Positions 1 through 64,000 of a stretch of DNA of 64,000 bases are shown here, piece by piece. How positions within the stretch are numbered: position 1 is the first letter of the stretch; each line of letters begins with the position of its first letter. The notes beneath the pieces were generated by a model, which made no database searches, had not been told where the DNA came from, and worked only from the letters and a program-made list of their open reading frames with translations. Position numbers and translations under genes: made by a program. Location: positions 283,212-347,211 of the forward strand of contig OZ245063.1 of the NCBI GenBank assembly GCA_965224805.1. Direction: 5' to 3'. This DNA comes from Robiginitomaculum sp. (GTDB lineage: Bacteria > Pseudomonadota > Alphaproteobacteria > Caulobacterales > Maricaulaceae).

Positions 1-200
1 TGCACGGGTTTTGTTATCGCCGCACTGGGCATTTTTGAAAATGTCATCAAAGCCAGCGCGCTGACCAAAGTGAGCCCAACCCCTATTACGACTGCTTTAA
101 GGTTGATGGCCGCTTGTCCGTCGATATTATTAATAAGAATTTTAGCGTCATTACGTATTGTTTGACGTAGCAAAGGCCAATTGGGGCGAAAATATCGCAT
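1..200 (-). CDS. hypothetical membrane protein, N-terminal part (gene runs off the window start)
   Basis: Reverse-strand ATG at 200 opens a frame with no stop down to position 1 (MRYFRPNWPLLRQTIRND...VVIGVGLTLVSALALM, one hydrophobic helix). It is absent from the ORF track because no stop lies in the window. No family recognised. Confidence 0.35.
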   Translation of the reverse strand, partial: MRYFRPNWPLLRQTIRNDAKILINNIDGQAAINLKAVVIGVGLTLVSALALMTFSKMPSAAITKPV

Positions 201-374
201 ATATGTATTCTCCCGCCAATTCCCATTATATAAACAGTGTGTTTGCCGCTGTTCATGCCATATATATGGCTTATGATTAGTTAATATTGTGCTGTATAGT
301 CTGCAGTATTTGCAAAAACTGCTTATAAGTGAACTTGGAGAAAACTGCAAACCGTCATGTGTAAAAAAACAAAA

Positions 375-3300
375 ATGTCACGAACACGTAAGGTTTTGTG
401 GGGCTTGCTCGGCCTGTTACTTGTTGGCGTGTTGGTTTTGGCATTGGCGTGGTATAACCGTTATTCTTTACTTGAAACCCAAGTTCAGAAAGCTTTAGAC
501 AAACGCGGCATTGCAGCACAGTTTAACATTACATCTGCTGATAAGCACCACATGGTCATCGACGACATTACAATGTCTGCTAAGGGCGCCGACATTTTTT
601 CAGCTTCTAGTCTCGCTTTGGAATATGATGTGAAGCGGGCATTCAAGGGTGAGTTTAAGCGTATTGTTGTCCGCAAACCTGTCCTTAATATTGTTCTTGA
701 TGAACACGGCAATATTGTTGGAGATTATGTGCCGCAATCATCGGCCGGAGCAGGTTTTACATTTCCTGTGAACGGGATTGTTGTTGAAGAGGGGTTGGTG
801 GTTTGGCAGACAGCGTTCGGGCATGGACGCACGAAATTGAGTGCTGAAATCGTGTCTGCGCAAAACTGGAATGTAGTATATAATAGCCCCAACACTCAGC
901 TTTCTCAAAATGGCGTTGCGTTGGCACTCGATTTTGCTGGCGGTGTTGAACAAAGTGAGGACAACAAATTTACGGCTTTTGGTACGATGTTTGCACCCAA
1001 TCTTGACACACCAGTTTTGCAAACTGGAGAGGCGAAGACAGATTACCGCTTTGATATTCACCGCAAGAACGCGGATATTTTGGATGTTTCTGGTTGGTTA
1101 AATATAGACGCACAGGACATGGACATCGCCCAATATACGGCCAATAATGTAAAGCTACGCTTGGATATAAAAACGCCGTTTAACACGATGCACCGCAATT
1201 TTGAAACCTTTGACGCGGGTTGGACATTGCGCGGTGACAATATCTCTGTGAAAGATACAGATCAACGCCAGCAATTGGTCGACAAATTAACGGCCAGAGA
1301 CGCTATGTCAAAAGCCCCAATAGCTATGCATTTTAGCCATATTTTACCGCAAGAATTGGCGGTGTTACTGGACGCGTTTTCTGCTGAAGGCAAGGGTAGA
1401 TTTTCGTCAAACCCTAGTGGATATGAGGTGCATTTGACAGATAGGTTTTCGGTTAAGAATGCCCATCAAACTGTCCATATCCCTAGTCAAGAAAACGCAA
1501 CAATACGGTATGATAAGCGGGCCCAAAAACTGCATTTTGATGCAAATATGGATTGGCGCGGTGCATGGCCCTTACAGATCAATAATTTAAAACTTGAGGC
1601 CTTAAGCGCTACAGGTTTTCGTATCGACGCAATGCAGCGGTTTAGCGCCAATATCATCACCAATACCGCATGGAAATTACGCACCAATGGTGAGGATTTT
1701 CGCCTTGCCCCGATGGATATCGACTTAGATTACACGGACATTGGCAGTGTGCGCCATGTGGTTATGTCAGGTAACCTTGATTATGACGGGCTTGTACCAG
1801 AGGGGCGGGTGCAAAATTTACGGGCAGGTGGCCGTATGAAAATACGCATGCAAAACAATGATTTTACGCTCGGGTTTTCCTCCGCCTCCAATGTGCATAT
1901 GGACACATTTATCAGCCAATCAGGATGGCGTGCAGACGGTGTTGATTTTGAAATGAATGATACGAAAAACCTGATCCAATCTCGCGTAAATGGACGGGAA
2001 TTGCAGGCGGTGTTATTGGGTGTAACTGCGCAAATCATCAGCCCCGAACAAGACCGTCATTTGCAAATGAGCCTTGATAAAATACAGGTGCGCTCGGTAC
2101 TCACAGATATACCTTTGGTTTGGAATATGAATATTACGGGTGCGGATATTCGTTCGGACGACTTTCCTTCACCCGGTACACATATTCGCGCCGCAAATAG
2201 TCAGTTAACCGTGACGCAGAGCTTGGACGGTGCATTGTATTTTAAGGCAAAAAACCCTGATACATTTATTGAAACTGATAATGTGTTGGTTGAACATATT
2301 GAAATTGACATGGAAGGGACACCAGAAGATATATATGCACGCTATAATACGCCGCGCGTGAAATTTAAGGGCGGCGATATGCCTGCCCTGCCGTTTTCTG
2401 GCACGGCGCGGCTTTTGGATGGTGTTTTAACGGGAAATGCATCGGCAAACTTGGCTTTGGCTGACGGAATGGCTGTTGGTGAAAATACAAAAGCTGATAT
2501 TTTATTTCGCTCTGTTGATGGGCAGGGCACGGTAGAGATTAATATACCCGCACTTGATTTTACGCCGCGTGGTTTGCAGCCGCAATATTTTGTCCCGTCA
2601 CTGCGCGGTAAGATAGCTGATGTCAGTGGGCGTGTTGCGGCCAATTTGCATTTTTCATTTGGGGGCGACGGGCCGATACAATCATACGGAACAACGGATT
2701 TGATAAACTTAAATATCGGGACATTGGTTGGCCCCATTAGCGGTATCAATGCGAAATTGAAATTTAGCTCTATTTTCCCGTTAACAAGTGACGGGGTGCA
2801 AATGGCCACTGTCACAGGGTTTGACCCAGGTTTTCCACTTAATAACGGTGAGGTTCGCTTTGAAATGATTCCAGACGGCGTGCGTATTGATGAGGCGGTT
2901 TGGCCCATAGCCAACAAAAGTGCGGCTACAGATAACGAGGCTGGGCGGCTCTTTATTGCTCCGATGCAGTGGATGTTTGGCAATGTTGAAAATACGGCCA
3001 TAGTCCATATTGAAAACTTGGATTTGGAAACCTTACTGGAGGATATTGGCAAAGATAAATTGTCGGTTACAGGAAAAATAAGCGGGGTTTTACCTGCAAA
3101 AATAAAGGGTGTTGATGTTCGTATTGCGCAGGGAAAATTAGAGGTTAAAGACGGCGGCATTATTCAGTTTAAAACACCTGAAACAGGGCTAGCCGCAGAG
3201 CGTAATGAATTAGCTGGTTATGCTTTGAAAGCTTTGGAAAACCTCACCTACCAAAAACTGGAAATGCGCATTAACGGCCCGCTTGACGGCAGTGTTAATT

Positions 3301-3473
3301 TAGACATGGTGATTGACGGTAAAAATGCAGAGGTTCTAAGCGGTCAACCATTTTTGTTTAATGTGGGGGTTGAGGGAGAACTTGGAAATATTGTCCGCAA
3401 TCTCTCAAAATCCTTTAGCACCCAAGAAAATATAAAACGGATCATGGAATTGCACTCAGGTGAAAGTGAATAA
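375..3473 (+). CDS. ydbH: YdbH-like AsmA-family envelope protein (intermembrane lipid-transport family)
   Basis: 1038-aa ORF at 357..3473. The likely start is ATG 375 (MSRTRKVLWGLLGLLLVGVLVLALAW anchor helix). It is a very long beta-rich protein followed by ynbE-like and ydbL-like genes, as in the E. coli ydbH-ynbE-ydbL operon. Confidence 0.7.
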   Translation: MSRTRKVLWGLLGLLLVGVLVLALAWYNRYSLLETQVQKALDKRGIAAQFNITSADKHHMVIDDITMSAKGADIFSASSLALEYDVKRAFKGEFKRIVVRKPVLNIVLDEHGNIVGDYVPQSSAGAGFTFPVNGIVVEEGLVVWQTAFGHGRTKLSAEIVSAQNWNVVYNSPNTQLSQNGVALALDFAGGVEQSEDNKFTAFGTMFAPNLDTPVLQTGEAKTDYRFDIHRKNADILDVSGWLNIDAQDMDIAQYTANNVKLRLDIKTPFNTMHRNFETFDAGWTLRGDNISVKDTDQRQQLVDKLTARDAMSKAPIAMHFSHILPQELAVLLDAFSAEGKGRFSSNPSGYEVHLTDRFSVKNAHQTVHIPSQENATIRYDKRAQKLHFDANMDWRGAWPLQINNLKLEALSATGFRIDAMQRFSANIITNTAWKLRTNGEDFRLAPMDIDLDYTDIGSVRHVVMSGNLDYDGLVPEGRVQNLRAGGRMKIRMQNNDFTLGFSSASNVHMDTFISQSGWRADGVDFEMNDTKNLIQSRVNGRELQAVLLGVTAQIISPEQDRHLQMSLDKIQVRSVLTDIPLVWNMNITGADIRSDDFPSPGTHIRAANSQLTVTQSLDGALYFKAKNPDTFIETDNVLVEHIEIDMEGTPEDIYARYNTPRVKFKGGDMPALPFSGTARLLDGVLTGNASANLALADGMAVGENTKADILFRSVDGQGTVEINIPALDFTPRGLQPQYFVPSLRGKIADVSGRVAANLHFSFGGDGPIQSYGTTDLINLNIGTLVGPISGINAKLKFSSIFPLTSDGVQMATVTGFDPGFPLNNGEVRFEMIPDGVRIDEAVWPIANKSAATDNEAGRLFIAPMQWMFGNVENTAIVHIENLDLETLLEDIGKDKLSVTGKISGVLPAKIKGVDVRIAQGKLEVKDGGIIQFKTPETGLAAERNELAGYALKALENLTYQKLEMRINGPLDGSVNLDMVIDGKNAEVLSGQPFLFNVGVEGELGNIVRNLSKSFSTQENIKRIMELHSGESE

Positions 3474-3544
3474 TTGTTATGCTGTGCGATAAACATTGCA
3501 TAGACAGGTCGTTAATGGCAGGTTCAGCTTGTGTTTGATAAGGT

Positions 3545-3751
3545 GTGTTTATGAATATGATTTGGAAAATGCCTATTGTTCTTAGTTTTACAAGTGCGCT
3601 TGTATTGGGAGCATGTACCCATAAAGTTGAAATTATACCGTCTGACAAGCCGATTATTATCAATTTAAACGTCAAGATTGACCAAGAAATTCGGGTGCGG
3701 CTTGATAAGGATATTGAAGCATTACTGGCTGATAATCCGGATATTTTTTAG
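3545..3751 (+). CDS. ynbE: YnbE-like small lipoprotein
   Basis: 68-aa ORF with a signal peptide and lipobox (SALVLGAC) followed by THKVEIIPSDKPIIINLNVKID, which matches the short YnbE family. An alternative ATG start is at 3551. It sits between the ydbH-like and ydbL-like genes. Confidence 0.65.
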   Translation: MFMNMIWKMPIVLSFTSALVLGACTHKVEIIPSDKPIIINLNVKIDQEIRVRLDKDIEALLADNPDIF

Positions 3752-3755
3752 GGAG

Positions 3756-4145
3756 ATGAAGATGAAATTTACCGTAAAAATAATAAGCGCTGTCTTAGGA
3801 ACTGCCTTGCTTATGGGAAGCTTTGGAGCCCATTCCAATTTTGCACCGCAAGCTTTTGCACAAATATCAAGCGCAAAATCAACAGTAGACGCGGCCAAAA
3901 CTCAAGGTCTCGTTGGAGAGCGGATTGATGGGTATCTTGGCTTGGTGACGGACAATACGCCTGCCAATGTGCAAACGGCCGTCAACGAAATTAATATTAG
4001 CCGCAAGTCATATTACACCAAATTTGCCCGCGCTAAGGGCGTTGAAGTTGCAGTTGTGGCACGACTATCAGGTGAGAAGTTAATCGCCAAAGCAAAATCT
4101 GGTGAGAAAACCATGGGTGAAAACGGAATGTGGACGACCCAATAA
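3756..4145 (+). CDS. ydbL: YdbL-like periplasmic protein (DUF1318)
   Basis: In-frame ATGs at 3756 and 3762 follow GGGAG (3751-3755). The product has a signal peptide (MKFTVKIISAVLGTALLMGS) and the AKTQGLVGERIDGYLGLV and INISRKSYY motifs typical of DUF1318. The upstream part of the tracked ORF (3678..) overlaps ynbE and is unlikely to be translated. Confidence 0.65.
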   Translation: MKMKFTVKIISAVLGTALLMGSFGAHSNFAPQAFAQISSAKSTVDAAKTQGLVGERIDGYLGLVTDNTPANVQTAVNEINISRKSYYTKFARAKGVEVAVVARLSGEKLIAKAKSGEKTMGENGMWTTQ

Positions 4146-4248
4146 CGGTCAGGCAATCATATTTTGTGATTTTACTTTCCCCGATTTCCCTTTCTTAAGC
4201 GCATATTACGTTTAGACTACACCTATATGCGAATCATAGAGGTGTATT

Positions 4249-4920
4249 ATGTCCGAACCCATTATCAAGCTAACCGCCGCAAACTTAGCAGCCCTTCTAT
4301 GCGCCCGTATTTGTCATGACCTTGTTAGCCCCGTGGGTGCGTTGAGTGCGGCCTTGGAAGTGTTTGACGATGATGATAATCTCGATATGCGCGACGACGC
4401 TATGGATTTGATTAAGTTAAGCGCAGGGCAGGCCAGTGCGAAATTACAGTTTTTACGTATCGCATTTGGTGCGGGTGGCTCTGCACCGGGCGTTATTTCC
4501 AGTACTGAGCTTGAGAAGCTTGTTTTGGGTGTTTACGGCAGTGGCAAAGCAAACCTACACTGGCAAGTGAGCGCGGATGGGCTTGATAAACAGGCGGCGC
4601 GTATTTTGTTAAACTTGTCCATGTTATCGGTTATGGCCGTTCCGCGTGGGGGTGATATTACTGTCTCAACTGCGCAAGAAAACAATGCAACGCAGATTAA
4701 TATCGCCTGCAAAGGGCCAAAGGCACGGCTTGACCCTATTGTTGTTAAAACATTGGCGGGGGGTGCGCCCGAAGACGGATTTGATGGGCGCAATATTCAA
4801 CCCTTTTACACGGGTATGATTGCGCGTGAAAATGGCGGTAGCGTGCAGGCTGAAATCGACGACGCTACTGAGGAACCAACGATCACATTTTCTGCAAATT
4901 TACCCATGTTACCCGCCTAA
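4249..4920 (+). CDS. chpT: histidine phosphotransferase ChpT (CckA-ChpT-CtrA/CpdR phosphorelay)
   Basis: 223 aa. LAALLCARICHDLVSPVGALSAALEVFDDD...MRDDAMDLIKLSAGQASAKLQFLRIAFGAGGS matches the ChpT DHp-like region around the phospho-accepting His. The gene is 2.5 kb from ctrA. Confidence 0.9.
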   Translation: MSEPIIKLTAANLAALLCARICHDLVSPVGALSAALEVFDDDDNLDMRDDAMDLIKLSAGQASAKLQFLRIAFGAGGSAPGVISSTELEKLVLGVYGSGKANLHWQVSADGLDKQAARILLNLSMLSVMAVPRGGDITVSTAQENNATQINIACKGPKARLDPIVVKTLAGGAPEDGFDGRNIQPFYTGMIARENGGSVQAEIDDATEEPTITFSANLPMLPA

Positions 4921-5050
4921 AATACTAGTTTTAGCTGTGTAAAAAAACTGCAAAAATTGTGCTAAAAACCTGATTTTATTTAGCGGGTTTTAACCAATTC
5001 ATATCACAATAAATTCTATTAAACCGTGCGAACGCACTTTAGGATTTTTG

Positions 5051-6079
5051 ATGTACCGTGCAGAACGACAATTCGTAACCATTGCCAGTGAACAAATGCT
5101 CGTTTTGGAGACTTTGTGGGGCGTAAGTCCGTTGCCTGTTTCAGAGGGCGGGTCTAAAGCGCAGACTGTACCTGCTTTGCAAACGATTAAAGATGAGGCC
5201 ATGGGCGTTGAAGCGCGGGGCGTGTATAGGGCTGCTAGTTTATGCGTGGACATTTACGGACGTATTCAGGTCAGTAATAGCGCCAAATTACGCGGCAGTC
5301 TTGCGGGGTTAAAAAGCCTAATTTTTCAATATGCACAGGGTTTATACGAAATAGATCCTGAATTTAAAGACAGCTTAACAAAACCGCATCAAACGCCAGA
5401 GCATATACATCATAATAATCCGCCTGAAGTTGAAACCATATGCTCGCAGGGGCGACATGCTATTGCTGCATTTAACCTCAAACCGCTGTTGCAGTTTTCA
5501 AAAAATAATGCGCAGCGTAAAGCCTTGGAAAGTTTGATTGCCCTCCCGACTCAGCCAAAAGTACAGGAACAAATGCCAATATCTGCACAGGTTAAGTTTG
5601 AAAACGTGATGCGCCCCATATCAAATTTGATTTTAAGTGAAGCCCGCAATTGTGAAAAAAAGATAAGTATATCCTATGCCTCAAACTTTGAAGAACTTAG
5701 TCTAAAGACAGCAAATTATATACAAGAATGCCTCGAAGTCCTGTGCTTGAATATTGTGCTTGCGGGGGTTGGCAATGCCAATACACAAATTTGTATTACG
5801 GGAAGCCGCGACGAGCGCACATATGCATTTACAGTAAATTGGTCGGGATTTAGCGTTGAAGAAAGCGTGCAAACCAATACCCATTTTAAAAATATGCAGG
5901 CAAATTTGATAGAGCAGGGCGGTGAAATAAATTTTGTGTCCGTTAAGGCGGCACACGTGGGAAGACAAAGCATGGGTATTAAATTTCCGCGCAAACGTCG
6001 CAACGTATCTTTGCAAAACCGTAATTTAAGTGCTTTGTCTCAAAATAATAAAACAATGGAAATGGGAGCGACAAGATGA
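5051..6079 (+). CDS. hypothetical protein, possibly with a degenerate histidine-kinase-like C-terminal fold
   Basis: 343-aa ORF (TTG 5048 / ATG 5051). Its stop overlaps the ATG of the downstream cheY-like gene (ATGA at 6076-6079). The C-terminal third (LEVLCLNIVLAGVG...ICITGSRDERTYAFTVNWSGFSV...LIEQGGEINFVS) loosely resembles N-box/G-box spacing of a GHKL domain but lacks DxGxG. No H-box recognised. Confidence 0.55.
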   Translation: MYRAERQFVTIASEQMLVLETLWGVSPLPVSEGGSKAQTVPALQTIKDEAMGVEARGVYRAASLCVDIYGRIQVSNSAKLRGSLAGLKSLIFQYAQGLYEIDPEFKDSLTKPHQTPEHIHHNNPPEVETICSQGRHAIAAFNLKPLLQFSKNNAQRKALESLIALPTQPKVQEQMPISAQVKFENVMRPISNLILSEARNCEKKISISYASNFEELSLKTANYIQECLEVLCLNIVLAGVGNANTQICITGSRDERTYAFTVNWSGFSVEESVQTNTHFKNMQANLIEQGGEINFVSVKAAHVGRQSMGIKFPRKRRNVSLQNRNLSALSQNNKTMEMGATR

Positions 6080-6453
6080 GCACCGTAATGAAAACCTGTT
6101 TGGTTGTGGACGATTCCAAGATGATCCGACGCGTTGCTGCAAGGATATTAAAGGATTTAAAATTTGAAACCCAAGAGGCGGGTGATGGCAGTGAAGCTAT
6201 TTCCCTGTGCCGCTCTGCGATGCCTGACGCTATTTTACTGGATTGGAACATGCCAATTATGGACGGCTTGTCTTTTTTGAAAGCTCTACGTAAAGAACCC
6301 GGCGGTGAGGCACCAAAGGTCGTATTTTGTACGGCTGAACGCGACGTTGTCAAAATCACCGAGGCTTTGGAAGCTGGGGCTGATGAATATGTGATGAAGC
6401 CATTTGACGCAGATATATTGGAATCTAAATTTTACGAAGCAGGGTTGATGTAA
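6076..6453 (+). CDS. single-domain CheY-like response regulator
   Basis: 125 aa with the full receiver signature: VVDDS, LLDWNMPIMDG (phospho-Asp), FCTAE (Thr) and YVMKPF (Lys). Confidence 0.9.
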   Translation: MSTVMKTCLVVDDSKMIRRVAARILKDLKFETQEAGDGSEAISLCRSAMPDAILLDWNMPIMDGLSFLKALRKEPGGEAPKVVFCTAERDVVKITEALEAGADEYVMKPFDADILESKFYEAGLM

Positions 6454-6455
6454 TC

Positions 6456-7367
6456 ATGAGCGGCGCATTGTCATTGCAGGCCAGTTATTACGAAGCCTTA
6501 AAACGGCTGACCTTGGAACTTGCGGGTGTCAAACTTGGCGAGGATCACGCGTTTTTGGTGGAAACGCGTTTGTCTGCATTGGCACGCAAAGAAGGCTTTG
6601 AAAATCTTTCCGATATGATCGATCAATTGTTCTCGCGAGGACAAACACGCCTGGCCGTCCAAGTTGTTTCGGCACTGCTAGAACGAGCCACCCGTTTTTA
6701 TGATGACCGCAAGGGTTTTGAAATATTAGGGGATCAGCTTTTGCCAACTCTACACCCTTTATATAGAGGTGGGAAGCTGCGTATTCTTTCCTATGGGTGT
6801 AGTTCTGGGCAAGAAGTATATAGCGCGGCGATCTTGGCAGAAAAAATGAAGGACATATTTCCTGATATGGATGTGGAAGTTACGGGTGTTGATTACCCGT
6901 CTATGGCACTTGACCGCGCAAAAGAAGGTCGTTTCACGCATTTTGAAGTTCAACGCGGACTGCCAATCACACATCTGGTAGATTATTTTATCCGTGATGG
7001 TGAAGATTGGGTAGTTCAAGATGATTTGCGTGCAAAAGTAAAATTTGCCGATCATAACCTGCTGTCCGATGTTCAGGCCTTGGGGACATTCCAAATTGTT
7101 ATGTTTAGAGGCCGCATGGCGCAGTATTCACCGCCTGCTACTGTGCGTATTATTCGCTCTTTAAGTGCGCTGACGTCTGGCAATGGATATCTCATGCTGG
7201 GAACCACTGAAAATTTAGGTAAAATGGGTTTTGGTTTCGATGTGCAATCAGTTGCAGATGGCTGTTACCGTAAAATCCCGAAAGAAAAAGATATTGATCC
7301 AGAGGAAACGCCTATTGTTCGCTCGGCCCCGCCTGTTGAATATCAACCACAGAGCCGTCGTGCGTAA
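6456..7367 (+). CDS. cheR: CheR-type protein-glutamate O-methyltransferase
   Basis: 303 aa. It has an N-terminal CheR helical domain and a SAM-binding core (LRILSYGCSSGQEVYSAAIL, HFEVQRGLP, VMFRGRMAQY). It starts 2 nt after the cheY-like stop. Confidence 0.85.
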   Translation: MSGALSLQASYYEALKRLTLELAGVKLGEDHAFLVETRLSALARKEGFENLSDMIDQLFSRGQTRLAVQVVSALLERATRFYDDRKGFEILGDQLLPTLHPLYRGGKLRILSYGCSSGQEVYSAAILAEKMKDIFPDMDVEVTGVDYPSMALDRAKEGRFTHFEVQRGLPITHLVDYFIRDGEDWVVQDDLRAKVKFADHNLLSDVQALGTFQIVMFRGRMAQYSPPATVRIIRSLSALTSGNGYLMLGTTENLGKMGFGFDVQSVADGCYRKIPKEKDIDPEETPIVRSAPPVEYQPQSRRA

Positions 7368-7390
7368 GTAAAGTTGAGCAAATTAGACAT

Positions 7391-7420
7391 AAAAAAAGCC
7401 CCATTACAGGGGCTTTTTTT
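7391..7420. terminator. bidirectional rho-independent terminator between convergent cheR and ctrA
   Basis: AAAAAAAGCCCCattacaGGGGCTTTTTTT: a GC stem flanked by an A-run and a T-run, so it reads as a terminator on both strands. Confidence 0.75.
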
Positions 7421-7437
7421 ATGTTTGTGTGGGAGAG

Positions 7438-8133
7438 TTAAGCACTAATTTTGTCTTGTGTGGGTTCGCGCAGTACATAGCCGCGGCCCCATACGGTTTC
7501 GATATAATGCTCACCACCAGATGCAGACGCCAATTTTTTGCGCAGCTTGCAGATAAAGACATCGATAATTTTAAGTTCTGGCTCGTCCATACCTCCGTAG
7601 AGATGGTTGAGGAACATTTCTTTGGTGAGGGTTGTGCCTTTACGCAAAGAGAGCAATTCCAGCATTTGATATTCTTTACCCGTTAAGTGTACGCGGTGCT
7701 CGGCAACTTCAACGGTTTTTGCGTCAAGATTAACGGCAATATCGCCCGTTGTGATTATTGATTGTGCATGGCCTTTAGAGCGGCGCACTACGGCGTGGAT
7801 ACGGGCAACCAATTCGTCTTTGTGAAACGGCTTGGTCATATAATCATCAGCACCAGTGCCAAAGCCTCGTACTTTGGTATCAATGTCCGATGTACCTGAT
7901 AAAATGAAGATCGGTGTATTGATCTTTGCCATCCGTAAGGTCTTGAGAACATCAAACCCTGGCATATCTGGTAAATTTAAATCAAGCAGAATGATATCAT
8001 AATCATAAAGCTTCCCCAAATCGACCCCTTCTTCGCCAAGGTCCGTAGTGTAAACATTAAAGCCCTCAGATTTGAGCATTAATTCGATACTTTGAGCCGT
8101 AGCCATATCATCTTCTATTAGAAGAACACGCAT
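7438..8133 (-). CDS. ctrA: cell-cycle master response regulator CtrA (OmpR family)
   Basis: 231 aa. MRVLLIEDD...[22 protein letters not shown]...[27 protein letters not shown]...[50 protein letters not shown] is near-canonical CtrA. Confidence 0.95.
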
Positions 8134-8161
8134 ATTTTTCCTCCCAGTTGCCCTTTCGGGC

Positions 8162-8231
8162 GAATCACTTCTTAAAACAAGTTAACTGAATGTGACTCAT
8201 AGGTGAATCCCGTAAATCAAATGTTAACAAT
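8162..8231. promoter_or_regulatory. ctrA upstream region with three GANTC (CcrM) sites and a CtrA half-site-like 8-mer
   Basis: GAATC at 8162-8166, GACTC at 8194-8198 and GAATC at 8205-8209. TTAACAAT at 8224-8231 matches the CtrA half-site TTAACCAT at 7 of 8 positions. All lie 30-100 bp upstream of the ctrA ATG on the complementary strand. The sites are certain; their function is inferred. Confidence 0.4.
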
Positions 8232-8356
8232 AAAAATCATTTTTTCTTTAAAATTGTGCCAAATTGCGAAAATTGCGTAAAAAATGGCTTTTATTTGTAT
8301 TTGTTTACCAGAGCGTAAGCTTGTTTTGCTATGAAAAGCCCAAGGTGAAAACACCA

Positions 8357-8761
8357 ATGAACAAGGGTAAGGTGAATATTATGAATCATGCTATGGATAA
8401 AAGTGTTCGCGCAACGCGTTTTGCAATTGCGGACTTTCAAAAAAGAATTTCTGTATTAGACGCCACACGCGAAGACCTAGAGCGTCAAATGCGTAAACTT
8501 CATGCAAGTGTGCCTGAGGCCGAAGTTGCGCCAAATGCATCAAAAGACGGATATGTGGCCTACGGTTCATATGCAAATTCCGTCATTGCGCGTAAAGCAA
8601 ATTTGCAAAATACGCTCAGCGATATTGAAGCGCAAAATACCGATTTAAGCGAAGAACTGGAAATGGCTCTTGAAGCCCTTGATAGTTTTGAGCGGGTACG
8701 GGCCCGCCAATTGGCTGCTAAGGCCGAGAAAATGGCACTTAAAATGGCAAAATCAGCTTAA
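8357..8761 (+). CDS. FliJ-like coiled-coil protein (putative flagellar export chaperone)
   Basis: Candidate ATGs at 8357 and 8381 are each preceded by AAGGTGA. The product is about 130 aa, all-helical and charged (RFAIADFQKRISVLDATREDLERQ...YGSYANSVIARKANLQNTL...). As I recall, a fliJ-annotated gene commonly sits beside ctrA in alphaproteobacteria. Confidence 0.5.
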   Translation: MNKGKVNIMNHAMDKSVRATRFAIADFQKRISVLDATREDLERQMRKLHASVPEAEVAPNASKDGYVAYGSYANSVIARKANLQNTLSDIEAQNTDLSEELEMALEALDSFERVRARQLAAKAEKMALKMAKSA

Positions 8762-8796
8762 AATCTAAAATAACATCTGGGAGGATATGTGGGGGA

Positions 8797-8827
8797 AAGC
8801 CCTAACCAGCTGGTTAGGGCTTTTTTG
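8797..8827. terminator. bidirectional rho-independent terminator
   Basis: AAAGCCCTAACCagctGGTTAGGGCTTTTTTG lies between convergent genes (fliJ-like on the plus strand, LTXXQ protein on the minus strand). Confidence 0.75.
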
Positions 8828-8836
8828 TGCCCAATT

Positions 8837-9370
8837 TTAATTTTTGTGTTTAAGTTTTCGTTTTTTAAGTTTTCTATGTTTGCGTTTTTGCTTGCGAGCA
8901 AGGCCTTGTCGCTCTTGGGGTGTTAATTGTTTGAAAATTTCTAAGATCAGCATATCGCCCTGACGCCCCAATGTATCTTTCAAAGCCCGGTTTTTAGCCA
9001 GTTCTGTGTTTAAGGCATCTGCATTTAAAGTATCCGCGCGCAGCAGGGCAATCGTGTGTTTGCGAGATTTTCGCAGTTGAAACAATAAATCATGCGGTGG
9101 GTTGGACGTACCACGGCGTAATTGTTTCATGGCCCCAGCCAAAACTTCTTTACGTCTTACTGGTTCTAAGTGCTGCAGGAGTTGACGCGGGTTATCGCCC
9201 ACAGAGACCAAGGCGGGAGGTGGTATTTGAGAAAACCTTGGTGTGTTCATGTGTAATGCTGATGGTTTTGGGCCGATGTGTTTGGAAAATAGTAATCCGC
9301 CTAGCAAGCCATTAACAGCAACCGAGACGAGCAATACAATAATCCAGGGATTGGTTGATTTTTCGCTCAT
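8837..9370 (-). CDS. membrane-anchored Spy/CpxP/ZraP-family (LTXXQ) periplasmic protein
   Basis: 177 aa with an N-terminal TM helix (WIIVLLVSVAVNGLLGGLLF), a helical body with the LTPQERQ (LTXXQ) motif and a very basic tail. Its start overlaps the stop of the upstream gene (ATGA). Confidence 0.65.
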   Translation of the reverse strand: MSEKSTNPWIIVLLVSVAVNGLLGGLLFSKHIGPKPSALHMNTPRFSQIPPPALVSVGDNPRQLLQHLEPVRRKEVLAGAMKQLRRGTSNPPHDLLFQLRKSRKHTIALLRADTLNADALNTELAKNRALKDTLGRQGDMLILEIFKQLTPQERQGLARKQKRKHRKLKKRKLKHKN

Positions 9371-9867
9371 GGTTGCGCCTCCATATTTTCAGAGACATCA
9401 TAACTTGCCTCTTGGGTGTTATAAGACAGCAAGGTTTCTGCGGCCCAATAATCAGAACGGGGCAGCAAGCTTTGCCCCGCAAAAAATCCAAACCCAATGG
9501 TAATCAGTAAAATTGCGGCCATAGTTTTTATATGGGGTTGTAAAAACCCGAATGTATGCGGCGACGTGTCTGGGGCTAAAAATTGAGTGGGATGGTCATT
9601 GGCGGGTGTTTTAATATAGGGGGTGCTGTCTTGCGGTGTTGATTTTGCAGTTTGCAAAATGCGCGCTGCTAGCAATGTGGTGTCGGTTTCTGGCAGGGCG
9701 GCACTGTCAAGGATTGTATCAAGAATGCGCTCCCCCGCATTTATTTTGGCGGCATGTTCAGGATGTTTATAGGTATAGGCGAGGGCAGCAACGCGCCTCT
9801 CTTCAGGCCAACGCGATGGATGCACCCCGTAACTGGCAATCAGATGTTTGTATTGTTCTTGGGTCAC
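9367..9867 (-). CDS. putative anti-sigma factor (single-pass membrane protein)
   Basis: 166 aa. The cytoplasmic N-terminal part is LIASYGVHPSRWPEERRVAA..., and there is one TM helix (MAAILLITIGFGFFAG). It has 4-nt overlaps with both the ECF sigma gene upstream and the LTXXQ gene downstream. Confidence 0.5.
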   Translation of the reverse strand: MTQEQYKHLIASYGVHPSRWPEERRVAALAYTYKHPEHAAKINAGERILDTILDSAALPETDTTLLAARILQTAKSTPQDSTPYIKTPANDHPTQFLAPDTSPHTFGFLQPHIKTMAAILLITIGFGFFAGQSLLPRSDYWAAETLLSYNTQEASYDVSENMEAQP

Positions 9868-10445
9868 AAATTTTCTCCCATACCGCTAAGTAGTTTTGTC
9901 TTATGTGGTTTTAAGTGTTTGCGCAAATTTTGTCGGCCCCGTGCAAGCAAGCTTTCATAGGCGTGGGGTGTAATCTCCATAATCTGCGCCGCGTCATATT
10001 GTGATTTATTTTGGTAATGACAAAGTATGATCGCCACATGTTGACGCTTGGGTAATTTGGTAAGGGCTTTGCGAATATGTTGTGTTTGCGTAAGTGCTGT
10101 TTCTTGGTTGATAATATTATCAATAGCATTGGGCGCACTGTCGACTATGTCAGGCAAATTGTCTGGATATATATCTTGTTTTTTACGCAGACGGTCATAA
10201 CACAGGTTTTTTGCGACGCGGTGGAGCCAGGTTGAAAACTTTGCTGTGCCGCTTTGCCAACGGGGTGCATGTTTCCATGCTTTGATAAATACGTCTTGAG
10301 CAATATCTTCAGCCATCATTTCGTCCCCCAACATATACAGTGCAAGCGATTTAATGGCGTGCAGATGCCGCGCCATTAACATATCAAGCGCACGGGCCTC
10401 GCCTTTGGCAAGGTTGCTGATAATGTCTGCATCTGGATCAAGCAT
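9864..10445 (-). CDS. ECF-type RNA polymerase sigma-70 factor
   Basis: Region 2 (DIAQDVFIKAWKHAPRW...FSTWLHRVAKNLCYDRLRKK) and region 4 (LPKRQHVAIILCHYQNKSQYDAAQIMEITPHAYESLLARGRQNLRK) are both present. The tracked ORF extends to 10493, but a hairpin abuts that ATG, so ATG 10445 (MLDPDADIISNL) is favoured. Confidence 0.8.
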   Translation of the reverse strand: MLDPDADIISNLAKGEARALDMLMARHLHAIKSLALYMLGDEMMAEDIAQDVFIKAWKHAPRWQSGTAKFSTWLHRVAKNLCYDRLRKKQDIYPDNLPDIVDSAPNAIDNIINQETALTQTQHIRKALTKLPKRQHVAIILCHYQNKSQYDAAQIMEITPHAYESLLARGRQNLRKHLKPHKTKLLSGMGENL

Positions 10446-10493
10446 TTTGGCTGGGCCCAGACATATTGCATAGTGCCATATCTGTTTATCCAT

Positions 10494-10525
10494 AAAGGCG
10501 GCAATTATTATCGTTCGCCGCCTTT
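10494..10525 (-). terminator. hairpin downstream of the EF-hand gene (weak terminator)
   Basis: AAAGGCGGC-N14-GCCGCCTTT, a 9-bp perfect stem. On the minus strand it follows the EF-hand gene stop and is followed only by TTTAT. Confidence 0.4.
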
Positions 10526-10538
10526 ATAAGACAGTGTG

Positions 10539-11093
10539 TTACTTGTGACCAGAGCGTTTGTTTTTGTGCTTGTTTTTACGAAGCGGACGGTCTGCTTGTG
10601 ACAATACACCGTCATTATTGGCGTCCATTTTGGTGAACGTATCATTGGCTCTGACGTCAAATTCAGCCCGGTCGATAAACCCGTCTTGGTTTGTGTCGGC
10701 GGGTTTCGCATTTTTATGCAAGCGGGCGTGTTTGCGCTTCATGTGTTTTTTCATTTTGCGCATTTTGGGTTTAGGGTTTGCGCGCACGGCTGCAAATTCG
10801 GTGCGGGAAATGAAATTATCTGAATTTGCGTCGAGTTTATCAAACCGCATAGTGGCACGCTGCGCCCGCATTGTTTGTTTGTGGGCTGTGCGCTCTTCCT
10901 TGCTAAGGCGTCCATCCGCATTCGTATCGACCGCTTGGAAGCGTTGATTGTGTTGTGTGTTAAATTCCGCGCGGCTGACTTCGCCGTTTTGGTCGGTATC
11001 CGCCTTTTTATGGTGCGGGCCCGCGAAGGCCGTAACTGAGATTGTTGCACCAAGGCAGAGGGCTGTTACGCCCAAGATAAGTTTATGCGTCAT
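10539..11093 (-). CDS. secreted multi-EF-hand calcium-binding protein
   Basis: 184 aa with a signal peptide (LILGVTALCLGATISVTAFA) and five EF-hand loops: DTDQNGEVSRAEF, DTNADGRLSKEE, DANSDNFISRTEF, DTNQDGFIDRAEF and DANNDGVLSQAD. Confidence 0.85.
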   Translation of the reverse strand: MTHKLILGVTALCLGATISVTAFAGPHHKKADTDQNGEVSRAEFNTQHNQRFQAVDTNADGRLSKEERTAHKQTMRAQRATMRFDKLDANSDNFISRTEFAAVRANPKPKMRKMKKHMKRKHARLHKNAKPADTNQDGFIDRAEFDVRANDTFTKMDANNDGVLSQADRPLRKNKHKNKRSGHK

Positions 11094-11156
11094 GATTGCT
11101 CCTTTTGTTGACGTTCATATATTAAACGGTCAGCAAAAGGATTTCCGTCGCATTAA

Positions 11157-11873
11157 TTAAGCTGCGGCTGTCTTTTTTTCAACACGGCGTGTTTCAACGC
11201 GTAAACTTTCCAGTAATGTTGGGGCAAGTGCCAACGCATCGTCTGCATTTTCTAAAATGCCGCCGAGGGCAGGGACTGCGCCTAAAAATTCGCCTACGGT
11301 TCCCGCAAAAAGTTCGTAGGTTTCAAAGCTCTGTTCTTCATCACCCGTGACCAGCATAAGCGGATCAAATTTTGGTGCGCGGGCGCGGATAGCATCGAGC
11401 ATCCAATAGGCGCGCATAAATAGATTTTTATGTGCCGAATAACCTAGCAAAGCCGTATCTGCAGCCCCTGCGAGCCGGACATGTGCGGGTGTGCAGCCTG
11501 CTGGCGTAGCAACAAATACCCAGTCATAATGAAGAGACATGGCGGCAAAAGAGCCAAGCAAATCTTCCAAAGATGCGTCGCCTGCATAAGCGGCTGTAAA
11601 ATGCTCATTATGGGAAATATATTTAGCGTCGCTGATTTTTGCGTCTCTATACAGTACATCCCCCAGGGTAACGCCGTGTATAATCCCCGCAGCGCGCATT
11701 AATGTCCCGCCAATAACATCGAGCATCAGCACGGTTTCTCCGCGCGCAGCCGCAGCCTTGGCCAGTCCCAATGTGGTATTTACAATTAAATCTGTGCCGA
11801 GTTCTTCTGTGTGCGCGCCAAACACAGGAATAAGGCGGCCCGTAGACCGATTTTTATTTAACATTCCATTCAC
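11157..11873 (-). CDS. MinD/FlhG/ParA-like protein with a degenerate P-loop
   Basis: 238 aa. The overall spacing resembles MinD/FlhG (VLMLDVIGG..., YDWVFVATPAG..., ADTALLGYSAHKNLFMRAYWMLDAI). However, the deviant Walker A position reads VFGAHTEELGTD rather than xKGGxGK[ST]. Confidence 0.55.
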   Translation of the reverse strand: MNGMLNKNRSTGRLIPVFGAHTEELGTDLIVNTTLGLAKAAAARGETVLMLDVIGGTLMRAAGIIHGVTLGDVLYRDAKISDAKYISHNEHFTAAYAGDASLEDLLGSFAAMSLHYDWVFVATPAGCTPAHVRLAGAADTALLGYSAHKNLFMRAYWMLDAIRARAPKFDPLMLVTGDEEQSFETYELFAGTVGEFLGAVPALGGILENADDALALAPTLLESLRVETRRVEKKTAAA

Positions 11874-12103
11874 CCAATTAACGCTCTCTACGGAGCGGTT
11901 TATAAGAGCTAATATAGCGGATAGGTTTTAAGAAATGTCTAAGAATAAAAAATAAATCAATGAAAACATATGGTTAAGAAGAATGAATACATATAGTTAA
12001 TCAACTCTATACTGTACATATATTTCATACTTGCCCGGTGAGTGCAGATGAATTGTCATGAAATTTTGGATTTAACTCGTCAATAAAGTGAGCCGAGCAC
12101 AGC

Positions 12104-12376
12104 CTAGCGGTATTGTTGTACCCGTGTTGTACGAAGCCCAGAAATACCGTGGGATTCGATGGAGCGTTGCCACGCCATAAATTCTTCAGCTGACAAGCCG
12201 TAACGCTCGCACGCACCGTCTAAGGTCAATAACCCGCCGCGTACAGCAGCAACAACTTCAGCTTTCCTGCGAATAACCCAACGTACCGTGTCTGGTTTTG
12301 GCAGGTTTGACAGTGTTAATGGTGTGCCCTCAGGCCCAATCACGACATTCTCTCTTTTCATCATTGTCTCTACCAC
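12104..12376 (-). CDS. sciP: SciP, small CtrA-inhibitory protein (DUF1153)
   Basis: 90 aa. VIGPEGTPLTLSNLPKPDTVRWVIRRKAEVVAAVRGGLLTLDGACERYGLSAEEFMAWQRSIESHGISGLRTTRVQQYR matches the SciP/DUF1153 family along its whole length. Confidence 0.85.
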   Translation of the reverse strand: MVETMMKRENVVIGPEGTPLTLSNLPKPDTVRWVIRRKAEVVAAVRGGLLTLDGACERYGLSAEEFMAWQRSIESHGISGLRTTRVQQYR

Positions 12377-12528
12377 TCCAGCCCATTTTTTTTATTTGAA
12401 GTGACGTTGTATAGGACGGGAGTTAAAAACCTCCTAACGATCAAAGAAAATATTCAATTAAATCAATTGTTTACAAAGGTTAACGGAAGGGAATATAGTT
12501 AAGAAATACTTGCGAAATTTCTAGTGAA

Positions 12529-12546
12529 TTGATTCTATTGATTCTT
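12529..12546. repeat. tandem 9-mer, each copy carrying a GANTC site, in the sciP/mnmA divergent intergenic region
   Basis: TTGATTCTA TTGATTCTT, with GATTC at 12531-12535 and 12540-12544. Confidence 0.5.
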
Positions 12547-12622
12547 TTTATTGACCAATTCTTAACGCCGTGTCACTGCCCCCATAAAAGAAACTGTACG
12601 CCACACCTCGACTCGTGGGTGA

Positions 12623-13807
12623 TTGCACCCTATTTACACATTTATGTTGGCCAAAACCGCAAAACCTGTGCCCAATTCCTTAAATTCATTAGGATTTGCC
12701 AAAGCACCAAAAGACACACGTGTCGTTGTCGCCATGTCAGGCGGGGTGGATAGCTCTGTTTGTGCGGCTATGTTGAGTGAGCAGGGTTATGACGTAATCG
12801 GCATCACTTTGCAGCTTTATGACCACGGGGCAGCGGTAAAATCGACCAAGGCGTGCTGTGCGGGCCAAGATATATATGATGCCAAGCGCGTGGCCGAAAC
12901 TCACGGGTTCCCACATTATGTGCTCGATTACGAAAGTAAATTTAACGACGGGGTGATGGATGATTTTGCCGATACATATTTGAAAGGCGCAACGCCTATT
13001 CCGTGCATAAGGTGTAACCAGACGGTCAAGTTTAGAGATTTGTTGCAGGTGGCCAAAGACCTCGGCGCGGACTGTATGGCGACGGGGCATTATGTGCGCC
13101 GTATCGATAATGAAGACAGGGCGGAACTGCACCGCGCCGTAGACGAGAGCAAAGATCAATCCTATTTCCTGTTCACCACCACCCAAGAACAATTGGGTTT
13201 CTTGCGCTTTCCTTTGGGCGGGCAAGATAAATCCGTTACCCGCAAAATGGCCATAGAGCTTGGACTGTCGGTAGCTAGCAAGCCTGACAGCCAAGATATC
13301 TGTTTTGTGCCCACGGGCAAATATACCGACGTGATAAAAAAACTACGCCCAGACGCGGCTGATCCTGGCGAAGTGCTGCATGTGGACGGGCGAGTGCTCG
13401 GCATACACGAAGGCATTATGCACTATACAATCGGCCAAAGGCGCGGCCTTGGTATCCCCGACGGTAGCGGTCAAGACCCGCTCTATGTATTGCGCCTAGA
13501 CGCTACTAAAAAACAAGTCATTGTTGGCCCCCGTAAAAAACTGCTAAAATCGCGCATCTATATAAAAGAGGTGAATTGGCTCGGCACAGATATGTTTGGT
13601 GCAAATTTGGGCGGCACCGCCATCATGGTAAAAACCCGCTCCATGCGCCCGCCAGTGGCCGCAAAGTTTGTACTTGTCGGCAACGAAATTGTCATCGACT
13701 TGGACGAGCCAATGGAAAGCATAGCACCAGGCCAAGCCTGCGTATTTTACAACGCCAAAACCCCGTCCCATGTATTGGGTGGTGCATGGATTACAAAGTC
13801 TGAATAA
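12623..13807 (+). CDS. mnmA: tRNA 2-thiouridine(34) synthase MnmA
   Basis: 394 aa with the PP-loop [34 protein letters not shown] and CFVPTG. An alternative start is ATG 12644. Confidence 0.9.
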
Positions 13808-13810
13808 TCG

Positions 13811-14050
13811 GGGCGGGTGAGAACATCCTAACCTCTCCCTCACTACCCAGCCCAAGTCCCGCACCTCCCTCGTCCCTGCACTTCCTTTAAGTCCCCGCAC
13901 TTGATGCGGGGGCCATACAATGTCTGTGCAGTGCTTTTTATCAACAGTGTATGGACCACGGGTCAAGCCCGAGGACTGTGGTTGGTGATGATGTGTCAGT
14001 TTACTGCATACTCTCTCCTCTGTCATCCCAGACTTGATCTGGGATCTCGT
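13811..14050. repeat. composite REP-like palindromic element cluster
   Basis: Hairpins CCCCGCActtgaTGCGGGG (13893-13911) and TCCCAGActtgaTCTGGGA (14026-14044) share the loop CTTGA. The 5' part (GGGTGAG...CCTAACCTCTCCCTCAC) resembles arms of the element at 36784-36904. Confidence 0.55.
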
Positions 14051-14180
14051 GGTATTGGTGTGTAAGTCATGAAACACAAGATTTTAGCCCATGTTAGCAT
14101 GATAGAAATACCCTAAAGCGATCATTGAAATCCTGTAATGACCCGACTATAGATAACTTTCAATTTTATGAGGAATTTTT

Positions 14181-15362
14181 ATGTCATCTGATCCTGTTGT
14201 TATTGTTGGTCTTGCGCGTACGCCTATGGCGGCGTTTCAAGGGGAATTTGCGGGCGTGTCTGCGCCTGAGCTTGGTGCGGCGGTGATTGGCGGGGCTTTG
14301 GATGAAAGTGGTATTGCCAAAGATGACGTCGAGCAAATATTTATGGGCTGTGTTTTGCCTGCGGGACAAGGGCAAGCCCCTGCGCGGCAAGCGGCTTTGA
14401 AAGCGGGACTGTCTTTGAATTGTGAAGCGGCCACCATCAACAAAATGTGTGGTTCTGCTATGCAGGCCGCTATTATGGCCCACGACGCTATCAAGGCGGG
14501 GAGTGCCAATATTATTGTGGCGGGCGGTATGGAGAATATGACGGACGCGCCTTATGTTTTGCCAAAAGCGCGGGGCGGCTATAGAATGGGCAATGGGCAA
14601 ATTATTGACACTATGATGCATGACGGTTTGACCGATGCCTACGTCGGCGGGCCGATGGGAAATTTTGCCGATATGATAGCAGAGGAATATCAATTTACCC
14701 GCGAGGCTCAAGACGCATATGCCATCGAGTCTGTTTCTCGCGCGAGGCGAGCTGTAGAGAGCGGAGATTTTGACCGTGAAATCACGCCCGTCACCGTGAA
14801 AACCCGCAAAGGTGATGTGGTGGTTTCACTAGACGCTGGCCCAAAAAATGCGCGGCCTGAAAAAATTCCAAATTTGCGGGCCGTATTTAGCAAAGACGGC
14901 ACAGTTACGGCGGCCAATGCTAGCTCTATCAATGACGGGGCGGCTGCGCTTGTTTTGATGACAAAATCCGAAGCCGAAAAGCGTGGTCTAAAAATTCTTG
15001 CAGAGATTAAAGCTCACGCCGCTCACGCCCATGAACCTGCCTATTTCACCACGGCCCCCGTTCACGCTATGAACAAATGTTTGGACAAGGCAGGGTGGAG
15101 CAAAGACGAAATTGACCTGTGGGAAATCAACGAAGCCTTCGCCGTTGTCCCGATGATTGCCATGCGCGACATGGAGCTTGACCACGCCAAAGTCAATGTA
15201 AACGGTGGGGCGTGTGTGCTCGGCCATCCTATCGGCGCAAGCGGCGCGCGCATTATGGCAACTCTGATTGCCGCGATGGAAAAACGCGGCGCAACCAAAG
15301 GGATTGCGTCTCTGTGCATTGGCGGCGGTGAGGCCACTGCCATTGCTTTGGAGCGGGTTTAA
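14181..15362 (+). CDS. acetyl-CoA C-acetyltransferase (thiolase II)
   Basis: 393 aa with the catalytic Cys context INKMCGSAMQA, NVNGGACVLGHPIGASGARI and CIGGGEA. Confidence 0.9.
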   Translation: MSSDPVVIVGLARTPMAAFQGEFAGVSAPELGAAVIGGALDESGIAKDDVEQIFMGCVLPAGQGQAPARQAALKAGLSLNCEAATINKMCGSAMQAAIMAHDAIKAGSANIIVAGGMENMTDAPYVLPKARGGYRMGNGQIIDTMMHDGLTDAYVGGPMGNFADMIAEEYQFTREAQDAYAIESVSRARRAVESGDFDREITPVTVKTRKGDVVVSLDAGPKNARPEKIPNLRAVFSKDGTVTAANASSINDGAAALVLMTKSEAEKRGLKILAEIKAHAAHAHEPAYFTTAPVHAMNKCLDKAGWSKDEIDLWEINEAFAVVPMIAMRDMELDHAKVNVNGGACVLGHPIGASGARIMATLIAAMEKRGATKGIASLCIGGGEATAIALERV

Positions 15363-15365
15363 AAT

Positions 15366-15794
15366 ATGGCCCTGACCACCGAGACGAAAGGCGAATTTAA
15401 AGGCTGGAAAACCTGGACGAATGAAGCTTTTGAAAACTTCGTCGCAGGCCCGTTTTACTTTACCGAGGACGAACACGGGCCAAAATGCGCATTTCGGGTG
15501 GAATCAAAACACCTCAATGCGGGCGGGGTTGTCCACGGCGGTTGCATGATGACCTTTGCCGATTTTTCCCTCTTTGCCATCGCCCATAATGACATGGAAG
15601 GCCTGCACGGAGTGACTGTATCATTTGCATCCGAGTTTATGCGCGGGCCTGTTGTGGGTGACCTTGTTGAGGCACGCGGCGAAGTCCTGCGCGCTGGTGG
15701 TTCTCTTGTATTCATACGCGGTATTTTAAGCGTAAAAGGCCAAGCCTGTTTGAATTATTCAGGTACAATTAAAAAGATCAGACCTAGGAAATGA
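15366..15794 (+). CDS. PaaI-family hotdog-fold thioesterase
   Basis: 142 aa. HLNAGGVVHGGCMMTFAD and GSLVFIRGIL are typical of PaaI/4HBT thioesterases. It starts 3 nt after the thiolase stop. Confidence 0.7.
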   Translation: MALTTETKGEFKGWKTWTNEAFENFVAGPFYFTEDEHGPKCAFRVESKHLNAGGVVHGGCMMTFADFSLFAIAHNDMEGLHGVTVSFASEFMRGPVVGDLVEARGEVLRAGGSLVFIRGILSVKGQACLNYSGTIKKIRPRK

Positions 15795-15810
15795 TCCCAC
15801 TTGATCTGGG
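15795..15810. repeat. degenerate copy of the CTTGA-loop REP hairpin
   Basis: TCCCAcTTGATCTGGG compared with TCCCAGACTTGATCTGGGA at 14026-14044. It lies directly after the thioesterase stop. Confidence 0.4.
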
Positions 15811-15843
15811 TTTGAATCCTTGTATTGTCGGGCTAACGGGGAG

Positions 15844-16899
15844 ATGAAGATGCGTGTATTTATATTATTGCTAACGACCTTACTATTGGGCGCATGTGGG
15901 CGCGGGGTTGATACGCCAGTTTCTTCTTCGGCGACGCCTCACGTTGAAAAAACAATACCGACTGCTGTAGTGAAAGACAAACCTGTTGTCGGCGTGGGGC
16001 GGATGATCCCCATTACCACGCCCAAAGGGGAATTCAAAGTTTGGACGAAAAAAATAGGCGATAATCCGACGATTAAAGTCCTGCTCCTACACGGCGGCCC
16101 TGCCATGACCCACGAAATTTACGAGATTTTTGACGACCGTTTCCCAGACGCAGGTATAGAATTTTATTTTTATGACCAGCTTGGCTCATATTTCTCAGAT
16201 CAACCAGATGAACCAACGCTTTGGACAACCGAACGATTTGTTGATGAAGTTGAACAGGTTCGCCAAGCTTTAGGTCTCGGCCCCGATAATTTTTACCTGT
16301 TTGGCCAGTCTTGGGGCGGGATGCTCGCCATAGAATATGCACTTGCTCATCAAGACAAGCTCAAAGGCCTGATAATTTCTAACATGATGGCCAGTATCCC
16401 AGAGTATAATGACTTTGCCGCAAATGTTTTGATGGCCAAAATGGACCCAGCGGTTTTAGCAGAATTAAAGGCGTTTGAGGCAGCTAAAGATTACGCCAAT
16501 CCGCGCTATATGGAGCTTTTGATCGAGCATCATTATGTTTATCATATTTTGCGGATACCCTTTGATAAATGGCCGGACGCTATCGACCGCGCTTTTAATC
16601 ACCTGAATGCAGATATTTATGTCCCTATGCAGGGGCCAAGCGAGCTTGGTGCTAGCGGCATTCTAGGCGATTGGGATCGCCGTGCTGATTTGAAAAAAAT
16701 TACCGTGCCAACGCTTATTATAGGCGCGACTTATGACACAATGGATCCAAAACATATGCAGTGGATGTCCACCCAAGTGCAAAATGGTCGTTTTCACCTC
16801 TGTCCCAATGGTTCACACCTGTCCCAATATGACGACACAGATAATTTCTTTGCAGGCCTCATTGATTTCATAAAAGATGTTGATAGCGGCGAGTTTTAG
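15844..16899 (+). CDS. proline iminopeptidase-family alpha/beta hydrolase, lipoprotein
   Basis: ATG 15844 follows GGGGAG. It has a lipobox (LLLGAC), the oxyanion motif LLLHGGPAMTHE and the nucleophile elbow GQSWGG. The ORF track starts earlier at TTG 15820. Confidence 0.75.
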   Translation: MKMRVFILLLTTLLLGACGRGVDTPVSSSATPHVEKTIPTAVVKDKPVVGVGRMIPITTPKGEFKVWTKKIGDNPTIKVLLLHGGPAMTHEIYEIFDDRFPDAGIEFYFYDQLGSYFSDQPDEPTLWTTERFVDEVEQVRQALGLGPDNFYLFGQSWGGMLAIEYALAHQDKLKGLIISNMMASIPEYNDFAANVLMAKMDPAVLAELKAFEAAKDYANPRYMELLIEHHYVYHILRIPFDKWPDAIDRAFNHLNADIYVPMQGPSELGASGILGDWDRRADLKKITVPTLIIGATYDTMDPKHMQWMSTQVQNGRFHLCPNGSHLSQYDDTDNFFAGLIDFIKDVDSGEF

Positions 16900-16969
16900 G
16901 GGTTTTAGAACTCACAGTCTAGCCCTTGAAAATAATACAAAAAAACCTGTAAAAACACGCAGTAACCTG

Positions 16970-16998
16970 TTGACGTTTCCGATTCGCCAAACTATGTT
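16970..16998 (+). promoter_or_regulatory. sigma-70-like promoter for the str operon
   Basis: TTGACG (16970-16975), 17-nt spacer, TATGTT (16993-16998). This would give a leader of about 195 nt before rpsL. Confidence 0.4.
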
Positions 16999-17200
16999 GC
17001 GCGCTCATCAGGGAATTGACCGTCGGTTCTTAAGTTCCGAGACCCTTTTTCTGTTGTGACTAAAAGAGATTTTCGCTTTGTTTTTCGAATATTCGAGGGA
17101 TAGGGCTTTGTGTGCAGGAGATTTGTTGGCCTCTTTCGTGGGCGGACAGGGTTTTTTGTGCGTTTTGTATTTGAAGTAAATTGTAAGTAAGAGAACGTTT

Positions 17201-17572
17201 ATGCCTACAGTACAGCAACTTATTCGGAAGCCCCGGACACCAAAACCAAAGCGGAACAAGGTTCCTGCTATGCAAGCATGCCCGCAAAAGCGTGGTGTCT
17301 GCACACGGGTTTACACAACCACCCCGAAAAAGCCGAACTCGGCCCTTCGTAAAGTGGCTAAAGTGCGCCTAACCAATGGTTTTGAAGTTGTGAGCTATAT
17401 TCCGGGCGAAGGCCATAATCTGCAAGAGCATAGTGTTGTGCTTATTCGCGGTGGTCGGGTCAAGGATTTACCGGGTGTTCGCTATCATGTTCTTCGCGGT
17501 GTCTTGGATACGCAAGGCGTTAAAGATCGTCGTCAACGTCGTTCCAAATACGGCGCTAAGCGTCCTAAGTAA
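17201..17572 (+). CDS. rpsL: 30S ribosomal protein S12
   Basis: 123 aa. [12 protein letters not shown]...[18 protein letters not shown] is canonical S12. Confidence 0.98.
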
Positions 17573-17583
17573 GGGTATATATT

Positions 17584-18054
17584 ATGTCACGTCGTCACCG
17601 CGCTGAGAAAAGAGAAATTCTACCAGATCCAAAATTTGGTGATCTGGTTCTTTCTAAATTTATGAATGCTATCATGATGCATGGTAAAAAATCTGCTGCT
17701 GAGCAGATTGTTTATGGTGCTCTTGATATTGTTGAGGGAAAAGCCAAAACAGATCCGATTGCTATGTTCCACGACGCGCTTGAAAACATCAAGCCAACGG
17801 TTGAGGTTCGTTCTCGCCGTGTTGGTGGTGCAACGTACCAAGTTCCTGTTGAGGTTCGTGTTGAGCGTCGGCAAGCCTTGGCTATTCGCTGGTTGGTGAC
17901 GGCAAGTCGTAACCGCAATGAGAACACAATGCGGGAGCGTCTCGCAGCTGAATTGATGGATGCGTCCAGTAACCGTGGCAGCGCTGTTAAAAAACGTGAA
18001 GATACACACCGTATGGCGGAAGCCAACCGTGCCTTTGCGCATTACCGTTGGTAG
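17584..18054 (+). CDS. rpsG: 30S ribosomal protein S7
   Basis: 156 aa. [20 protein letters not shown]...[10 protein letters not shown] is canonical S7. Confidence 0.98.
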
Positions 18055-18069
18055 GAATTAGAGAATATC

Positions 18070-20154
18070 ATGGCACGCGAATATAAATTAGAAGATTACC
18101 GCAATTTCGGAATTATGGCGCATATTGATGCGGGTAAAACCACATGTACCGAGCGGATACTTTACTATACGGGTAAAAACCACAAAATTGCTGAAGTGCA
18201 TGACGGTGCTGCGACAATGGATTGGATGGAGCAAGAGCAAGAGCGCGGGATTACCATTACGTCTGCTGCTACCACTTGTTTCTGGCGCGGAAAGCGTCTC
18301 AATATTATTGACACACCGGGTCACGTTGACTTTACCATCGAAGTTGAGCGTTCATTGCGTGTATTGGACGGCGCGGTTGCGCTCTTGGATGCCAATGCTG
18401 GTGTGGAGCCACAAACCGAAACGGTTTGGCGTCAAGCGGACAAGTATAATGTGCCGCGTATGATTTTCTGTAATAAAATGGATAAAATCGGTGCTGATTT
18501 CTATGCGTCTTTTGATAGTGTTAAAAAACGCCTTGGCGCGCCTGTGTTGGCGATGCAGTTGCCGATTGGTGCGGAAAACGAATTTAAAGGCATGGTCGAT
18601 TTGATCGAAATGCACGCTTATGTCTGGGCCGATGATGCCGAGTTGGGTGCGAAGTATGATACGATCGAAATCCCTGCCGACCTAGTTGATAAGGCTACTC
18701 AGTACCGCGAAACACTTGTGGAAATGGTTGCCGAGCTTGATGACGATGTCATGGAGGCTTATCTTGAGGGTGAAACGATTGACAATGCGACGCTTAAGCG
18801 TTTGATCCGTAAGGGTACGATTGCCGGTGATCTGGTTCCGATGTTCTGTGGTACGGCCTTTAAGAATAAAGGTGTTCAGCCTTTGCTGGACGCCGTTGTT
18901 GATTATTTGCCAAGCCCTCTGGATATCCCTGCGATTGCGGGTATTGACGTTAAAACAGGCGAAGATACAACTCGTAGAGCTGCTGATGATGAGCCTTTGT
19001 CCTTGCTGGCTTTTAAAATTATGAATGATCCATTTGTAGGTACTTTGACATTCTGCCGTTTGTATTCTGGAGTGCTTGAGTCTGGCACGACTTTGATGAA
19101 TACAGTCAAAGAAAAGCGCGAACGCGTTGGCCGCATGCTGATTATGCACTCTAATGATCGTGACGATATTAAAACGGCCTATGCTGGTGACATTGTGGCG
19201 ATTGCTTCCTTAAAGCAAACCACAACTGGTGACACATTGTCCGATATGAACCATCCAGTTATTCTGGAGCGCATGGAATTCCCTGATCCTGTGATAGAGA
19301 TTTCTGTTGAGCCTAAAACCAAGGCTGACCAGGAAAAGCTAGGCATTGGCTTGCAGCGTTTGGCGGCTGAAGATCCGTCCTTCCGCGTCACAACTGACCA
19401 CGAGTCTGGTCAAACGATTATGGCGGGTATGGGCGAGCTTCATTTGGATATTTTGGTTGACCGTTTAAAGCGTGAATTTGGCGTTGAGGCCAATATTGGC
19501 CAGCCGCAAGTGGCATACCGCGAAACACTTAAAGGACCAATAGATATTGATTATACTCATAAGAAACAATCTGGTGGTTCTGGTCAATTTGGCCGCGTGA
19601 AAATTCGTTTCGAGCCGCTTGAAGCTGGTTCTGGCATTGAATTTGAAAGCACAGTTGTTGGTGGTAATGTTCCTAAGGAGTATATCCCGGGTGTAGAAAA
19701 AGGTATTCGTACCATGGCGGAATCTGGTCTATTGGCGGGTTTCCCAGTTATCGACTTTAAAGCCGAGCTTTATGACGGTGCTTACCATGATGTTGATAGT
19801 TCTGTTATGGCATTTGAAATCGCTGCGCGTGCGGCTTTTCGCGAAGTTGCCAAAGAGGGCGGCGCGAAGCTTTTAGAGCCTATTATGAAGGTCGAAGTTG
19901 TTACGCCTGAAGATTATATGGGCGACGTGATTGGCGATCTTAATTCTCGACGTGGCCAGATTTCGGGTACAGAAGTACGCGGTGTAACGACGGCGATTAA
20001 CGCGATGGTTCCTTTGGCCAACATGTTTGGGTATGTGAGCCGTTTGCGTTCTATGTCCCAAGGTCGTGCGCAATTTACCATGACATTCGATCATTACGAA
20101 ACAACGCCGAAAGCAATTTCGGATGAAGTCATTTCTAAGCAGGGCGGCGCGTAA
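18070..20154 (+). CDS. fusA: elongation factor G
   Basis: 694 aa with the GTPase motifs [17 protein letters not shown] and NKMD. Confidence 0.98.
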
Positions 20155-20219
20155 AGCAGACGTAAATATTTTATCGGTCCCGATCATTAGGAATGGACCA
20201 CAAGAAGACGGAGAAAAAA

Positions 20220-21395
20220 ATGGCTAAAGAGAAATTTGAACGTACGAAGCCGCATGCTAATATTGGTACGATTGGTCATGTTGATCATGGTAAGACCACA
20301 TTGACGGCTGCGATTACCAAGTATTTTGGTGATTTTAAAGCTTATGACGAAATCGATGGTGCGCCGGAAGAAAAAGCGCGCGGCATTACCATTTCGACCG
20401 CTCACGTTGAATACGAAACCGAAGCCCGTCACTACGCTCATGTGGATTGTCCGGGACATGCGGATTATGTGAAAAACATGATTACGGGCGCGGCCCAAAT
20501 GGACGGCGCTATTTTGGTGGTTAACGCTGCTGACGGCCCGATGCCGCAAACCCGCGAACATATCTTGCTGGCGCGCCAAGTTGGTGTTCCTGCCCTTGTT
20601 GTTTACATGAATAAGGTTGACCAAGTTGATGACGAAGAATTGCTTGAACTTGTTGAAATGGAAATTCGTGAGCTGCTTAACTCTTATGATTATCCGGGTG
20701 ATGATCTGCCAATTATTGCAGGTTCTGCACTGGCTGCCATGGAAGGCAAAACGCCTGAGATTGGCGAAGAGAGTATTAAAAAGCTAATGGCGGCTGTTGA
20801 CGAATATATCCCGCAGCCTGAACGCGCTATTGATCAGCCGTTCTTGCTTCCTATTGAGGACGTGTTCTCAATTTCTGGTCGCGGTACAGTTGTTACGGGC
20901 CGGGTCGAGCGCGGCGTTATCAATGTTGGTGATAGTATTGAAATCGTTGGTATCAAAGACACGCAAACCACCACATGTACAGGTGTTGAAATGTTCCGCA
21001 AACTGCTTGATCGCGGAGAAGCGGGCGATAATATCGGCGCATTGATCCGTGGTATTGAGCGCGAAAAAGTTGAACGTGGACAGGTTCTTTGTAAGCCAGG
21101 TTCAGTGAACCCGCACAAGAAATTCGTTGGCGAAGCATATATCTTGACCAAAGAAGAAGGCGGACGCCATACACCGTTTTTCACCAATTATCGTCCACAA
21201 TTTTACTTCCGTACTACGGATGTGACTGGCGTTGTGACGCTTAAAAGCGGCGTTGAAATGGTGATGCCTGGTGATAATGTTGAAGTCAATGTAGAGCTGA
21301 TCGTGCCCATCGCAATGGAAGAGAAGCTCCGCTTCGCTATCCGCGAAGGTGGCCGCACAGTCGGCGCCGGTGTTGTCTCTAAAATTGTAGAGTAA
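20220..21395 (+). CDS. tuf: elongation factor Tu
   Basis: [28 protein letters not shown]..., with DCPGHADY and NKVD. The tracked ORF begins 27 nt upstream at 20193, but ATG 20220 gives the canonical N-terminus. Confidence 0.98.
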
Positions 21396-21403
21396 AGTTT
21401 ATC

Positions 21404-21433
21404 GGAGTGTTCGCAAGGACACTCCATTTTTAT
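21404..21433 (+). terminator. hairpin with T-run after tuf (partial terminator or attenuator before the S10 operon)
   Basis: GGAGTGTtcgcaaggACACTCC followed by ATTTTTATT. Confidence 0.5.
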
Positions 21434-21455
21434 TGAGTAATTCGGAACGAATATT

Positions 21456-21770
21456 ATGGAACGTCAAAATATACGCATACGGCTTAAGGCCTTCGACCAC
21501 AGAATTTTGGATCATTCGACCCAAGAGATTGTGGCTACTGCCAAGCGCACAGGCGCGCAAGTTCGCGGCCCCATTCCGTTGCCGACTCGCATCGAAAAGT
21601 TTACCGTTAACCGTTCGCCGCATGTGAATAAGAAATCTCGTGAACAATTCGAAATTCGTACCCATAAACGTATGCTCGATATTGTTGATCCAACCCCGCA
21701 AACCGTAGACGCGCTGATGAAGCTCGACTTGGCTGCTGGTGTGGACGTTGAAATTAAGTTGGGAGCATAG
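21456..21770 (+). CDS. rpsJ: 30S ribosomal protein S10
   Basis: 104 aa. [14 protein letters not shown]...[19 protein letters not shown]. Confidence 0.97.
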
Positions 21771-21772
21771 TT

Positions 21773-22765
21773 ATGCAACGCTCAGGATTAGTTGCTAAAA
21801 AACTCGGCATGACCCGTATCTTTACGGACGAAGGTGTGCATGTGCCTGTGACTGTGTTGGCCCTTGAGGGTTGCCAGATCGTAGCCCACAAAACACAAGA
21901 CCGCGACGGTTATACGGCCTTACAATTAGGTGCAGGCACTGCCAAAGTGAAACGGGTATCTAAGGCCGAGCGGGAACGCTTTGCCAAGGCGAACGTCGCG
22001 CCGAAGCAAAAATTGGTTGAATTTCGCATTGATGCAGACGGTTTTATTGATATTGGCGCCGAAATGACGGCTGACCATTTTGTTGTTGGTCAAAAAGTTG
22101 ATGTTTCTGGTGTTTCCATCGGTAAGGGTTTTGCTGGCGCCATGAAGCGTCATAACTTTAGCGGACTTCGCGCTACCCACGGTGTATCTATTTCCCATAG
22201 GTCCCACGGCTCAACGGGCCAGTGTCAAGATCCGGGTAAAGTGTTTAAAGGTAAGAAAATGGCTGGCCATATGGGTGCGGTTCGTGTGACAACCCAAAAT
22301 GTTGAAATTGCTCGCGTTGACGTCGATGACGGCCTTGTCCTTGTTCGCGGCGCGGTACCGGGTTCTAAAGGAACGTGGATTGAAATTCGCGACGCGGTTA
22401 AAGGTGTGAAAGCAAATGATTTACCAACACCGGGTAAATTTAAAGTGGCTGCTAAGCCTGAACCTAAAGCTGAAAAAACAGCTCCTGCTGCTGACTTTGT
22501 TGACGCAGTTGTTCTTATCGACGGTATTGGCCCGAAGGGTGAAGAAGTCTTAGAAGCTGCTGGTATTACCAAGCTGAGCCAAGTGGCGGCATGGAGTGCT
22601 GACGACATCAAAGCGATTGAAGAAAAAATCGGTAAAGACGGTGTTGTCGCCAAAGAGCAGTGGGTTGAGCAAGCCAAAGAAATGATTGGCGGCGCGCAGC
22701 CACGTGCCAAAGTCGATCAGGACTTAAAAGCAAAAATGCTGAAATCATCAGGCGAGGAAGAATAA
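21773..22765 (+). CDS. rplC: 50S ribosomal protein L3 with an unusual C-terminal extension of about 100 aa
   Basis: Residues 1 to about 215 are canonical L3 ([10 protein letters not shown]..., [22 protein letters not shown]). These are followed by an A/K/P linker and an extra module, [40 protein letters not shown]...[13 protein letters not shown]. Confidence 0.93.
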
Positions 22766-22767
22766 TC

Positions 22768-23388
22768 ATGAAACTTGATGTGCAAACATTAGCCGCCAAA
22801 AAATCAGGGTCTGTGACCTTGGATGACGGTATTTTCGGCCTAGAGCCGCGTAAGGATTTGCTGCACCGCATGGTGCGCTATCAACTGGCAAAACGTCAGT
22901 CTGGTAATCACTACACCCAAGAACGTGGTGACGTGAAAAAGACAACCAAGCGGATTGGCAATCAAAAAGGCGGCGGTACGGCCCGTCATGGTAATGGTGC
23001 GGTTTCGCAGTTCCGTGGTGGTGGTAAAGCCCACGGCCCGCGTGTACGTTCACATGCTCACGGTCTGCCGAAAAAAGTACGTGCAGCCGCACTTCGCCAT
23101 GCATTGTCTGCAAAGGTGACTGCGGGCGAGCTTATTATTCTTGATGACGCGGTCATGAAGGCTCCTAAAACAGCAGATTTGAAAAAATCCTTAAGCAAGC
23201 TTGGTCTTGAAAACACGCTCATCATTTCTGGTGCTCAGGTTGATGAAAACTTTGCCAAGGCCGCAAACAATATTCCTAACCTAGACGTTTTGCCAAGCCA
23301 GGGCGCAAATGTGTACGACATTCTTCGTCGGCATAATTTGGTCTTAACGAAGCAGGCCGTTACCGATTTGGAGGCACGTTTGTCATGA
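22768..23388 (+). CDS. rplD: 50S ribosomal protein L4
   Basis: 206 aa. [25 protein letters not shown]. Confidence 0.97.
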
Positions 23389-23681
23389 GTGTAGCTGCCC
23401 GTCATTACGATACAATTGTAAGCCCGGTAATCACCGAAAAATCTACGATTGTATCTGAACATAATCAGGTCATCTTTGAAGTTGCGATTAACGCCACCAA
23501 AGCTGAGATCAAAGAAGCTGTCGAGACTTTGTTTAAAGTCAGCGTGACAGCCGTTAACACCATGCGTGTCAAAGGTAAAACCAAGCGTTTTCGCGGGATT
23601 GCTGGACGCCGTAAGGATATCAAAAAAGCTGTCATTACGTTGAAAGACGGTGACACAATTGATATTTCAACAGGACTATAG
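23385..23681 (+). CDS. rplW: 50S ribosomal protein L23
   Basis: 98 aa. It has a 4-nt overlap with rplD and contains VITEKST...[17 protein letters not shown]. Confidence 0.96.
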
Positions 23682-23690
23682 AGGGTAAAA

Positions 23691-24530
23691 ATGGCTTTAA
23701 AGACATATAATCCTACCTCACCCTCGCGCCGTGCGCTTGTACAGGTAGATCGCTCCGCCCTTTATAAAGGCAAGCCCGAAAAGGCTTTAACCGAAGGCTT
23801 GTCCAAAAAAGGTGGTCGTAACAATCGGGGGCGCATTACGTCTCGCCGCCAAGGTGGTGGTCATAAGCGCTCTTACCGCATTATAGATTTTAAGCGGACT
23901 AAATTTGACGTGCCAGCAACGGTTCTTAACATTCAATATGACCCGAACAGGACAGCGTTTATTGCCTTGATCGAATATGCTGACGGCGAAAAAACCTATA
24001 TCCTAGCGCCGCAGCGTTTGGGTGAGGGTGATAAAGTTATCGCGGGCGCAAGTGTTGATGTGAAGCCGGGCAATGCCATGCCGCTCCGCGCCATGCCTGT
24101 TGGCACGATCATGCACAATGTTGAAATGAAGCCAGGTAAAGGTGGTCAAATTGCCCGCTCTGCTGGTGCATATGTTCAACTTGTTGGTCGTGATGGTGGC
24201 TACGCGCAGGTTCGTCTTAAATCTGGCGAAATGCGGATGATCCACCAAAATTGTATGGCGACAGTTGGCGCGGTTTCAAATCCAGATCACATGAATATTA
24301 ATTTGGGTAAGGCTGGCCGAAAACGCTGGCTTGGCGTGAGACCAAGTGTTCGCGGCGTTGCCATGAACCCGGTTGACCATCCCCACGGTGGTGGTGAAGG
24401 TCGGACTTCTGGTGGTCGCCATCCTGTGACACCTTGGGGTAAGCCGACAAAAGGGGCGCGGACGCGCTCCAACAAATCGAGTGATAAATTTATTATACGT
24501 TCGCGTCACGCGAAGAAGAAGGGTAGATAA
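23691..24530 (+). CDS. rplB: 50S ribosomal protein L2
   Basis: 279 aa. [26 protein letters not shown]. Confidence 0.98.
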
Positions 24531-24533
24531 GAT

Positions 24534-24812
24534 ATGCCACGTTCTGTATGGAAAGGGCCGTTTGTTGATGGATATCTGCTAAAAAAAGCAGAAGCATCAC
24601 ATGCCGAGGGCCGCAAGAAGCCGATCAAAACCTGGTCGCGTCGTTCAACTATTTTGCCACACTTTGTTGGTTTGACATTTCAAGTCCACAATGGTCGCAA
24701 GTTCATTCCTGTTGTTATCAATGAGGACATGGTTGGTCACAAACTTGGCGAATTTGCGCCAACCCGTTCCTATTTTGGTCACGGTGGCGATAAAAAAGCG
24801 AAACGGAGCTAG
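24534..24812 (+). CDS. rpsS: 30S ribosomal protein S19
   Basis: 92 aa. [12 protein letters not shown]...[10 protein letters not shown]. Confidence 0.98.
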
Positions 24813-24814
24813 AT

Positions 24815-25198
24815 ATGTCCAGTTCTAAAAATCCACGCCGCGTAGGTGATAACGAAGCTATGGCGAAACTGCGTATGCTGCGCACAAGCCCGCAAAAACT
24901 TAACCTTGTCGCGCAAATGATTCGTGGCAAGAAGGTGCAAAATGCACTCGACGATTTGACGTTTTCGCGTAAACGCATCGCGAAAGACGTTTACAAATGT
25001 CTTTATTCTGCGGCTTCAAATGCTGAAAATAATCACGGTCTTGACCTTGATAGCCTCGTGGTTTCCGAAGCTTATGTCGGTAAAAACCTTGTGATGAAAC
25101 GCTTCCGTGCCCGTGCACGTGGTCGGGGTGCTCAAATTTTAAAACCGTTTTCTGAGTTGACCATTGTTGTCCGCCAAGTTGAAGAGGAGGCTGCGTAA
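24815..25198 (+). CDS. rplV: 50S ribosomal protein L22
   Basis: 127 aa. [19 protein letters not shown]...[12 protein letters not shown]. Confidence 0.97.
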
Positions 25199-25962
25199 TG
25201 GGTCAGAAAGTAAATCCGATTGGGCTTCGCCTCGGTATTAACCGCACATGGGAATCTCGTTGGTACGCCAATACTGCTGAATACGGCAATTTATTGCATG
25301 ATGATCTCGCTATGCGCGCTTTCATTGTAAAAGAGCTAAAAGCTGCCTCTATTTCTCGCGTTATTATCGAACGCCCGCATAAAAAATGCCGCATTACAAT
25401 TTACACGGCGCGTCCGGGTGTTGTGATTGGTAAAAAAGGTGGCGACATCGAGAAGCTTCGTAAGAAACTCGCCGATATTGCCGAGTGTGAAGTGTTCCTC
25501 AATCTAGTCGAAGTTCGCAAACCTGAAGTTGATGCCAATATTGTTGCTGATAGTATTGCCCAACAGCTAGAGCGTCGCGTATCTTATCGCCGCGCTATGA
25601 AGCGCTCATTGCAATCTGCAATGCGTATGGGTGCGATTGGCTGTAAAATGAAACTTGGTGGTCGTTTGGGCGGTGTTGAAATTGCCCGTGTTGAGCAATA
25701 CCAAGAAGGCAGTGTGCCTCTCCATACGTTGCGTGCCGACATTGATTACGGAACTGCGCGTGCCATGACGACAATGGGTATTATCGGGATCAAAGTTTGG
25801 ATTAATAAGGGCGAAATTTTGGAACATGATCCATATGCTCAAGAAAAACGTATGAATGCGCAAGACGCTCGTGGTGGTGGTCGTGGGCCAAGCCGTGGTG
25901 GTGCTGGTAATCGTGACCGTGGTGGTGACCGTGGCGGTCGCCGTCCTGCGCGTGCAAATTAA
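25198..25962 (+). CDS. rpsC: 30S ribosomal protein S3 with an RGG-rich C-terminal tail
   Basis: 254 aa. [24 protein letters not shown]... is canonical S3. The tail is [31 protein letters not shown]. Confidence 0.97.
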
Positions 25963-25975
25963 GAGAGATTTTTAA

Positions 25976-26389
25976 ATGTTACAGCCAAAACGTACAAAAT
26001 TTCGCAAAGCCCATAAGGGCCGGATCAAGGGTGTTGCCAAAGGCGGCACAGATTTGAACTTCGGATCATATGGTCTAAAAGCATTAGAGCCGAGCCGTGT
26101 AACAGCGCGCCAGATCGAGGCAACACGCCGCGCCGTTACCCGCCATATGAAACGGGCTGGACGTGTATGGATACGCATTTTCCCTGATGTACCCGTAACA
26201 AAAAAACCAACCGAAGTTCGGATGGGTAAAGGTAAGGGTAGCGTGGAGTTTTGGGCCGCTAAAGTGAAGCCTGGCCGAATCATGTTTGAAATTGATGGTG
26301 TTACCGATGAAGTTGCGCGCCAAGCGTTAACTTTGGGTGCTGCCAAACTGCCAATTAAGTGTAAAATCGTTACACGCCCAGGTGAATAA
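25976..26389 (+). CDS. rplP: 50S ribosomal protein L16
   Basis: 137 aa. [19 protein letters not shown]. Confidence 0.98.
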
Positions 26390-26431
26390 TAGAGACGAAT
26401 AATAGAGACGAATAAAAGAAAAGTAGAGACG
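26385..26431. repeat. 13-bp tandem duplication plus a degenerate third copy in the rplP-rpmC spacer
   Basis: AATAATAGAGACG occurs twice (26385-26397 and 26398-26410), followed by AATAAAAGAAAAGTAGAGACG. The first copy overlaps the rplP stop codon. Confidence 0.8.
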
Positions 26432-26436
26432 TACCC

Positions 26437-26643
26437 ATGAATGTTACAGACATACGCGCAATGAGCGAAGATCAACTGGGCGAGCAATTGCTCAAGTTGA
26501 AAAAAGAACAGTTTAACTTGCGCTTTCAGCAAGCCACTGGTCAGCTTGAAAAAACGGCAGCATTTCGCATCGTACGACGCGATATTGCCAAGGTTAAAAC
26601 TATTCAAAGCGAGCTTAAAGCCGCTGCAAAAGCTAAGAAGTAG
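26437..26643 (+). CDS. rpmC: 50S ribosomal protein L29
   Basis: 68 aa. [20 protein letters not shown]. Confidence 0.96.
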
Positions 26644-26652
26644 GGGCTAGAT

Positions 26653-26883
26653 ATGCCAAGACGAATTTTACAAGGCGTGGTCGTGAGCGACAAGGGTGAC
26701 AAGACAATCGTTGTCCGTGTTGACCGTACATATATACATCCATTGCAAAAGAAAATTTTGCGTAAGTCAAAGAAATACCATGCGCATGATGAAGCGAATT
26801 CTGTGAAGGAGGGCGATATTGTCCAAATCCGCGAATGTCCGCCAAAGTCGAAATTAAAGCGTTGGGAGTTGGTCGCTGGTTAG
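26653..26883 (+). CDS. rpsQ: 30S ribosomal protein S17
   Basis: 76 aa. [20 protein letters not shown]...YHAHDE. Confidence 0.97.
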
Positions 26884-26915
26884 TCCAGAGACCATCTTTA
26901 AAAAAGAGGTTTATT

Positions 26916-27284
26916 ATGATTCAAATGCAATCAAATTTAGATATCGCCGATAATTCTGGCGCGCGCCGTGTTCAGTGTATCAAGGTGCTTGGTGGTTCAC
27001 ATCGTCGTTACGCAAGTGTTGGCGATACAATTGTCGTTTCCATCAAGGAAGCTTTGCCGCGCTCTAAAGTAAAAAAAGGCGAAGTCCGTAAAGCAATCGT
27101 TGTGCGGGTTCGCAAAGATATTCAACGCGCAGATGGTAGCGTCATTCGGTTTGACGGTAATGCGGCTGTGATAATTAACAATAATGGTGAGCCTTTGGGC
27201 ACACGGATTTTTGGGCCAGTTCCGCGCGAGCTTCGCGCTAAGAACCACATGAAAATCGTGTCTTTGGCTCCGGAGGTGCTCTAA
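26916..27284 (+). CDS. rplN: 50S ribosomal protein L14
   Basis: ATG 26916 gives the canonical [18 protein letters not shown]. The tracked ORF start at 26835 overlaps rpsQ and is not used. Confidence 0.97.
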
Positions 27285-27613
27285 TGGCTGCCAAGATTAA
27301 AAAGGGCGATTTTGTCCAAATGATTTCCGGTTCTTTGAAGAACGGAAAAGGTAAAAAAGGTGAAGTCTTGCGCGTTTTCACAAAAGAAAACCGTGTGCTT
27401 GTAGCTGGTCTGAATATGGTCAAGCGTCATGTGCGCCCAACTCAAGCTGATCCTGATGGTGGTGTTAAAACTTTTGAAGCGCCAATTGATGTTTCAAATG
27501 TAGCTCACCTTGACCCGAAAGACGGCAAGCCAACACGCATTGGTTTTAAAACGCTTAAAGACGGTAAAAAAGTACGTTTCGCGAAACGCTCAGGAGAAGT
27601 GATCGATGACTAA
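27284..27613 (+). CDS. rplX: 50S ribosomal protein L24
   Basis: 109 aa with a KOW motif ([23 protein letters not shown]). Confidence 0.96.
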
Positions 27614-28163
27614 TACTTACGAGCCAAGGCTTTCAATTCGTTACCGCGAGAAAATTCGCGAGAAAATGAAAGCACAATTTGGTTATTCAAATGATATGCA
27701 AATTCCGCGTATCACCAAAGTTGTCCTTAATATGGGTGTTGGTGAAGCTGTGGGTGATAGCAAGAAAATTAAATCGGCACTTGGCGATATGGAATTGATC
27801 GCGGGTCAAAAGCCTGTCGGTACGAAAGCCAAAAGCTCGATTGCGGGCTTTAAGCTCCGCGAGGAAATGCTTATCGGTGCAAAAGTGACACTGCGCCGTA
27901 ACCGCATGTATGAATTTATTGACCGTCTTACCAATGTGGCTCTGCCGCGTGTACGAGATTTTCGCGGTCTGAATGCAAAAAGTTTTGATGGCAATGGCAA
28001 TTTTGCCATGGGTCTTAAAGAGCACATCGTGTTTCCAGAAATTGACTATGATAAAGTGGATAGCATGCGCGGTATGGATATTGTTGTGTGTACCACAGCA
28101 AAAACTGATGAAGAAGCAAAGGCACTGTTGGCTGAGTTCGACTTCCCGTTTCCAAAGAAATAG
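27606..28163 (+). CDS. rplE: 50S ribosomal protein L5
   Basis: 185 aa. [15 protein letters not shown]...[21 protein letters not shown]. Confidence 0.97.
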
Positions 28164-28221
28164 GTAGGCGGTCTAACGCAACAGGCAAAGCGGGCGTCAT
28201 GCCCAGCAAATGGAGAAATAA

Positions 28222-28527
28222 ATGGCTAAAGTAAGCGCAGTAGAGCGTAACTTAAAAAGACAATTACTTGTGATTAAATATGCAGACAAGCGTGCAGAAT
28301 TAAAAGCAATTGCGCGCAATACGGAATTGCCCGTCGAAGAGCGTTTTGCAGCGCAGATTAAACTATCTGAATTGCCGCGTAATTCAGCCCCGACACGTGT
28401 GCGTAACCGTTGTCAGGTAACAGGTCGTCCACGCGGCTATTACCGCAAAATGAAAATGTCTCGGATCGCCCTTCGTGAGCTTGGCTCGCAAGGCCTGCTT
28501 CCTGGTCTCTTGAAATCTAGTTGGTAG
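28222..28527 (+). CDS. rpsN: 30S ribosomal protein S14 (long, non-zinc type)
   Basis: 101 aa. [28 protein letters not shown]...KSSW. Confidence 0.97.
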
Positions 28528-28536
28528 GAGAGAACT

Positions 28537-28932
28537 ATGTCATTTAGTGATCCTCTTGGTGATATGCTCACCCGCATCCGCAATTCATTAATGCGCGGTA
28601 AGTCCAAATGTAACACACCAGCCTCGAACCTTCGCGGCCGTGTTCTTGATGTGTTAGTTGACGAGGGATATCTTCGCAGCTACGCAATGGTTGAAAAGGA
28701 TGGTTTTAAGGAATTTGAAATCGAGCTTAAATATTTTGAAGGTGCGCCGGTTATCCAAGATATCGCACGTGTGTCCAAACCTGGTCGCCGTGTGTATTCT
28801 TCGGTGAAAAGCTTGCCGCAAATTCGTAATGGTCTTGGAATTGCGATCCTGTCGACGCCTAAAGGTGTGATGTCTGATGATGTTGCCCGTAAGGAAAATG
28901 TCGGCGGCGAAATTCTTTGCCAAGTGTCGTAG
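28537..28932 (+). CDS. rpsH: 30S ribosomal protein S8
   Basis: 131 aa. [13 protein letters not shown]...GGEILCQVS. Confidence 0.97.
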
Positions 28933-28941
28933 GGGAGATTT

Positions 28942-29475
28942 ATGTCACGTATTGGTAAAAATCCTGTCACTGTTCCATCTGGCGTTACGCTGGATGTGGA
29001 CGGACAAACTGTAACTGTAAAAGGCCCAAAGGGTGAGCTTAGCTTTACTCTGCCAAATGCTGTGAAAGGTGCTCTTGAAGGCGATAAATTTATTGTAACA
29101 CCAAATGCAAACGATAAACTTTCTCGCTCAATGTGGGGTATGAGCCGCTCAATGGTTGCCAACCTCATCGAGGGTGTCACAAACGGTTTCCAAAAAAACT
29201 TGGAACTTCGCGGTGTTGGTTACCGGGCGCAAGCCAAGGGCACTGGCATTGTCATGCAGCTTGGTTATTCCCACGAGATTAATTATACTCCGCCAGAAGG
29301 CATTAAGTTGACCGTGCCAAAATCAACAGAGATTCAGGTCACGGGCATTAACAAGCAGATGGTTGGTCAAGTGGCCGCTGTCATTCGTAGCTATAGAAAA
29401 CCAGAGCCTTATAAAGGCAAGGGTGTTCGCTATGAAGGTGAATTTGTACGCAGTAAAGAAGGTAAGAAGAAGTAG
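28942..29475 (+). CDS. rplF: 50S ribosomal protein L6
   Basis: 177 aa. [15 protein letters not shown]...[11 protein letters not shown]. Confidence 0.97.
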
Positions 29476-29477
29476 TC

Positions 29478-29834
29478 ATGAAAAGTGCTAGAGAAAAAAT
29501 GCATAGCCGCGCCGCACGTGTGCGCCGTCGTTTAAAGAAAAATGCAAATGGACGTCCACGTTTGTCTGTATTTCGTAGTGGTAAAAACATTTCGGCTCAA
29601 ATCATTGATGATTTGAACGGTGTTACTTTGGCAAGTGCGTCCAGTTTGGAAAAAACTATGAAAAAATCCAAAGGTTCTGATGTGGCATCGGCAAGTGCCG
29701 TTGGCAAATTAATTGGCGAACGAGCTAAAAAAGCAGGTGTCGAAGATGTTGTGTTTGATCGCGGCGCCTATTTATTCCACGGCAGAGTGAAAGCTCTGGC
29801 AGATGCGGCCCGTGAGGCCGGACTTAAGTTTTAG
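29478..29834 (+). CDS. rplR: 50S ribosomal protein L18
   Basis: 118 aa. [20 protein letters not shown]...[26 protein letters not shown]. Confidence 0.97.
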
Positions 29835-29843
29835 GAGACGCAT

Positions 29844-30422
29844 ATGGCTCGCCGTGATGATAATAATAAACGTGGACGTGACCGCGATGATGACAATGAA
29901 TTCATCGACAAGCTCGTACACATTAACCGTGTGGCGAAAACCGTAAAAGGTGGCCGCAATATGAGCTTTGCTGCTCTGGTTGTTGTTGGTGACGAAAAGG
30001 GACGTGTTGGTTTTGGCAAGGGTAAAGCCCGCGAAGTGCCAGAAGCTATTCGCAAGGCAACTGAAGTTGCCAAGAAAAGCATGATCCGCGTACCGCTTCG
30101 TGAAGGCCGGACTTTGCACCATGATTGCAAAGGTCGCCACGGCGCAGGTAAAGTAATTTTGCGTGCAGCACCTCCGGGTACTGGTGTGATTGCAGGTGGC
30201 CCAATGCGGGCTGTGCTTGAAACATTAGGTGTACAAGACGTTGTGACAAAATCGCAAGGCTCATCCAATCCGTATAACATGGTCCGGGCGACATTTGACG
30301 CGCTTAAACGTCAAGAAAGCCCACGGATGATTGCTGCCAAGCGTGGTAAAAAAGTGGGTGATTTGGTTGGACGTCGTAAAGACGGGGCATCTGCTCCTGA
30401 CGCCATTGCCGCAGAAGGGTAG
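29844..30422 (+). CDS. rpsE: 30S ribosomal protein S5
   Basis: 192 aa. [26 protein letters not shown]... Confidence 0.97.
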
Positions 30423-30428
30423 ATTGAA

Positions 30429-30617
30429 ATGGCCGCTAAAAAAACTTTAATTGTTCGCCAAACAGGTAGCTCTACGCGCCGCCCTAAAGATCAGCATGCC
30501 ACATTGGTTGGCCTTGGTCTTGGGCGTATTGGCAAGCAAAAAACATTAGAAGATACACCATCAGTGCGCGGGATGATCCGCAAAGTTGCACATATGGTAG
30601 CTGTAGAAGGAGAATAG
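30429..30617 (+). CDS. rpmD: 50S ribosomal protein L30
   Basis: 62 aa. [25 protein letters not shown]. Confidence 0.95.
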
Positions 30618-30642
30618 CAAAAGCTATTCGTAGGAGAAGATC

Positions 30643-31689
30643 ATGCGTTTAAATGAGCTTAGTGACAATAAGGGGGCTGCCAAAGCCCGTCTTCGGGTTG
30701 GTCGTGGTATCGGTTCTGGCAAGGGCAAAACGGCTGGCCGTGGTGTCAAAGGACAAAAATCACGTTCTGGTGTATCTATTAACGGGTATGAAGGCGGCCA
30801 AATGCCGATTTATATGCGCCTGCCAAAGCGCGGCTTTAACAAGCCAAACCGCAAGAAATGGGCCGAGCTTTCTATTCGCCGCCTTGGTCAAGCCATTGAA
30901 GCTGGCGCTCTTGATTTGAAAAAAACTGTTGACGCAGAAGCTCTTGTGGCAGCTGGTGTGATCCGCCGCGAGCTTGACGGTGTGCGCCTTATTGGTGCTG
31001 GTAAAATTTCTGTGGCTGTAAACCTAACAATTGCTGGTGCAACTGCTGGTGCAACCAAAATTATTGAAAAAGCCAAAGGCTCTGTGAGCATTCTTGAAGT
31101 GAAAGCTGCGCCTCTACCATTGCGCGGCGCGCCAGAGAAAAAAGAAGCAAAACCACGTACGATTTCTAAGAAAAATGCAAAAATAGCTGCGGCAAGAGCA
31201 GGCGTTAAAACCGAAGCAAAGCCTGTAGCTAAAAAAGAAGCCGCATCTAAGAAAGCAGCTCCTAAAAAAGTAACTCCAAAAAAAGCAGCTCCAAAAAAAG
31301 CGGCTGAGAAAAAACCTGCAGCTAAGAAACCTGCAGTTAAGAAACCTGCTGCGAAAAAGGACGATGTTGCGCGTCATATTCCCTATTGGGAAGCGGTTCA
31401 AAAGTATGATGCCAAAGCGGACGAAGATGTTGTGCGTAAAATCGTTAATTATTGCGGAATTTCTTTGAACAGCCGCGACGGTAAATTCGTTGCCTGTACG
31501 GACGAAACAGAGCGCAACACTGTGCGGGACGGGTTTATAAAGAAAAAACTTGGGCTTAAGGGTGACGACGCTGATCTTGACGCGAAAGTCATGGCTGTAT
31601 GCGAGCAGATGAAAAAAGATCGTCTTAAAAACCGGGTTATCTTTTATTACTTGCTGGCTCAAAACGAGAAAATGCTGGGAGACCTTTAA
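30643..31689 (+). CDS. rplO: 50S ribosomal protein L15 fused to a Lys/Ala/Pro-rich repeat and a DUF2853-like domain
   Basis: 348-aa uninterrupted ORF. Residues 1 to about 152 are canonical L15 ([26 protein letters not shown]...[15 protein letters not shown]). Residues about 160-240 are KKAAPKK/KKPAAKK repeats. Residues about 243-348 ([27 protein letters not shown]...[12 protein letters not shown]...[14 protein letters not shown]) resemble stand-alone DUF2853 proteins. Confidence 0.9.
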
Positions 31690-31740
31690 AACAGCGGCTT
31701 GGCCCCCATATAGAGGGCTAGCTTCTTGTAAGGAAATATA

Positions 31741-33120
31741 ATGGCATCATCCACCGAACAATTTGCACAGAATTTAAGTTTCGGCACATTTGGCAAAGCC
31801 AAAGAATTGCAAAAACGTCTGTTGTTCACATTGATGGTGCTTGTCATTTACCGAATCGGGACATTTATTCCCGTTCCTGGTGTCGATATGGCCGCCTATA
31901 GCCAAGTCTTTGCGGCTGGCGGTAGTGGCGGTGGTGATGGCGGCGGCATGTTGTCACGGATGAATATGTTTTCTGGTGGTGCGGTTGAACGGATGGCAAT
32001 CTTTGCCCTCAATGTGATGCCCTATATTACCGCGTCTATCATTATGACATTGATGAAAGGCTCCATGCCGTCCTTAAAAGCACTTGAAAAAGAGGGCGCG
32101 CAGGGCACAAAGCAAATTAACCAATATACCCGCTACCTCACTGTATTCATTGCAGCTTTTCAGGCTTTTGGCATTGCCAGACTGCTCGAATCTCAAGGTT
32201 ATGTGATTAACCCAGGCTTGTTTTTTCAAGCCACTGCCGTGATATCTTTGGTTGGCGGCACGATGTTTTTGATGTGGCTAGGTGAGCAGGTAACCGCTCG
32301 CGGTATAGGCAATGGAGTGTCTTTGATTATTTTGGCAGGTATTATTGCCGAGCTTCCTAAAGCGATATTTCAAACCTTTAACCTCAATGAACAAGGTTCA
32401 TTATCTGGTTTTCTTATGCTGATCGTGCTTGCTATGTCTGTGGGCATCACCGTGCTAATTGTTTATGTGGAACGGGCCCAACGTCGTTTGTTGATCCAAT
32501 ATCCAAAACGGCAAACGGCAGGTGGCCAAATGGCAGGCGGGGAAAATTCATTTCTACCGCTTAAGCTTAATGCCGCTGGTGTGATCCCGCCAATTTTTGC
32601 CTCGTCACTTCTGATTTTACCTGCCACAGCAGGTGGGTTTTTCGTGGAAAGTGGCCCCGGTTGGGTGCGTACCATGCTTACTTATATTGGTTACGGTCAA
32701 CCATTATACCTCGTGCTCTATACACTCCTGATTATTTTCTTTTGTTTTTTCTATGTGCCTTATGTTTTCAAACCTGAGGACACTGCGGATAATCTGCGTC
32801 AGCACGGTGGTTTCTTGCCAGGTATTCGCCCGGGTAAACGGACGGAAGAATATCTGTCTTATGTGCTCAACCGTCTTACCTTTATTGGCGCCATATATGT
32901 TGCCTTTGTGTGTGTGATGCCTGAGTGGATTATTTCGCAAAATACCAATATCCCGCCAAGTGTGGCTATGCTTATTGGCGGTATGTCATTGCTCATCGTT
33001 GTCTCGGTAACTTTGGATACAGTCGCCCAAATTCAATCTCATCTTGTGGCCCATCAATATGAAGGCCTTATCAAGAAATCCCGTATGGGACGTCGCCGTA
33101 ATGCCAAGAAAAACAAATAG
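31741..33120 (+). CDS. secY: preprotein translocase subunit SecY
   Basis: 459 aa and multi-pass. It contains LLFTLMVLVIYRIGTFIPVPG, MFSGGA and LGEQVTARGIGNG. Confidence 0.97.
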   Translation: MASSTEQFAQNLSFGTFGKAKELQKRLLFTLMVLVIYRIGTFIPVPGVDMAAYSQVFAAGGSGGGDGGGMLSRMNMFSGGAVERMAIFALNVMPYITASIIMTLMKGSMPSLKALEKEGAQGTKQINQYTRYLTVFIAAFQAFGIARLLESQGYVINPGLFFQATAVISLVGGTMFLMWLGEQVTARGIGNGVSLIILAGIIAELPKAIFQTFNLNEQGSLSGFLMLIVLAMSVGITVLIVYVERAQRRLLIQYPKRQTAGGQMAGGENSFLPLKLNAAGVIPPIFASSLLILPATAGGFFVESGPGWVRTMLTYIGYGQPLYLVLYTLLIIFFCFFYVPYVFKPEDTADNLRQHGGFLPGIRPGKRTEEYLSYVLNRLTFIGAIYVAFVCVMPEWIISQNTNIPPSVAMLIGGMSLLIVVSVTLDTVAQIQSHLVAHQYEGLIKKSRMGRRRNAKKNK

Positions 33121-33126
33121 GAGGGG

Positions 33127-33753
33127 ATGATGAACATTGTATTATTCGGCCCACCAGCTGCGGGCAAAGGCACACAGGCAAAACTGATAACCGCAGAGCG
33201 TGGTTTGTTGCAGCTCTCAACTGGGGATATGTTGCGCGCCGCCCGTACATCAGGTTCAGAGCTTGGCAAAAAAGTTGCGGGTATTATGGATCGTGGCGAT
33301 TTGGTTTCTGACGAGATCGTTATTGCGCTTATTGAAGAACAACTCGACAATAACAAAGGCGCGCCGGGGTTTATTTTTGACGGATTTCCGCGCACTGTCG
33401 CACAAGCCAAAGCACTTGATGCCAGTTTGAAAATTCGCGACATGGACGTTGATTGCGTCGTGCGCCTGTGTGTTGATGATAAGGTATTGCTTGGGCGTAT
33501 TGAAAAACGCTTTGCTGATGAAGGGCGTAAGGATGATAATCCTGAAAGCTTCAAAATCAGGCTCGGCAATTACAATAAACAGACAGCACCTTTGCTGCCA
33601 TATTATGCAAAGCAAGGTAAATTAAGCGAAGTTGACGGGCTGGCCGATATTGAAACTGTGGCCCAATCTGTCGCAGTTGTGCTGAGCACGATAGAAAAGA
33701 GCAAGGCAGGGGCCAAAGCCTCGTTTTGGAAGAGAATTTTTGGCCTCAAATAG
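33127..33753 (+). CDS. adk: adenylate kinase (short-lid type)
   Basis: 208 aa with the P-loop GPPAAGKGTQA, then LSTGDMLR and FDGFPRT. Confidence 0.95.
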   Translation: MMNIVLFGPPAAGKGTQAKLITAERGLLQLSTGDMLRAARTSGSELGKKVAGIMDRGDLVSDEIVIALIEEQLDNNKGAPGFIFDGFPRTVAQAKALDASLKIRDMDVDCVVRLCVDDKVLLGRIEKRFADEGRKDDNPESFKIRLGNYNKQTAPLLPYYAKQGKLSEVDGLADIETVAQSVAVVLSTIEKSKAGAKASFWKRIFGLK

Positions 33754-33789
33754 AGGTGAGAATAATTGGTGTTTAGGGCAATTGTGAGG

Positions 33790-33818
33790 TTGACCTAGGC
33801 GCGGATAAGGATATAAAT
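33790..33818 (+). promoter_or_regulatory. sigma-70-like promoter for the alpha operon
   Basis: TTGACC (33790-33795), 16-17 nt spacer, TATAAAT (33812-33818), about 90 nt upstream of rpsM. Confidence 0.45.
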
Positions 33819-33907
33819 AGCCGCTTTCGCGGAAATCAATTGATACCCGTGCTTTTTGTTATGGAAGCAGGGCGGGTCGGCGAATTTGAAATTTAAGGAG
33901 AGGCCTT

Positions 33908-34279
33908 GTGGCACGGATTGCAGGTGTAAATATACCAACAAATAAGCGCGTAGAAATTGCGCTGACATATATTCATGGAGTCGGCCCAGCCGTCTCGCAA
34001 AAAATTTGCGAAACTCTCGGAATTACCCGTGAGCGCCGCGTGCAGGATTTGACCGACGCGGAAGTGTTGCAAATTCGCGAAGCGGTAACGGGCGGTGATT
34101 TCTTGGTTGAGGGTGATCTTCGCCGCGAAGTGTCTATGAATATCAAACGCTTGATGGATATGGGTAATTACAGAGGCCTGCGTCATCGCCGTGGTCTGCC
34201 CGTACGTGGACAACGCACACATACAAATGCGCGTACGCGCAAAGGTCCAGCCAGAGCAATTGCTGGCAAGAAGAAATAG
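33908..34279 (+). CDS. rpsM: 30S ribosomal protein S13
   Basis: GTG start after [24 protein letters not shown]. Confidence 0.97.
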
Positions 34280-34294
34280 GGTAGGTAGAAAAGA

Positions 34295-34684
34295 ATGGCT
34301 AAAGAACCGGGTCGCGTCCGCCGCGCCGATCGTAAGAATATCACCTCTGGTATTGCTCACGTCAATTCAACATTTAATAACACCATGATTACCATTGCCG
34401 ATATTCAAGGCAACACAATCGCGTGGTGCTCTGCTGGTGCAATGGGCTTTAAAGGCTCACGTAAATCCACACCATATGCAGCCCAAGTTGCGGCCGAAGA
34501 AGTTGCGCGCAAAGCGCAAGATCACGGCATGCAAACACTGGAAATCAATGTAAACGGCCCAGGTTCTGGCCGCGAAAGTGCTGTACGTGCTTTGCAGGCT
34601 GCTGGTTTGACCATTACAACCATTCGCGACGTTACGCCTATTCCGCACAATGGCTGTCGTCCACCTAAACGCCGCCGCGTATAA
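34295..34684 (+). CDS. rpsK: 30S ribosomal protein S11
   Basis: 129 aa. [18 protein letters not shown]...[16 protein letters not shown]. Confidence 0.97.
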
Positions 34685-34746
34685 TAATATGTTCGGTCGC
34701 CCCCACGTTGTGGGCTTGACCAAAACCTTTAATTAAGAGGTCCAAA

Positions 34747-35763
34747 GTGATTGAAAAAAATTGGCAAGAATTGATCCGCCCTATTAACCCAGATGTTGAG
34801 CCGGGTCGTATACCTGAGCGTCAAGCGTCTATTATAGCCGAGCCCCTAGAGCGCGGCTTTGGTATGACCATTGGTAATGCGCTTCGCCGTGTGTTGTTGT
34901 CGTCCTTGCAAGGTGCGGCTGTGACAGCTGTGCAAATTGACGGGGTTGTCCATGAATTCACATCCATCCCAGGCGTGCTTGAAGACGTAACCAATATTGT
35001 GCTTAACTTAAAAGGTTTGGCTGTGCGTATGCATTCAGACCGCCCCGCCCGTTTGCTCCTCAAAAAATCTGGTGCTGGTGTTGTGACGGGTGCAGATATT
35101 GAAGAAACAGCAGACGTTGAAATTTTAAACCCTGACCATGTAATTTGTACAATGGACGAGGATGCTGACTTGCGCATGGAGCTGACCGTTTCTACGGGTA
35201 AAGGTTATGTGGCAGCAGCTGATAACCGCCCTGAAGACGCACCGATTGGCCTGATTTCTATTGACGCGCTTTATAGCCCCGTTACACGGGTTGCCTACCG
35301 CGTTGAAGATACACGCGAAGGTCAAGTGCTTGATTTTGATAAATTGATTATTGATATTGAAACTAACGGCGCAGTGACGCCAGAAGACGCTGTTGCTGTT
35401 GCAGCGCGTATTTTGCAAGACCAGTTCCAAGTGTTTGTTAACTTTGACGATCCAGAAGATGCAGGTCGCGGCGACGAGAAACCAGAACTTGACTTTAATC
35501 CTGCTCTCCTGCGTAAAGTTGACGAGCTTGAACTGTCTGTACGTTCAGCAAATTGTCTGAAAAACGACAATATTGTTTATATTGGTGATTTGATCCAGAA
35601 ATCAGAAGCAGAAATGCTCCGTACACCAAACTTTGGTCGTAAGTCACTTAACGAAATTAAAGAAGTTCTGGCGGCTATGGGTCTACATCTTGGGATGGAC
35701 GCTCCAAATTGGCCGCCTGAAAATATCGAAGAACTTGCTAAAAAATATGACGATCAGTTTTAA
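34747..35763 (+). CDS. rpoA: DNA-directed RNA polymerase subunit alpha
   Basis: GTG start. 338 aa. [12 protein letters not shown]...[11 protein letters not shown]...[12 protein letters not shown]. Confidence 0.97.
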
Positions 35764-35792
35764 TTTAAACTGACAAAAGAAGGAATATCGCC

Positions 35793-36212
35793 ATGCGCCA
35801 CCGCATTGCCCACCGTAAACTCAATAAAACAGCTTCGCACCGCAAAGCTATGTTTGCCAATATGTCTGCGAGCTTAATCGAGCACGAACAAATTGTCACA
35901 ACTTTGCCAAAAGCCAAAGAATTGCGCCCATTTGTTGAAAAACTTATTACGCTTGCCAAAAAAGGCGATTTAGGCTCGCGCCGCATTGCCATTGCCCGCA
36001 CGCGCGATAAAGAAATGACTAAGAAATTATTCGCAGTGCTCGGCCCGCGCTACAAAGACCGTTCTGGTGGATATTGTCGTGTGCTTAAGGCTGGTTACCG
36101 CTACGGGGACAATGCACCGATGGCTGTCATTGAATTTGTTGACCGCGACGAAGCGGCCAAAGGTGCGGGTGACCGTGCTCGTGTTGCTGCTGCAGAAGCT
36201 GCTGACGCATAA
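35793..36212 (+). CDS. rplQ: 50S ribosomal protein L17
   Basis: 139 aa. [24 protein letters not shown]. Confidence 0.97.
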
Positions 36213-36245
36213 AAATCCGACAAAATTGTCAATATATAACTGCAT

Positions 36246-36272
36246 AAACCCGTCCACATTAGCGGGTTTTTT
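36246..36272 (+). terminator. rho-independent terminator ending the ribosomal super-operon
   Basis: AAACCCGtccacattagCGGGTTTTTTG. Confidence 0.7.
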
Positions 36273-36326
36273 GCTATTATAGGCTTAGTGTGTCATATGT
36301 GCACAAGGTTACTTAAGGAGGTTCGT

Positions 36327-36761
36327 GTGGGATCTTTATTAAAATCAGTGTTAATAGCCAGTGTTCTGGTGGGATTTAGCCCCGCCGCATTTGCAGATAC
36401 AAGCCCAACATTATTGATAGAAACAGGGCCAAGTGATAATCCTAGCTACCGCCGCATGGTCAGTATTAAATACTTATCGGGCACACTGGTAACAGCAAAT
36501 TATAAAGCTTATAACCGCCGTGAATTTATCAATACGCCCAATACAACGCCGAGTGATAAAATTTCAGCTTGCGCACGCGGACAAGCCACATCTTTGCGCG
36601 ATATCAAGTCGTTCGAAGAGGATGAAAATAGGCGTTCGCGTAGTGGGCAAGCCCCAGAGAGCCGCACATTTTGTATAAAAAATATTAAAAACTGGACGCA
36701 AAAAAACAAAGATATCTACCTAGACCCAATTTTTGATTCTATGCCGTATTTGGCGAAATAA
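36327..36761 (+). CDS. hypothetical secreted protein
   Basis: GTG 36327 lies 5 nt after AAGGAGG. The product has a signal peptide (LLKSVLIASVLVGFSPAAFA). No family recognised. Confidence 0.55.
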   Translation: MGSLLKSVLIASVLVGFSPAAFADTSPTLLIETGPSDNPSYRRMVSIKYLSGTLVTANYKAYNRREFINTPNTTPSDKISACARGQATSLRDIKSFEEDENRRSRSGQAPESRTFCIKNIKNWTQKNKDIYLDPIFDSMPYLAK

Positions 36762-36783
36762 GTATATTTTTGAAATACCATAT

Positions 36784-36904
36784 CCCCTCACCGCGCTGCC
36801 GCGCACCTCTCCCTAAAGGAGAGGTTAGGCTTGTGTTCTCCAAGGAAGCCTAGCTTCCTCACCTCTCCTTTGGGGAGAGGTCGAGCTTTAGATCGGGTGA
36901 GGGG
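36784..36904. repeat. nested palindromic REP/MITE-like element
   Basis: Outer inverted repeat CCCCTCACC (36784-36792) / GGTGAGGGG (36896-36904) encloses three hairpins: CCTCTCCctaaaGGAGAGG (36806-36824), GGAAGCctaGCTTCC (36844-36858) and CCTCTCCtttggGGAGAGG (36862-36880). Confidence 0.7.
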
Positions 36905-37116
36905 TTAGTGTGTATGAAACTTACGTGTCACAGTTTTCTATCTACTCCACGCTCTTCAAAGCTTGTCTATAGTGAAACTGTTCCCCGACTTTTGGCATCA
37001 AGTCTATGTAGGTTGCGGAGGGGTGTGCCTAAGGCTTATGTTCAAATTACATTAAAAAAACCTCATACATGTGGGTAGGGGTTTCATTTACGGGAATTAA
37101 TCCCTACATTGAGCAT

Positions 37117-38532
37117 ATGAAAAAATATTTTCTTTCGTTTTTAAGTGGCGCACTTGTGCTGGGCTTGGCTGTTTACCCGCGTAATATGCATAGCGTACAG
37201 GCCGCACCAATCCTCAATAACCCTGCAGCAGTTGTTCCCCATAACGCCGCGCAAATGAAAATGTCATTTGCGCCTGTAGTTAAAGAAACAGCACCCGCGG
37301 TAGTCAATGTCTATACGTCGCGCAAAGTTGTGCGCCAAGTTGACCCGTTTTTTTCGTTCTTTGGCAGAGGTGTTCCGCGTGAACGTACCGAGCGGTCTTT
37401 AGGCTCTGGCGTTATCGTGCGCTCGAACGGCGTCATCGTCACCAATGCACATGTGGTTAAAGGCGCGCAAGAATTGAGCGTTGTTTTAAATGATAGACGC
37501 GAATTTAAAGCAAAAATTATCGCCCAAGACGCAGAATCTGATTTGGCTATATTACAAATTGATACCAAGGGCGAACGCTTGCCAGTCCTGCCAATTGATG
37601 AAGCCAATTCTTTGGAAGTTGGCGATATCGTATTGGCCATTGGCAATCCTTTTGGCGTAGGGCAGACGGTGACCAGTGGTATTGTTTCAGCTCTAGGTCG
37701 TACACAAGTTTCGGATTTAGCATCATTTATTCAAACTGACGCAGCGGTAAATCCTGGCAATTCTGGCGGGGCGCTTGTGGATATGGACGGGCAGTTGGTT
37801 GGGGTTAATACGGCTATATTCTCGCGCTCTGGAGGCTCTAATGGCATCGGATTTGCCATTCCTGGCGTATTGGTAAAACGGGTTGTTGATAGTGCGTTGA
37901 CGGACGGTAAAATTGTCCGCCCTTGGATCGGTGCGCGTACACAGGGCGTTAATGCTGTGATGGCAGACGCGCTTGGACTTGACCGTCCGCGCGGGGCCAT
38001 CATTGACGAAATATACCCGAAAGGGCCTGCCGATAAAGCGGGACTTAAACGCCGAGACGTAATTTTATCCATAGACGGCACGGATATTTTTGATGATAGT
38101 GGTCTGCGATTTAAACTGGCAACCTTTGCCCGAGGGCATAAAGCTAAGGTCAATATCTGGCGGGATGGTAAGATAAAAACCCTATCAGTGCGCGCCGATA
38201 CTCCCAAAGAATTTCCACAACGTGACGAGATTGTCTTGGACGGTACAAACCCGCTAGGCGGTTTAAAAGTTGTCAATATGTCACCCGCTTTGGCAGAGGA
38301 AATGGACTTTGATCCCTTTACTACAGGTGTGGTTGTTAGTGCGCTTTCACGGGGTAGTCTATCTGCCCGTTATCGTTTTCGCCCTGGCGACATTATTTTG
38401 GGCATTATGGACGTGGACATCACCAATACGCAGCAACTACAAGACGCACTCGATGAACATGATAGCGTTAGCGATTGGACATTGACCCTAGAGCGCAATG
38501 GACGGGTGAGTAAAACCCGCATACGGTTTTAA
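37117..38532 (+). CDS. degP: Do/DegP/HtrA-family periplasmic serine endoprotease with two PDZ domains
   Basis: ATG 37117 gives a signal peptide. The catalytic triad contexts are TNAHVV, DLAIL and GNSGGAL. Confidence 0.9.
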   Translation: MKKYFLSFLSGALVLGLAVYPRNMHSVQAAPILNNPAAVVPHNAAQMKMSFAPVVKETAPAVVNVYTSRKVVRQVDPFFSFFGRGVPRERTERSLGSGVIVRSNGVIVTNAHVVKGAQELSVVLNDRREFKAKIIAQDAESDLAILQIDTKGERLPVLPIDEANSLEVGDIVLAIGNPFGVGQTVTSGIVSALGRTQVSDLASFIQTDAAVNPGNSGGALVDMDGQLVGVNTAIFSRSGGSNGIGFAIPGVLVKRVVDSALTDGKIVRPWIGARTQGVNAVMADALGLDRPRGAIIDEIYPKGPADKAGLKRRDVILSIDGTDIFDDSGLRFKLATFARGHKAKVNIWRDGKIKTLSVRADTPKEFPQRDEIVLDGTNPLGGLKVVNMSPALAEEMDFDPFTTGVVVSALSRGSLSARYRFRPGDIILGIMDVDITNTQQLQDALDEHDSVSDWTLTLERNGRVSKTRIRF

Positions 38533-38567
38533 TATCCTCGTCGTCTAAAACAGGTTATACGGGGTGT

Positions 38568-39863
38568 ATGAATACACTTTTTACCTCGGCGGGCCTTGCA
38601 GACAATACCCCGCGACCCTTAGCAGATAAATTACGCCCCGCAGAGATTAACGAGGTCGTTGGACAAGATCATTTGCTTGGTGCCGCCGCGCCTATTGGTC
38701 GTATGCTGAAATCTGGGCGTTTGGCCTCGATGATACTGTGGGGGCCGCCAGGGGTTGGCAAAACCACTATAGCGCGCTTGATTGCTCAATATGCGGATAT
38801 GGAATTTGTGCAATTATCTGCTGTGTTCTCTGGCGTTGCCGATCTGCGCAAAGTGTTTGAAGCTGCGAAAATACAAAGGGAAAGTGGTCGGGCAACACTA
38901 TTATTTGTAGACGAAATCCACCGTTTTAACCGTGCTCAACAAGACGGTTTCCTGCCCTATGTTGAAGCAGGGGTCGTCACACTGATCGGGGCAACAACGG
39001 AAAACCCATCGTTTGAGCTGAACGGGGCGTTGCTCTCGCGTGCGCAAGTGTTTGTCCTCAAAAGATTAGGCGAAGTTGCGCAAAATGAATTGTTATCACG
39101 AGCGGAAAAAACACTTGATAAAAAACTACCGATTACGAAAGACGGGCGCGAAACCCTAATCGGTTATGCGGACGGGGACGGGCGGTATTTGCTCAATTTG
39201 GCAGAAGAATTATTTGCACTGTCGCCTAAAAAACCACTTGGCAGTAAAGCGGTTGCCAAGCATTTACAAAAACGCAGCCCTGCTTATGACAAAAACAAAG
39301 ACGAGCATTATAATATTATTTCTGCCCTGCATAAATCCATTCGCGGTTCTGATCCAGACGCGGCCTTGTATTGGCTTGCGCGCATGCTCACGGGCGGGGA
39401 AGACCCGCTTTATATTGCAAGGCGTCTGATCCGCTTGGCCAGTGAGGACATTGGCCTGGCCGACCCCCTTGCTCTCATGCTCGCCAATGAAGCGATGAAT
39501 ACATATCGGTTTTTAGGCTCTCCTGAAGGGGAGTTAGCAATAGCCCACGCCGTTGTACATATGGCAACTGCGCCAAAATCAAATGCTGTTTACACAGCCT
39601 TTAAAGCGGCTATGCAGGCCGCAAAAAAAACGGGATCATTGATGCCGCCAGCCCATATCTTAAATGCGCCAACAAAGATGATGAAAGAGCTGGGTTACGG
39701 CAAGGGTTATGCTTATGACCACGACACCGAAACAGGGTTCTCTGGACAAAACTATTTTCCAGACGGTATGGCGCGGGAACAGTTTTACACCCCCAAGGGT
39801 GAGGGACGGGAAAAAGAAATTAAAGCGAGGCTTGAGAGATGGGCTAAGTTGCGCAGTGATTAA
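38568..39863 (+). CDS. rarA: replication-associated recombination protein A (RarA/MgsA)
   Basis: 431 aa. GPPGVGKTT, LFVDEIHRFN, ATTENPSF and HKSIRGSDPDAALYWLARML. Confidence 0.92.
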   Translation: MNTLFTSAGLADNTPRPLADKLRPAEINEVVGQDHLLGAAAPIGRMLKSGRLASMILWGPPGVGKTTIARLIAQYADMEFVQLSAVFSGVADLRKVFEAAKIQRESGRATLLFVDEIHRFNRAQQDGFLPYVEAGVVTLIGATTENPSFELNGALLSRAQVFVLKRLGEVAQNELLSRAEKTLDKKLPITKDGRETLIGYADGDGRYLLNLAEELFALSPKKPLGSKAVAKHLQKRSPAYDKNKDEHYNIISALHKSIRGSDPDAALYWLARMLTGGEDPLYIARRLIRLASEDIGLADPLALMLANEAMNTYRFLGSPEGELAIAHAVVHMATAPKSNAVYTAFKAAMQAAKKTGSLMPPAHILNAPTKMMKELGYGKGYAYDHDTETGFSGQNYFPDGMAREQFYTPKGEGREKEIKARLERWAKLRSD

Positions 39864-39866
39864 CTG

Positions 39867-41174
39867 TTATTGTAATAGCTCCAATGCGGCGACGACCATA
39901 GCCTCAGTTCCAAGTTTAATAGACGGCTCAGGTTTGACTTTAAAAAACGGTGAATGATGAGACGGGGCGGCCTCTACATCTTTTTTTGGTGTTCCGCCGA
40001 CACTAAAATATACGCCTTTGACGCCCAGTTCTGGGGTGACGAAATAAGCAAAGTCCTCTGCGCCCATGCCCGTTCTTGGCTTGTCAATCAAAACGCCTTT
40101 TTGTAGGTTTTTTTGAAAGGCGGCGGTAATACGCTCCGCCGTTGGTGTATCATTAATTGTTGGCGGTGTGGTTTCTGTGGGTGAGCGAATAACTTCAGGC
40201 AGTTTATCTGTTGGCACGCCCAGCGAAATCGCCACACCTTTTGCCACGCGGTCAATGCTATCGAGCAGGAGTGTGCGAACCTCTGGATTGTCCGACCTAA
40301 CGGTAAGTTGCATCTCAACTTTGTCACTAATGATATTATGTTTTGTACCGCCATGAAAAGCACCAACCGTAATCACACCAGCTTCAAGCGGGGCAATAGT
40401 CCGCGACACAACAGATTGTAAAGACACGACAATTTGCGAGGCTATGAGTATAGGATCAATGCCTTTATGAGGGGACGCGCCGTGGGCGCCAACGCCGTGA
40501 ACAATAATGTCAACACTGTCAGAGCTGGAGGCAACAACGTCTAACGGCAATGAAATATGCCCTGTGGGTAGGTCTGCTGAGACATGAAAGGCGAGCGCAT
40601 AATCAGGCTTAGGAAAGCGGGTGTAAAGACCATCTGCGAGCATTTCGCGTGCGCCAGAAATACGTTCTTCAGCAGGTTGTCCGATCAACACCAAAGTGCC
40701 AGACCAGTCGCTTTTTCGCGCCGCCAGTTGCCGCGCAGTGCCGATTAAAGAAGTGATGTGCACGTCATGGCCACATGCATGCATGACAGGTTTGTTTTTT
40801 CCGTCAATATCGGTTTGCATGGCAGATGATGAATATGACAATCCGCTGTCTTCTTTGATCGGCAAAGCGTCAATATCAGCGCGGATCATAACAGTTGGGC
40901 CGTTTCCGTTCTTCAGTACGGCAACAATACCCGTTTGGCCAACATTTTGGGTGACGTCATAACCAAGCGCAGAAATTTCTTTGGCCATACGTGCAGATGT
41001 TTTGCTTTCCTTAAATGACAGTTCAGGGTTTGCGTGGAAATGCTTAAATAGTGCACTCAAATTATTGGTGTAATCCTTGGCAATGTCTGCGCGCAGACGA
41101 TCATCCGCAAATGCTGGATTTGCAAATGACATGGACGTTAATGCTAAAATTGTGACACCTGTTTTGATGTTCAT
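39867..41174 (-). CDS. secreted M20-family amidohydrolase (aminoacylase/hippurate-hydrolase-like)
   Basis: ATG 41174 lies 7 nt after GGGAGG. The product has a signal peptide and contains MHACGHDVH, GQPAEE and GAEDFAYF. Confidence 0.8.
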   Translation of the reverse strand: MNIKTGVTILALTSMSFANPAFADDRLRADIAKDYTNNLSALFKHFHANPELSFKESKTSARMAKEISALGYDVTQNVGQTGIVAVLKNGNGPTVMIRADIDALPIKEDSGLSYSSSAMQTDIDGKNKPVMHACGHDVHITSLIGTARQLAARKSDWSGTLVLIGQPAEERISGAREMLADGLYTRFPKPDYALAFHVSADLPTGHISLPLDVVASSSDSVDIIVHGVGAHGASPHKGIDPILIASQIVVSLQSVVSRTIAPLEAGVITVGAFHGGTKHNIISDKVEMQLTVRSDNPEVRTLLLDSIDRVAKGVAISLGVPTDKLPEVIRSPTETTPPTINDTPTAERITAAFQKNLQKGVLIDKPRTGMGAEDFAYFVTPELGVKGVYFSVGGTPKKDVEAAPSHHSPFFKVKPEPSIKLGTEAMVVAALELLQ

Positions 41175-41326
41175 GATTAATCCTCCCAATGTATAGTTGT
41201 TAAACTAGAACAGTAGGGAGAATAATGAAAGTCAAGAACTTGTGACAATAAAAGTGGGCGAAAATCGACAAGTTAATTTAGACAATAACTTGCAAATTTT
41301 CACCCGTGGTGCGCCCCATTTACGGC

Positions 41327-42970
41327 TTAAAAATCAGCAGAAAACCAAGCGGAAAGTGATTGACGGTATTCGCTATCTGTTTCCAAATGGGTTGGGTTGT
41401 TTCTAATGAATAAATCATCCCCCGTTTCTGGGTTGATGATTTCAGCGGCGTGACTACGGTAGCCTAGCTTGGCAGATAGCCCGATTCTTGCGAGCTCAGA
41501 TACCCGGGCGCTTAACCTGGCCTCTAGAGAGCCACCATAATAAAGCCCGCCATCATCATCATTGATATTGATCCGAAAATCCTGTTCTGGTGCGCCGCAC
41601 AATCCGCAGATATTATGTTGTTCGGATGCGAGTTTTACATGTCGGTAGCCTGCTTCCAACATGGGTATCAAGATCAGAGAAATAGAGCCCGTGTTTGGGG
41701 TTGCAGGGATTTCGGTACTTAAATTGCCAAAGAAATAAGCTTCATTTAAGTCTTGCACGGATGTGGAACTAATATCGTTAAAGCTGGGCGTGGTAACGCT
41801 TGCTTCGTGTTTGGTATCGGTAAATTCAACGCCGCCGCCAAACCGAACACGGCTACCAAAGCTAACGCCGCCATCTGTCTCCGTACTCATATCAAATTGT
41901 AATCTCAATCGTTCTGATATGGATTTCGTCTTTACGTCCATACCCCGTGGGCCAAGGCCCAACCCTGTACTCCCATTTGGTGCTCGATCATTATAGACAA
42001 TGCCGACCCCGTCCGTCCCATTGGCAACTGACCCTTCGGACGTGCCTTTTACATTTGTGTACTCTAGGCCAAATTCCAAATTATTAGCCCGCGAAAAGCT
42101 ACCGCCCGGGGCAAGACTACCGCCAAGAGTATAACCCGAATATGAATCATCCGTTTTGGCAATAAATTCTTCACTAGCCGTTAAAAACCGCGTGGCGTAA
42201 CCAGCCTTCGGAGGGTTGACCACAGCATAACCACCAGTAGCAGAGAATGTTGCCGCTTCTTCATTCGCCCTATTTTTTTCACGACATTCTCTAAGCTTTC
42301 GTTTTTTATCGATAATTTCTAGGTTAATTCTTTCTAGTTGCCCTTTGGTGCTGATAACATTGGCGTTAACAACAGAAAGAGCATCGCTACTAGTAATTCC
42401 TGTAGACCCAAGAGCACTTTCATATTGGGACAACAGATTTTCAATCTTTCCCTTTCTCTCTTCGAGTTCACCAAGCTCACGGTTTAGGATATTGCAGTTA
42501 GTTGCTTTATTAGCTACCTCGGCGTCTTTCCTGCCTTGTTCGATATCATCAGCGATAGAGATAAGGCCAAGGTCAGTAGGCTCTGGCGTTGCCAGCATTG
42601 GAGCAGGTATTTTTACTTCGGCTTTTGAGTGACAATCGCCATAAATGGGAAAGTCTTTAACGAATCTTTCCGTTAGTTCTGGGTGGTTACGTAGATGCCT
42701 AGAGCCGGCGAGAAAATTGTTACGTTCAAAAATCATCGCCCTCTCATACACTGAATACTCAATTGTTCCATTTTTGCATTTTTCATTTAAGTCTTGAATT
42801 TGTTCAAGTATTATCAGTAGGCCTGCTGACTCCCCTACCAGTCCTTCGTAACCCTGTATCCTCGCTTCGGGTTGGGGCAGTGTTAGCCCATTGGTTTGGG
42901 CTTGTACGGGCAGTGCGAAAGAGAGAACCCCCGCACTCACCATAATTTTTAGTATATTTGATAACGTCAT
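41327..42970 (-). CDS. outer-membrane beta-barrel protein with an N-terminal Cys-containing coiled-coil domain (autotransporter-like architecture)
   Basis: 547 aa with a signal peptide (SAGVLSFALPVQAQ). Residues about 30-250 are helical and heptad-like (NRELGELEERKGKIENLLSQYE..., QLERINLEIIDKKRKLRECREKNR). The C-terminal 290 aa or so have alternating beta-strand patterns and end in ...SLSAWFSADF, a terminal aromatic residue typical of OMPs. Confidence 0.6.
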   Translation of the reverse strand: MTLSNILKIMVSAGVLSFALPVQAQTNGLTLPQPEARIQGYEGLVGESAGLLIILEQIQDLNEKCKNGTIEYSVYERAMIFERNNFLAGSRHLRNHPELTERFVKDFPIYGDCHSKAEVKIPAPMLATPEPTDLGLISIADDIEQGRKDAEVANKATNCNILNRELGELEERKGKIENLLSQYESALGSTGITSSDALSVVNANVISTKGQLERINLEIIDKKRKLRECREKNRANEEAATFSATGGYAVVNPPKAGYATRFLTASEEFIAKTDDSYSGYTLGGSLAPGGSFSRANNLEFGLEYTNVKGTSEGSVANGTDGVGIVYNDRAPNGSTGLGLGPRGMDVKTKSISERLRLQFDMSTETDGGVSFGSRVRFGGGVEFTDTKHEASVTTPSFNDISSTSVQDLNEAYFFGNLSTEIPATPNTGSISLILIPMLEAGYRHVKLASEQHNICGLCGAPEQDFRININDDDGGLYYGGSLEARLSARVSELARIGLSAKLGYRSHAAEIINPETGDDLFIRNNPTHLETDSEYRQSLSAWFSADF

Positions 42971-42992
42971 TGCGCCCTCCAGATTTTATTTT

Positions 42993-43012
42993 ATTGCAAA
43001 ATTGCAAATTGC
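42993..43012. promoter_or_regulatory. tandem TTGCAA-palindrome repeat in the divergent promoter region
   Basis: ATTGCAAA ATTGCAAA TTGC, 23-42 bp upstream of the OMP gene start. Confidence 0.35.
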
Positions 43013-43067
43013 TGATTCCCTATCCTCTTGACCAGCATTTCTTGTTTTGTTACAAATGCCCTTGGCT

Positions 43068-43091
43068 GTCATACGCCATATGGAGTATGAC
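43068..43091. promoter_or_regulatory. 24-bp near-perfect palindrome upstream of the LuxR-fusion gene
   Basis: GTCATACgCCATATGGaGTATGAC has one mismatched pair and is followed by TAATTTTTT. It ends 30 bp before ATG 43121. It is a candidate operator or attenuator hairpin. Confidence 0.35.
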
Positions 43092-43120
43092 TAATTTTTT
43101 GGGATGGTTATTATCGCTGA

Positions 43121-44812
43121 ATGGCAAAAGAGTCTGAACTTGACCAAGATGATCTGAGGTTGCTGGAGGCCAGTTATCGACTGGTCGCTGATGTCAGTGC
43201 ATATGATGATGTTATTTCACACTGGGCCAAGCGACTAGATCGTGTGGACTCAAAAAAACTCGTTCGTATGGAACAGCCTATGCTGATTTGGCATATGCGA
43301 GCCGTATCGGAAATGCTCGAAAAATCGAACGAAGATCAGGCCAATGACCCGATCGAACAAGCCATAAGCTCAATCACCGCGCCGGCAGTGGTACTGAGTA
43401 GTGGCAAACGAGTGGCGGCGTTAAATGAACGCGCTGTTAAATTATGGGGTCTGAAGCGTGGAACGGAATCTAGCCTTGATTGGATTGACCGGGGATCATT
43501 GAGCCATATTAACCAAATGCTGCGAACTCAGGGCACAACAAATCGTCAACACGCCATTGTCCGAACCATCGACGTAGATGGCAATAGCGGCGTTGCGGAA
43601 ATATACCATTTGCAAGAAAAAGGCGGTCAGGGAATGATCGCCATTCGCGGGTTGGAACTTCAATGGTCACTTCGTATTGCCAATATGCTGGAAGAAGCAT
43701 TTGGCCTAACGAATGCGGAAATTAGTGTATGTCGTTTGTTGGTCGATCTCAGAGATACAAAGTTGATTGCGAAGGAACGCGGCACCTCATTCAATACGGT
43801 AAGAGCGCAGCTTCTTACAATTTTTGATAAGACCGAAACGACATCGCAAGTCGATCTTGTTCGTTTACTGGCCATGATCTCTCAACGGTTAAATCAAGGA
43901 TTCACTGGAAACAGTGCCGCTTGGGAAGATCCGCTAGGTCGAGAAGAAATATTTACAGATCAGCATGGTCGATCAATTGCCTATAGCTGGGCCGGAGACC
44001 CTGACGGGCGTCCCGCATTATTTAGCCATGGGCTCGCCACCGGCTATCTTTTGCCCAGCGAGGGTATGGCTGCGCTCAAAAAATACAAAATCAAACTTTA
44101 CCTTATCAGTCGCCCTGGTTTCGGTAATAGTGATCCTGCTCCGGCAGGTGATATCGTACAAACCAACGCCGATGCCATCAACTCATTAGCCCGCCATCTT
44201 AAAATTGATCAATGGGCAACAATGGGCCAGGGTTCTGGGTCACTTCCGCTCTTACGTGCGCAGTCTGCAAAAGATTCGTCGATCAGTGGGATTGTGTGTA
44301 TCGGAATATTCTTTGCTTTTACCAACAAAATGCGGTTTCAAAATTATTCGAACCCAAGAGCTGTGGCTTTACGTCTTGCATCAACATCACCGACCTTAGC
44401 TGAGCTTATGGGTAAAATATTATATCAGGCGATGCGCATCAAAGGCCCGGAATTCATCGCTAATTCGATCTACAGCGACTGCGAAGTGAACAGAACCATT
44501 CTTCAAGACGCGGATTGCCGAACCTTTATTCGCGCTGCATATTCGATGCTGTGCGTCCATAAGCATCGCGCATTGACCAGCGAGTTAGGCATGTTAACCG
44601 CAGACTGGAGCAGGGATTTGGAGAACTGCAACGCTCCGATCCGTTTTCTTCACGGCATAAAAGATCCCACCAACCCCGTCAAGCAAGTACAAGCATTTGT
44701 CGATCAGCGCCCCAATATGCATCTGGATATAGTCCAAGATGGCGGTGAACTGTTATTCTTCAGCCATGCAGAAATGTTAGTAAATAAATTAGCAGAAATG
44801 ATGGACGCCTGA
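43121..44812 (+). CDS. PAS-like / LuxR-type HTH / alpha/beta-hydrolase three-domain protein
   Basis: 563 aa. The central LuxR/FixJ-type HTH is LTNAEISVCRLLVDLRDTKLIAKERGTSFNTVRAQLLTIFDKT. The C-terminal hydrolase fold has LFSHGLATG (HG motif), an atypical elbow GQGSGS, HGIKDPTNP (Asp) and FFSHAEM (His). Confidence 0.7.
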   Translation: MAKESELDQDDLRLLEASYRLVADVSAYDDVISHWAKRLDRVDSKKLVRMEQPMLIWHMRAVSEMLEKSNEDQANDPIEQAISSITAPAVVLSSGKRVAALNERAVKLWGLKRGTESSLDWIDRGSLSHINQMLRTQGTTNRQHAIVRTIDVDGNSGVAEIYHLQEKGGQGMIAIRGLELQWSLRIANMLEEAFGLTNAEISVCRLLVDLRDTKLIAKERGTSFNTVRAQLLTIFDKTETTSQVDLVRLLAMISQRLNQGFTGNSAAWEDPLGREEIFTDQHGRSIAYSWAGDPDGRPALFSHGLATGYLLPSEGMAALKKYKIKLYLISRPGFGNSDPAPAGDIVQTNADAINSLARHLKIDQWATMGQGSGSLPLLRAQSAKDSSISGIVCIGIFFAFTNKMRFQNYSNPRAVALRLASTSPTLAELMGKILYQAMRIKGPEFIANSIYSDCEVNRTILQDADCRTFIRAAYSMLCVHKHRALTSELGMLTADWSRDLENCNAPIRFLHGIKDPTNPVKQVQAFVDQRPNMHLDIVQDGGELLFFSHAEMLVNKLAEMMDA

Positions 44813-45155
44813 TTGCTCGGTTCCTGCGGAGAGCAAATAACATCTACAAGTGCATGAAACTGCCAATGACCCCGTCAAATCTGTTCCGCTTCGTGCATAA
44901 ATTCGGGATAAATTGCCATTCCCCGAGAATGGGGTTAGACAGGATCAAATTTACACAGTTTCTAAGAGCTTGACCGTAAACTTTTATGAGTAAACAGCTC
45001 GTTACATTTTGTATTTGTTCCATATTAATGTCATTTTTTGAGCTGGCCAATATTGCGTTCCTTATAAAGCGCATCAGTCACACTGATGCGGGGCCTTCCG
45101 GTTACGACGAATGCAGGCTTTAAAGCATGTGCAACATGACACCGTATAAAACTTC

Positions 45156-45184
45156 TTGCATTGATTTAGAATCGTTCTTATATT
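45156..45184 (+). promoter_or_regulatory. putative irr promoter (probably giving a leaderless mRNA)
   Basis: TTGCAT (45156-45161), 17-nt spacer, TATATT (45179-45184). The irr ATG is 7 nt downstream at 45191 and has no Shine-Dalgarno sequence. Confidence 0.4.
45165..45181. promoter_or_regulatory. ICE-like (iron control element) Irr operator inside the irr promoter spacer
   Basis: TTTAGAAtcgTTCTTAT matches the consensus TTTAGAA-N3-TTCTAAA at 12 of 14 positions. Confidence 0.55.
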
Positions 45185-45190
45185 GCCTTT

Positions 45191-45598
45191 ATGACCACAG
45201 ATGATTCACAATTAGATACGCTTAGACTACTTGCCCGCATAGGTATTCGGCCTACGAAAATTCGCAAGAGCATTGCGGGACTTTTGTTTGACGGGCGAGA
45301 TAAGCATGTGACCGTTGATGACGTGATCGAGATGGCGCGGGTGGCGCAGGTTAAAACCTCTGTGGCCAGTGTTTACAATACTTTAAACCAATTTGCTGCA
45401 GCGGGGCTGTTGCGGCGGGTTACTGTCGAGCAGGGCAAGGCGTTTTTTGATACCAACCTTACCGACCATCACCATTTTTTCTTTGAAGATGAAGAGCGTC
45501 TTGAAGATATTCCTGTGGGCACAGTGCGCGTGGACGGTCTGCCTGATCTGCCAAAAGGCCGGACGATTAAATCTGTTGACGTTACCATTCGCATCTAA
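45191..45598 (+). CDS. irr: iron response regulator Irr (Fur family)
   Basis: 135 aa with a Fur-type winged helix (SVASVYNTLNQFAAAGLLRRV). It has no CxxC zinc motifs and carries the Irr-specific HHH haem motif in DTNLTDHHHFFFEDE. Confidence 0.75.
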   Translation: MTTDDSQLDTLRLLARIGIRPTKIRKSIAGLLFDGRDKHVTVDDVIEMARVAQVKTSVASVYNTLNQFAAAGLLRRVTVEQGKAFFDTNLTDHHHFFFEDEERLEDIPVGTVRVDGLPDLPKGRTIKSVDVTIRI

Positions 45599-45624
45599 TT
45601 CTGTTTGCGAATAATTCTCATAAA

Positions 45625-45639
45625 TTAGAATAATTCTAA
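45625..45639. promoter_or_regulatory. perfect ICE-type palindrome upstream of the rubrerythrin gene
   Basis: TTAGAATAATTCTAA is a perfect inverted repeat. With its flanks, ATTAGAAtaaTTCTAAA matches the ICE consensus at 13 of 14 positions. A partial copy, GAATAATTCTCA, lies at 45610-45621. Confidence 0.65.
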
Positions 45640-45645
45640 AAATAA

Positions 45646-45674
45646 TTGACCCATTGGTACGCATTGTGTATCAT
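45646..45674 (+). promoter_or_regulatory. sigma-70-like promoter of the rubrerythrin cluster
   Basis: TTGACC (45646-45651), 17-nt spacer, TATCAT (45669-45674). The ICE ends 6 bp upstream of the -35 element. Confidence 0.45.
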
Positions 45675-45703
45675 GCCTTATATTCAAATCATAAGGAGAC
45701 CTC

Positions 45704-46123
45704 ATGGGACTGGCCAATTCAAAAACCCTCGATAATTTAAAAGACGCATTTTCTGGTGAAAGCCAAGCCAATCGTCGTTATTTATATTTTGCGCAAAAAG
45801 CAGATATTGAAGGTTATAATGATGTGGCGTCTGTGTTCCGCTCCACGGCTGAAGGCGAGACGGGACATGCCCACGGCCATCTTGAATTTATGGAAGAGGT
45901 TGGCGATCCGGCTACGGGCCTGCCAATCGGCGGCACTGCGGATAATCTTAGAGCCGCGATTGAGGGCGAAACCCATGAATATACGGACATGTATCCTGGC
46001 ATGGCGCGCACGGCCCGCGAAGAAGGGTTTGACGAAATTGCAGATTGGTTTGAAACATTGGCGAAAGCGGAGAAATCCCACGCTGGTCGTTTCACCAAAG
46101 CCTTAGGGAGTATGGACGATTAG
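45704..46123 (+). CDS. rubrerythrin-family di-iron protein (no rubredoxin domain)
   Basis: 139 aa with two ExxH ferritin-like motifs ([13 protein letters not shown] and [12 protein letters not shown]). AAGGAGA serves as the RBS. Confidence 0.85.
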
Positions 46124-46189
46124 TCCGTCTTTCTTGTTACGGCTGGCTAACCCACATTAGCCAGTCGTTTCTTATTTGAGGACATTGTT

Positions 46190-47542
46190 ATGACTATTCA
46201 ACCTCCAAAAGAGGGCAGTCTTTCTGCGCCCACACGTCACGCACTGGATTGGCAAAGCGAGGCGTTTTATGATGACGCGCTGATTACAGAAGAGCTGGAA
46301 CGTGTCTTTGATATTTGTCACGGTTGCCGACGTTGCTTTAATCTGTGTGAAAGCTTTCCTATTCTTTTTGACATGATTGATGACAGTGAAAGCGGCGAGC
46401 TGGATACGGTTGATAAATCTGATTATAAAAAAGTCGTTGATGCCTGCACGCTGTGCGATATGTGTTTCATGGTCAAATGTCCCTATGTGCCGCCCCACGA
46501 ATTTAATTTGGATTTCCCGCATCTGATGTTGCGAGCGCGGGCAGCAGAATTTAAGAAAAACGGAGCAAGTTTTACCGAAAATCAATTGGTAAAAATGGAT
46601 AGAAATGGCAAATTAATTGGGCCAATTTCGGGTCTGGCAAATTGGGCGACAAAGCTTGGCAATAAACTTACACGTCCATTGATGGAAAAAATAACGGGCA
46701 TTGCAAAAGGCGCAGACCTGCCAAAATTTCATAGCCAGACCTTTGAAAAACTATCTGCTAAAAACCCATCCATTCGCAATATGCAAGCCCCTGCCAAAGC
46801 GCGCAAAGCGGTTATTTATGCCACGTGTTATGTAGATTATAATAAGCCTGAAAGCGGCGTTGCGGCTGAGGCTGTTCTGGCAAAAAACGGGGTCGAAACC
46901 GTGGTACTCTATCCCGCCTGTTGCGGCATGCCTTATCTTGAACAGGGCAATATCGCGCAAGTTGCCAAGCAAGCTGACAAGGTCAAAGCGGAGCTATTGC
47001 CGTGGGTTGATAAGGGGTATGATATTCTAGCCCTCACCGCGTCGTGTGGCCTGATGATGAAGATGGAATGGCCACTTATATTGCCAAACGATCCAGACAT
47101 AAAACGCTTATCCGCCGCCACCTATGATATTGCGGAATATATGGTTGATATTGCGAAGAAAGAAGGGCTGGCAGATGGTTTGAAGCCCATTGAAGGGGGT
47201 ATAACTGTTCATAGTGCCTGTCATGCAAGAGCCCAAAACATGGGCGCTAAATCAGCAGAAATGCTGGGAAAAATACCAGATACCAAAATTGATATTGTTG
47301 AAAAATGTTCAGGGCATGGGGGCACGTTCGGGATTATGAAAGAGACACGGTCTATGGCTGTAAAAGTAGCCCGTCCCGCCGTGCGCCAAATTAAAGCCAA
47401 GGGCAATGATAATTTATGCTCAGACTGTCCGCTTGCCTGTAAGCATCTTATCAATGTTATTGGCGCGCCAGAGGACGGTAAACAACCCATGGCCCCCGAT
47501 CATCCAATGGAGCTTATGGCCCGTGCTTATGGCCTCATATAA
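46190..47542 (+). CDS. HdrD/GlpC-like (Fe-S)-binding oxidoreductase with CCG domains
   Basis: 450 aa with two ferredoxin-type Cys clusters (CHGCRRCFNLCESFP and CTLCDMCFMVKCPYVPP), then Cys-rich CCG-type repeats (YPACCGMPY, CSGHGG). Confidence 0.8.
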   Translation: MTIQPPKEGSLSAPTRHALDWQSEAFYDDALITEELERVFDICHGCRRCFNLCESFPILFDMIDDSESGELDTVDKSDYKKVVDACTLCDMCFMVKCPYVPPHEFNLDFPHLMLRARAAEFKKNGASFTENQLVKMDRNGKLIGPISGLANWATKLGNKLTRPLMEKITGIAKGADLPKFHSQTFEKLSAKNPSIRNMQAPAKARKAVIYATCYVDYNKPESGVAAEAVLAKNGVETVVLYPACCGMPYLEQGNIAQVAKQADKVKAELLPWVDKGYDILALTASCGLMMKMEWPLILPNDPDIKRLSAATYDIAEYMVDIAKKEGLADGLKPIEGGITVHSACHARAQNMGAKSAEMLGKIPDTKIDIVEKCSGHGGTFGIMKETRSMAVKVARPAVRQIKAKGNDNLCSDCPLACKHLINVIGAPEDGKQPMAPDHPMELMARAYGLI

Positions 47543-47551
47543 GGGAAAATC

Positions 47552-48145
47552 ATGTCCAATAAAAACCGCACCATCACCCACGCCGACATAATCGGCAACG
47601 CAAAGTTCGCACCTATCCGCAAGCAAAGACGGGCAGAGTTAAAACCGTCCAAAGCATTGCGCCGCATTGATTTGGGACGGGACTGCACATTTTATTTTGA
47701 AAGCTACGCCACCATGTTGTTTCAAATACAAGAAATGCTCTACATAGAAAAGGGCGGGGCCGCGCAGCTTGAAGATGAATTGCGCGCCTATAATCCGCTC
47801 ATTCCAAACGGCAATGAGCTTGTCGCCACGATGATGTTTGAAATTGATGATCCGGTGCGCCGCCTAAACCTACTCTTACAACTTGGCGGGATTGAGAAAC
47901 ATATTTACCTACAAATCGGGGACGAAAAAATTTATGTTGTTCCTGAAGACGATACGGAACGCACAAGTGCCGACGGCAAAACATCGTCCGTGCATTTTTT
48001 CCATTTTCCGTTAAGTAAAGCGCAAAAAGAAATGTTCACTCAGCAGGGCATGCAGATCGTACTTGGCTCCGACCATCCCGCCTACGCCCATATGAGTGTT
48101 TTGAGCGTGGAGACAATCGCAGAGCTTGCTCAAGATTTTGCCTAA
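47552..48145 (+). CDS. DUF3501-family protein
   Basis: 197 aa. FYFESYATMLFQIQEMLYIEKG...ELRAYNPLIPNGNELVATMMFEID...SSVHFFHF matches my recollection of DUF3501, which is usually encoded next to this Fe-S protein. Confidence 0.65.
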   Translation: MSNKNRTITHADIIGNAKFAPIRKQRRAELKPSKALRRIDLGRDCTFYFESYATMLFQIQEMLYIEKGGAAQLEDELRAYNPLIPNGNELVATMMFEIDDPVRRLNLLLQLGGIEKHIYLQIGDEKIYVVPEDDTERTSADGKTSSVHFFHFPLSKAQKEMFTQQGMQIVLGSDHPAYAHMSVLSVETIAELAQDFA

Positions 48146-48190
48146 CATCCCGCCCTTGCTCTCATAGAATATTGCGCGTATCACCCCCGT

Positions 48191-48574
48191 ATGAACGGAC
48201 TTTTATATGTAGCCCTTGGAGGGGCCTTAGGCGCGTCAATGCGGCATGTGCTCGGCATGGCTATGTTAAAAACCATGGGGCCAAATTACCCTTGGGGCAC
48301 TTTGGCGGCCAATATTATCGGCGGGCTATTGATGGGAATTTTGGTTGGTTGGCTGGCCTTTAAAGTCAGCGGCGGGGAAAATCTGCGCTTGCTCCTCGGC
48401 GTTGGCGTATTAGGTGGGTTCACCACATTTTCGTCCTTTTCGATAGAGGCCGTGCGCATGATAGAAGCTAAGGCTTACGGCTTGGCAGCGGGATATATTT
48501 CTGCCTCGGTGGTGCTGTCGATCTTGGCGGTATTTGCAGGTCTGTTAATGGCCAGAAAGCTATTTGCCCTATGA
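48191..48574 (+). CDS. crcB: fluoride ion channel CrcB/FluC
   Basis: 127 aa with four TM helices. YVALGGALGASMRH...GTLAANIIGGLLMG...GVLGGFTTFSSF. Confidence 0.9.
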   Translation: MNGLLYVALGGALGASMRHVLGMAMLKTMGPNYPWGTLAANIIGGLLMGILVGWLAFKVSGGENLRLLLGVGVLGGFTTFSSFSIEAVRMIEAKAYGLAAGYISASVVLSILAVFAGLLMARKLFAL

Positions 48575-49542
48575 GTGGTGTTCAAAAAATGATTGTGGAT
48601 GAGGGCGATGCAGGTTCGCGCCTTGATCGTTGGTTTAAACGCCAATTCCCCCATATTCCGCATGGGCGTGTTGAAAAATTGCTGCGCACTGGGCAACTTC
48701 GCATTGACGGAAAACGGGCCAAGGGTAAAGACAGATTGGACGCAGGGCAAACCATCCGCGTGCCGCCCCTGCCTGAACCTGGCGAGAAAAAACCACCCAG
48801 ACACGTGTCGGACGCAGATGTGAATTTCATGCGGGCCTTGGTGATCTACGAAGACAATGACCTCATTGCGCTCAATAAACCCGCAGGCCTTGCTGTGCAG
48901 GGCGGTACGAATACGACGCGCCATATTGATGGTTTGTTGCCAGCTCTTGCCTATAAAGGCACACCGCCGCGCCTTGTTCATAGGCTCGACAAGGATACGA
49001 GCGGGGTTTTGATTGTGGCCAAAAATGCCAAATCTGCTGCTTGGCTCGGCAAAGCTTTTCAGGGACGTAATATCCAAAAAATATATTGGGGTATCACCAA
49101 TGGTGTGCCGCGCCCCTCCACTGGCGAGATCAAAGGCTATATTGCCAAGGGCGAGGGGATGGATGGCCGCGAGGTGATGATCGCGGTTAAGCACGGGGCG
49201 GACGGAGCTAAACACGCACGCACATTGTATCAATGCCCTGCCGAAGCAGGAAAACGGGCCGCGTGGGTGGTCATGCAACCACTCTCAGGCCGCAAACATC
49301 AGCTCCGCCTCCATATGCACCTCTTGGGCACACCACTGGCCGGCGATCCGAAATATACAACCGAAAGAGAATTTCCTGGTGGACTCAAGAATGCTCTCCA
49401 CCTACATGCAAAATCCCTGACCATTCCTCATCCAGACGGATCTGAAATTTACCTACAAGCCCCATTGTCAAACCATATGAAGCGGGCATTTGATTTGCTG
49501 GGCTTTGATGAAAACACACCCACTGAACTTATGGAACCGTAA
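48571..49542 (+). CDS. RluA-family (RluC/D-like) 23S rRNA pseudouridine synthase
   Basis: 323 aa with an S4-like N-terminus and the catalytic HRLDKDTSGVL. It has a 4-nt overlap with crcB. Confidence 0.88.
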   Translation: MSGVQKMIVDEGDAGSRLDRWFKRQFPHIPHGRVEKLLRTGQLRIDGKRAKGKDRLDAGQTIRVPPLPEPGEKKPPRHVSDADVNFMRALVIYEDNDLIALNKPAGLAVQGGTNTTRHIDGLLPALAYKGTPPRLVHRLDKDTSGVLIVAKNAKSAAWLGKAFQGRNIQKIYWGITNGVPRPSTGEIKGYIAKGEGMDGREVMIAVKHGADGAKHARTLYQCPAEAGKRAAWVVMQPLSGRKHQLRLHMHLLGTPLAGDPKYTTEREFPGGLKNALHLHAKSLTIPHPDGSEIYLQAPLSNHMKRAFDLLGFDENTPTELMEP

Positions 49543-50232
49543 ATGGCTAAGCGGTTTTATAAGCAAGTAACAATACAGGCGAGCGGAGATGCTTACGCTA
49601 TCTTGCTAGACGGGCGGGTTTTAAAAACACCGGGCAAACAAGCTTTGGTAATCCCCCATCAGTTTCAAGCAAAATTAGTGGCAGCAGAATGGCAAGCGCA
49701 GGGCGACGATATTGTGCCCGACAGTATGCCTTGCACACGGTTGATGAATGTGGCGTGCGAGCTAACCCCCAGCCGCCGCCCAGAACTAGTTGCAGAATTT
49801 AACTCTTATTGTAATACGGATTTATTGTGTTTTCGCAGCTCTGCTCCGCAAGATTTGGCCAAGCGGCAAGACGATATCTGGCAATCCGTTTTGGATTGGG
49901 CGGCAGTAAGCAACGGTATTGCCTTACTTGTGACCACAAGCCTTAAAACTCCCGCTCACCCTAAATCCACATTGCTTGCGACCAGCGCATATGCGCAGAA
50001 ACTTGACGACGTTGACCTGACACTATTGTTACATTTTACCGCAAGTTTTGGTTCAGGCATTTTGGCTTTGGCCTTGCTAGAAGGGTATCTGGATGTGTGC
50101 TCTGCAATTGAGGCCTCACGCTTGGACGAAATTTACCAAAATGAGCGTTGGGGTTCGGACGAAGAGGCGGAAGCGCGAGCGCAAAACATCGGCATAGAAC
50201 TGACTGCATTGGCAGGTTTAATCACGGAGTAA
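49543..50232 (+). CDS. ATP12-family F1-ATPase assembly chaperone
   Basis: 229 aa. KRFYKQVTIQASGDAYAILLDGRVLKTPGKQALVIP is a typical ATP12 N-terminus. Confidence 0.8.
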   Translation: MAKRFYKQVTIQASGDAYAILLDGRVLKTPGKQALVIPHQFQAKLVAAEWQAQGDDIVPDSMPCTRLMNVACELTPSRRPELVAEFNSYCNTDLLCFRSSAPQDLAKRQDDIWQSVLDWAAVSNGIALLVTTSLKTPAHPKSTLLATSAYAQKLDDVDLTLLLHFTASFGSGILALALLEGYLDVCSAIEASRLDEIYQNERWGSDEEAEARAQNIGIELTALAGLITE

Positions 50233-50235
50233 ATT

Positions 50236-50643
50236 ATGGGAAATCAGGCATTGGTTAGCGAACGGGCTGGCGGCATTTATACCCAAGATGTCACGGCGAG
50301 AGATCATAAGACTTACGCCGATGAACCCATAAATCTAGGCGGCTCTGATCTCGGCATGGCCCCATTTGAATTTGTCTGCGCTGGCTTAGGTTCTTGCACC
50401 AATATAACTTTGCGCATGTACGCGGAGAGAAAAAAATGGCCTGTGGAGCATATATCCGTCGATGTCGCCTATAAAAAATCTGACCTTGGCGCGGATATGA
50501 AAAATATTTTCGTACGAAAAATTTCCATCACAGGGGATTTGGACGAAACACAACGTAACCGCATGATGCAGATCGCCGAAAAATGCCCCGTGCATAAAAT
50601 GCTGGAAGCCAGTAGCGAAATACGGACGCAATTGACGGGCTAA
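50236..50643 (+). CDS. OsmC-family peroxiredoxin-like protein
   Basis: 135 aa. FVCAGLGSCTNITLRMYA...EKCPVHKML carries the two conserved Cys contexts. Confidence 0.8.
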   Translation: MGNQALVSERAGGIYTQDVTARDHKTYADEPINLGGSDLGMAPFEFVCAGLGSCTNITLRMYAERKKWPVEHISVDVAYKKSDLGADMKNIFVRKISITGDLDETQRNRMMQIAEKCPVHKMLEASSEIRTQLTG

Positions 50644-50660
50644 ACCATAAAGGCACTGGT

Positions 50661-51365
50661 ATGAAAATTCATTATATTCAACATGCATCCTTCGAACATT
50701 TGGGCAGTATGGAGGTTTTTTTGCGCGACAGAGGGCATGCACTTTCATCCACTCACATCTATGCAGGCGAGGTGCTGCCGCCTCTGGATACATTTGATTG
50801 GTTGATAATTATGGGCGGCCCGATGAATATTTACCACGAGGAGGCGCACCCTTGGCTACGGGTTGAAAAAACATTTATCAAATCTGCAATTGACGCAGGC
50901 AAAACCGCACTCGGTATTTGTCTGGGCGCGCAATTAATCGCGGACGTGTTGGGCGCCAAGGTCAATAAACATACACACACAGAAATTGGTTGGCACGAAA
51001 TATCGCGCACGGATGTGGTGCAAGAGACAAGCCTTGCCAGTGCTATCCCAAAACACATACATGTGTTTCAATGGCACGAAGATATGTTTGAAATACCAGA
51101 AGGTGCAGTTGCACTTGCGCGTAGTGAGGCGTGCCAAAACCAAGGGTTTATCTTTCAAGATCGCGTGCTGGCTTTGCAATTTCACCTAGAAATGACACAG
51201 GAATTGACTGAAACTTTCATAAGTAATTTTAATAATGATTTAGATGATTCACACTATGTACAATCGGCATGTCAGATGCTTTTAGATAATCAAAAATTTA
51301 TTGATAATGAAAAAATGATGTGCGAAATTTTGAACTGTATGGAAATGGTAGCCAAACAGAGTTAG
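50661..51365 (+). CDS. class I glutamine amidotransferase-like protein
   Basis: 234 aa with the nucleophile elbow GICLGAQLIA and FQWHED, FHLE. Confidence 0.8.
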   Translation: MKIHYIQHASFEHLGSMEVFLRDRGHALSSTHIYAGEVLPPLDTFDWLIIMGGPMNIYHEEAHPWLRVEKTFIKSAIDAGKTALGICLGAQLIADVLGAKVNKHTHTEIGWHEISRTDVVQETSLASAIPKHIHVFQWHEDMFEIPEGAVALARSEACQNQGFIFQDRVLALQFHLEMTQELTETFISNFNNDLDDSHYVQSACQMLLDNQKFIDNEKMMCEILNCMEMVAKQS

Positions 51366-51449
51366 CTAATATATCCAGTATAAAGGCTAAGCTATGCGCA
51401 AAATTCACTTTAATTTGCCAAAATATATCATTGAAATAACTATGGAAAC

Positions 51450-51524
51450 TGGTGCCGCAAGGGAGAATTGAACTCCCGACCTCATCATTACCAATGATGC
51501 GCTCTACCACTGAGCTACTGCGGC
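51450..51524 (-). tRNA. tRNA-Thr (anticodon GGU)
   Basis: The reverse complement is GCCGCAG TA GCTC AGTGGTA GAGC G CATCA TTGGTAA TGATG AGGTC GGGAG TTCAATT CTCCC TTGCGGC ACCA. It folds as a full cloverleaf of 75 nt with an encoded CCA and anticodon-loop positions 34-36 = GGT. Confidence 0.92.
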
Positions 51525-51773
51525 GTTATTGGGGTTTGGAAATAGAAAACCCCAGTATGTGCCAGTTACGTGTTAGATGTTGTTTTGACAACAAGTGTTC
51601 AACTCGAATTGACGGGTTCTAAATACATGATTTTTTAAATGTCACAAGCTGTAATAACGCGGGTGGTGCATATATAAGGCGGCCTAAATGCCATCTCATA
51701 AAACGCCGATTGGGTTTATTTTGCTGTGAGAAACGCAAGCCAAGTTGCGAGTTCAGTTGATTTTATTCCAGAA

Positions 51774-53474
51774 CTAAAACCGTGCTTTAAACCCAACATT
51801 CACCGCATGGGCGGTGACGTCGTCGTTAGAGACGAGTTGGGGGGCTACGAAGGGGATGAAGCCTTTGTTATAGATATATTCCACGCCGAAATCGAGGTAA
51901 TCATTGACGGGATAAAGCGCGCTTAAGGCATGTTGTTGGTTGTTTTTCCATGTGGTGGGTTGACCGCCAATGCCGACACCGACAAAATCATCACCAATAT
52001 TGCCCCAAGAGCCAACGGCGGCGAGGATCATACGGCGTCCATTTGGCAGCATGGGTTTGATGCGGGCTTGGGCTACAAACACTTCTAGGTTTTGGTCAAA
52101 GCTGATATTGTTAATATCGTCAGGTGCGCCGAGCGCGTCGATAATATAGGCAGGGTTTACGAAGCCGTTGGCGTCTTGGGGAATGGCCGCGCCCCAGGGT
52201 TTGAGGCTAGTTGTGTATTCAAACATCAAATCGAACATCGGGCTGGTATATTCGGCAAAAGCGTCTACGGCCCCGTTTCGGTACGAGATGAAATTGGCGG
52301 GAGGTGTGCCCGAACCGATCAAGCCAAAGGTGTGGGCGGTGAAATTATTACGGTAGCTGGTATCGTGAATATAACTGGCGCCAAGCGTGAAAGCACCGCC
52401 ATTGCCGATCAGGAATTCTTTTTCGATACTGGCGGCGTAATTGGCAATTTTATTTTCGTTTTCCGCGCCCGCATAACCAACGCGAAGTTGACGACCGCCA
52501 CTAAAGGCCGTACCTGTTAGTTTAAAGCCGTTATTATAATAACCAAGTTCCAACACGGGTTGGTCGCTGACGGCGTGGAAATAATGTTGAGCCTCAGTTT
52601 GGGTGAAAGCGTTATAGCCGTCAAAATTACCAAAATCGATAGTTTTGCGGCCAAAGGCAGCGTAAAATGGTGTTTTCTCCAAATTACCAAACACTACATA
52701 GGCTTTGCGGAGTTGAAATTCGCTTTGTCCGAAAAACTCGGTTTCTGAATATTCAGGCTGAAGATAAAAACTTGTCCAATCGCCGAATGTGCCCGTGAAA
52801 GCAAGGGCGGCGTTGTTTATCACAAAGACGCCAGACGATGTTTCCGTGCGGGCTGTAAAATCTGGGAAGCGTGACAATATGGGGAACAGGCCCGCATCAC
52901 TCGTAGTTTGCCACATCATACCCGCTTTCATGGCGCCGCCAAGCGTGAGGGAATTTGGCGCAAGTGTGCCGTTGGCTTTATTGACCAGTAATGACAATGT
53001 TTTGCCCGTAGTGTTTTCCTGCCAATCCAGCATTTGCCGTGTGTGAGCAACGCGAGTGTTGACTACCCCGCCGCCGAGGTTGAAATTGCGGTCAAATCCA
53101 CGGCTTGCCCCGCGCAGGCGCAGTGGGCCGTATTGATTGGCAGCGTATTGATAATTACCTGTCGGCACTTGCTGATTGACAAGTTGAACTGGGTTGGGGG
53201 CGTATCCCAAACGTGCTCCGCTTGCCTGCACGTAAGACGAGGACGAATAATTGGGTTGGTATTGAGGTTGAACCTGATATTGCCCCCTGACCACATGCCC
53301 CAAAAGCTGTGGTTGTGGTTGCATTTGGGCTTGCATATATGCTCGCGCTTGCGGCATCACATGCCCACCGCGAAGGCCAAGCCCGTTAGCGGCAAGGATG
53401 GGTGTGGAGATGGCTAAAGTTGCTGCTCCTGATAATAGTAAAATTTTTGAAGTCTTGGAATGTAACAAAGCCAT
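51774..53474 (-). CDS. outer-membrane beta-barrel porin-like protein with a Gln/Pro-rich N-terminal segment
   Basis: 566 aa with a signal peptide (LLLSGAATLAISTPILA) and low-complexity MQAQMQPQPQ...QYQVQPQYQPNYSSSS. A long alternating beta region follows, ending ...VNVGFKARF. Confidence 0.65.
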   Translation of the reverse strand: MALLHSKTSKILLLSGAATLAISTPILAANGLGLRGGHVMPQARAYMQAQMQPQPQLLGHVVRGQYQVQPQYQPNYSSSSYVQASGARLGYAPNPVQLVNQQVPTGNYQYAANQYGPLRLRGASRGFDRNFNLGGGVVNTRVAHTRQMLDWQENTTGKTLSLLVNKANGTLAPNSLTLGGAMKAGMMWQTTSDAGLFPILSRFPDFTARTETSSGVFVINNAALAFTGTFGDWTSFYLQPEYSETEFFGQSEFQLRKAYVVFGNLEKTPFYAAFGRKTIDFGNFDGYNAFTQTEAQHYFHAVSDQPVLELGYYNNGFKLTGTAFSGGRQLRVGYAGAENENKIANYAASIEKEFLIGNGGAFTLGASYIHDTSYRNNFTAHTFGLIGSGTPPANFISYRNGAVDAFAEYTSPMFDLMFEYTTSLKPWGAAIPQDANGFVNPAYIIDALGAPDDINNISFDQNLEVFVAQARIKPMLPNGRRMILAAVGSWGNIGDDFVGVGIGGQPTTWKNNQQHALSALYPVNDYLDFGVEYIYNKGFIPFVAPQLVSNDDVTAHAVNVGFKARF

Positions 53475-53555
53475 ATGCCAGCCTATCTTGGTTTGAATAT
53501 AGGTCAGTGCTAATGTGTAAATCTTTCTAATTATTTAAGAGATACACATCGTTGC

Positions 53556-55013
53556 TTATTTTTCAGCAACGCGTTTTTCTTCCACCTCTAGTTCATGTTC
53601 ACGTACCTTACGGTACAGCGTTGAACGACCAATGCCGAGGCGACGGGCTACTTCTGACATGTGGCCACTATATGTATCGATAGCAAATTGGATAAGATCG
53701 GATTCAATGGCTCCCAGCGTACGCAAATGACCACTACGGTCTAATATACTTATATCGGTCTCTTCCGTGTCTGTTTCTGCTGTGTCTAATGTGGCTTGCA
53801 TGCCTGATGTTTCTTGGGACGGAATAACGGGGGCGAGGCCTGAGATTTGCGGAAAATCTTCGGGTTGCAACATATGCCCATCTGACAGTATGACAGCGCG
53901 AAAAACTGTGTTTTCTAACTGCCTAACATTACCCGGCCAGTCAAAGTTTTTCAAAATTTCAAGGGTTTTATGACTTATTCCGCGCACACTCATGCGTTCT
54001 TGGGCGTTAAACCGTTTGATGAAATGATCTGCGAGGGTGGCAATATCCTCTTTGCGTTCGCGCAAAGCAGGAATTTCTATTGGGAATACATTGAGGCGGT
54101 AATATAAGTCTTCGCGAAAACTTCCGTCTTTTACTGCGTCAGCAAGATTGCGATTGGTTGCTGAAATAATCCGCACATCAACTTTGGTGGGCCGTTTGGA
54201 GCCAATAGGGTCAACTTCGCCTTCTTGTAATACGCGCAGCAGTTTAACTTGCATAGCAAGGGGCAATTCTCCAACTTCATCAAGAAATAATGTACCCGTA
54301 TCCGCTTCTTGAAATTTACCGTAATGTTTAGTATTTGCGCCCGTAAAACTACCTTTTTCGTGGCCAAACAAAATGCTTTCGACCAAATTTTCAGGAATTG
54401 CACCGCAGTTTACTGTGACAAATGGTTTGCCAACTCGCTCGGATGTACCTTGGATAGCGCGGGCAACGATTTCTTTGCCGACACCGCTTTCCCCAGTTAT
54501 CAAGATAGGAATATTGGCACGTGCGCCCCGTTCACCCATAGCCACAACACTGCGCATAGACGGTGCATTGCCGATTAAATCTTTAAAGGTTAGCTCGCCT
54601 TTACCCGTCTTTTTAAGCCGTGTGACTTCGCAGGCCAGTGTTTTAATTTCGAGGGCGTTGCGCAGAGATATAATAATGCGTTCAGGGCTGGCGGGTTTAA
54701 CTAAAAAATCACGTGCCCCGTCTTGCATGGCTTTGACAACCGCATCAATACTGCCTGTACCTGTGAGAACAATGACAGGTAGGTTAGGGCGTTTTGCGTT
54801 TAATTCTTTAAGTGTATCCATGCCGCTCTTGCCTGGCATAACCAAATCGAGAAGCACGATGTCGATATTATCTCCATTGGGCGCAAAAACCATATCAAGT
54901 GCGCTGTCACCATCTGCGGCTTGCAGAGTGGAAAACCCGCTTTTTTCGATGACAGCTTGCAAGATGCGCCGCTGAGTCGGATCATCATCAACAATTAATA
55001 CTGACTTACCCAT
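53556..55013 (-). CDS. sigma-54-dependent response regulator (NtrC family, possibly TacA-like)
   Basis: 485 aa. It has a receiver domain (LIVDDD, LLDLVMPG), an AAA+ domain (GESGVGKE, GSFTGA, FLDEVGEL) and a C-terminal Fis-type HTH (RRLGIGRSTLYRKVRE). Confidence 0.88.
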   Translation of the reverse strand: MGKSVLIVDDDPTQRRILQAVIEKSGFSTLQAADGDSALDMVFAPNGDNIDIVLLDLVMPGKSGMDTLKELNAKRPNLPVIVLTGTGSIDAVVKAMQDGARDFLVKPASPERIIISLRNALEIKTLACEVTRLKKTGKGELTFKDLIGNAPSMRSVVAMGERGARANIPILITGESGVGKEIVARAIQGTSERVGKPFVTVNCGAIPENLVESILFGHEKGSFTGANTKHYGKFQEADTGTLFLDEVGELPLAMQVKLLRVLQEGEVDPIGSKRPTKVDVRIISATNRNLADAVKDGSFREDLYYRLNVFPIEIPALRERKEDIATLADHFIKRFNAQERMSVRGISHKTLEILKNFDWPGNVRQLENTVFRAVILSDGHMLQPEDFPQISGLAPVIPSQETSGMQATLDTAETDTEETDISILDRSGHLRTLGAIESDLIQFAIDTYSGHMSEVARRLGIGRSTLYRKVREHELEVEEKRVAEK

Positions 55014-55224
55014 AATTCACCTAAACCTTGTTTATGGCCAGCTCGTGCTAGCTCTTTTGGTTCTTTTCATGTGTCAATATGGCGCAAATTAGTGAAAATC
55101 CGCTTAAATGGGACGGTTAACAAAGGCTAAATCTGCTTTATTGGCCTATCTTGTCGCGTGCCACTTGCATGGGTAAAATCACCATGCTAACCAAAGTTAA
55201 TATTATTCAGTAAAGAGAGAGATT

Positions 55225-55527
55225 ATGGCGTCCAAGCATTCAGATTACATTCGCGGCGAAATGCCAGTTTTTGGCCATGACAAAACATTTAAAGGTTTTG
55301 TCAAAATATCTGCCTTTACCACGGCTTTTATCATTGTTGTTTTGTTGATGCCAATTCTTGTGTTTACGGCTCATATGTCGTGGCTACCTGCTTTAATCGC
55401 GACTGTTGTGGTGGGCTTGCTTATCGCACCACCACTTAAGCTTGGCGGGGCATGGTATATGACATTATTTGGCATGGCGGGTGTGACAGGATTGTTATGT
55501 GTGTTCATCTCCATGATCGCTGGATAA
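55225..55527 (+). CDS. small membrane protein, N-terminus resembling bacterial aa3 oxidase subunit IV-like proteins
   Basis: 100 aa. HSDYIRGEMPVFGHDKTFKGFVKISAFTT is followed by 2-3 TM helices. As I recall, such small genes commonly precede pntA in alphaproteobacteria. Confidence 0.45.
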   Translation: MASKHSDYIRGEMPVFGHDKTFKGFVKISAFTTAFIIVVLLMPILVFTAHMSWLPALIATVVVGLLIAPPLKLGGAWYMTLFGMAGVTGLLCVFISMIAG

Positions 55528-55548
55528 TTCTTGTAAGGACGTGAAATT

Positions 55549-56676
55549 TTGAAAATTGCCGTATTAAAAGAAACCGCTGCTCATGAAGCGCGGGTGGCCG
55601 TTAATCCTGACACGGTAAAATATTATATTACCCAAGGGCATGTGCTTACCATCACCAAAGGTGCTGGCAAGGCCGCGCATTTTTCAGATGCAGATTACAA
55701 AGCGGCAGGGGCGACTATCAGTGCCACCAATGTTGCATGTGTGAAAACTGCTGATTTGGTCATGAGCATTAATGGCGGCACGAAAGCGTTAGTTGCCAAA
55801 ATGAAAAAGGGAGCAGGGCTAGCGGGGCTCATGAACCCGACCGACCATCCTGATTTTGCTAAAGCGTGCGCCAAAGCAGGGGTGACGGCTTACGCTCTTG
55901 AATATATCCCGCGTATTTCTCGCGCTCAGGCCATGGATGTGCTTTCGTCTCAATCAAATTTGGCAGGTTATCGGAGTGTGGTTGAAGCCGCCTCTATTTA
56001 TGGCCGTGCTTTCCCGATGATGATGACGGCGGCGGGTACGATTGCACCAGCCAAAGTGTTTATTATGGGCGCAGGAGTTGCAGGCTTGCAGGCCATTGCA
56101 ACGGCAAGACGTCTCGGGGCGGTCACCACGGCAACCGATGTACGCCCCGCTGCCAAAGAACAAGTGGCGAGCCTCGGCGCGAAATTTATCGCCGTTGAAA
56201 ATGAAGAATTTAAACAGGCGGAAACGGCAGCAGGTTACGCCAAGCAAATGTCGGCTGAGTACCAAAAACTGCAAACCGAGTTGATGGCCAAGCATATTGC
56301 AAAACAAGACATTGTGGTGACAACGGCCCTCATCCCTGGACGCCCTGCACCGCGCCTCATCGACACCGCCATGATAAAATCCATGAAAGCGGGCAGTGTG
56401 GTGGTTGACCTCGCCATTGAGCGCGGGGGCAATGTGCAAGGGGCGAAAGCTGGCGAAATTGTTGAAACTTCGGGCGGCGTAAAAATCGTCGGTACACTCA
56501 ATTGGCCATCCCGCATGGCGGCAGATAGCTCGTCTCTCTTTGCCCGAAACTTACGCAATCTATTGCCGCTCATGACCGCAGAAGACGGAAGCTATGCTCC
56601 TGATTGGGACGACGAAATTATTCAAGGGTGTGCGTTGACACGAGACGGAAAAGTTATCCACGAACGCTTATTGTAA
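55549..56676 (+). CDS. pntAA: NAD(P) transhydrogenase subunit alpha part 1 (dI)
   Basis: TTG start. 375 aa. MKIAVLKE...VFIMGAGVAGLQAIATARRLGA (Rossmann fold)...TTALIPGRPAP. Confidence 0.93.
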   Translation: MKIAVLKETAAHEARVAVNPDTVKYYITQGHVLTITKGAGKAAHFSDADYKAAGATISATNVACVKTADLVMSINGGTKALVAKMKKGAGLAGLMNPTDHPDFAKACAKAGVTAYALEYIPRISRAQAMDVLSSQSNLAGYRSVVEAASIYGRAFPMMMTAAGTIAPAKVFIMGAGVAGLQAIATARRLGAVTTATDVRPAAKEQVASLGAKFIAVENEEFKQAETAAGYAKQMSAEYQKLQTELMAKHIAKQDIVVTTALIPGRPAPRLIDTAMIKSMKAGSVVVDLAIERGGNVQGAKAGEIVETSGGVKIVGTLNWPSRMAADSSSLFARNLRNLLPLMTAEDGSYAPDWDDEIIQGCALTRDGKVIHERLL

Positions 56677-56686
56677 AGGATAGACT

Positions 56687-57010
56687 ATGCATATGATAAT
56701 AATGGCAGGGACGGGCGCAGGGGTTTCCCCGTTCGTCTTTCAATTGGCGATTTTTGTTCTGGCAATTTTTGTAGGCTATTTCGTTGTATGGGCCGTAACC
56801 CCCGCACTCCACACCCCGCTTATGGCCGTTACTAATGCCATTTCGTCTGTGATAATCGTTGGCGCATTGGTTGCCGTATCTTCAACTGCTAGCGGTATTA
56901 CCCTGTCCAGTAGCATGGGCCTCGCCGCAACCCTCCTGTGCGCGGTCAATATTTTCGGCGGCTTCTTGGTCACCCAGCGCATGCTCGCCATGTATAAGAA
57001 AAAGGGGTAG
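56687..57010 (+). CDS. pntAB: NAD(P) transhydrogenase subunit alpha part 2 (membrane dII-a)
   Basis: 107 aa with three TM helices, ending GGFLVTQRMLAMYKKKG. Confidence 0.9.
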   Translation: MHMIIMAGTGAGVSPFVFQLAIFVLAIFVGYFVVWAVTPALHTPLMAVTNAISSVIIVGALVAVSSTASGITLSSSMGLAATLLCAVNIFGGFLVTQRMLAMYKKKG

Positions 57011-57019
57011 GCTGTGGAG

Positions 57020-57328
57020 ATGTCCCAAGAACATATCCTCAACACACTCAGTAAATTGCGCCCGAGGCTTGAACAAAAATACGGCGTTGAAATTTTTGGT
57101 ATTGTTGGGTCTTGGGCGCGTAATACGGCGAGCCCCGATAGTGATATTGATATTGTCTACCGTATAAAAAATATCGAGAAATTTGCATCTGTGCCGTGGA
57201 ATATTGGGGCACTTTGGAATGAATTCCAAAATACATTTGAATGTGATGTAGACATCATTGATTGGGAAGCGTTGCTACCCCGTCACAAAGATATTATGCA
57301 AAAAGACTTGGTCACATTTTATGGATGA
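57020..57328 (+). CDS. mntA: MntA-type minimal nucleotidyltransferase (type VII antitoxin)
   Basis: 102 aa (104 aa if it starts at GTG 57014). It carries the GSWARNTASPDSDIDIV signature (GSxxR...DxD) and a later DVDIID. It begins 3-9 nt after the pntAB stop. Confidence 0.8.
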   Translation: MSQEHILNTLSKLRPRLEQKYGVEIFGIVGSWARNTASPDSDIDIVYRIKNIEKFASVPWNIGALWNEFQNTFECDVDIIDWEALLPRHKDIMQKDLVTFYG

Positions 57329-57662
57329 AGTCACTACCAGCCGATTATTGGATATGAAAGAATATGCCGAAAAAGCCATATTACTTTTGGGGGATTTGTC
57401 CTATTCTGATTTTTCAAAGGATATGCGTACAAACCTAGCCGTCACAAGATGCGTAGAAATTATTGGCGAAGCCGCCTCACATGTTCCTGATGTCCAAAAG
57501 GCAAAAGCACCCGAAGTAAATTGGAAAGATATAATCGGAACGCGTATTGTATTGGCCCATGCCTACATGCGAATTACGCTAAGGACAATTTATGACATTG
57601 CTCGTTCGGAACTTCCCTCTTTAATACAACAACTCAATCACATATTGGATGATGAAAAATGA
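57321..57662 (+). CDS. hepT: HepT-type HEPN (DUF86) toxin
   Basis: ATG 57321 overlaps the mntA stop (57326-57328). 113 aa with RCVEIIGEAASHV and the R-x4-H motif (RIVLAHAY). Its TGA (57660-57662) overlaps the pntB ATG (57659). Confidence 0.8.
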   Translation: MDEVTTSRLLDMKEYAEKAILLLGDLSYSDFSKDMRTNLAVTRCVEIIGEAASHVPDVQKAKAPEVNWKDIIGTRIVLAHAYMRITLRTIYDIARSELPSLIQQLNHILDDEK

Positions 57663-59065
57663 TGATGACCGCAAACTTAGCCGCTATTCTTTATGTTATA
57701 TCTGGCGTATTGTTTATTCAATCCCTGCGCGGACTGTCTTCTCCTGCCAGCTCTCGCAAAGGCAATATTTACGGCATGATCGGGATTGCCATTGCAGTTG
57801 TTACGACCCTTTTGTTTGTTGGGGTGAGTGGGCAAGCTCTGGTTTATATCCTTATTGCGCTTGGTGTTGGCGGCGGTATTGGGGCTTATATTGCTAAAAA
57901 TATCCCTATGACTGACATGCCGCAATTGATTGCGGCTTTCCATTCATTGGTCGGTATGGCCGCCGTTTTGGTTGCTGTCGGCGCGTTTTACGCCCCTGCC
58001 AGTTTTGGTATTGGCGAAGTTGGGCAGCTCCATACGGTGAGTTTGTTAGAACTTTCATTGGGCGCAGCTATTGGCGCGGTAACCTTTAGTGGTTCCGTGA
58101 TTGCATTTTTGAAACTAAACGGCAATGTGTCTGGCGCACCGATTGTGTTTAAAGGACAGCACCTGCTCAACCTAGTTTTGGGGCTGATATTAACCGCCCT
58201 CATTGGCATGTTAATGGCATCAGGTGGGGCCAATACGACTGTTTTCCTTGCTATTGTTGCTCTTGCCTTCCTTATTGGTTTCTTGCTCATTATTCCAATC
58301 GGCGGGGCAGATATGCCCGTTGTGATTTCCATGCTCAATTCCTATTCTGGCTGGGCGGCTGCGGCTCTTGGTTTCACCCTTGGTAATCTCGCTCTGATTA
58401 TTACTGGTGCATTGGTTGGCTCATCGGGCGCAATTCTGTCCTACATTATGTGCAAGGCGATGAACCGTTCATTTATCAGTGTGATTTTGGGTGGGTTTGG
58501 CGCGGAAGGCGGAAGCAGTGACAGCGGCGATAAAGAACAACGCCCTGTCAAACGCGGTTCAGCAGACGACGCCGCATTTATCATGAAAAACGCTTCCAAA
58601 GTTATCATCGTGCCCGGATATGGTCTCGCCGTTGCCCAAGCCCAGCACGCCACCCGCGAAATGGCTGACAAGCTTAAAGAAGAAGGCGTTGATGTGGTCT
58701 ACGCAATCCATCCTGTTGCGGGCCGTATGCCAGGTCATATGAATGTACTCTTGGCAGAAGCCAATGTGCCATATGATGAAGTGTTCGAGCTTGAAGACAT
58801 CAATTCAGAATTTGCCAATGCTGAAGTTGCCTTTGTTATCGGGGCCAATGACGTCACCAACCCTGCCGCCAAAACTGATCCTGAAAGCCCCATCTACGGC
58901 ATGCCAGTTTTGGACGTAGATAAAGCCACAACCGTGCTATTTGTCAAACGCTCCCTATCAGTTGGTTACGCCGGTATCGACAATGATTTGTTTTACGCCG
59001 ACGGAACCATGATGCTGCTCGCAGATGCCAAGAAAATGGTCGAAGATATTATCAAGGCTTTATAG
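57659..59065 (+). CDS. pntB: NAD(P) transhydrogenase subunit beta
   Basis: 468 aa. ILYVISGVLFIQSLRGLSSPASSRKGN... forms the membrane domain, followed by the dIII domain (VPGYGLAVAQAQH, AIHPVAGRMPGHMNVLLAEA). Confidence 0.95.
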   Translation: MMMTANLAAILYVISGVLFIQSLRGLSSPASSRKGNIYGMIGIAIAVVTTLLFVGVSGQALVYILIALGVGGGIGAYIAKNIPMTDMPQLIAAFHSLVGMAAVLVAVGAFYAPASFGIGEVGQLHTVSLLELSLGAAIGAVTFSGSVIAFLKLNGNVSGAPIVFKGQHLLNLVLGLILTALIGMLMASGGANTTVFLAIVALAFLIGFLLIIPIGGADMPVVISMLNSYSGWAAAALGFTLGNLALIITGALVGSSGAILSYIMCKAMNRSFISVILGGFGAEGGSSDSGDKEQRPVKRGSADDAAFIMKNASKVIIVPGYGLAVAQAQHATREMADKLKEEGVDVVYAIHPVAGRMPGHMNVLLAEANVPYDEVFELEDINSEFANAEVAFVIGANDVTNPAAKTDPESPIYGMPVLDVDKATTVLFVKRSLSVGYAGIDNDLFYADGTMMLLADAKKMVEDIIKAL

Positions 59066-59871
59066 TGAAGTTTTTAAAATGGACAGTGTTGGGGGCCGTG
59101 GGATTATACCTCGCTGCGCTTATACTTATATTTATATTGCAACGTAATTATGTCTATTTTCCAGATACGTCCTCCGCGCCGCAAGGATTTGAAACTACCC
59201 ACGGTGTAGAAACGGTTTCTGTGCACGTTGAGGGTTTAGCTCCTTTGCATTCATTGTATTCTCCCGCACCACAACACGGCCCGATCATTTTATATTTTCA
59301 CGGCAATGGCAATTCCGTTTATTCGCGCACCCTACAATTTCGAGATTTTAAATCTTGGAATGTCGGGTTTTTATCTGTGGAATATCCTGGTTATGGTGGC
59401 AATCCAGGCACGCCCAACCAGACCGATATTTTTAAAACTGCCCTCGCCAATTATGATCTTCTCATTGCCAAAGGGTATGCGCCCGAGCAAATTGTTTTGT
59501 ACGGCAATTCATTGGGTACGACCAGTGCAACATATGTGGCGAGCCAACGCGAAGGCGCGGTTCTTATTCTTACCGCCCCCTTTTTATCCGCATTGGCTAT
59601 GGGGAAAATGCAAATGCCCTATTTTCCGATCTCACTCTTGCTAAAAGACACATATCGCTCGGACGTTTTCATGCCCAATATTACAGAACCCTTGCTGATT
59701 ATACATGGGGATGCAGATGAGTTGATTCCTCTAGCAATGGGAAAACAGCTCTTTGATCTCCACGCAGGCGAGAAAAATTTTGTCACCATAGAGGGCGGAA
59801 AGCACTATATGTGGAAGTCGCATATGCCCGAACACATTCACGCAGCTATAAAAAAATATGTCCCGCGCTAA
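59065..59871 (+). CDS. membrane-anchored alpha/beta hydrolase
   Basis: The GTG start overlaps the pntB stop. 268 aa with an N-terminal TM helix, YFHGNG, the nucleophile elbow GNSLGT, and HGDADE. Confidence 0.75.
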   Translation: MKFLKWTVLGAVGLYLAALILIFILQRNYVYFPDTSSAPQGFETTHGVETVSVHVEGLAPLHSLYSPAPQHGPIILYFHGNGNSVYSRTLQFRDFKSWNVGFLSVEYPGYGGNPGTPNQTDIFKTALANYDLLIAKGYAPEQIVLYGNSLGTTSATYVASQREGAVLILTAPFLSALAMGKMQMPYFPISLLLKDTYRSDVFMPNITEPLLIIHGDADELIPLAMGKQLFDLHAGEKNFVTIEGGKHYMWKSHMPEHIHAAIKKYVPR

Positions 59872-60197
59872 CCACGCGCACAATTAATACATAGCGGAGT
59901 GGCGGGGTCTAGTGCTAAGCGTTTTTTTGCGATGGACTCGTCGCAGGTTGCGCAGTATTCAAAATCATCATTTTCGGTGCGGACGAGGGCGGCGTTTATG
60001 CGCACAATTTGTTTGCGCCGCGCTGTTTCCGCAGCCTTGTCCATAGCTTGAATTTGTAGGCTGTCCATGCGCGACAACCGCCCCACGGATTGTTGATCGA
60101 GTGTGATGGGTTTGCGGCTATCTTTGGCTTGCTCACTTAGATATTCAAGTTCGGACTTTAATGCCAGCAGACGTTTTTTAGCGGTTTTTTTATCCAT
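59868..60197 (-). CDS. DksA/TraR-family C4 zinc-finger protein
   Basis: 109 aa with a coiled-coil N-terminus and CATCDESIAKKRLALDPATPLCINC (CxxC-N17-CxxC). Confidence 0.8.
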   Translation of the reverse strand: MDKKTAKKRLLALKSELEYLSEQAKDSRKPITLDQQSVGRLSRMDSLQIQAMDKAAETARRKQIVRINAALVRTENDDFEYCATCDESIAKKRLALDPATPLCINCARG

Positions 60198-60248
60198 TAG
60201 AATAGTTTAGCCTGACACATAAGATTTGACCAGTCACGAGAACGAGAA

Positions 60249-61187
60249 ATGACAACAAATACGAAATATGTGCTTGAGATTAACAATGCCAGCAAAAGTT
60301 TTGCAGGTAAAAAAGCTGTAAAAAATGTTAGTTTTCAAGTTGGTAAAGGTGAGATCGTCGGGTTTTTAGGCCCCAACGGAGCGGGAAAAACCACCACATT
60401 GCGCATGGCCCTTGGTTTAATAATGCCTGACGGTGCGGACGGCGGATATATTAAATTATTTGGCGAATCCCCGGGGCCGCGTGCCTTTGGCCGTGTTGGG
60501 TTTTTACCAGAAGAGAGAGGACTTTACCGCAAAACTTCTGCGCGCGGGGCCATTGCTCATATTGCCCAACTGAACGGTATGAAGGGGCGGGCAGCCTTGG
60601 CACAAGCCGACCTGATGTTAGATCGGTACGGGCTTGGGGATGTAAAGCGCAAGAAAATAAAAACCCTCTCGAAAGGCATGGCACAAAAAGTACAATTGAT
60701 CGCCGCCATTGCCCATGATCCAGAGTTTCTGATCTTGGACGAGCCGTTTTCAGGTCTTGATCCTGTTAATCAAACCCTACTCGAAGACATGGTGCGCGAG
60801 ATTGCAGCGCGAGGCCGTACGATAATTTTCTCCACCCACGTAATGGAACATGCAGAACGCTTGTGTGATAAAATCATTCTTATGTCTGGCGGCGAGAAAA
60901 TTTTTGACGGCGATATAGCTTCCGCACTGAGCTTTGCGCCGCAAAAACTAGTGATCGAAGCCCACGGTAAAAAAACCACCGAAATCTTGGGTGTGTTTGC
61001 AGATAAAATAAATGAAACTGCGCCGCATACATGGAAAATGACCTTAAAGGCCAAAGTCCGCCCGCAAGACGTCTTGCAAGCTTGTATTGATAAGGGGCAA
61101 AAACTTATTCGGTTCGAGCCAGAACGGATAAGCCTACACGATGCATTTGTGACATTGGTTGGACAAAACCAAGAGGTGAGCTTATGA
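60249..61187 (+). CDS. ABC transporter ATP-binding protein (ABC-2/NatA-like)
   Basis: 312 aa with Walker A GPNGAGKTT, signature LSKGMAQK and Walker B LILDEP. Confidence 0.9.
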   Translation: MTTNTKYVLEINNASKSFAGKKAVKNVSFQVGKGEIVGFLGPNGAGKTTTLRMALGLIMPDGADGGYIKLFGESPGPRAFGRVGFLPEERGLYRKTSARGAIAHIAQLNGMKGRAALAQADLMLDRYGLGDVKRKKIKTLSKGMAQKVQLIAAIAHDPEFLILDEPFSGLDPVNQTLLEDMVREIAARGRTIIFSTHVMEHAERLCDKIILMSGGEKIFDGDIASALSFAPQKLVIEAHGKKTTEILGVFADKINETAPHTWKMTLKAKVRPQDVLQACIDKGQKLIRFEPERISLHDAFVTLVGQNQEVSL

Positions 61188-62674
61188 CAGATACCCCAGC
61201 TGACGGCTTTCGCATGAGTGTGCGCCGTACATTGCTCATCGCGAAACAAGATTTTCTTGGTTATGTGAAAACATGGGGGTTTTGGCTCTCAAGCTTAGGG
61301 CCATTTATCGGAATATTTTTTGCTTTTTTAATGCCATTTGTTATGGCCAAGTCAGAGCCAACACATATTGTTAGCATACTCGACGAAACAGGTTTGCACG
61401 GATATGCGATTGAAAAATTGCTTGTGGACGATAACCGCGAACTCATGGAACTTGCTTTGCGCAGTGTGGCACAATATACGGTTCCGCGAGATGATAAGTC
61501 CACATTTGAAGCTGTTTTGGAGAATGAAGGCCCGCAAGCAGCCAAGGCATTTATCACACGCACAAATCCGCACATTGCGCAATATATCACAATTCCCGAT
61601 AGCAAATTGAACTTTATTACGCCGCCAGTGGACACTATTGAGGCCTTAAAGCCATTTGTACTTGGCGATGAAAAAATACACATGGACGGTATTGAGCAAG
61701 CCTTGTCAGGCGTTTTGCATATTTACGAGAAAGACGGCGAAACACAGGCAGATTATTGGTCAACAATGCCCTTGCAAAATGCTTTGGCAGATTTGGCTGA
61801 CCGGCATTTTTCAAGAACGGCCAGTGCCAATTATTTACAAAGCGGAGGCTTAAACCGCGAAGCCTATCTTGAAACACGCCGTAACGCAGTTTCTGTGAAC
61901 GCATTTAACCCTGAGAAAGAGCAAAATGGCGAAGATGGTCAAGCCGTTACTGCCAAAGACCGCATTCCCTATTTTATCGCGGCAGTGCTGTCTGTGATTT
62001 TGTGGTTTGCTGTGTTTACGGGTGCATATATGCTGTTGATGTCTATGGTTGAGGAAAAAATTAATAAGGTGCTTGAGATGTTACTCGCCAGCACACGGTT
62101 TTCAGAAATTTTCTTTGGTAAATTGATTGGGGTTGCTGCGTTGACCATTGCCACATTACTGCCGTGGATCATCATGGGAGGGGCTGGATTTTATTTCGCT
62201 CTGACATTTGGTGACGGGGCCGTGGCAGAAGGTTTATCGCAAGCAATGAGCATCAAAATGTTGGTGTTCTTACCGATTTTCTTTTTGCTCGGCTATGTGT
62301 TTTACGGCTCCATGTTTATCGCCTTGGGCGCAATGGCAGAAAGCATGCAAGATGCATCCACTTTGATGACGCCAATGGTTTTATTGTTGACCGCATGTAT
62401 TTTGGTTGTACCCATTGGGGTGACGTTTCCGGACTCGCCTCTCTTGGCCGCCGCGCAATATTTTCCGTTCTCGGCTCCCTTTGCCGCCATAATCAGACTG
62501 CCTTCTGACCCTCCTTTGTGGGAGACATTATTGTCTGTATTTATACTGATTTTATCATCGGTATTTGTGGTGTGGTTGTCAGGTAGGTTGTTTAAGCATG
62601 GTGTGCTGACAGGTGGCGGCATGGCTGGTGTTAAGGCATGGTTTGCCAGTAAGCTTCGGTTTAAGCGCGGTTGA
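61184..62674 (+). CDS. ABC-2-type permease (NatB-like) with a large extracytoplasmic loop
   Basis: 496 aa. It has a 4-nt overlap with the ATPase gene, one N-terminal TM helix, a soluble loop of about 230 aa and then five or more TM helices. Confidence 0.8.
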   Translation: MTDTPADGFRMSVRRTLLIAKQDFLGYVKTWGFWLSSLGPFIGIFFAFLMPFVMAKSEPTHIVSILDETGLHGYAIEKLLVDDNRELMELALRSVAQYTVPRDDKSTFEAVLENEGPQAAKAFITRTNPHIAQYITIPDSKLNFITPPVDTIEALKPFVLGDEKIHMDGIEQALSGVLHIYEKDGETQADYWSTMPLQNALADLADRHFSRTASANYLQSGGLNREAYLETRRNAVSVNAFNPEKEQNGEDGQAVTAKDRIPYFIAAVLSVILWFAVFTGAYMLLMSMVEEKINKVLEMLLASTRFSEIFFGKLIGVAALTIATLLPWIIMGGAGFYFALTFGDGAVAEGLSQAMSIKMLVFLPIFFLLGYVFYGSMFIALGAMAESMQDASTLMTPMVLLLTACILVVPIGVTFPDSPLLAAAQYFPFSAPFAAIIRLPSDPPLWETLLSVFILILSSVFVVWLSGRLFKHGVLTGGGMAGVKAWFASKLRFKRG

Positions 62675-62705
62675 TATTTTATGTTGGTACGCTTAAGATA
62701 AACCT

Positions 62706-63377
62706 ATGAACACAGTAGACCCATCCTTAAAGGCACGGCTTGCTATATTAGATGCCACCTTAAAACATACCCCTTTTGACGGGTGGTCAGCCAGCACTCT
62801 GGCGCAGGCTGTTGCGGATACAGATTTGCCCAAGGGGGCTGAAGAATTGTACTTCCCTGGCGGCCCTTTGGAAGTGATTGCATTTTGGAACGCACGAAAC
62901 GATCTCTATATGCAAGGTGAAATGGTCAAGCTTGACCAATCCAATATGCGCATACGTGATAAAATCACCACGGCGGTCTTGTTGCGTTTGCAGGCCATCA
63001 GCCCGCACGAAGAAGCGGCTAAACGCGCGATTGCCCGTACCGCTTTGCCCGACGGTTTGGCTTTTAGTCCCAAAATTCTATGGGCAAGTTCTGACGCCAT
63101 ATGGCGCGCTATTGGCGACACGTCGACTGATTTTAACTACTACACCAAGCGCACAAGTCTTGCCGCCGTGCTCAGCACATCGTTAGCAGCGTGGCTCACC
63201 GATGATGACCCGAAGAAGGAAAAAGCCAAAGCGTTCCTAGACGCTCGCATTGAAAATGTCATGCAGTTTGAAGGCGCAAAGTTTAAAGCCAAAAAACGCC
63301 TCGCCGCCATGCCAGACCCTGCAGAACTCCTCGGCAAAATCCGCTACGGAACCCGCCGCCGCAAACGACGGGGGTGA
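62706..63377 (+). CDS. COQ9-family protein
   Basis: 223 aa. ILDATLKHTPFDGWS...RIRDKITTAVLLRLQAI...DTSTDFNYYTKR is a typical bacterial COQ9-like pattern. Confidence 0.7.
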   Translation: MNTVDPSLKARLAILDATLKHTPFDGWSASTLAQAVADTDLPKGAEELYFPGGPLEVIAFWNARNDLYMQGEMVKLDQSNMRIRDKITTAVLLRLQAISPHEEAAKRAIARTALPDGLAFSPKILWASSDAIWRAIGDTSTDFNYYTKRTSLAAVLSTSLAAWLTDDDPKKEKAKAFLDARIENVMQFEGAKFKAKKRLAAMPDPAELLGKIRYGTRRRKRRG

Positions 63378-63391
63378 GGTATTAAATAGCC

Positions 63392-64000
63392 CTAGCCAAT
63401 CACCACATTCACATGGCCCATTTTGCGGCCCTTACGGATATCTTTTTTGTCGTAATCATGGACATAGGTGTGGGGGTTTTTGGCGAGTGTGTTTGCGTGC
63501 TTAATCTCGTCTCCGATGAGATTGGTCATTAAGACGGTGTGTTTTGGTGTGGTGTCGCCAAGCGGCAAGCCCGTAATGGCGCGGATGTGTTGCTCGAACT
63601 GGTCTGTGCAGCCTGCGTTTTGTGTCCAGTGGCCTGAATTATGCACACGCGGTGCGATTTCGTTGACGATCAGTGCGCCGCCGCCCATTTCAAAAAATTC
63701 AATCCCCATAACGCCGACATAATCCAGAGCACCCAAAATACGCTCGGTGACGGCATGAGCTATGCTGCTCACATTTTGCGGATCAAGAGCGGGGGCGAAA
63801 CTGGTGTGCAGGCGGTGGTCTTTGTGAACATTTTCGGTCATTGGATAACAGGCAATATTGCCGCGTATATCCCGCGCAGCGATAATGGAAAACTCACGCA
63901 CAAAGGGCGCAAATTTTTCTGCGATTAAATCGGCTCCGCCCAAACTGGCAAAGCCTGATTTTATATCCGCCTGTCCATTTACCTTAACTTGGCCTTTGCC
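63392..64000 (-). CDS. purK: N5-carboxyaminoimidazole ribonucleotide synthase PurK, C-terminal part (gene continues past the window end)
   Basis: The frame is open from 64000 down to the stop at 63392. GKGQVKV...EKFAPFVREFSIIAARD...EIAPRVHNSGHWT...GRKMGHVNVV shows the ATP-grasp PurK motifs. Confidence 0.88.
   Translation of the reverse strand, partial: GKGQVKVNGQADIKSGFASLGGADLIAEKFAPFVREFSIIAARDIRGNIACYPMTENVHKDHRLHTSFAPALDPQNVSSIAHAVTERILGALDYVGVMGIEFFEMGGGALIVNEIAPRVHNSGHWTQNAGCTDQFEQHIRAITGLPLGDTTPKHTVLMTNLIGDEIKHANTLAKNPHTYVHDYDKKDIRKGRKMGHVNVVIG

Follow-up and report, generated by a model that had tools for sequence, protein, structure and literature searches.

An acidic helix-hairpin-helix-type module appended to ribosomal protein L3 in Robiginitomaculum and related alphaproteobacteria

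The small C-terminal domain considered here is already known as a module family and is part of the NCBIfam models of long L21 and S2 proteins. The copy carried by L3 of Robiginitomaculum sp. matches the C-terminal ends of the long-L21 models NF008916 (E 9e-17) and NF008915 (E 2e-15) and of the long-S2 model NF008966 (E 2e-8), as well as positions 315-387 of the 400-aa NuoE model NF009040 (E 6e-13) and positions 156-231 of the 234 in the phasin PhaH model NF045508 (E 9e-12 to 4e-11). The statement in an earlier sequence-only reading, that NuoE and several unrelated alphaproteobacterial proteins end in a similar module, proved correct, and the NuoE, L21, L15 and membrane proteins of relatives bear it out further. 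In an exhaustive profile-free search the module turned up, at E <= 1e-3, in 4,106 representative clusters. Many of the proteins are tandem arrays of 3 to 25 copies, with A/P-rich linkers between the copies and no domain matches outside the helix-hairpin-helix (HhH) clan. Three metagenomic proteins of 2,280-3,115 aa (P0153, P0154 and P0155) consist of 15-25 tandem modules and no other recognised domain. Across 142 diverse modules a W and a Q are invariant, and G, L, G, A and A are conserved in at least 90%; the L3 equivalents of the family-wide W...Q-A are W297, Q300 and A301, and the hairpin G is also present.

Nonspecific DNA binding is the sole experimental function reported for the module family, and it is reported for PhaH only. 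According to a review (PMC13052382) and a second paper (PMC12678847), each of which cites Salinas et al. 2023 (Mol Microbiol 120:307, doi 10.1111/mmi.15124), PhaH of Caulobacter binds polyhydroxybutyrate (PHB) granules through its N-terminus and DNA, nonspecifically, through its C-terminal HhH domain, which places the granules on the nucleoid. Run against the control set, the PhaH model picks up Caulobacter vibrioides; in the source genome it matches only the module parts of L3 and S2. Two cryo-EM studies concern proteins with the module, from D. shibae and Rdv. sulfidophilum, and found it invisible or cleaved off; their authors describe its function as obscure and remark that NuoE and further proteins carry it too (PMC12079452, PMC13066640). 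The corresponding PDB sequences are 8yy9 chain O (E 2e-8; D. shibae protein-O/Urf1) and 9wqv chain a (E 5e-7; Rdv. sulfidophilum Urf1/protein-3h). The 8yy9-related and 9wqv entries leave the module unmodelled, and no experimental structure of it was found.

Neither a paper on the module attached to L3 nor an NCBIfam model that combines the two was found, and literature searches on DUF4332, one of the faint domain matches described below, gave nothing that bears on L3. What is new is L3 as a host, the single origin of this fusion accompanied by natural in-frame deletions, the acidic subtype that it carries, and the exchange of the HhH module with an unrelated domain, DUF2853.

The extended rplC gene

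The window, a 64,000-nucleotide stretch of contig OZ245063.1 (assembly GCA_965224805.1), contains rplC at 21773..22765 on the plus strand. According to the open reading frame listing and translation, it encodes 330 aa, the stop codon being included in these coordinates. It lies between rpsJ (21456-21770) upstream and rplD (22768-23388) downstream, with tuf further upstream. The source genome has one L3 match only, making this the sole L3 gene of the cell. The bacterial L3 equivalog model TIGR03625 (202 positions, all covered) aligns to residues 5-206 with 272.6 bits against a cut-off of 142.9, so the L3 core is complete and about 120 residues are extra; E. coli L3 is 209 aa long. The length and the extension past the core were read correctly from the sequence alone, the segment then quoted corresponds letter for letter to residues 241-307, and the interval given for it, 22448-22765, runs from residue 226 to the stop codon and takes in linker, module and tail. 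The parts of the gene are as follows, with the evidence in brackets.

21773..22417, plus strand: canonical bacterial L3 core, residues 1-215, including the internal loop 117-168 (TIGR03625, AlphaFold2)
22418..22492, plus strand: flexible, mildly basic K/A/P-rich linker, residues 216-240 (pLDDT, dN/dS, charge)
22493..22708, plus strand: HhH module, residues 241-312, predicted five-helix domain of the acidic L3 subtype (AlphaFold2, fold comparison, NCBIfam)
22709..22762, plus strand: conserved C-terminal tail, residues 313-330, with an acidic SGEEE end (invariant residues, predicted helix)

Counted over residues 208-240, the linker has a net charge of +4, and the helix predicted by AlphaFold2 in the tail spans residues 313-327.

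The L3 extension is genuine, being neither a product of chance nor of assembly. The sequence-only reading had named a sequencing or assembly artefact as its undoing. Nothing was found in support of such an artefact, or of an overlooked stop codon that would fuse rplC with a separate gene downstream, and either is scarcely credible given that the frame is unbroken in a single closed contig of 3.07 Mb, that rplD begins just 3 bases past the rplC stop codon, that the same architecture occurs in more than 100 independent assemblies from three families, and that the extension is under purifying selection (dN/dS about 0.11). The best 120 matches listed are all L3 proteins of 329-358 aa and come from many assemblies. 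Matches of 141-185 aa with 70-96% identity to the module resembled free-standing modules at first sight; the six inspected (158-171 aa) are pieces of L3 whose predicted frames begin at an internal Met or are cut by the edge of a contig. Separately, a 430-aa metagenomic frame (P0142) joins S10 directly to a module-bearing L3 that lacks its first 15 or so residues, and probably reflects a deletion, or else rpsJ and rplC having been merged in assembly or gene calling.

Selection differs between the parts of the protein. The median dN/dS values, which are rough because dS is saturated at about 1.5-1.8, are:

L3 core: about 0.08
Linker: about 0.26, the least constrained part
Module: about 0.11
Tail: about 0.11

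Sixteen positions of module and tail are invariant in 66 long L3 proteins across three families: D244, L248, D250, G251, G253, K255, L268, W297, Q300, A301, G307, P310 and R311 in the module, and D315, L318 and K321 in the tail. The terminal G-E-E-E of the SGEEE type is also kept by the L3 proteins of relatives without the module (L065-L070, from genomes G080, G053, G027, G037, G003 and G046), and this acidic end may be a short motif in its own right.

Fold and charge of the module

In the full-length AlphaFold2 model, built on an alignment of the 66 long L3 sequences, the L3 core is confident except for the internal loop 117-168 (pLDDT below 50), as expected for a model that contains no rRNA. 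The linker is predicted to be disordered (residues 228-240, pLDDT below 50), and residues 245-325 form a separately folded helical domain with a pLDDT of about 70-76. Modelled alone with 142 diverse homologues, the module has five short helices and a core pLDDT of 86-92, followed by a less confident sixth, terminal helix. The D-G-I-G-P-K hairpin lies before the predicted helix 253-262, in keeping with the G-hydrophobic-G hairpin between two helices that characterises HhH domains.

The Pfam matches of the L3 module, all below threshold, are to the S13 N-terminal region (25.1 bits against a cut-off of 31), HHH_5 (16.3 bits against a gathering cut-off of 27) and DUF4332. Multi-copy relatives of the module do pass the HHH_5 gathering cut-off, so the HhH relationship holds at the level of the module family. 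The best folds found by VIA-align are the C-terminal HhH domain of PolQ (Z 7.7), AF1548 (Z 7.5) and NusA AR2 (Z 7.2, rmsd 2.2 A over 62 residues), with the Rad51 N-terminal domain, Pol X, UvrC, DisA and SAM domains at lower scores. The top (HhH)2 matches span Z 7.2-7.7 and rmsd 2.2-2.5 A over some 62 residues, and Z below 8 is common for small helical domains. A Foldseek comparison with the PDB returned nothing at E <= 1e-3, and the fold conclusions rest on VIA-align and sequence profiles. Taken with the invariant G-I-G-P-K hairpin, these middling fold scores make the assignment to the HhH class, as predicted from profiles and models, sound at the module-family level, with the L3 protein itself under the Pfam cut-off. 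The HhH-like character ascribed to the extension by the sequence-only reading thus stands. As a separate observation, the top Foldseek match was a mitoribosomal large-subunit protein of Trypanosoma brucei (chain BS of 6yxx, 7aoi and 6hix; chain As of 7aih), with a VIA-align Z of 6.5-7.0.

Within this family the L3 copies stand out by their charge. The mean net charges of modules, net charge being a crude proxy for surface electrostatics, are, by host:

L3: -9.2 (range -12 to -6)
S16: -9
L15 (three): -5.0 (range -7 to -2), the two f6 copies being the more acidic
S2: -4.2
L21: -2.1
PhaH-like: +0.7
NuoE: +3.7
Transmembrane (TM) protein with two modules: +4.8
TM protein with module and DUF2853: +6.5

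The source-genome L3 module has a net charge of -6, and the basic types of module range from +4 to +8. The conserved basic motif F-[KP]-G-R-I-x-R-[DE]-x-W is absent from the L3-type modules, which at this site have G-K-x-G-V-V-A-K-E-E-W or G-V-T-x-Q-A-E-K-E-E-W. The K/R residues beside the hairpin are lost too, while G-I-G-P-K and W...QA are retained. By sequence, then, the L3 module is a diverged acidic subtype, and the functions of NuoE- or PhaH-type modules are not simply transferable to it.

The closest described systems resemble the L3 extension in layout and differ from it in detail. PhaH likewise has a homologous C-terminal HhH module, a flexible linker and an unrelated cargo-binding part ahead of it, but its cargo is a PHB granule rather than a ribosome. 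In the sample studied, PhaH-like modules range from near neutral to basic and have GRIxRE, whereas the L3 type is acidic and without it, and the two lie in separate major clades of the module tree. The long alphaproteobacterial L21 and S2 proteins share the plan of a ribosomal protein core, a low-complexity linker and the same module, although the L3 modules form a clade of their own and have a stronger negative charge (-9.2; S2 -4.2, L21 -2.1). In the long NuoE and Urf1 proteins of Rhodobacterales the same module, judged by sequence, again sits on a flexible linker. Their hosts, however, are membrane respiratory or photosynthetic complexes, their modules keep a tryptophan-rich basic consensus (QIA-W, GRxSRDEW), unlike the L3 type, and NuoE of the source genome is without the module. 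NusA AR1 and AR2 are acidic (HhH)2 domains in a flexible tail, and serve protein-protein docking instead of DNA binding. They have no detectable sequence relationship to the L3 module, however, and the resemblance in predicted fold and charge is one of functional analogy, not of membership.

Distribution, descent and exchange with DUF2853

The source genome has the complete module twice only, on L3 and on S2 (407 aa); its NuoE is a 233-aa frame with no module. Among the 74 genomes of the source organism's family that have an L3 match, 12 carry the module on L3, and its occurrence is patchy even within genera (4/6 in g1, 3/5 in g2 and 2/4 in g16). In a sample of 201 genomes of the order it is found on L3 in about 28, with confirmation by sequence: 5 in f1, 16 of 40 in f2 and 7 of 39 in f6. 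The families f3, f4 and f5 of this sample yielded none. A survey of rplC had been proposed along with the initial observation, and it shows that the long form is not ubiquitous. Named database relatives with the fusion are Robiginitomaculum and Hellea.

On any host, the module is present in 78 of the 81 family genomes, at 1-6 copies each. The hosts, assigned from the 30 best loci and 20 fetched regions of these 81 genomes, are L21, NuoE, L15, S2 and proteins of PhaH-like layout. Further hosts have an N-terminal TM helix and a coiled coil ahead of the module, and the same TM scaffold can carry a histone-H1-like AKKAAPKK linker followed by a module and DUF2853, or by two modules. A metagenomic protein (P0141) joins S16 to a module that is 77% identical to that of the source-genome L3.

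S2 deserves separate mention. In the source genome (L002, 1456..2679, minus strand, 407 aa) its core, residues 28-243, is followed by an A/P/E/K linker and the HhH module, and this form occurs in all six of the six genomes of the genus. Many other S2 proteins of the family are frames of 418-516 aa, in which the HhH-bearing query covers only the part to about residue 300-330; these probably carry another appendage.

In a maximum likelihood tree of 63 modules over 83 alignment columns, many forks are unresolved, although the branches named here are starred. The 19 L3 modules, which come from three families, all fall into a single clade (100/100). Within it, the S16 module is placed next to that of the source-genome L3 (100/99), and two L15 modules of f6 nest among the L3 modules of that family (95/82). 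The groups nearest to the L3 clade are the S2 modules and the L21 modules of f6 and f4, and the other major clade (100/96) unites the NuoE, membrane-anchored, PhaH-like, f1 L21 and f1 L15 modules. The single L3 clade points to one old fusion and indicates that it arose once, in an ancestor common to three families of the order. Relatives' L3 proteins without the module, two of them from the congeners G053 and G080, keep an A/P/E/K-rich tail and the terminal G-E-E-E, so that the module is cleanly absent in frame. The pattern fits vertical descent of the L3 module with rplC, repeated loss, and local copying onto S16 and L15.

The second domain of this system is carried by L15. Source-genome rplO (30643-31689, plus strand, 348 aa) encodes an L15 core (PF00828), a PAAKK-rich histone-H1-like linker and DUF2853 (PF11015, E 8e-29). 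S16 of the same genome (frame 1492-2376, minus strand, of locus L061 at G000:C1:1992928-1996224) has an A/E-rich linker and then DUF2853, and the domain occurs further as one free-standing copy and as two copies on a TM-coiled-coil-AKKA protein. The sequence-only reading had spoken of two large-subunit proteins decorated with extra domains. L3 and L15 are indeed both extended, though the domain on L15 is DUF2853 and not HhH, and the number two was too low, with at least four decorated ribosomal proteins in this genome (L3 and S2 with HhH, L15 and S16 with DUF2853).

Relatives have the HhH module, or both domains, where L15, S16 and the TM-coiled-coil protein of the source genome have DUF2853. 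For L15 the HhH module was found by sequence in place of DUF2853 in at least three relatives (G043, G241 and G236), and five more were assigned only by their position about 8.5-9.3 kb downstream of rplC. Judged from these sequences, the HhH module and DUF2853 take each other's place on L15, on S16 and on the membrane-anchored coiled-coil protein, and probably also on S2. DUF2853 (PDB 2pyq, uncharacterised) thus resembles the module in being found where the module is found, at the C-terminus of L15, S16 and the TM-coiled-coil protein, and in being less basic on ribosomal proteins (net charge +2 on L15 and -2 on S16) than on membrane anchors (+9 to +15), but it belongs to an unrelated sequence family. 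Such positional interchange of two unrelated domains points to one shared or paired role.

The membrane-anchored protein itself (L064:442-1800, plus strand) is conserved and consists of a TM helix, a coiled coil, AKKAAPKK linkers and two strongly basic small domains. The two terminal domains are DUF2853 twice in the source genome, and HhH with DUF2853 or HhH twice in relatives (L021, L026, L028, L031, L038 and L040). It looks like a membrane-to-nucleoid tether. Since the two domains are fused in the membrane proteins of relatives, the L3 module and the L15 DUF2853 were put through a complex prediction, whose score of 0.00 weighs neither for nor against binding.

Possible roles of the L3 module

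As 50S structures are generally understood, the C-terminus of L3 would face the solvent. The L3 core would be built into the subunit as usual, and the module would hang from it on the solvent side as a mobile tag some 30 residues off the surface. With its strong acidity and its loss of the basic GRIxRE of the PhaH and NuoE types, the L3 subtype is probably repelled from rRNA and DNA and would be better suited to docking a protein. It may thus link ribosomes to a putative, probably basic, protein partner, in the way that the acidic (HhH)2 repeats of NusA dock proteins. Its role would be an accessory one, and DUF2853 probably has the same role or a related one. We tentatively favour a dispensable docking domain off the 50S surface, for which a protein partner is likelier than a nucleic acid. 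A lineage-specific ribosome-associated function, as the initial observation had suggested, is plausible.

The G-I-G-P-K hairpin of HhH motifs is their phosphate-contacting element, and its invariance in the L3 subtype is one reason to consider a tether of the PhaH type, in which the module, with or without the basic linker, would bind DNA or RNA nonspecifically and hold ribosomes on the nucleoid or on mRNA, much as PhaH does with PHB granules on the nucleoid. Its homology to the C-terminal HhH domain of PhaH, a DNA binder according to the account given in PMC13052382, speaks for this as well, as do the net charge of +4 of the L3 linker and the many other hosts that pair the module with histone-H1-like AKKAAPKK linkers. 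Yet the L3-type modules have net charges of -6 to -12 and lack both F-K-G-R-I-x-R-E and the K/R residues flanking the hairpin, they belong to the major clade opposite the PhaH-like modules, and a domain that binds polyanions should, if attached to a ribosome, collapse onto the rRNA. A nucleic-acid tether is thus possible, if on the unlikely side. The module could also have no specific ligand, acting as a charged bulky bristle that keeps ribosomes apart or soluble, or persisting as the nearly neutral baggage of one fusion. Its many clean losses, even within a genus, would suit such a domain, and the module-free L3 tails remain acidic and low in complexity. It is nevertheless improbable for a domain whose dN/dS of about 0.11 is near that of the core, which retains a specific predicted fold and 16 invariant positions in module and tail across three families, and whose L3-type copies on S16 and L15 argue for a selectable, portable function.

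A broader proposal is a lineage-wide addressing system made of HhH and DUF2853, in which the basic tags of membrane anchors, NuoE and granule proteins would bind the nucleoid or membrane and the acidic or neutral tags of ribosomal proteins would dock onto these basic tags or onto histone-like linkers. This is a long shot at present. If it were true, the bearer of the ribosomal tag (L3, S2, S16, L15 or L21) would be interchangeable, and ribosomes, complex I, storage granules and the envelope would be physically networked.

It is rare for a bacterial ribosomal protein to acquire an entire folded domain, yet in this order one portable tag is found on L3, L15, L21, S2 and S16, on complex I, on a DNA-binding phasin and on membrane anchors, with a clear acidic/basic split between ribosome-borne and membrane-borne copies, and the natural clean deletions of the L3 module are ready-made controls. 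Should the tag prove functionless, the case amounts simply to a neat instance of domain shuffling. If docking is true, it would provide a first testable function for two widespread domains whose roles are described as obscure in the structural studies, and a concrete handle on the spatial organisation of ribosomes in alphaproteobacteria.

What the first reader, a model, noticed from the sequence alone, without database searches (positions are those of the whole stretch)
57011..57662. HepT/MntA (HEPN/nucleotidyltransferase) toxin-antitoxin pair inside the pntAA-pntAB-pntB operon, translationally chained to pntB
Seen: the pntAB stop is at 57008-57010. GTG 57014 / ATG 57020 then opens an ORF with the minimal nucleotidyltransferase signature (GSWARNTASPDSDIDIV, DVDIID). 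Its stop overlaps ATG 57321 of a DUF86/HEPN ORF (IIGEAASHV, R-x4-H as RIVLAH). That ORF's TGA overlaps the pntB ATG (ATGA at 57659-57662). By eye the 650-bp insert looks more AT-rich than the flanking pnt genes. Established: MntA/HepT form type VII TA systems in which the HEPN RNase is neutralised by nucleotidylylation. The pntA and pntB genes are normally directly adjacent. Inference: a TA module has inserted into, or been domesticated within, a core redox-metabolism operon. As a result pntB expression depends on transcription, and probably on translation, through the toxin gene. This would couple NADPH supply to TA expression, or use an essential operon to retain the TA. I am not aware of this arrangement being described.
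Basis: partly seen in the sequence, partly recalled or inferred. Interest (0 to 1): 0.75.

Follow-up and report, generated by a model that had tools for sequence, protein, structure and literature searches.

The report
Toxin-antitoxin pair inside transhydrogenase operon
A toxin–antitoxin gene pair (HepT RNase and its MntA neutraliser) sits between the subunit genes of a core NADPH-making enzyme; it is an old, recurrent arrangement in Caulobacter-related bacteria, where the position stays fixed while the pair itself is repeatedly swapped.

Summary
mntA (57014-57328) and hepT (57321-57662) lie between pntAB and pntB. They have 3 nt spacing to pntAB, an 8-nt mntA/hepT overlap and an ATGA hepT/pntB overlap. 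Both pass Pfam thresholds and carry the class I type VII signatures (GSX10DXD; RX4HXY).

The reading as a single insertion is too narrow. I found the same arrangement in 13 distinct loci: Robiginitomaculum-like, Brevundimonas-like and Caulobacter/Phenylobacterium-like genomes. In a concatenated MntA+HepT tree all 13 form one clade (290/300 bootstraps), apart from 63 free-standing pairs.

Inside that clade the cassette's history conflicts with that of the flanking pnt genes. In L016 vs L095, DNA identity is about 93% in pnt and about 60% exactly across mntA-hepT. This points to allele exchange through the conserved flanks.

Both genes are under purifying selection, are AT-richer than their hosts, and have no room for a promoter of their own. 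In this window pntB and hepT lack a recognisable Shine-Dalgarno sequence.

Best reading: an operon-embedded, probably active TA lineage. It was captured once, is expressed by read-through, and turns over like a conflict gene. Toxicity and any link to Pnt function are untested. No paper describing it was found.

The parts
55225..55527 (+). Small membrane protein gene (100 aa), probably the first gene of the pnt operon
   Evidence: It gives a weak PF07835 COX4_pro_2 hit (E 3.7e-5). A homologous small ORF precedes pntAA in L081, L085, L090, L093 and L095. It ends 21 nt before pntAA.
55549..56676 (+). pntAA, transhydrogenase alpha subunit, part 1 (dI)
   Evidence: It hits AlaDh_PNT_N and AlaDh_PNT_C (E 1e-35 and 5e-65) and NF006942 (412 bits). 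Its SD-like match is strong (-9.8 kcal/mol).
56687..57010 (+). pntAB, transhydrogenase alpha subunit, part 2 (4TM)
   Evidence: It hits PF12769 PNTB_4TM (E 3e-33). Its stop is TAG at 57008-57010.
57014..57328 (+). mntA, minimal nucleotidyltransferase (predicted antitoxin), 104 aa, GTG start 3 nt after the pntAB stop
   Evidence: It hits PF01909 and PF18765 above their gathering scores. The GSX10DXD motif (G32 S33 ... D44 x D46) and the third Asp (D80) are invariant in 12 aligned pairs. PADLOC gives PDC-S09 at E 2.6e-15. The SD-like match inside the end of pntAB is -8.0 kcal/mol.
57321..57662 (+). hepT, HEPN/DUF86 RNase (predicted toxin), 113 aa; its start overlaps the end of mntA by 8 nt
   Evidence: It hits PF01934 (E 5.9e-20). 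R75-x4-H80-x-Y82 and G49-E50-A51 are invariant in 18 relatives. The AF2 model has pLDDT 90.9. Its top 19 PDB matches are all HepT/HEPN toxins of MNT-HEPN pairs, with TM 0.61-0.71. It has no SD-like match (-2.7 kcal/mol).
57659..59065 (+). pntB, transhydrogenase beta subunit; its ATG overlaps the hepT stop (ATGA at 57659-57662)
   Evidence: It hits PF02233 (E 9e-190). The ATGA overlap with hepT is present in 11 of 13 loci. The exceptions are a 1-nt overlap in L083 and a 1-nt spacer in L001. The SD-like match is at background level (-3.2 kcal/mol).
59065..59871 (+). Alpha/beta hydrolase gene; its GTG overlaps the pntB stop by 1 nt (last gene of the tightly packed array)
   Evidence: It hits PF12146 Hydrolase_4 (E 3.8e-12). 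The same gene follows pntB in L085.

Best explanation
The 650 bp hold a class I type VII toxin-antitoxin pair. MntA is a minimal nucleotidyltransferase that most likely oligo-AMPylates Tyr82 of HepT. HepT is a HEPN RNase with the R75-x4-H80-x-Y82 site, and the modification would silence it.

The pair belongs to a distinct lineage of MntA/HepT. That lineage was captured once, long ago, between pntAB (or a small membrane gene that follows it) and pntB. The host was an ancestor of Caulobacteraceae and Robiginitomaculaceae.

The pair has no promoter of its own. It is transcribed from the pnt promoter and translated in a chain:
- the pntAB stop is followed after 3 nt by the mntA start;
- mntA and hepT overlap by 8 nt;
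- hepT and pntB overlap as ATGA.

In this genome PntB synthesis therefore probably depends on ribosomes that terminate on hepT.

The position and the coupling are conserved, but the cassette itself behaves like a conflict or accessory gene. It evolves several times faster than pnt, stays AT-richer than the host, is present or absent among close relatives, and is replaced by diverged alleles. The likely route of replacement is homologous recombination in the conserved pnt flanks.

Shown here: family membership by domain, motif and fold; the recurrent arrangement; monophyly; purifying selection; discordant histories.

Inferred, not shown: toxicity, AMPylation, read-through transcription, re-initiation at pntB, and the reason for persistence. 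The reason may be addiction and/or defence, helped by the fact that an imprecise deletion would harm pntB.
For: Family:
- Pfam hits are above the curated cut-offs.
- GSX10DXD plus the third Asp, and RX4HXY, are invariant. These are the motifs that define class I HepT/MntA in PMC7641770.
- A profile of the HepT relatives hits Shewanella HepT 5yep/6m6u at E 3e-5.
- The AF2 model's top 19 PDB matches are HepT/HEPN toxins.

Recurrence. The order pntAA-pntAB-(small ORF)-mntA-hepT-pntB is found in:
- the window;
- L081, L083, L085;
- L001, L016;
- L090/L091, L092, L093, L095/L096;
- L098, L101, L125.

Every HepT relative with more than 50% identity to one of the three HepT queries (window, L001, L016) whose context I read lies in pnt. 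The more distant relatives I read (P0005, P0006, P0009, P0045, P0055) are free-standing.

Monophyly (concatenated MntA+HepT NJ tree, 76 pairs, 215 columns):
- all 13 pnt-embedded pairs together: 290/300 bootstraps;
- MntA alone: 275/300;
- the deep split (Robiginitomaculum-like vs Caulobacteraceae-like) matches the host groups.

Selection: dN/dS is 0.06-0.55 for both genes.

Exchange:
- Quartet bootstraps give opposite topologies. Pnt supports (window,L001)|(L085,L092) in 976/1000, while the TA genes support (window,L085)|(L001,L092) in 1000/1000. Pnt supports (L016,L095) in 1000/1000, while the TA genes support (L016,L093) in 939/1000.
- In L016 vs L095, nucleotide identity is about 93% in pntAA, pntAB and the small ORF. 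It is about 60% exactly over mntA-hepT and returns to about 90% in pntB.
- Four-fold-site divergence is 0.19 in pnt and 0.50 in the TA genes (p = 1.5e-7).

Expression:
- The spacing is 3 nt, with 8-nt and 4-nt overlaps.
- No promoter-like or terminator-like site lies on the + strand inside the insert.
- hepT and pntB have only background SD matches in the window.

Not a transposed element: no repeats bound the insert, and TA-less loci hold no remnants.
Against: - No experiment supports toxicity, AMPylation or co-transcription.
- Both proteins fall below NCBIfam's equivalog cut-offs for HepT and MntA (24.4 and 33.3 bits against 60).
- The window's HepT clade carries Ile/Val directly after the catalytic Arg. 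In 135 of 141 relatives this residue is Asn, Asp or His. The RNase may therefore be weakened or altered.
- Many close relatives lack the pair and show no scar. This includes Brevundimonas-like genomes with 89-94% identical PntB. Loss, or replacement by an empty allele, is clearly possible, which weakens the idea that the operon holds the cassette hostage.
- The trees are neighbour-joining on short proteins. HepT alone supports the joint clade in only 23-33% of bootstraps.
- The outgroup is limited to what two capped scans returned.
- The promoter scan uses only a sigma-70 consensus.
- Several relatives have a good SD before pntB (-6 to -8.4 kcal/mol). Coupling is therefore not obligatory everywhere.
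Confidence: 0.55

Rival explanations
1. Domesticated module with a role in Pnt biology. In this reading the pair is kept because it regulates the operon. HepT might cleave the polycistronic pnt mRNA to set subunit ratios. Alternatively, ATP-dependent MntA might link energy state to PntB synthesis. It would not be kept as a selfish or defensive toxin-antitoxin.
For: - The position is fixed, the hepT/pntB junction is ATGA in 11 of 13 loci, and the lineage is monophyletic across two families.
- There is no promoter of its own.
- The pair occurs in all eight Robiginitomaculum-like loci sampled.
- Catalytic residues are invariant and dN/dS is below 1.
Against: - A dedicated partner of Pnt should co-evolve with it. 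Instead the cassette has an older and discordant history and is swapped between relatives.
- dN is 2-16 times that of pnt.
- The pair is missing without trace from close relatives whose pnt operons look intact.
- Other unrelated small genes occupy the same junction, also overlapping the pntB start. The coupling is therefore a property of the site, not of HepT.
Confidence: 0.15
2. Not a toxin-antitoxin at all. The MNT and HEPN proteins would form a two-subunit nucleotidyltransferase, as the two domains of kanamycin nucleotidyltransferase do, and would modify a small molecule or another protein.
For: - MntA's only sequence matches in the PDB are kanamycin/aminoglycoside nucleotidyltransferases (E 1e-3). 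NCBIfam gives weak ANT(4') hits.
- The window's clade lacks the polar residue after the catalytic Arg.
Against: - RX4HXY, including the AMP-acceptor Tyr, is invariant.
- The nearest folds are HepT toxins, not the C-terminal domain of the aminoglycoside enzymes.
- Tested pairs with these two motifs behaved as toxin and antitoxin (PMC7641770).
- The rapid turnover fits a conflict system.
Confidence: 0.07
3. Recent insertion of a mobile toxin-antitoxin cassette, private to this lineage, revealed by its low GC content.
For: The GC of the two genes (0.40-0.41) is below that of every long ORF in the window.
Against: - The same arrangement occurs in 13 loci of three host groups, and the pairs form one clade.
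- The GC deficit is seen in all 10 loci tested and scales with host GC (0.32-0.45 in hosts of 43-51% GC, 0.61-0.69 in hosts of 67-69%).
- There are no flanking repeats.
Confidence: 0.03
4. Inactive relic. The pair is a decaying remnant that survives only because deleting it would damage pntB expression.
For: - The catalytic motif is atypical (R-I/V) in the window's clade.
- Scores fall below the NCBIfam equivalog cut-offs.
Against: - Both ORFs are intact in all 13 loci.
- dN/dS is 0.06-0.27 within the window's clade.
- All catalytic and acceptor residues are invariant.
Confidence: 0.05

Closest known systems
Class I HepT/MntA (HEPN/MNT) type VII toxin-antitoxin systems, e.g. Shewanella oneidensis SO_3166/SO_3165 (PMC7641770; PDB 5yep, 7bxo) and Aphanizomenon flos-aquae HEPN/MNT (PDB 7ae2, 7ae8)
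   Same: - The gene order is the same: mntA upstream and overlapping hepT.
- The Pfam pair is the same: PF01909/PF01934.
- GSX10DXD and RX4HXY are both present.
- The HEPN fold matches, with TM 0.61-0.71.
   Different: - This pair has no promoter of its own and is embedded between subunit genes of one enzyme complex.
- It is translationally chained to both neighbours.
- It forms a host-lineage-specific clade.
- By contrast, Shewanella pairs are reported mainly in prophages and mobile islands (PMC13000451).
- Sequence identity to the solved proteins is low (14-17%), and scores fall below the NCBIfam equivalog cut-offs.
- The window's clade has R-I/V instead of R-N/D.
Toxin-antitoxin modules co-transcribed with housekeeping genes: E. 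coli relA-mazEF and the Staphylococcus aureus mazEF-sigB operon (from my own knowledge, not checked here)
   Same: The expression of a chromosomal toxin-antitoxin pair is tied to a neighbouring core operon.
   Different: - Those pairs lie at the edge of the neighbouring operon and have promoters of their own.
- Here the pair lies between genes for subunits of a single complex, with overlapping stop and start codons.
- The arrangement is conserved across two families.
Variable hotspots for defence or toxin-antitoxin genes between conserved core genes, with cassette turnover by flanking homologous recombination (general concept, from my own knowledge)
   Same: - The flanks are conserved and the content is hypervariable.
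- Close relatives differ in presence or absence.
- The cassette and the flanks have discordant phylogenies.
- Other small accessory genes occupy the same site.
   Different: - The hotspot lies inside an operon, and all cargo is co-oriented and translationally packed.
- The cargo here is one monophyletic toxin-antitoxin lineage rather than a mixture of systems.
- No integrase or tRNA gene lies next to the site.
Three-gene pntAA-pntAB-pntB transhydrogenase operons of Alphaproteobacteria
   Same: All three genes are present and intact, in the usual order.
   Different: In 60 of 79 compared loci pntAB and pntB are 60 nt or less apart. Here 650 nt with two extra genes separate them.

Membership tests
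Class I HepT/MntA type VII TA (as defined in PMC7641770) | The toxin is a HEPN protein of PF01934 (DUF86/HepT-like) or PF08780 | tested here: met
   PF01934: E 5.9e-20, 71.6 bits against a cut-off of 23.5, covering the full profile 1-120.
Class I HepT/MntA type VII TA (as defined in PMC7641770) | The neighbouring upstream gene encodes a PF01909 minimal nucleotidyltransferase | tested here: met
   PF01909 scores 31.6 bits against a cut-off of 21, and PF18765 scores 27.7 against 26.9. The gene is directly upstream and overlaps hepT by 8 nt.
Class I HepT/MntA type VII TA (as defined in PMC7641770) | RX4HXY motif in HepT (RNase site plus AMP-acceptor Tyr) | tested here: met
   The window has R75-IVLA-H80-A-Y82. 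R, H and Y are invariant in 18 relatives and present in 139-140 of 141.
Class I HepT/MntA type VII TA (as defined in PMC7641770) | GSX10DXD motif in MntA, plus a third metal-binding Asp | tested here: met
   The window has G32-S33-(10 residues)-D44-I-D46 and D80. All are invariant in 12 aligned MntA proteins.
Class I HepT/MntA type VII TA (as defined in PMC7641770) | HepT adopts the HEPN fold of solved HepT toxins | tested here: met
   The AF2 model has pLDDT 90.9 and pTM 0.85. Its top 19 PDB matches are HepT/HEPN toxins of MNT-HEPN pairs, with probability 1.00 and TM 0.61-0.71.
Class I HepT/MntA type VII TA (as defined in PMC7641770) | HepT is toxic (RNase), and MntA neutralises it by AMPylating the Tyr | not testable with these tools
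   This needs expression and toxicity assays and mass spectrometry.
NCBIfam equivalogs NF047751 (HepT toxin) and NF047752 (MntA antitoxin) | Whole-protein score at or above the curated cut-off (60 bits) | tested here: not met
   HepT scores 24.4 bits and MntA 33.3 bits. They are relatives of the characterised pairs, not equivalogs.
Autonomous TA operon (typical, not strictly defining) | A promoter of its own, and a location independent of neighbouring genes | tested here: not met
   Only 3 nt separate the pntAB stop from the mntA start. No promoter-like site lies on the + strand in 57011-57662. The same embedding is seen in all 13 loci.
Proton-translocating NAD(P) transhydrogenase, three-gene form | PntAA (AlaDh_PNT_N/C), PntAB (PNTB_4TM) and PntB (PNTB) encoded in this order on one strand | tested here: met
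   Shown. The order is conserved in 79 related loci.

The most novel reading that the evidence does not exclude
The pnt-embedded MntA/HepT lineage has been co-opted as a working part of the transhydrogenase operon. It could act as an ATP-sensing switch. When MntA can no longer keep HepT AMPylated, HepT would cut the pnt (or bulk) mRNA, and this would tie NADPH production and growth to energy state. In that case its persistence across two families would reflect host benefit, not addiction or defence.
Probability: 0.12. Interest if true: 0.8.

Novelty: new variant of a known kind. Interest (0 to 1): 0.55.

Why it matters
Chromosomal toxin-antitoxin pairs are usually seen as autonomous, self-regulated and mobile two-gene units. 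This is a lineage that has given up its own promoter. It lives between the subunit genes of a core redox enzyme and has kept that exact position, with stop/start overlaps, across at least two bacterial families. Its sequence is meanwhile swapped between relatives.

This gives a natural system for three questions:
- Can a toxin-antitoxin pair persist by being wired into an operon the host cannot afford to break?
- How does an antitoxin that acts by covalent modification behave when its expression is slaved to a metabolic promoter?
- Can intra-operon sites act as recombination-accessible hotspots for accessory genes?

There is also a practical point for annotation. A large gap between pntAB and pntB in Caulobacter relatives is not an error. 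It is a variable region that holds real genes.

Tried and rejected
- Single-sequence search of the PDB with HepT found nothing. A profile was needed.
- The first metagenome scan, with an 18-sequence alignment, failed because no stretch was conserved enough. It was repeated with 9 sequences.
I replaced it with my own numpy neighbour-joining code.
- A HepT-only tree gave weak support for joint monophyly (33%). Concatenation with MntA was needed.
- One Pfam scan of the ORFs in other genomes' pntAB-pntB gaps failed on wrong coordinates and was not repeated. Those ORFs were only read by eye.
- I looked for decayed mntA/hepT in TA-less loci with sensitive tblastn. There were no hits at the junction.
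- I looked for direct or inverted repeats bounding the insert. Only short chance matches turned up.
- PHROGs gave no match for either protein. PADLOC matched only MntA, to the candidate system PDC-S09.
- Rfam found nothing in the region.
- The listing of cluster members did not give the organism's name. Its nearest relative is a Robiginitomaculum sp. MAG with 85-87% identical Pnt proteins.
- Synonymous-site comparison is uninformative in the window's own clade because the sites are saturated (four-fold differences 0.55-0.67). For that clade the case for exchange rests on tree discordance.
- The 'recent insertion' and 'relic' readings were rejected for the reasons given under the rival explanations.
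Full report
**1. The observation**

- pntAB ends with TAG at 57008-57010.
- A 104-codon ORF runs from GTG 57014 to TGA 57328. ATG 57020 is in frame. Orthologues start at the position of the GTG.
- A 113-codon ORF runs from ATG 57321 to TGA 57662.
- pntB starts at ATG 57659, so ATGA lies at 57659-57662.

Profile searches identify all the genes.
- ORF1 hits NTP_transf_2 (E 2.2e-7) and Polbeta.
- ORF2 hits HepT-like PF01934 (E 5.9e-20).
- All these hits are above Pfam's gathering scores.
- The neighbours are PntAA, PntAB and PntB.
- NCBIfam's stricter equivalog models for MntA and HepT are hit, but below their cut-offs (33.3 and 24.4 bits against 60).

The insert is AT-rich. Its genes have GC 0.41 and 0.40, against 0.49-0.52 for pnt. 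No long ORF of the window is as low (48 ORFs: mean 0.480, sd 0.028, minimum 0.426).

**2. What the two proteins are**

MntA carries G32-S33-X10-D44-x-D46 and a third Asp (D80). All are invariant in 12 aligned relatives.

HepT carries G49-E50-A51 and R75-x4-H80-x-Y82, invariant in 18 relatives.

These are the two motifs that Yao et al. used to define class I HepT/MntA pairs. In that work the DxD motif was needed to AMPylate the Tyr of RX4HXY, and the AMPylation was needed to neutralise the RNase (PMC7641770).

Structural evidence agrees.
- A profile of the HepT relatives hits Shewanella HepT (5yep, 6m6u) at E 3e-5.
- An AlphaFold model has pLDDT 90.9.
- Its top 19 PDB neighbours are only HepT/HEPN toxins of MNT-HEPN pairs (TM 0.61-0.71).

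One oddity stands out. The four members of the window's clade have Ile or Val right after the catalytic Arg. In 135 of 141 relatives this residue is Asn, Asp or His.

**3. The arrangement is not private to this genome**

A scan of species-representative genomes with PntB returned 80 alphaproteobacterial loci.
- In 60 of the 79 loci that hold both genes, pntAB and pntB are 60 nt or less apart (median 13 nt).
- Two loci carry mntA-hepT at the same place. One is the nearest relative, a Robiginitomaculum sp. MAG (L001). The other is a 69%-GC alphaproteobacterial MAG (L016).

I then looked up the contigs that encode the closest HepT homologues of the window, of L001 and of L016.
- Every one of them, down to 52% identity, lies in pntAA-pntAB-(small ORF)-mntA-hepT-pntB. 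These are L081, L083, L085, L090/91, L092, L093 and L095/96.
- More distant homologues (P0005, P0006, P0009, P0045, P0055) are ordinary free-standing pairs. One of them sits in a toxin-antitoxin island.

A metagenome scan added three more embedded pairs (L098, L101, L125) among 80 hits. Their PntB is closest to Caulobacter and Phenylobacterium.

In total there are 13 distinct loci. The hepT stop overlaps the pntB start as ATGA in 11 of them.

**4. One lineage, captured once**

I built a concatenated MntA+HepT alignment of 76 pairs and 215 columns.
- The 13 embedded pairs form one clade in 290 of 300 neighbour-joining bootstraps.
- MntA alone supports the clade in 275/300.
- HepT alone supports it in only 69/300, though the clade is present in the full tree.
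- The deep split separates Robiginitomaculum-like pairs (296/300) from Caulobacteraceae-like pairs (294/300). This matches the host groups seen in the PntB tree.

By NCBI taxonomy the hosts span Maricaulales/Robiginitomaculaceae and Caulobacterales.

I see no transposition scars and no decayed copies in TA-less relatives.

**5. Fixed position, swapped content**

Within each host group the cassette's history disagrees with that of its flanks.

Quartet bootstraps:
- Pnt proteins group the window with L001 in 976/1000. The TA proteins group the window with L085 in 1000/1000.
- Pnt groups L016 with L095 in 1000/1000. The TA genes group L016 with L093 in 939/1000.

L016 versus L095:
- DNA identity is about 93% through pntAA, pntAB and a small membrane ORF.
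- It falls to about 60% exactly over mntA-hepT and returns to about 90% in pntB.
- Four-fold degenerate sites differ at 0.19 in pnt and at 0.50 in the cassette (p = 1.5e-7).

Selection and composition:
- Both genes are under purifying selection (dN/dS 0.06-0.55).
- Their dN is 2-16 times that of pnt.
- In all 10 loci tested the cassette has lower GC and GC3 than pnt, and the values scale with host GC.

Presence is patchy. Brevundimonas-like genomes with 89-94% identical PntB lack the pair.

I read this as allele replacement through homologous recombination in the conserved pnt flanks. That includes replacement by empty alleles. It is the behaviour of an accessory or conflict gene.

**6. The site itself**

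In Caulobacteraceae the same junction holds other small co-oriented genes, whose stops also abut pntB:
- a roughly 100-aa membrane protein in many genomes;
- a second membrane ORF in L036 and L063;
- a signal-peptide ORF shared by L063 (no TA) and L016 (TA);
- a 215-aa ORF in L023.

The junction therefore tolerates cargo. Tight coupling to pntB is a feature of the site, not of HepT.

**7. Expression**

- Only 3 nt separate pntAB from mntA.
- No sigma-70-like promoter or terminator-like site lies on the + strand within 57011-57662. Counts in the region equal those of shuffled sequence.
- Duplex energies with the anti-SD sequence are -9.8 (pntAA), -5.4 (pntAB), -8.0 (mntA), -2.7 (hepT) and -3.2 kcal/mol (pntB). 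Random 20-mers of the window give -2.8 +/- 2.6.

In this genome hepT and pntB therefore probably rely on termination-reinitiation. Some relatives have a good SD before pntB.

**8. Interpretation**

The best-supported reading has four elements:
- an active, or recently active, type VII toxin-antitoxin lineage;
- captured once into the pnt operon of an ancestor of these families;
- expressed by read-through;
- maintained and diversified as a conflict element.

PADLOC lists MNT proteins of this type in a candidate defence system (PDC-S09, E 2.6e-15).

The main rival is true functional integration with Pnt. The fixed position and the monophyly keep it alive. The discordant history, the fast evolution, the patchy presence and the other cargo at the same site argue against it.

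**9. Novelty**

Six full-text searches found no description of HEPN/DUF86/MNT genes in pnt operons. One deposited protein of this group that carries a name is called only 'DUF86 domain-containing protein'.

The molecular system is known. New are the conserved intra-operon embedding, the dedicated lineage and the cassette exchange. I therefore rate it a new variant of a known kind, of moderate interest.

Noticed in passing
window 55225-55527 (+): A 100-aa membrane ORF with a weak COX4_pro_2 (PF07835) hit lies 21 nt upstream of pntAA. A homologous small ORF holds the same place in L081, L085, L090, L093 and L095. It is probably a conserved first gene of the pnt operon in this group.
   Followed up: partly
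L011, L032, L037, L039, L068, L036, L063, L023, L016 (pntAB-pntB gap, roughly locus positions 5300-6000): In Caulobacteraceae the pntAB-pntB junction collects other small co-oriented genes. These are a conserved membrane ORF of about 100 aa, a second membrane ORF (L036, L063), a signal-peptide ORF of about 125 aa shared by L063 and L016, and a 215-aa ORF in L023. I read them by eye only; no family was assigned.
   Followed up: partly
L101 about 2230-2900: The small membrane ORF after pntAB and MntA lie in one reading frame with no stop codon between them. This could be a membrane-anchored MntA fusion, or an internal start.
   Followed up: no
window 57543-57566 (HepT residues 75-82): The window's HepT clade has Ile/Val directly after the catalytic Arg (R-I/V-x3-H-x-Y). 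In 135 of 141 relatives this residue is Asn, Asp or His. The RNase site may be weakened or retuned.
   Followed up: partly
window 59065-59871 (+): The GTG start of an alpha/beta hydrolase gene (PF12146) overlaps the pntB stop by 1 nt. The same gene follows pntB in L085 but not in the Caulobacteraceae-like loci.
   Followed up: no
window 53556-55013 (-): A sigma-54-dependent response regulator (Response_reg + Sigma54_activat + HTH_8 in its orthologues) is transcribed divergently from the pnt operon. It is conserved at this place in L081, L083, L085 and L090. It might regulate pnt, and so also the toxin-antitoxin pair.
   Followed up: no
L178 1-8321: A free-standing mntA-hepT relative (P0055) sits in a dense toxin-antitoxin island with BrnT/CopG, PIN, HipA and HigB-like genes. 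This is the usual kind of context and contrasts with the pnt-embedded lineage.
   Followed up: no
window 51453-51524 (-): A single tRNA gene is the only Rfam match in the 64-kb window. It is unrelated to the finding.
   Followed up: no
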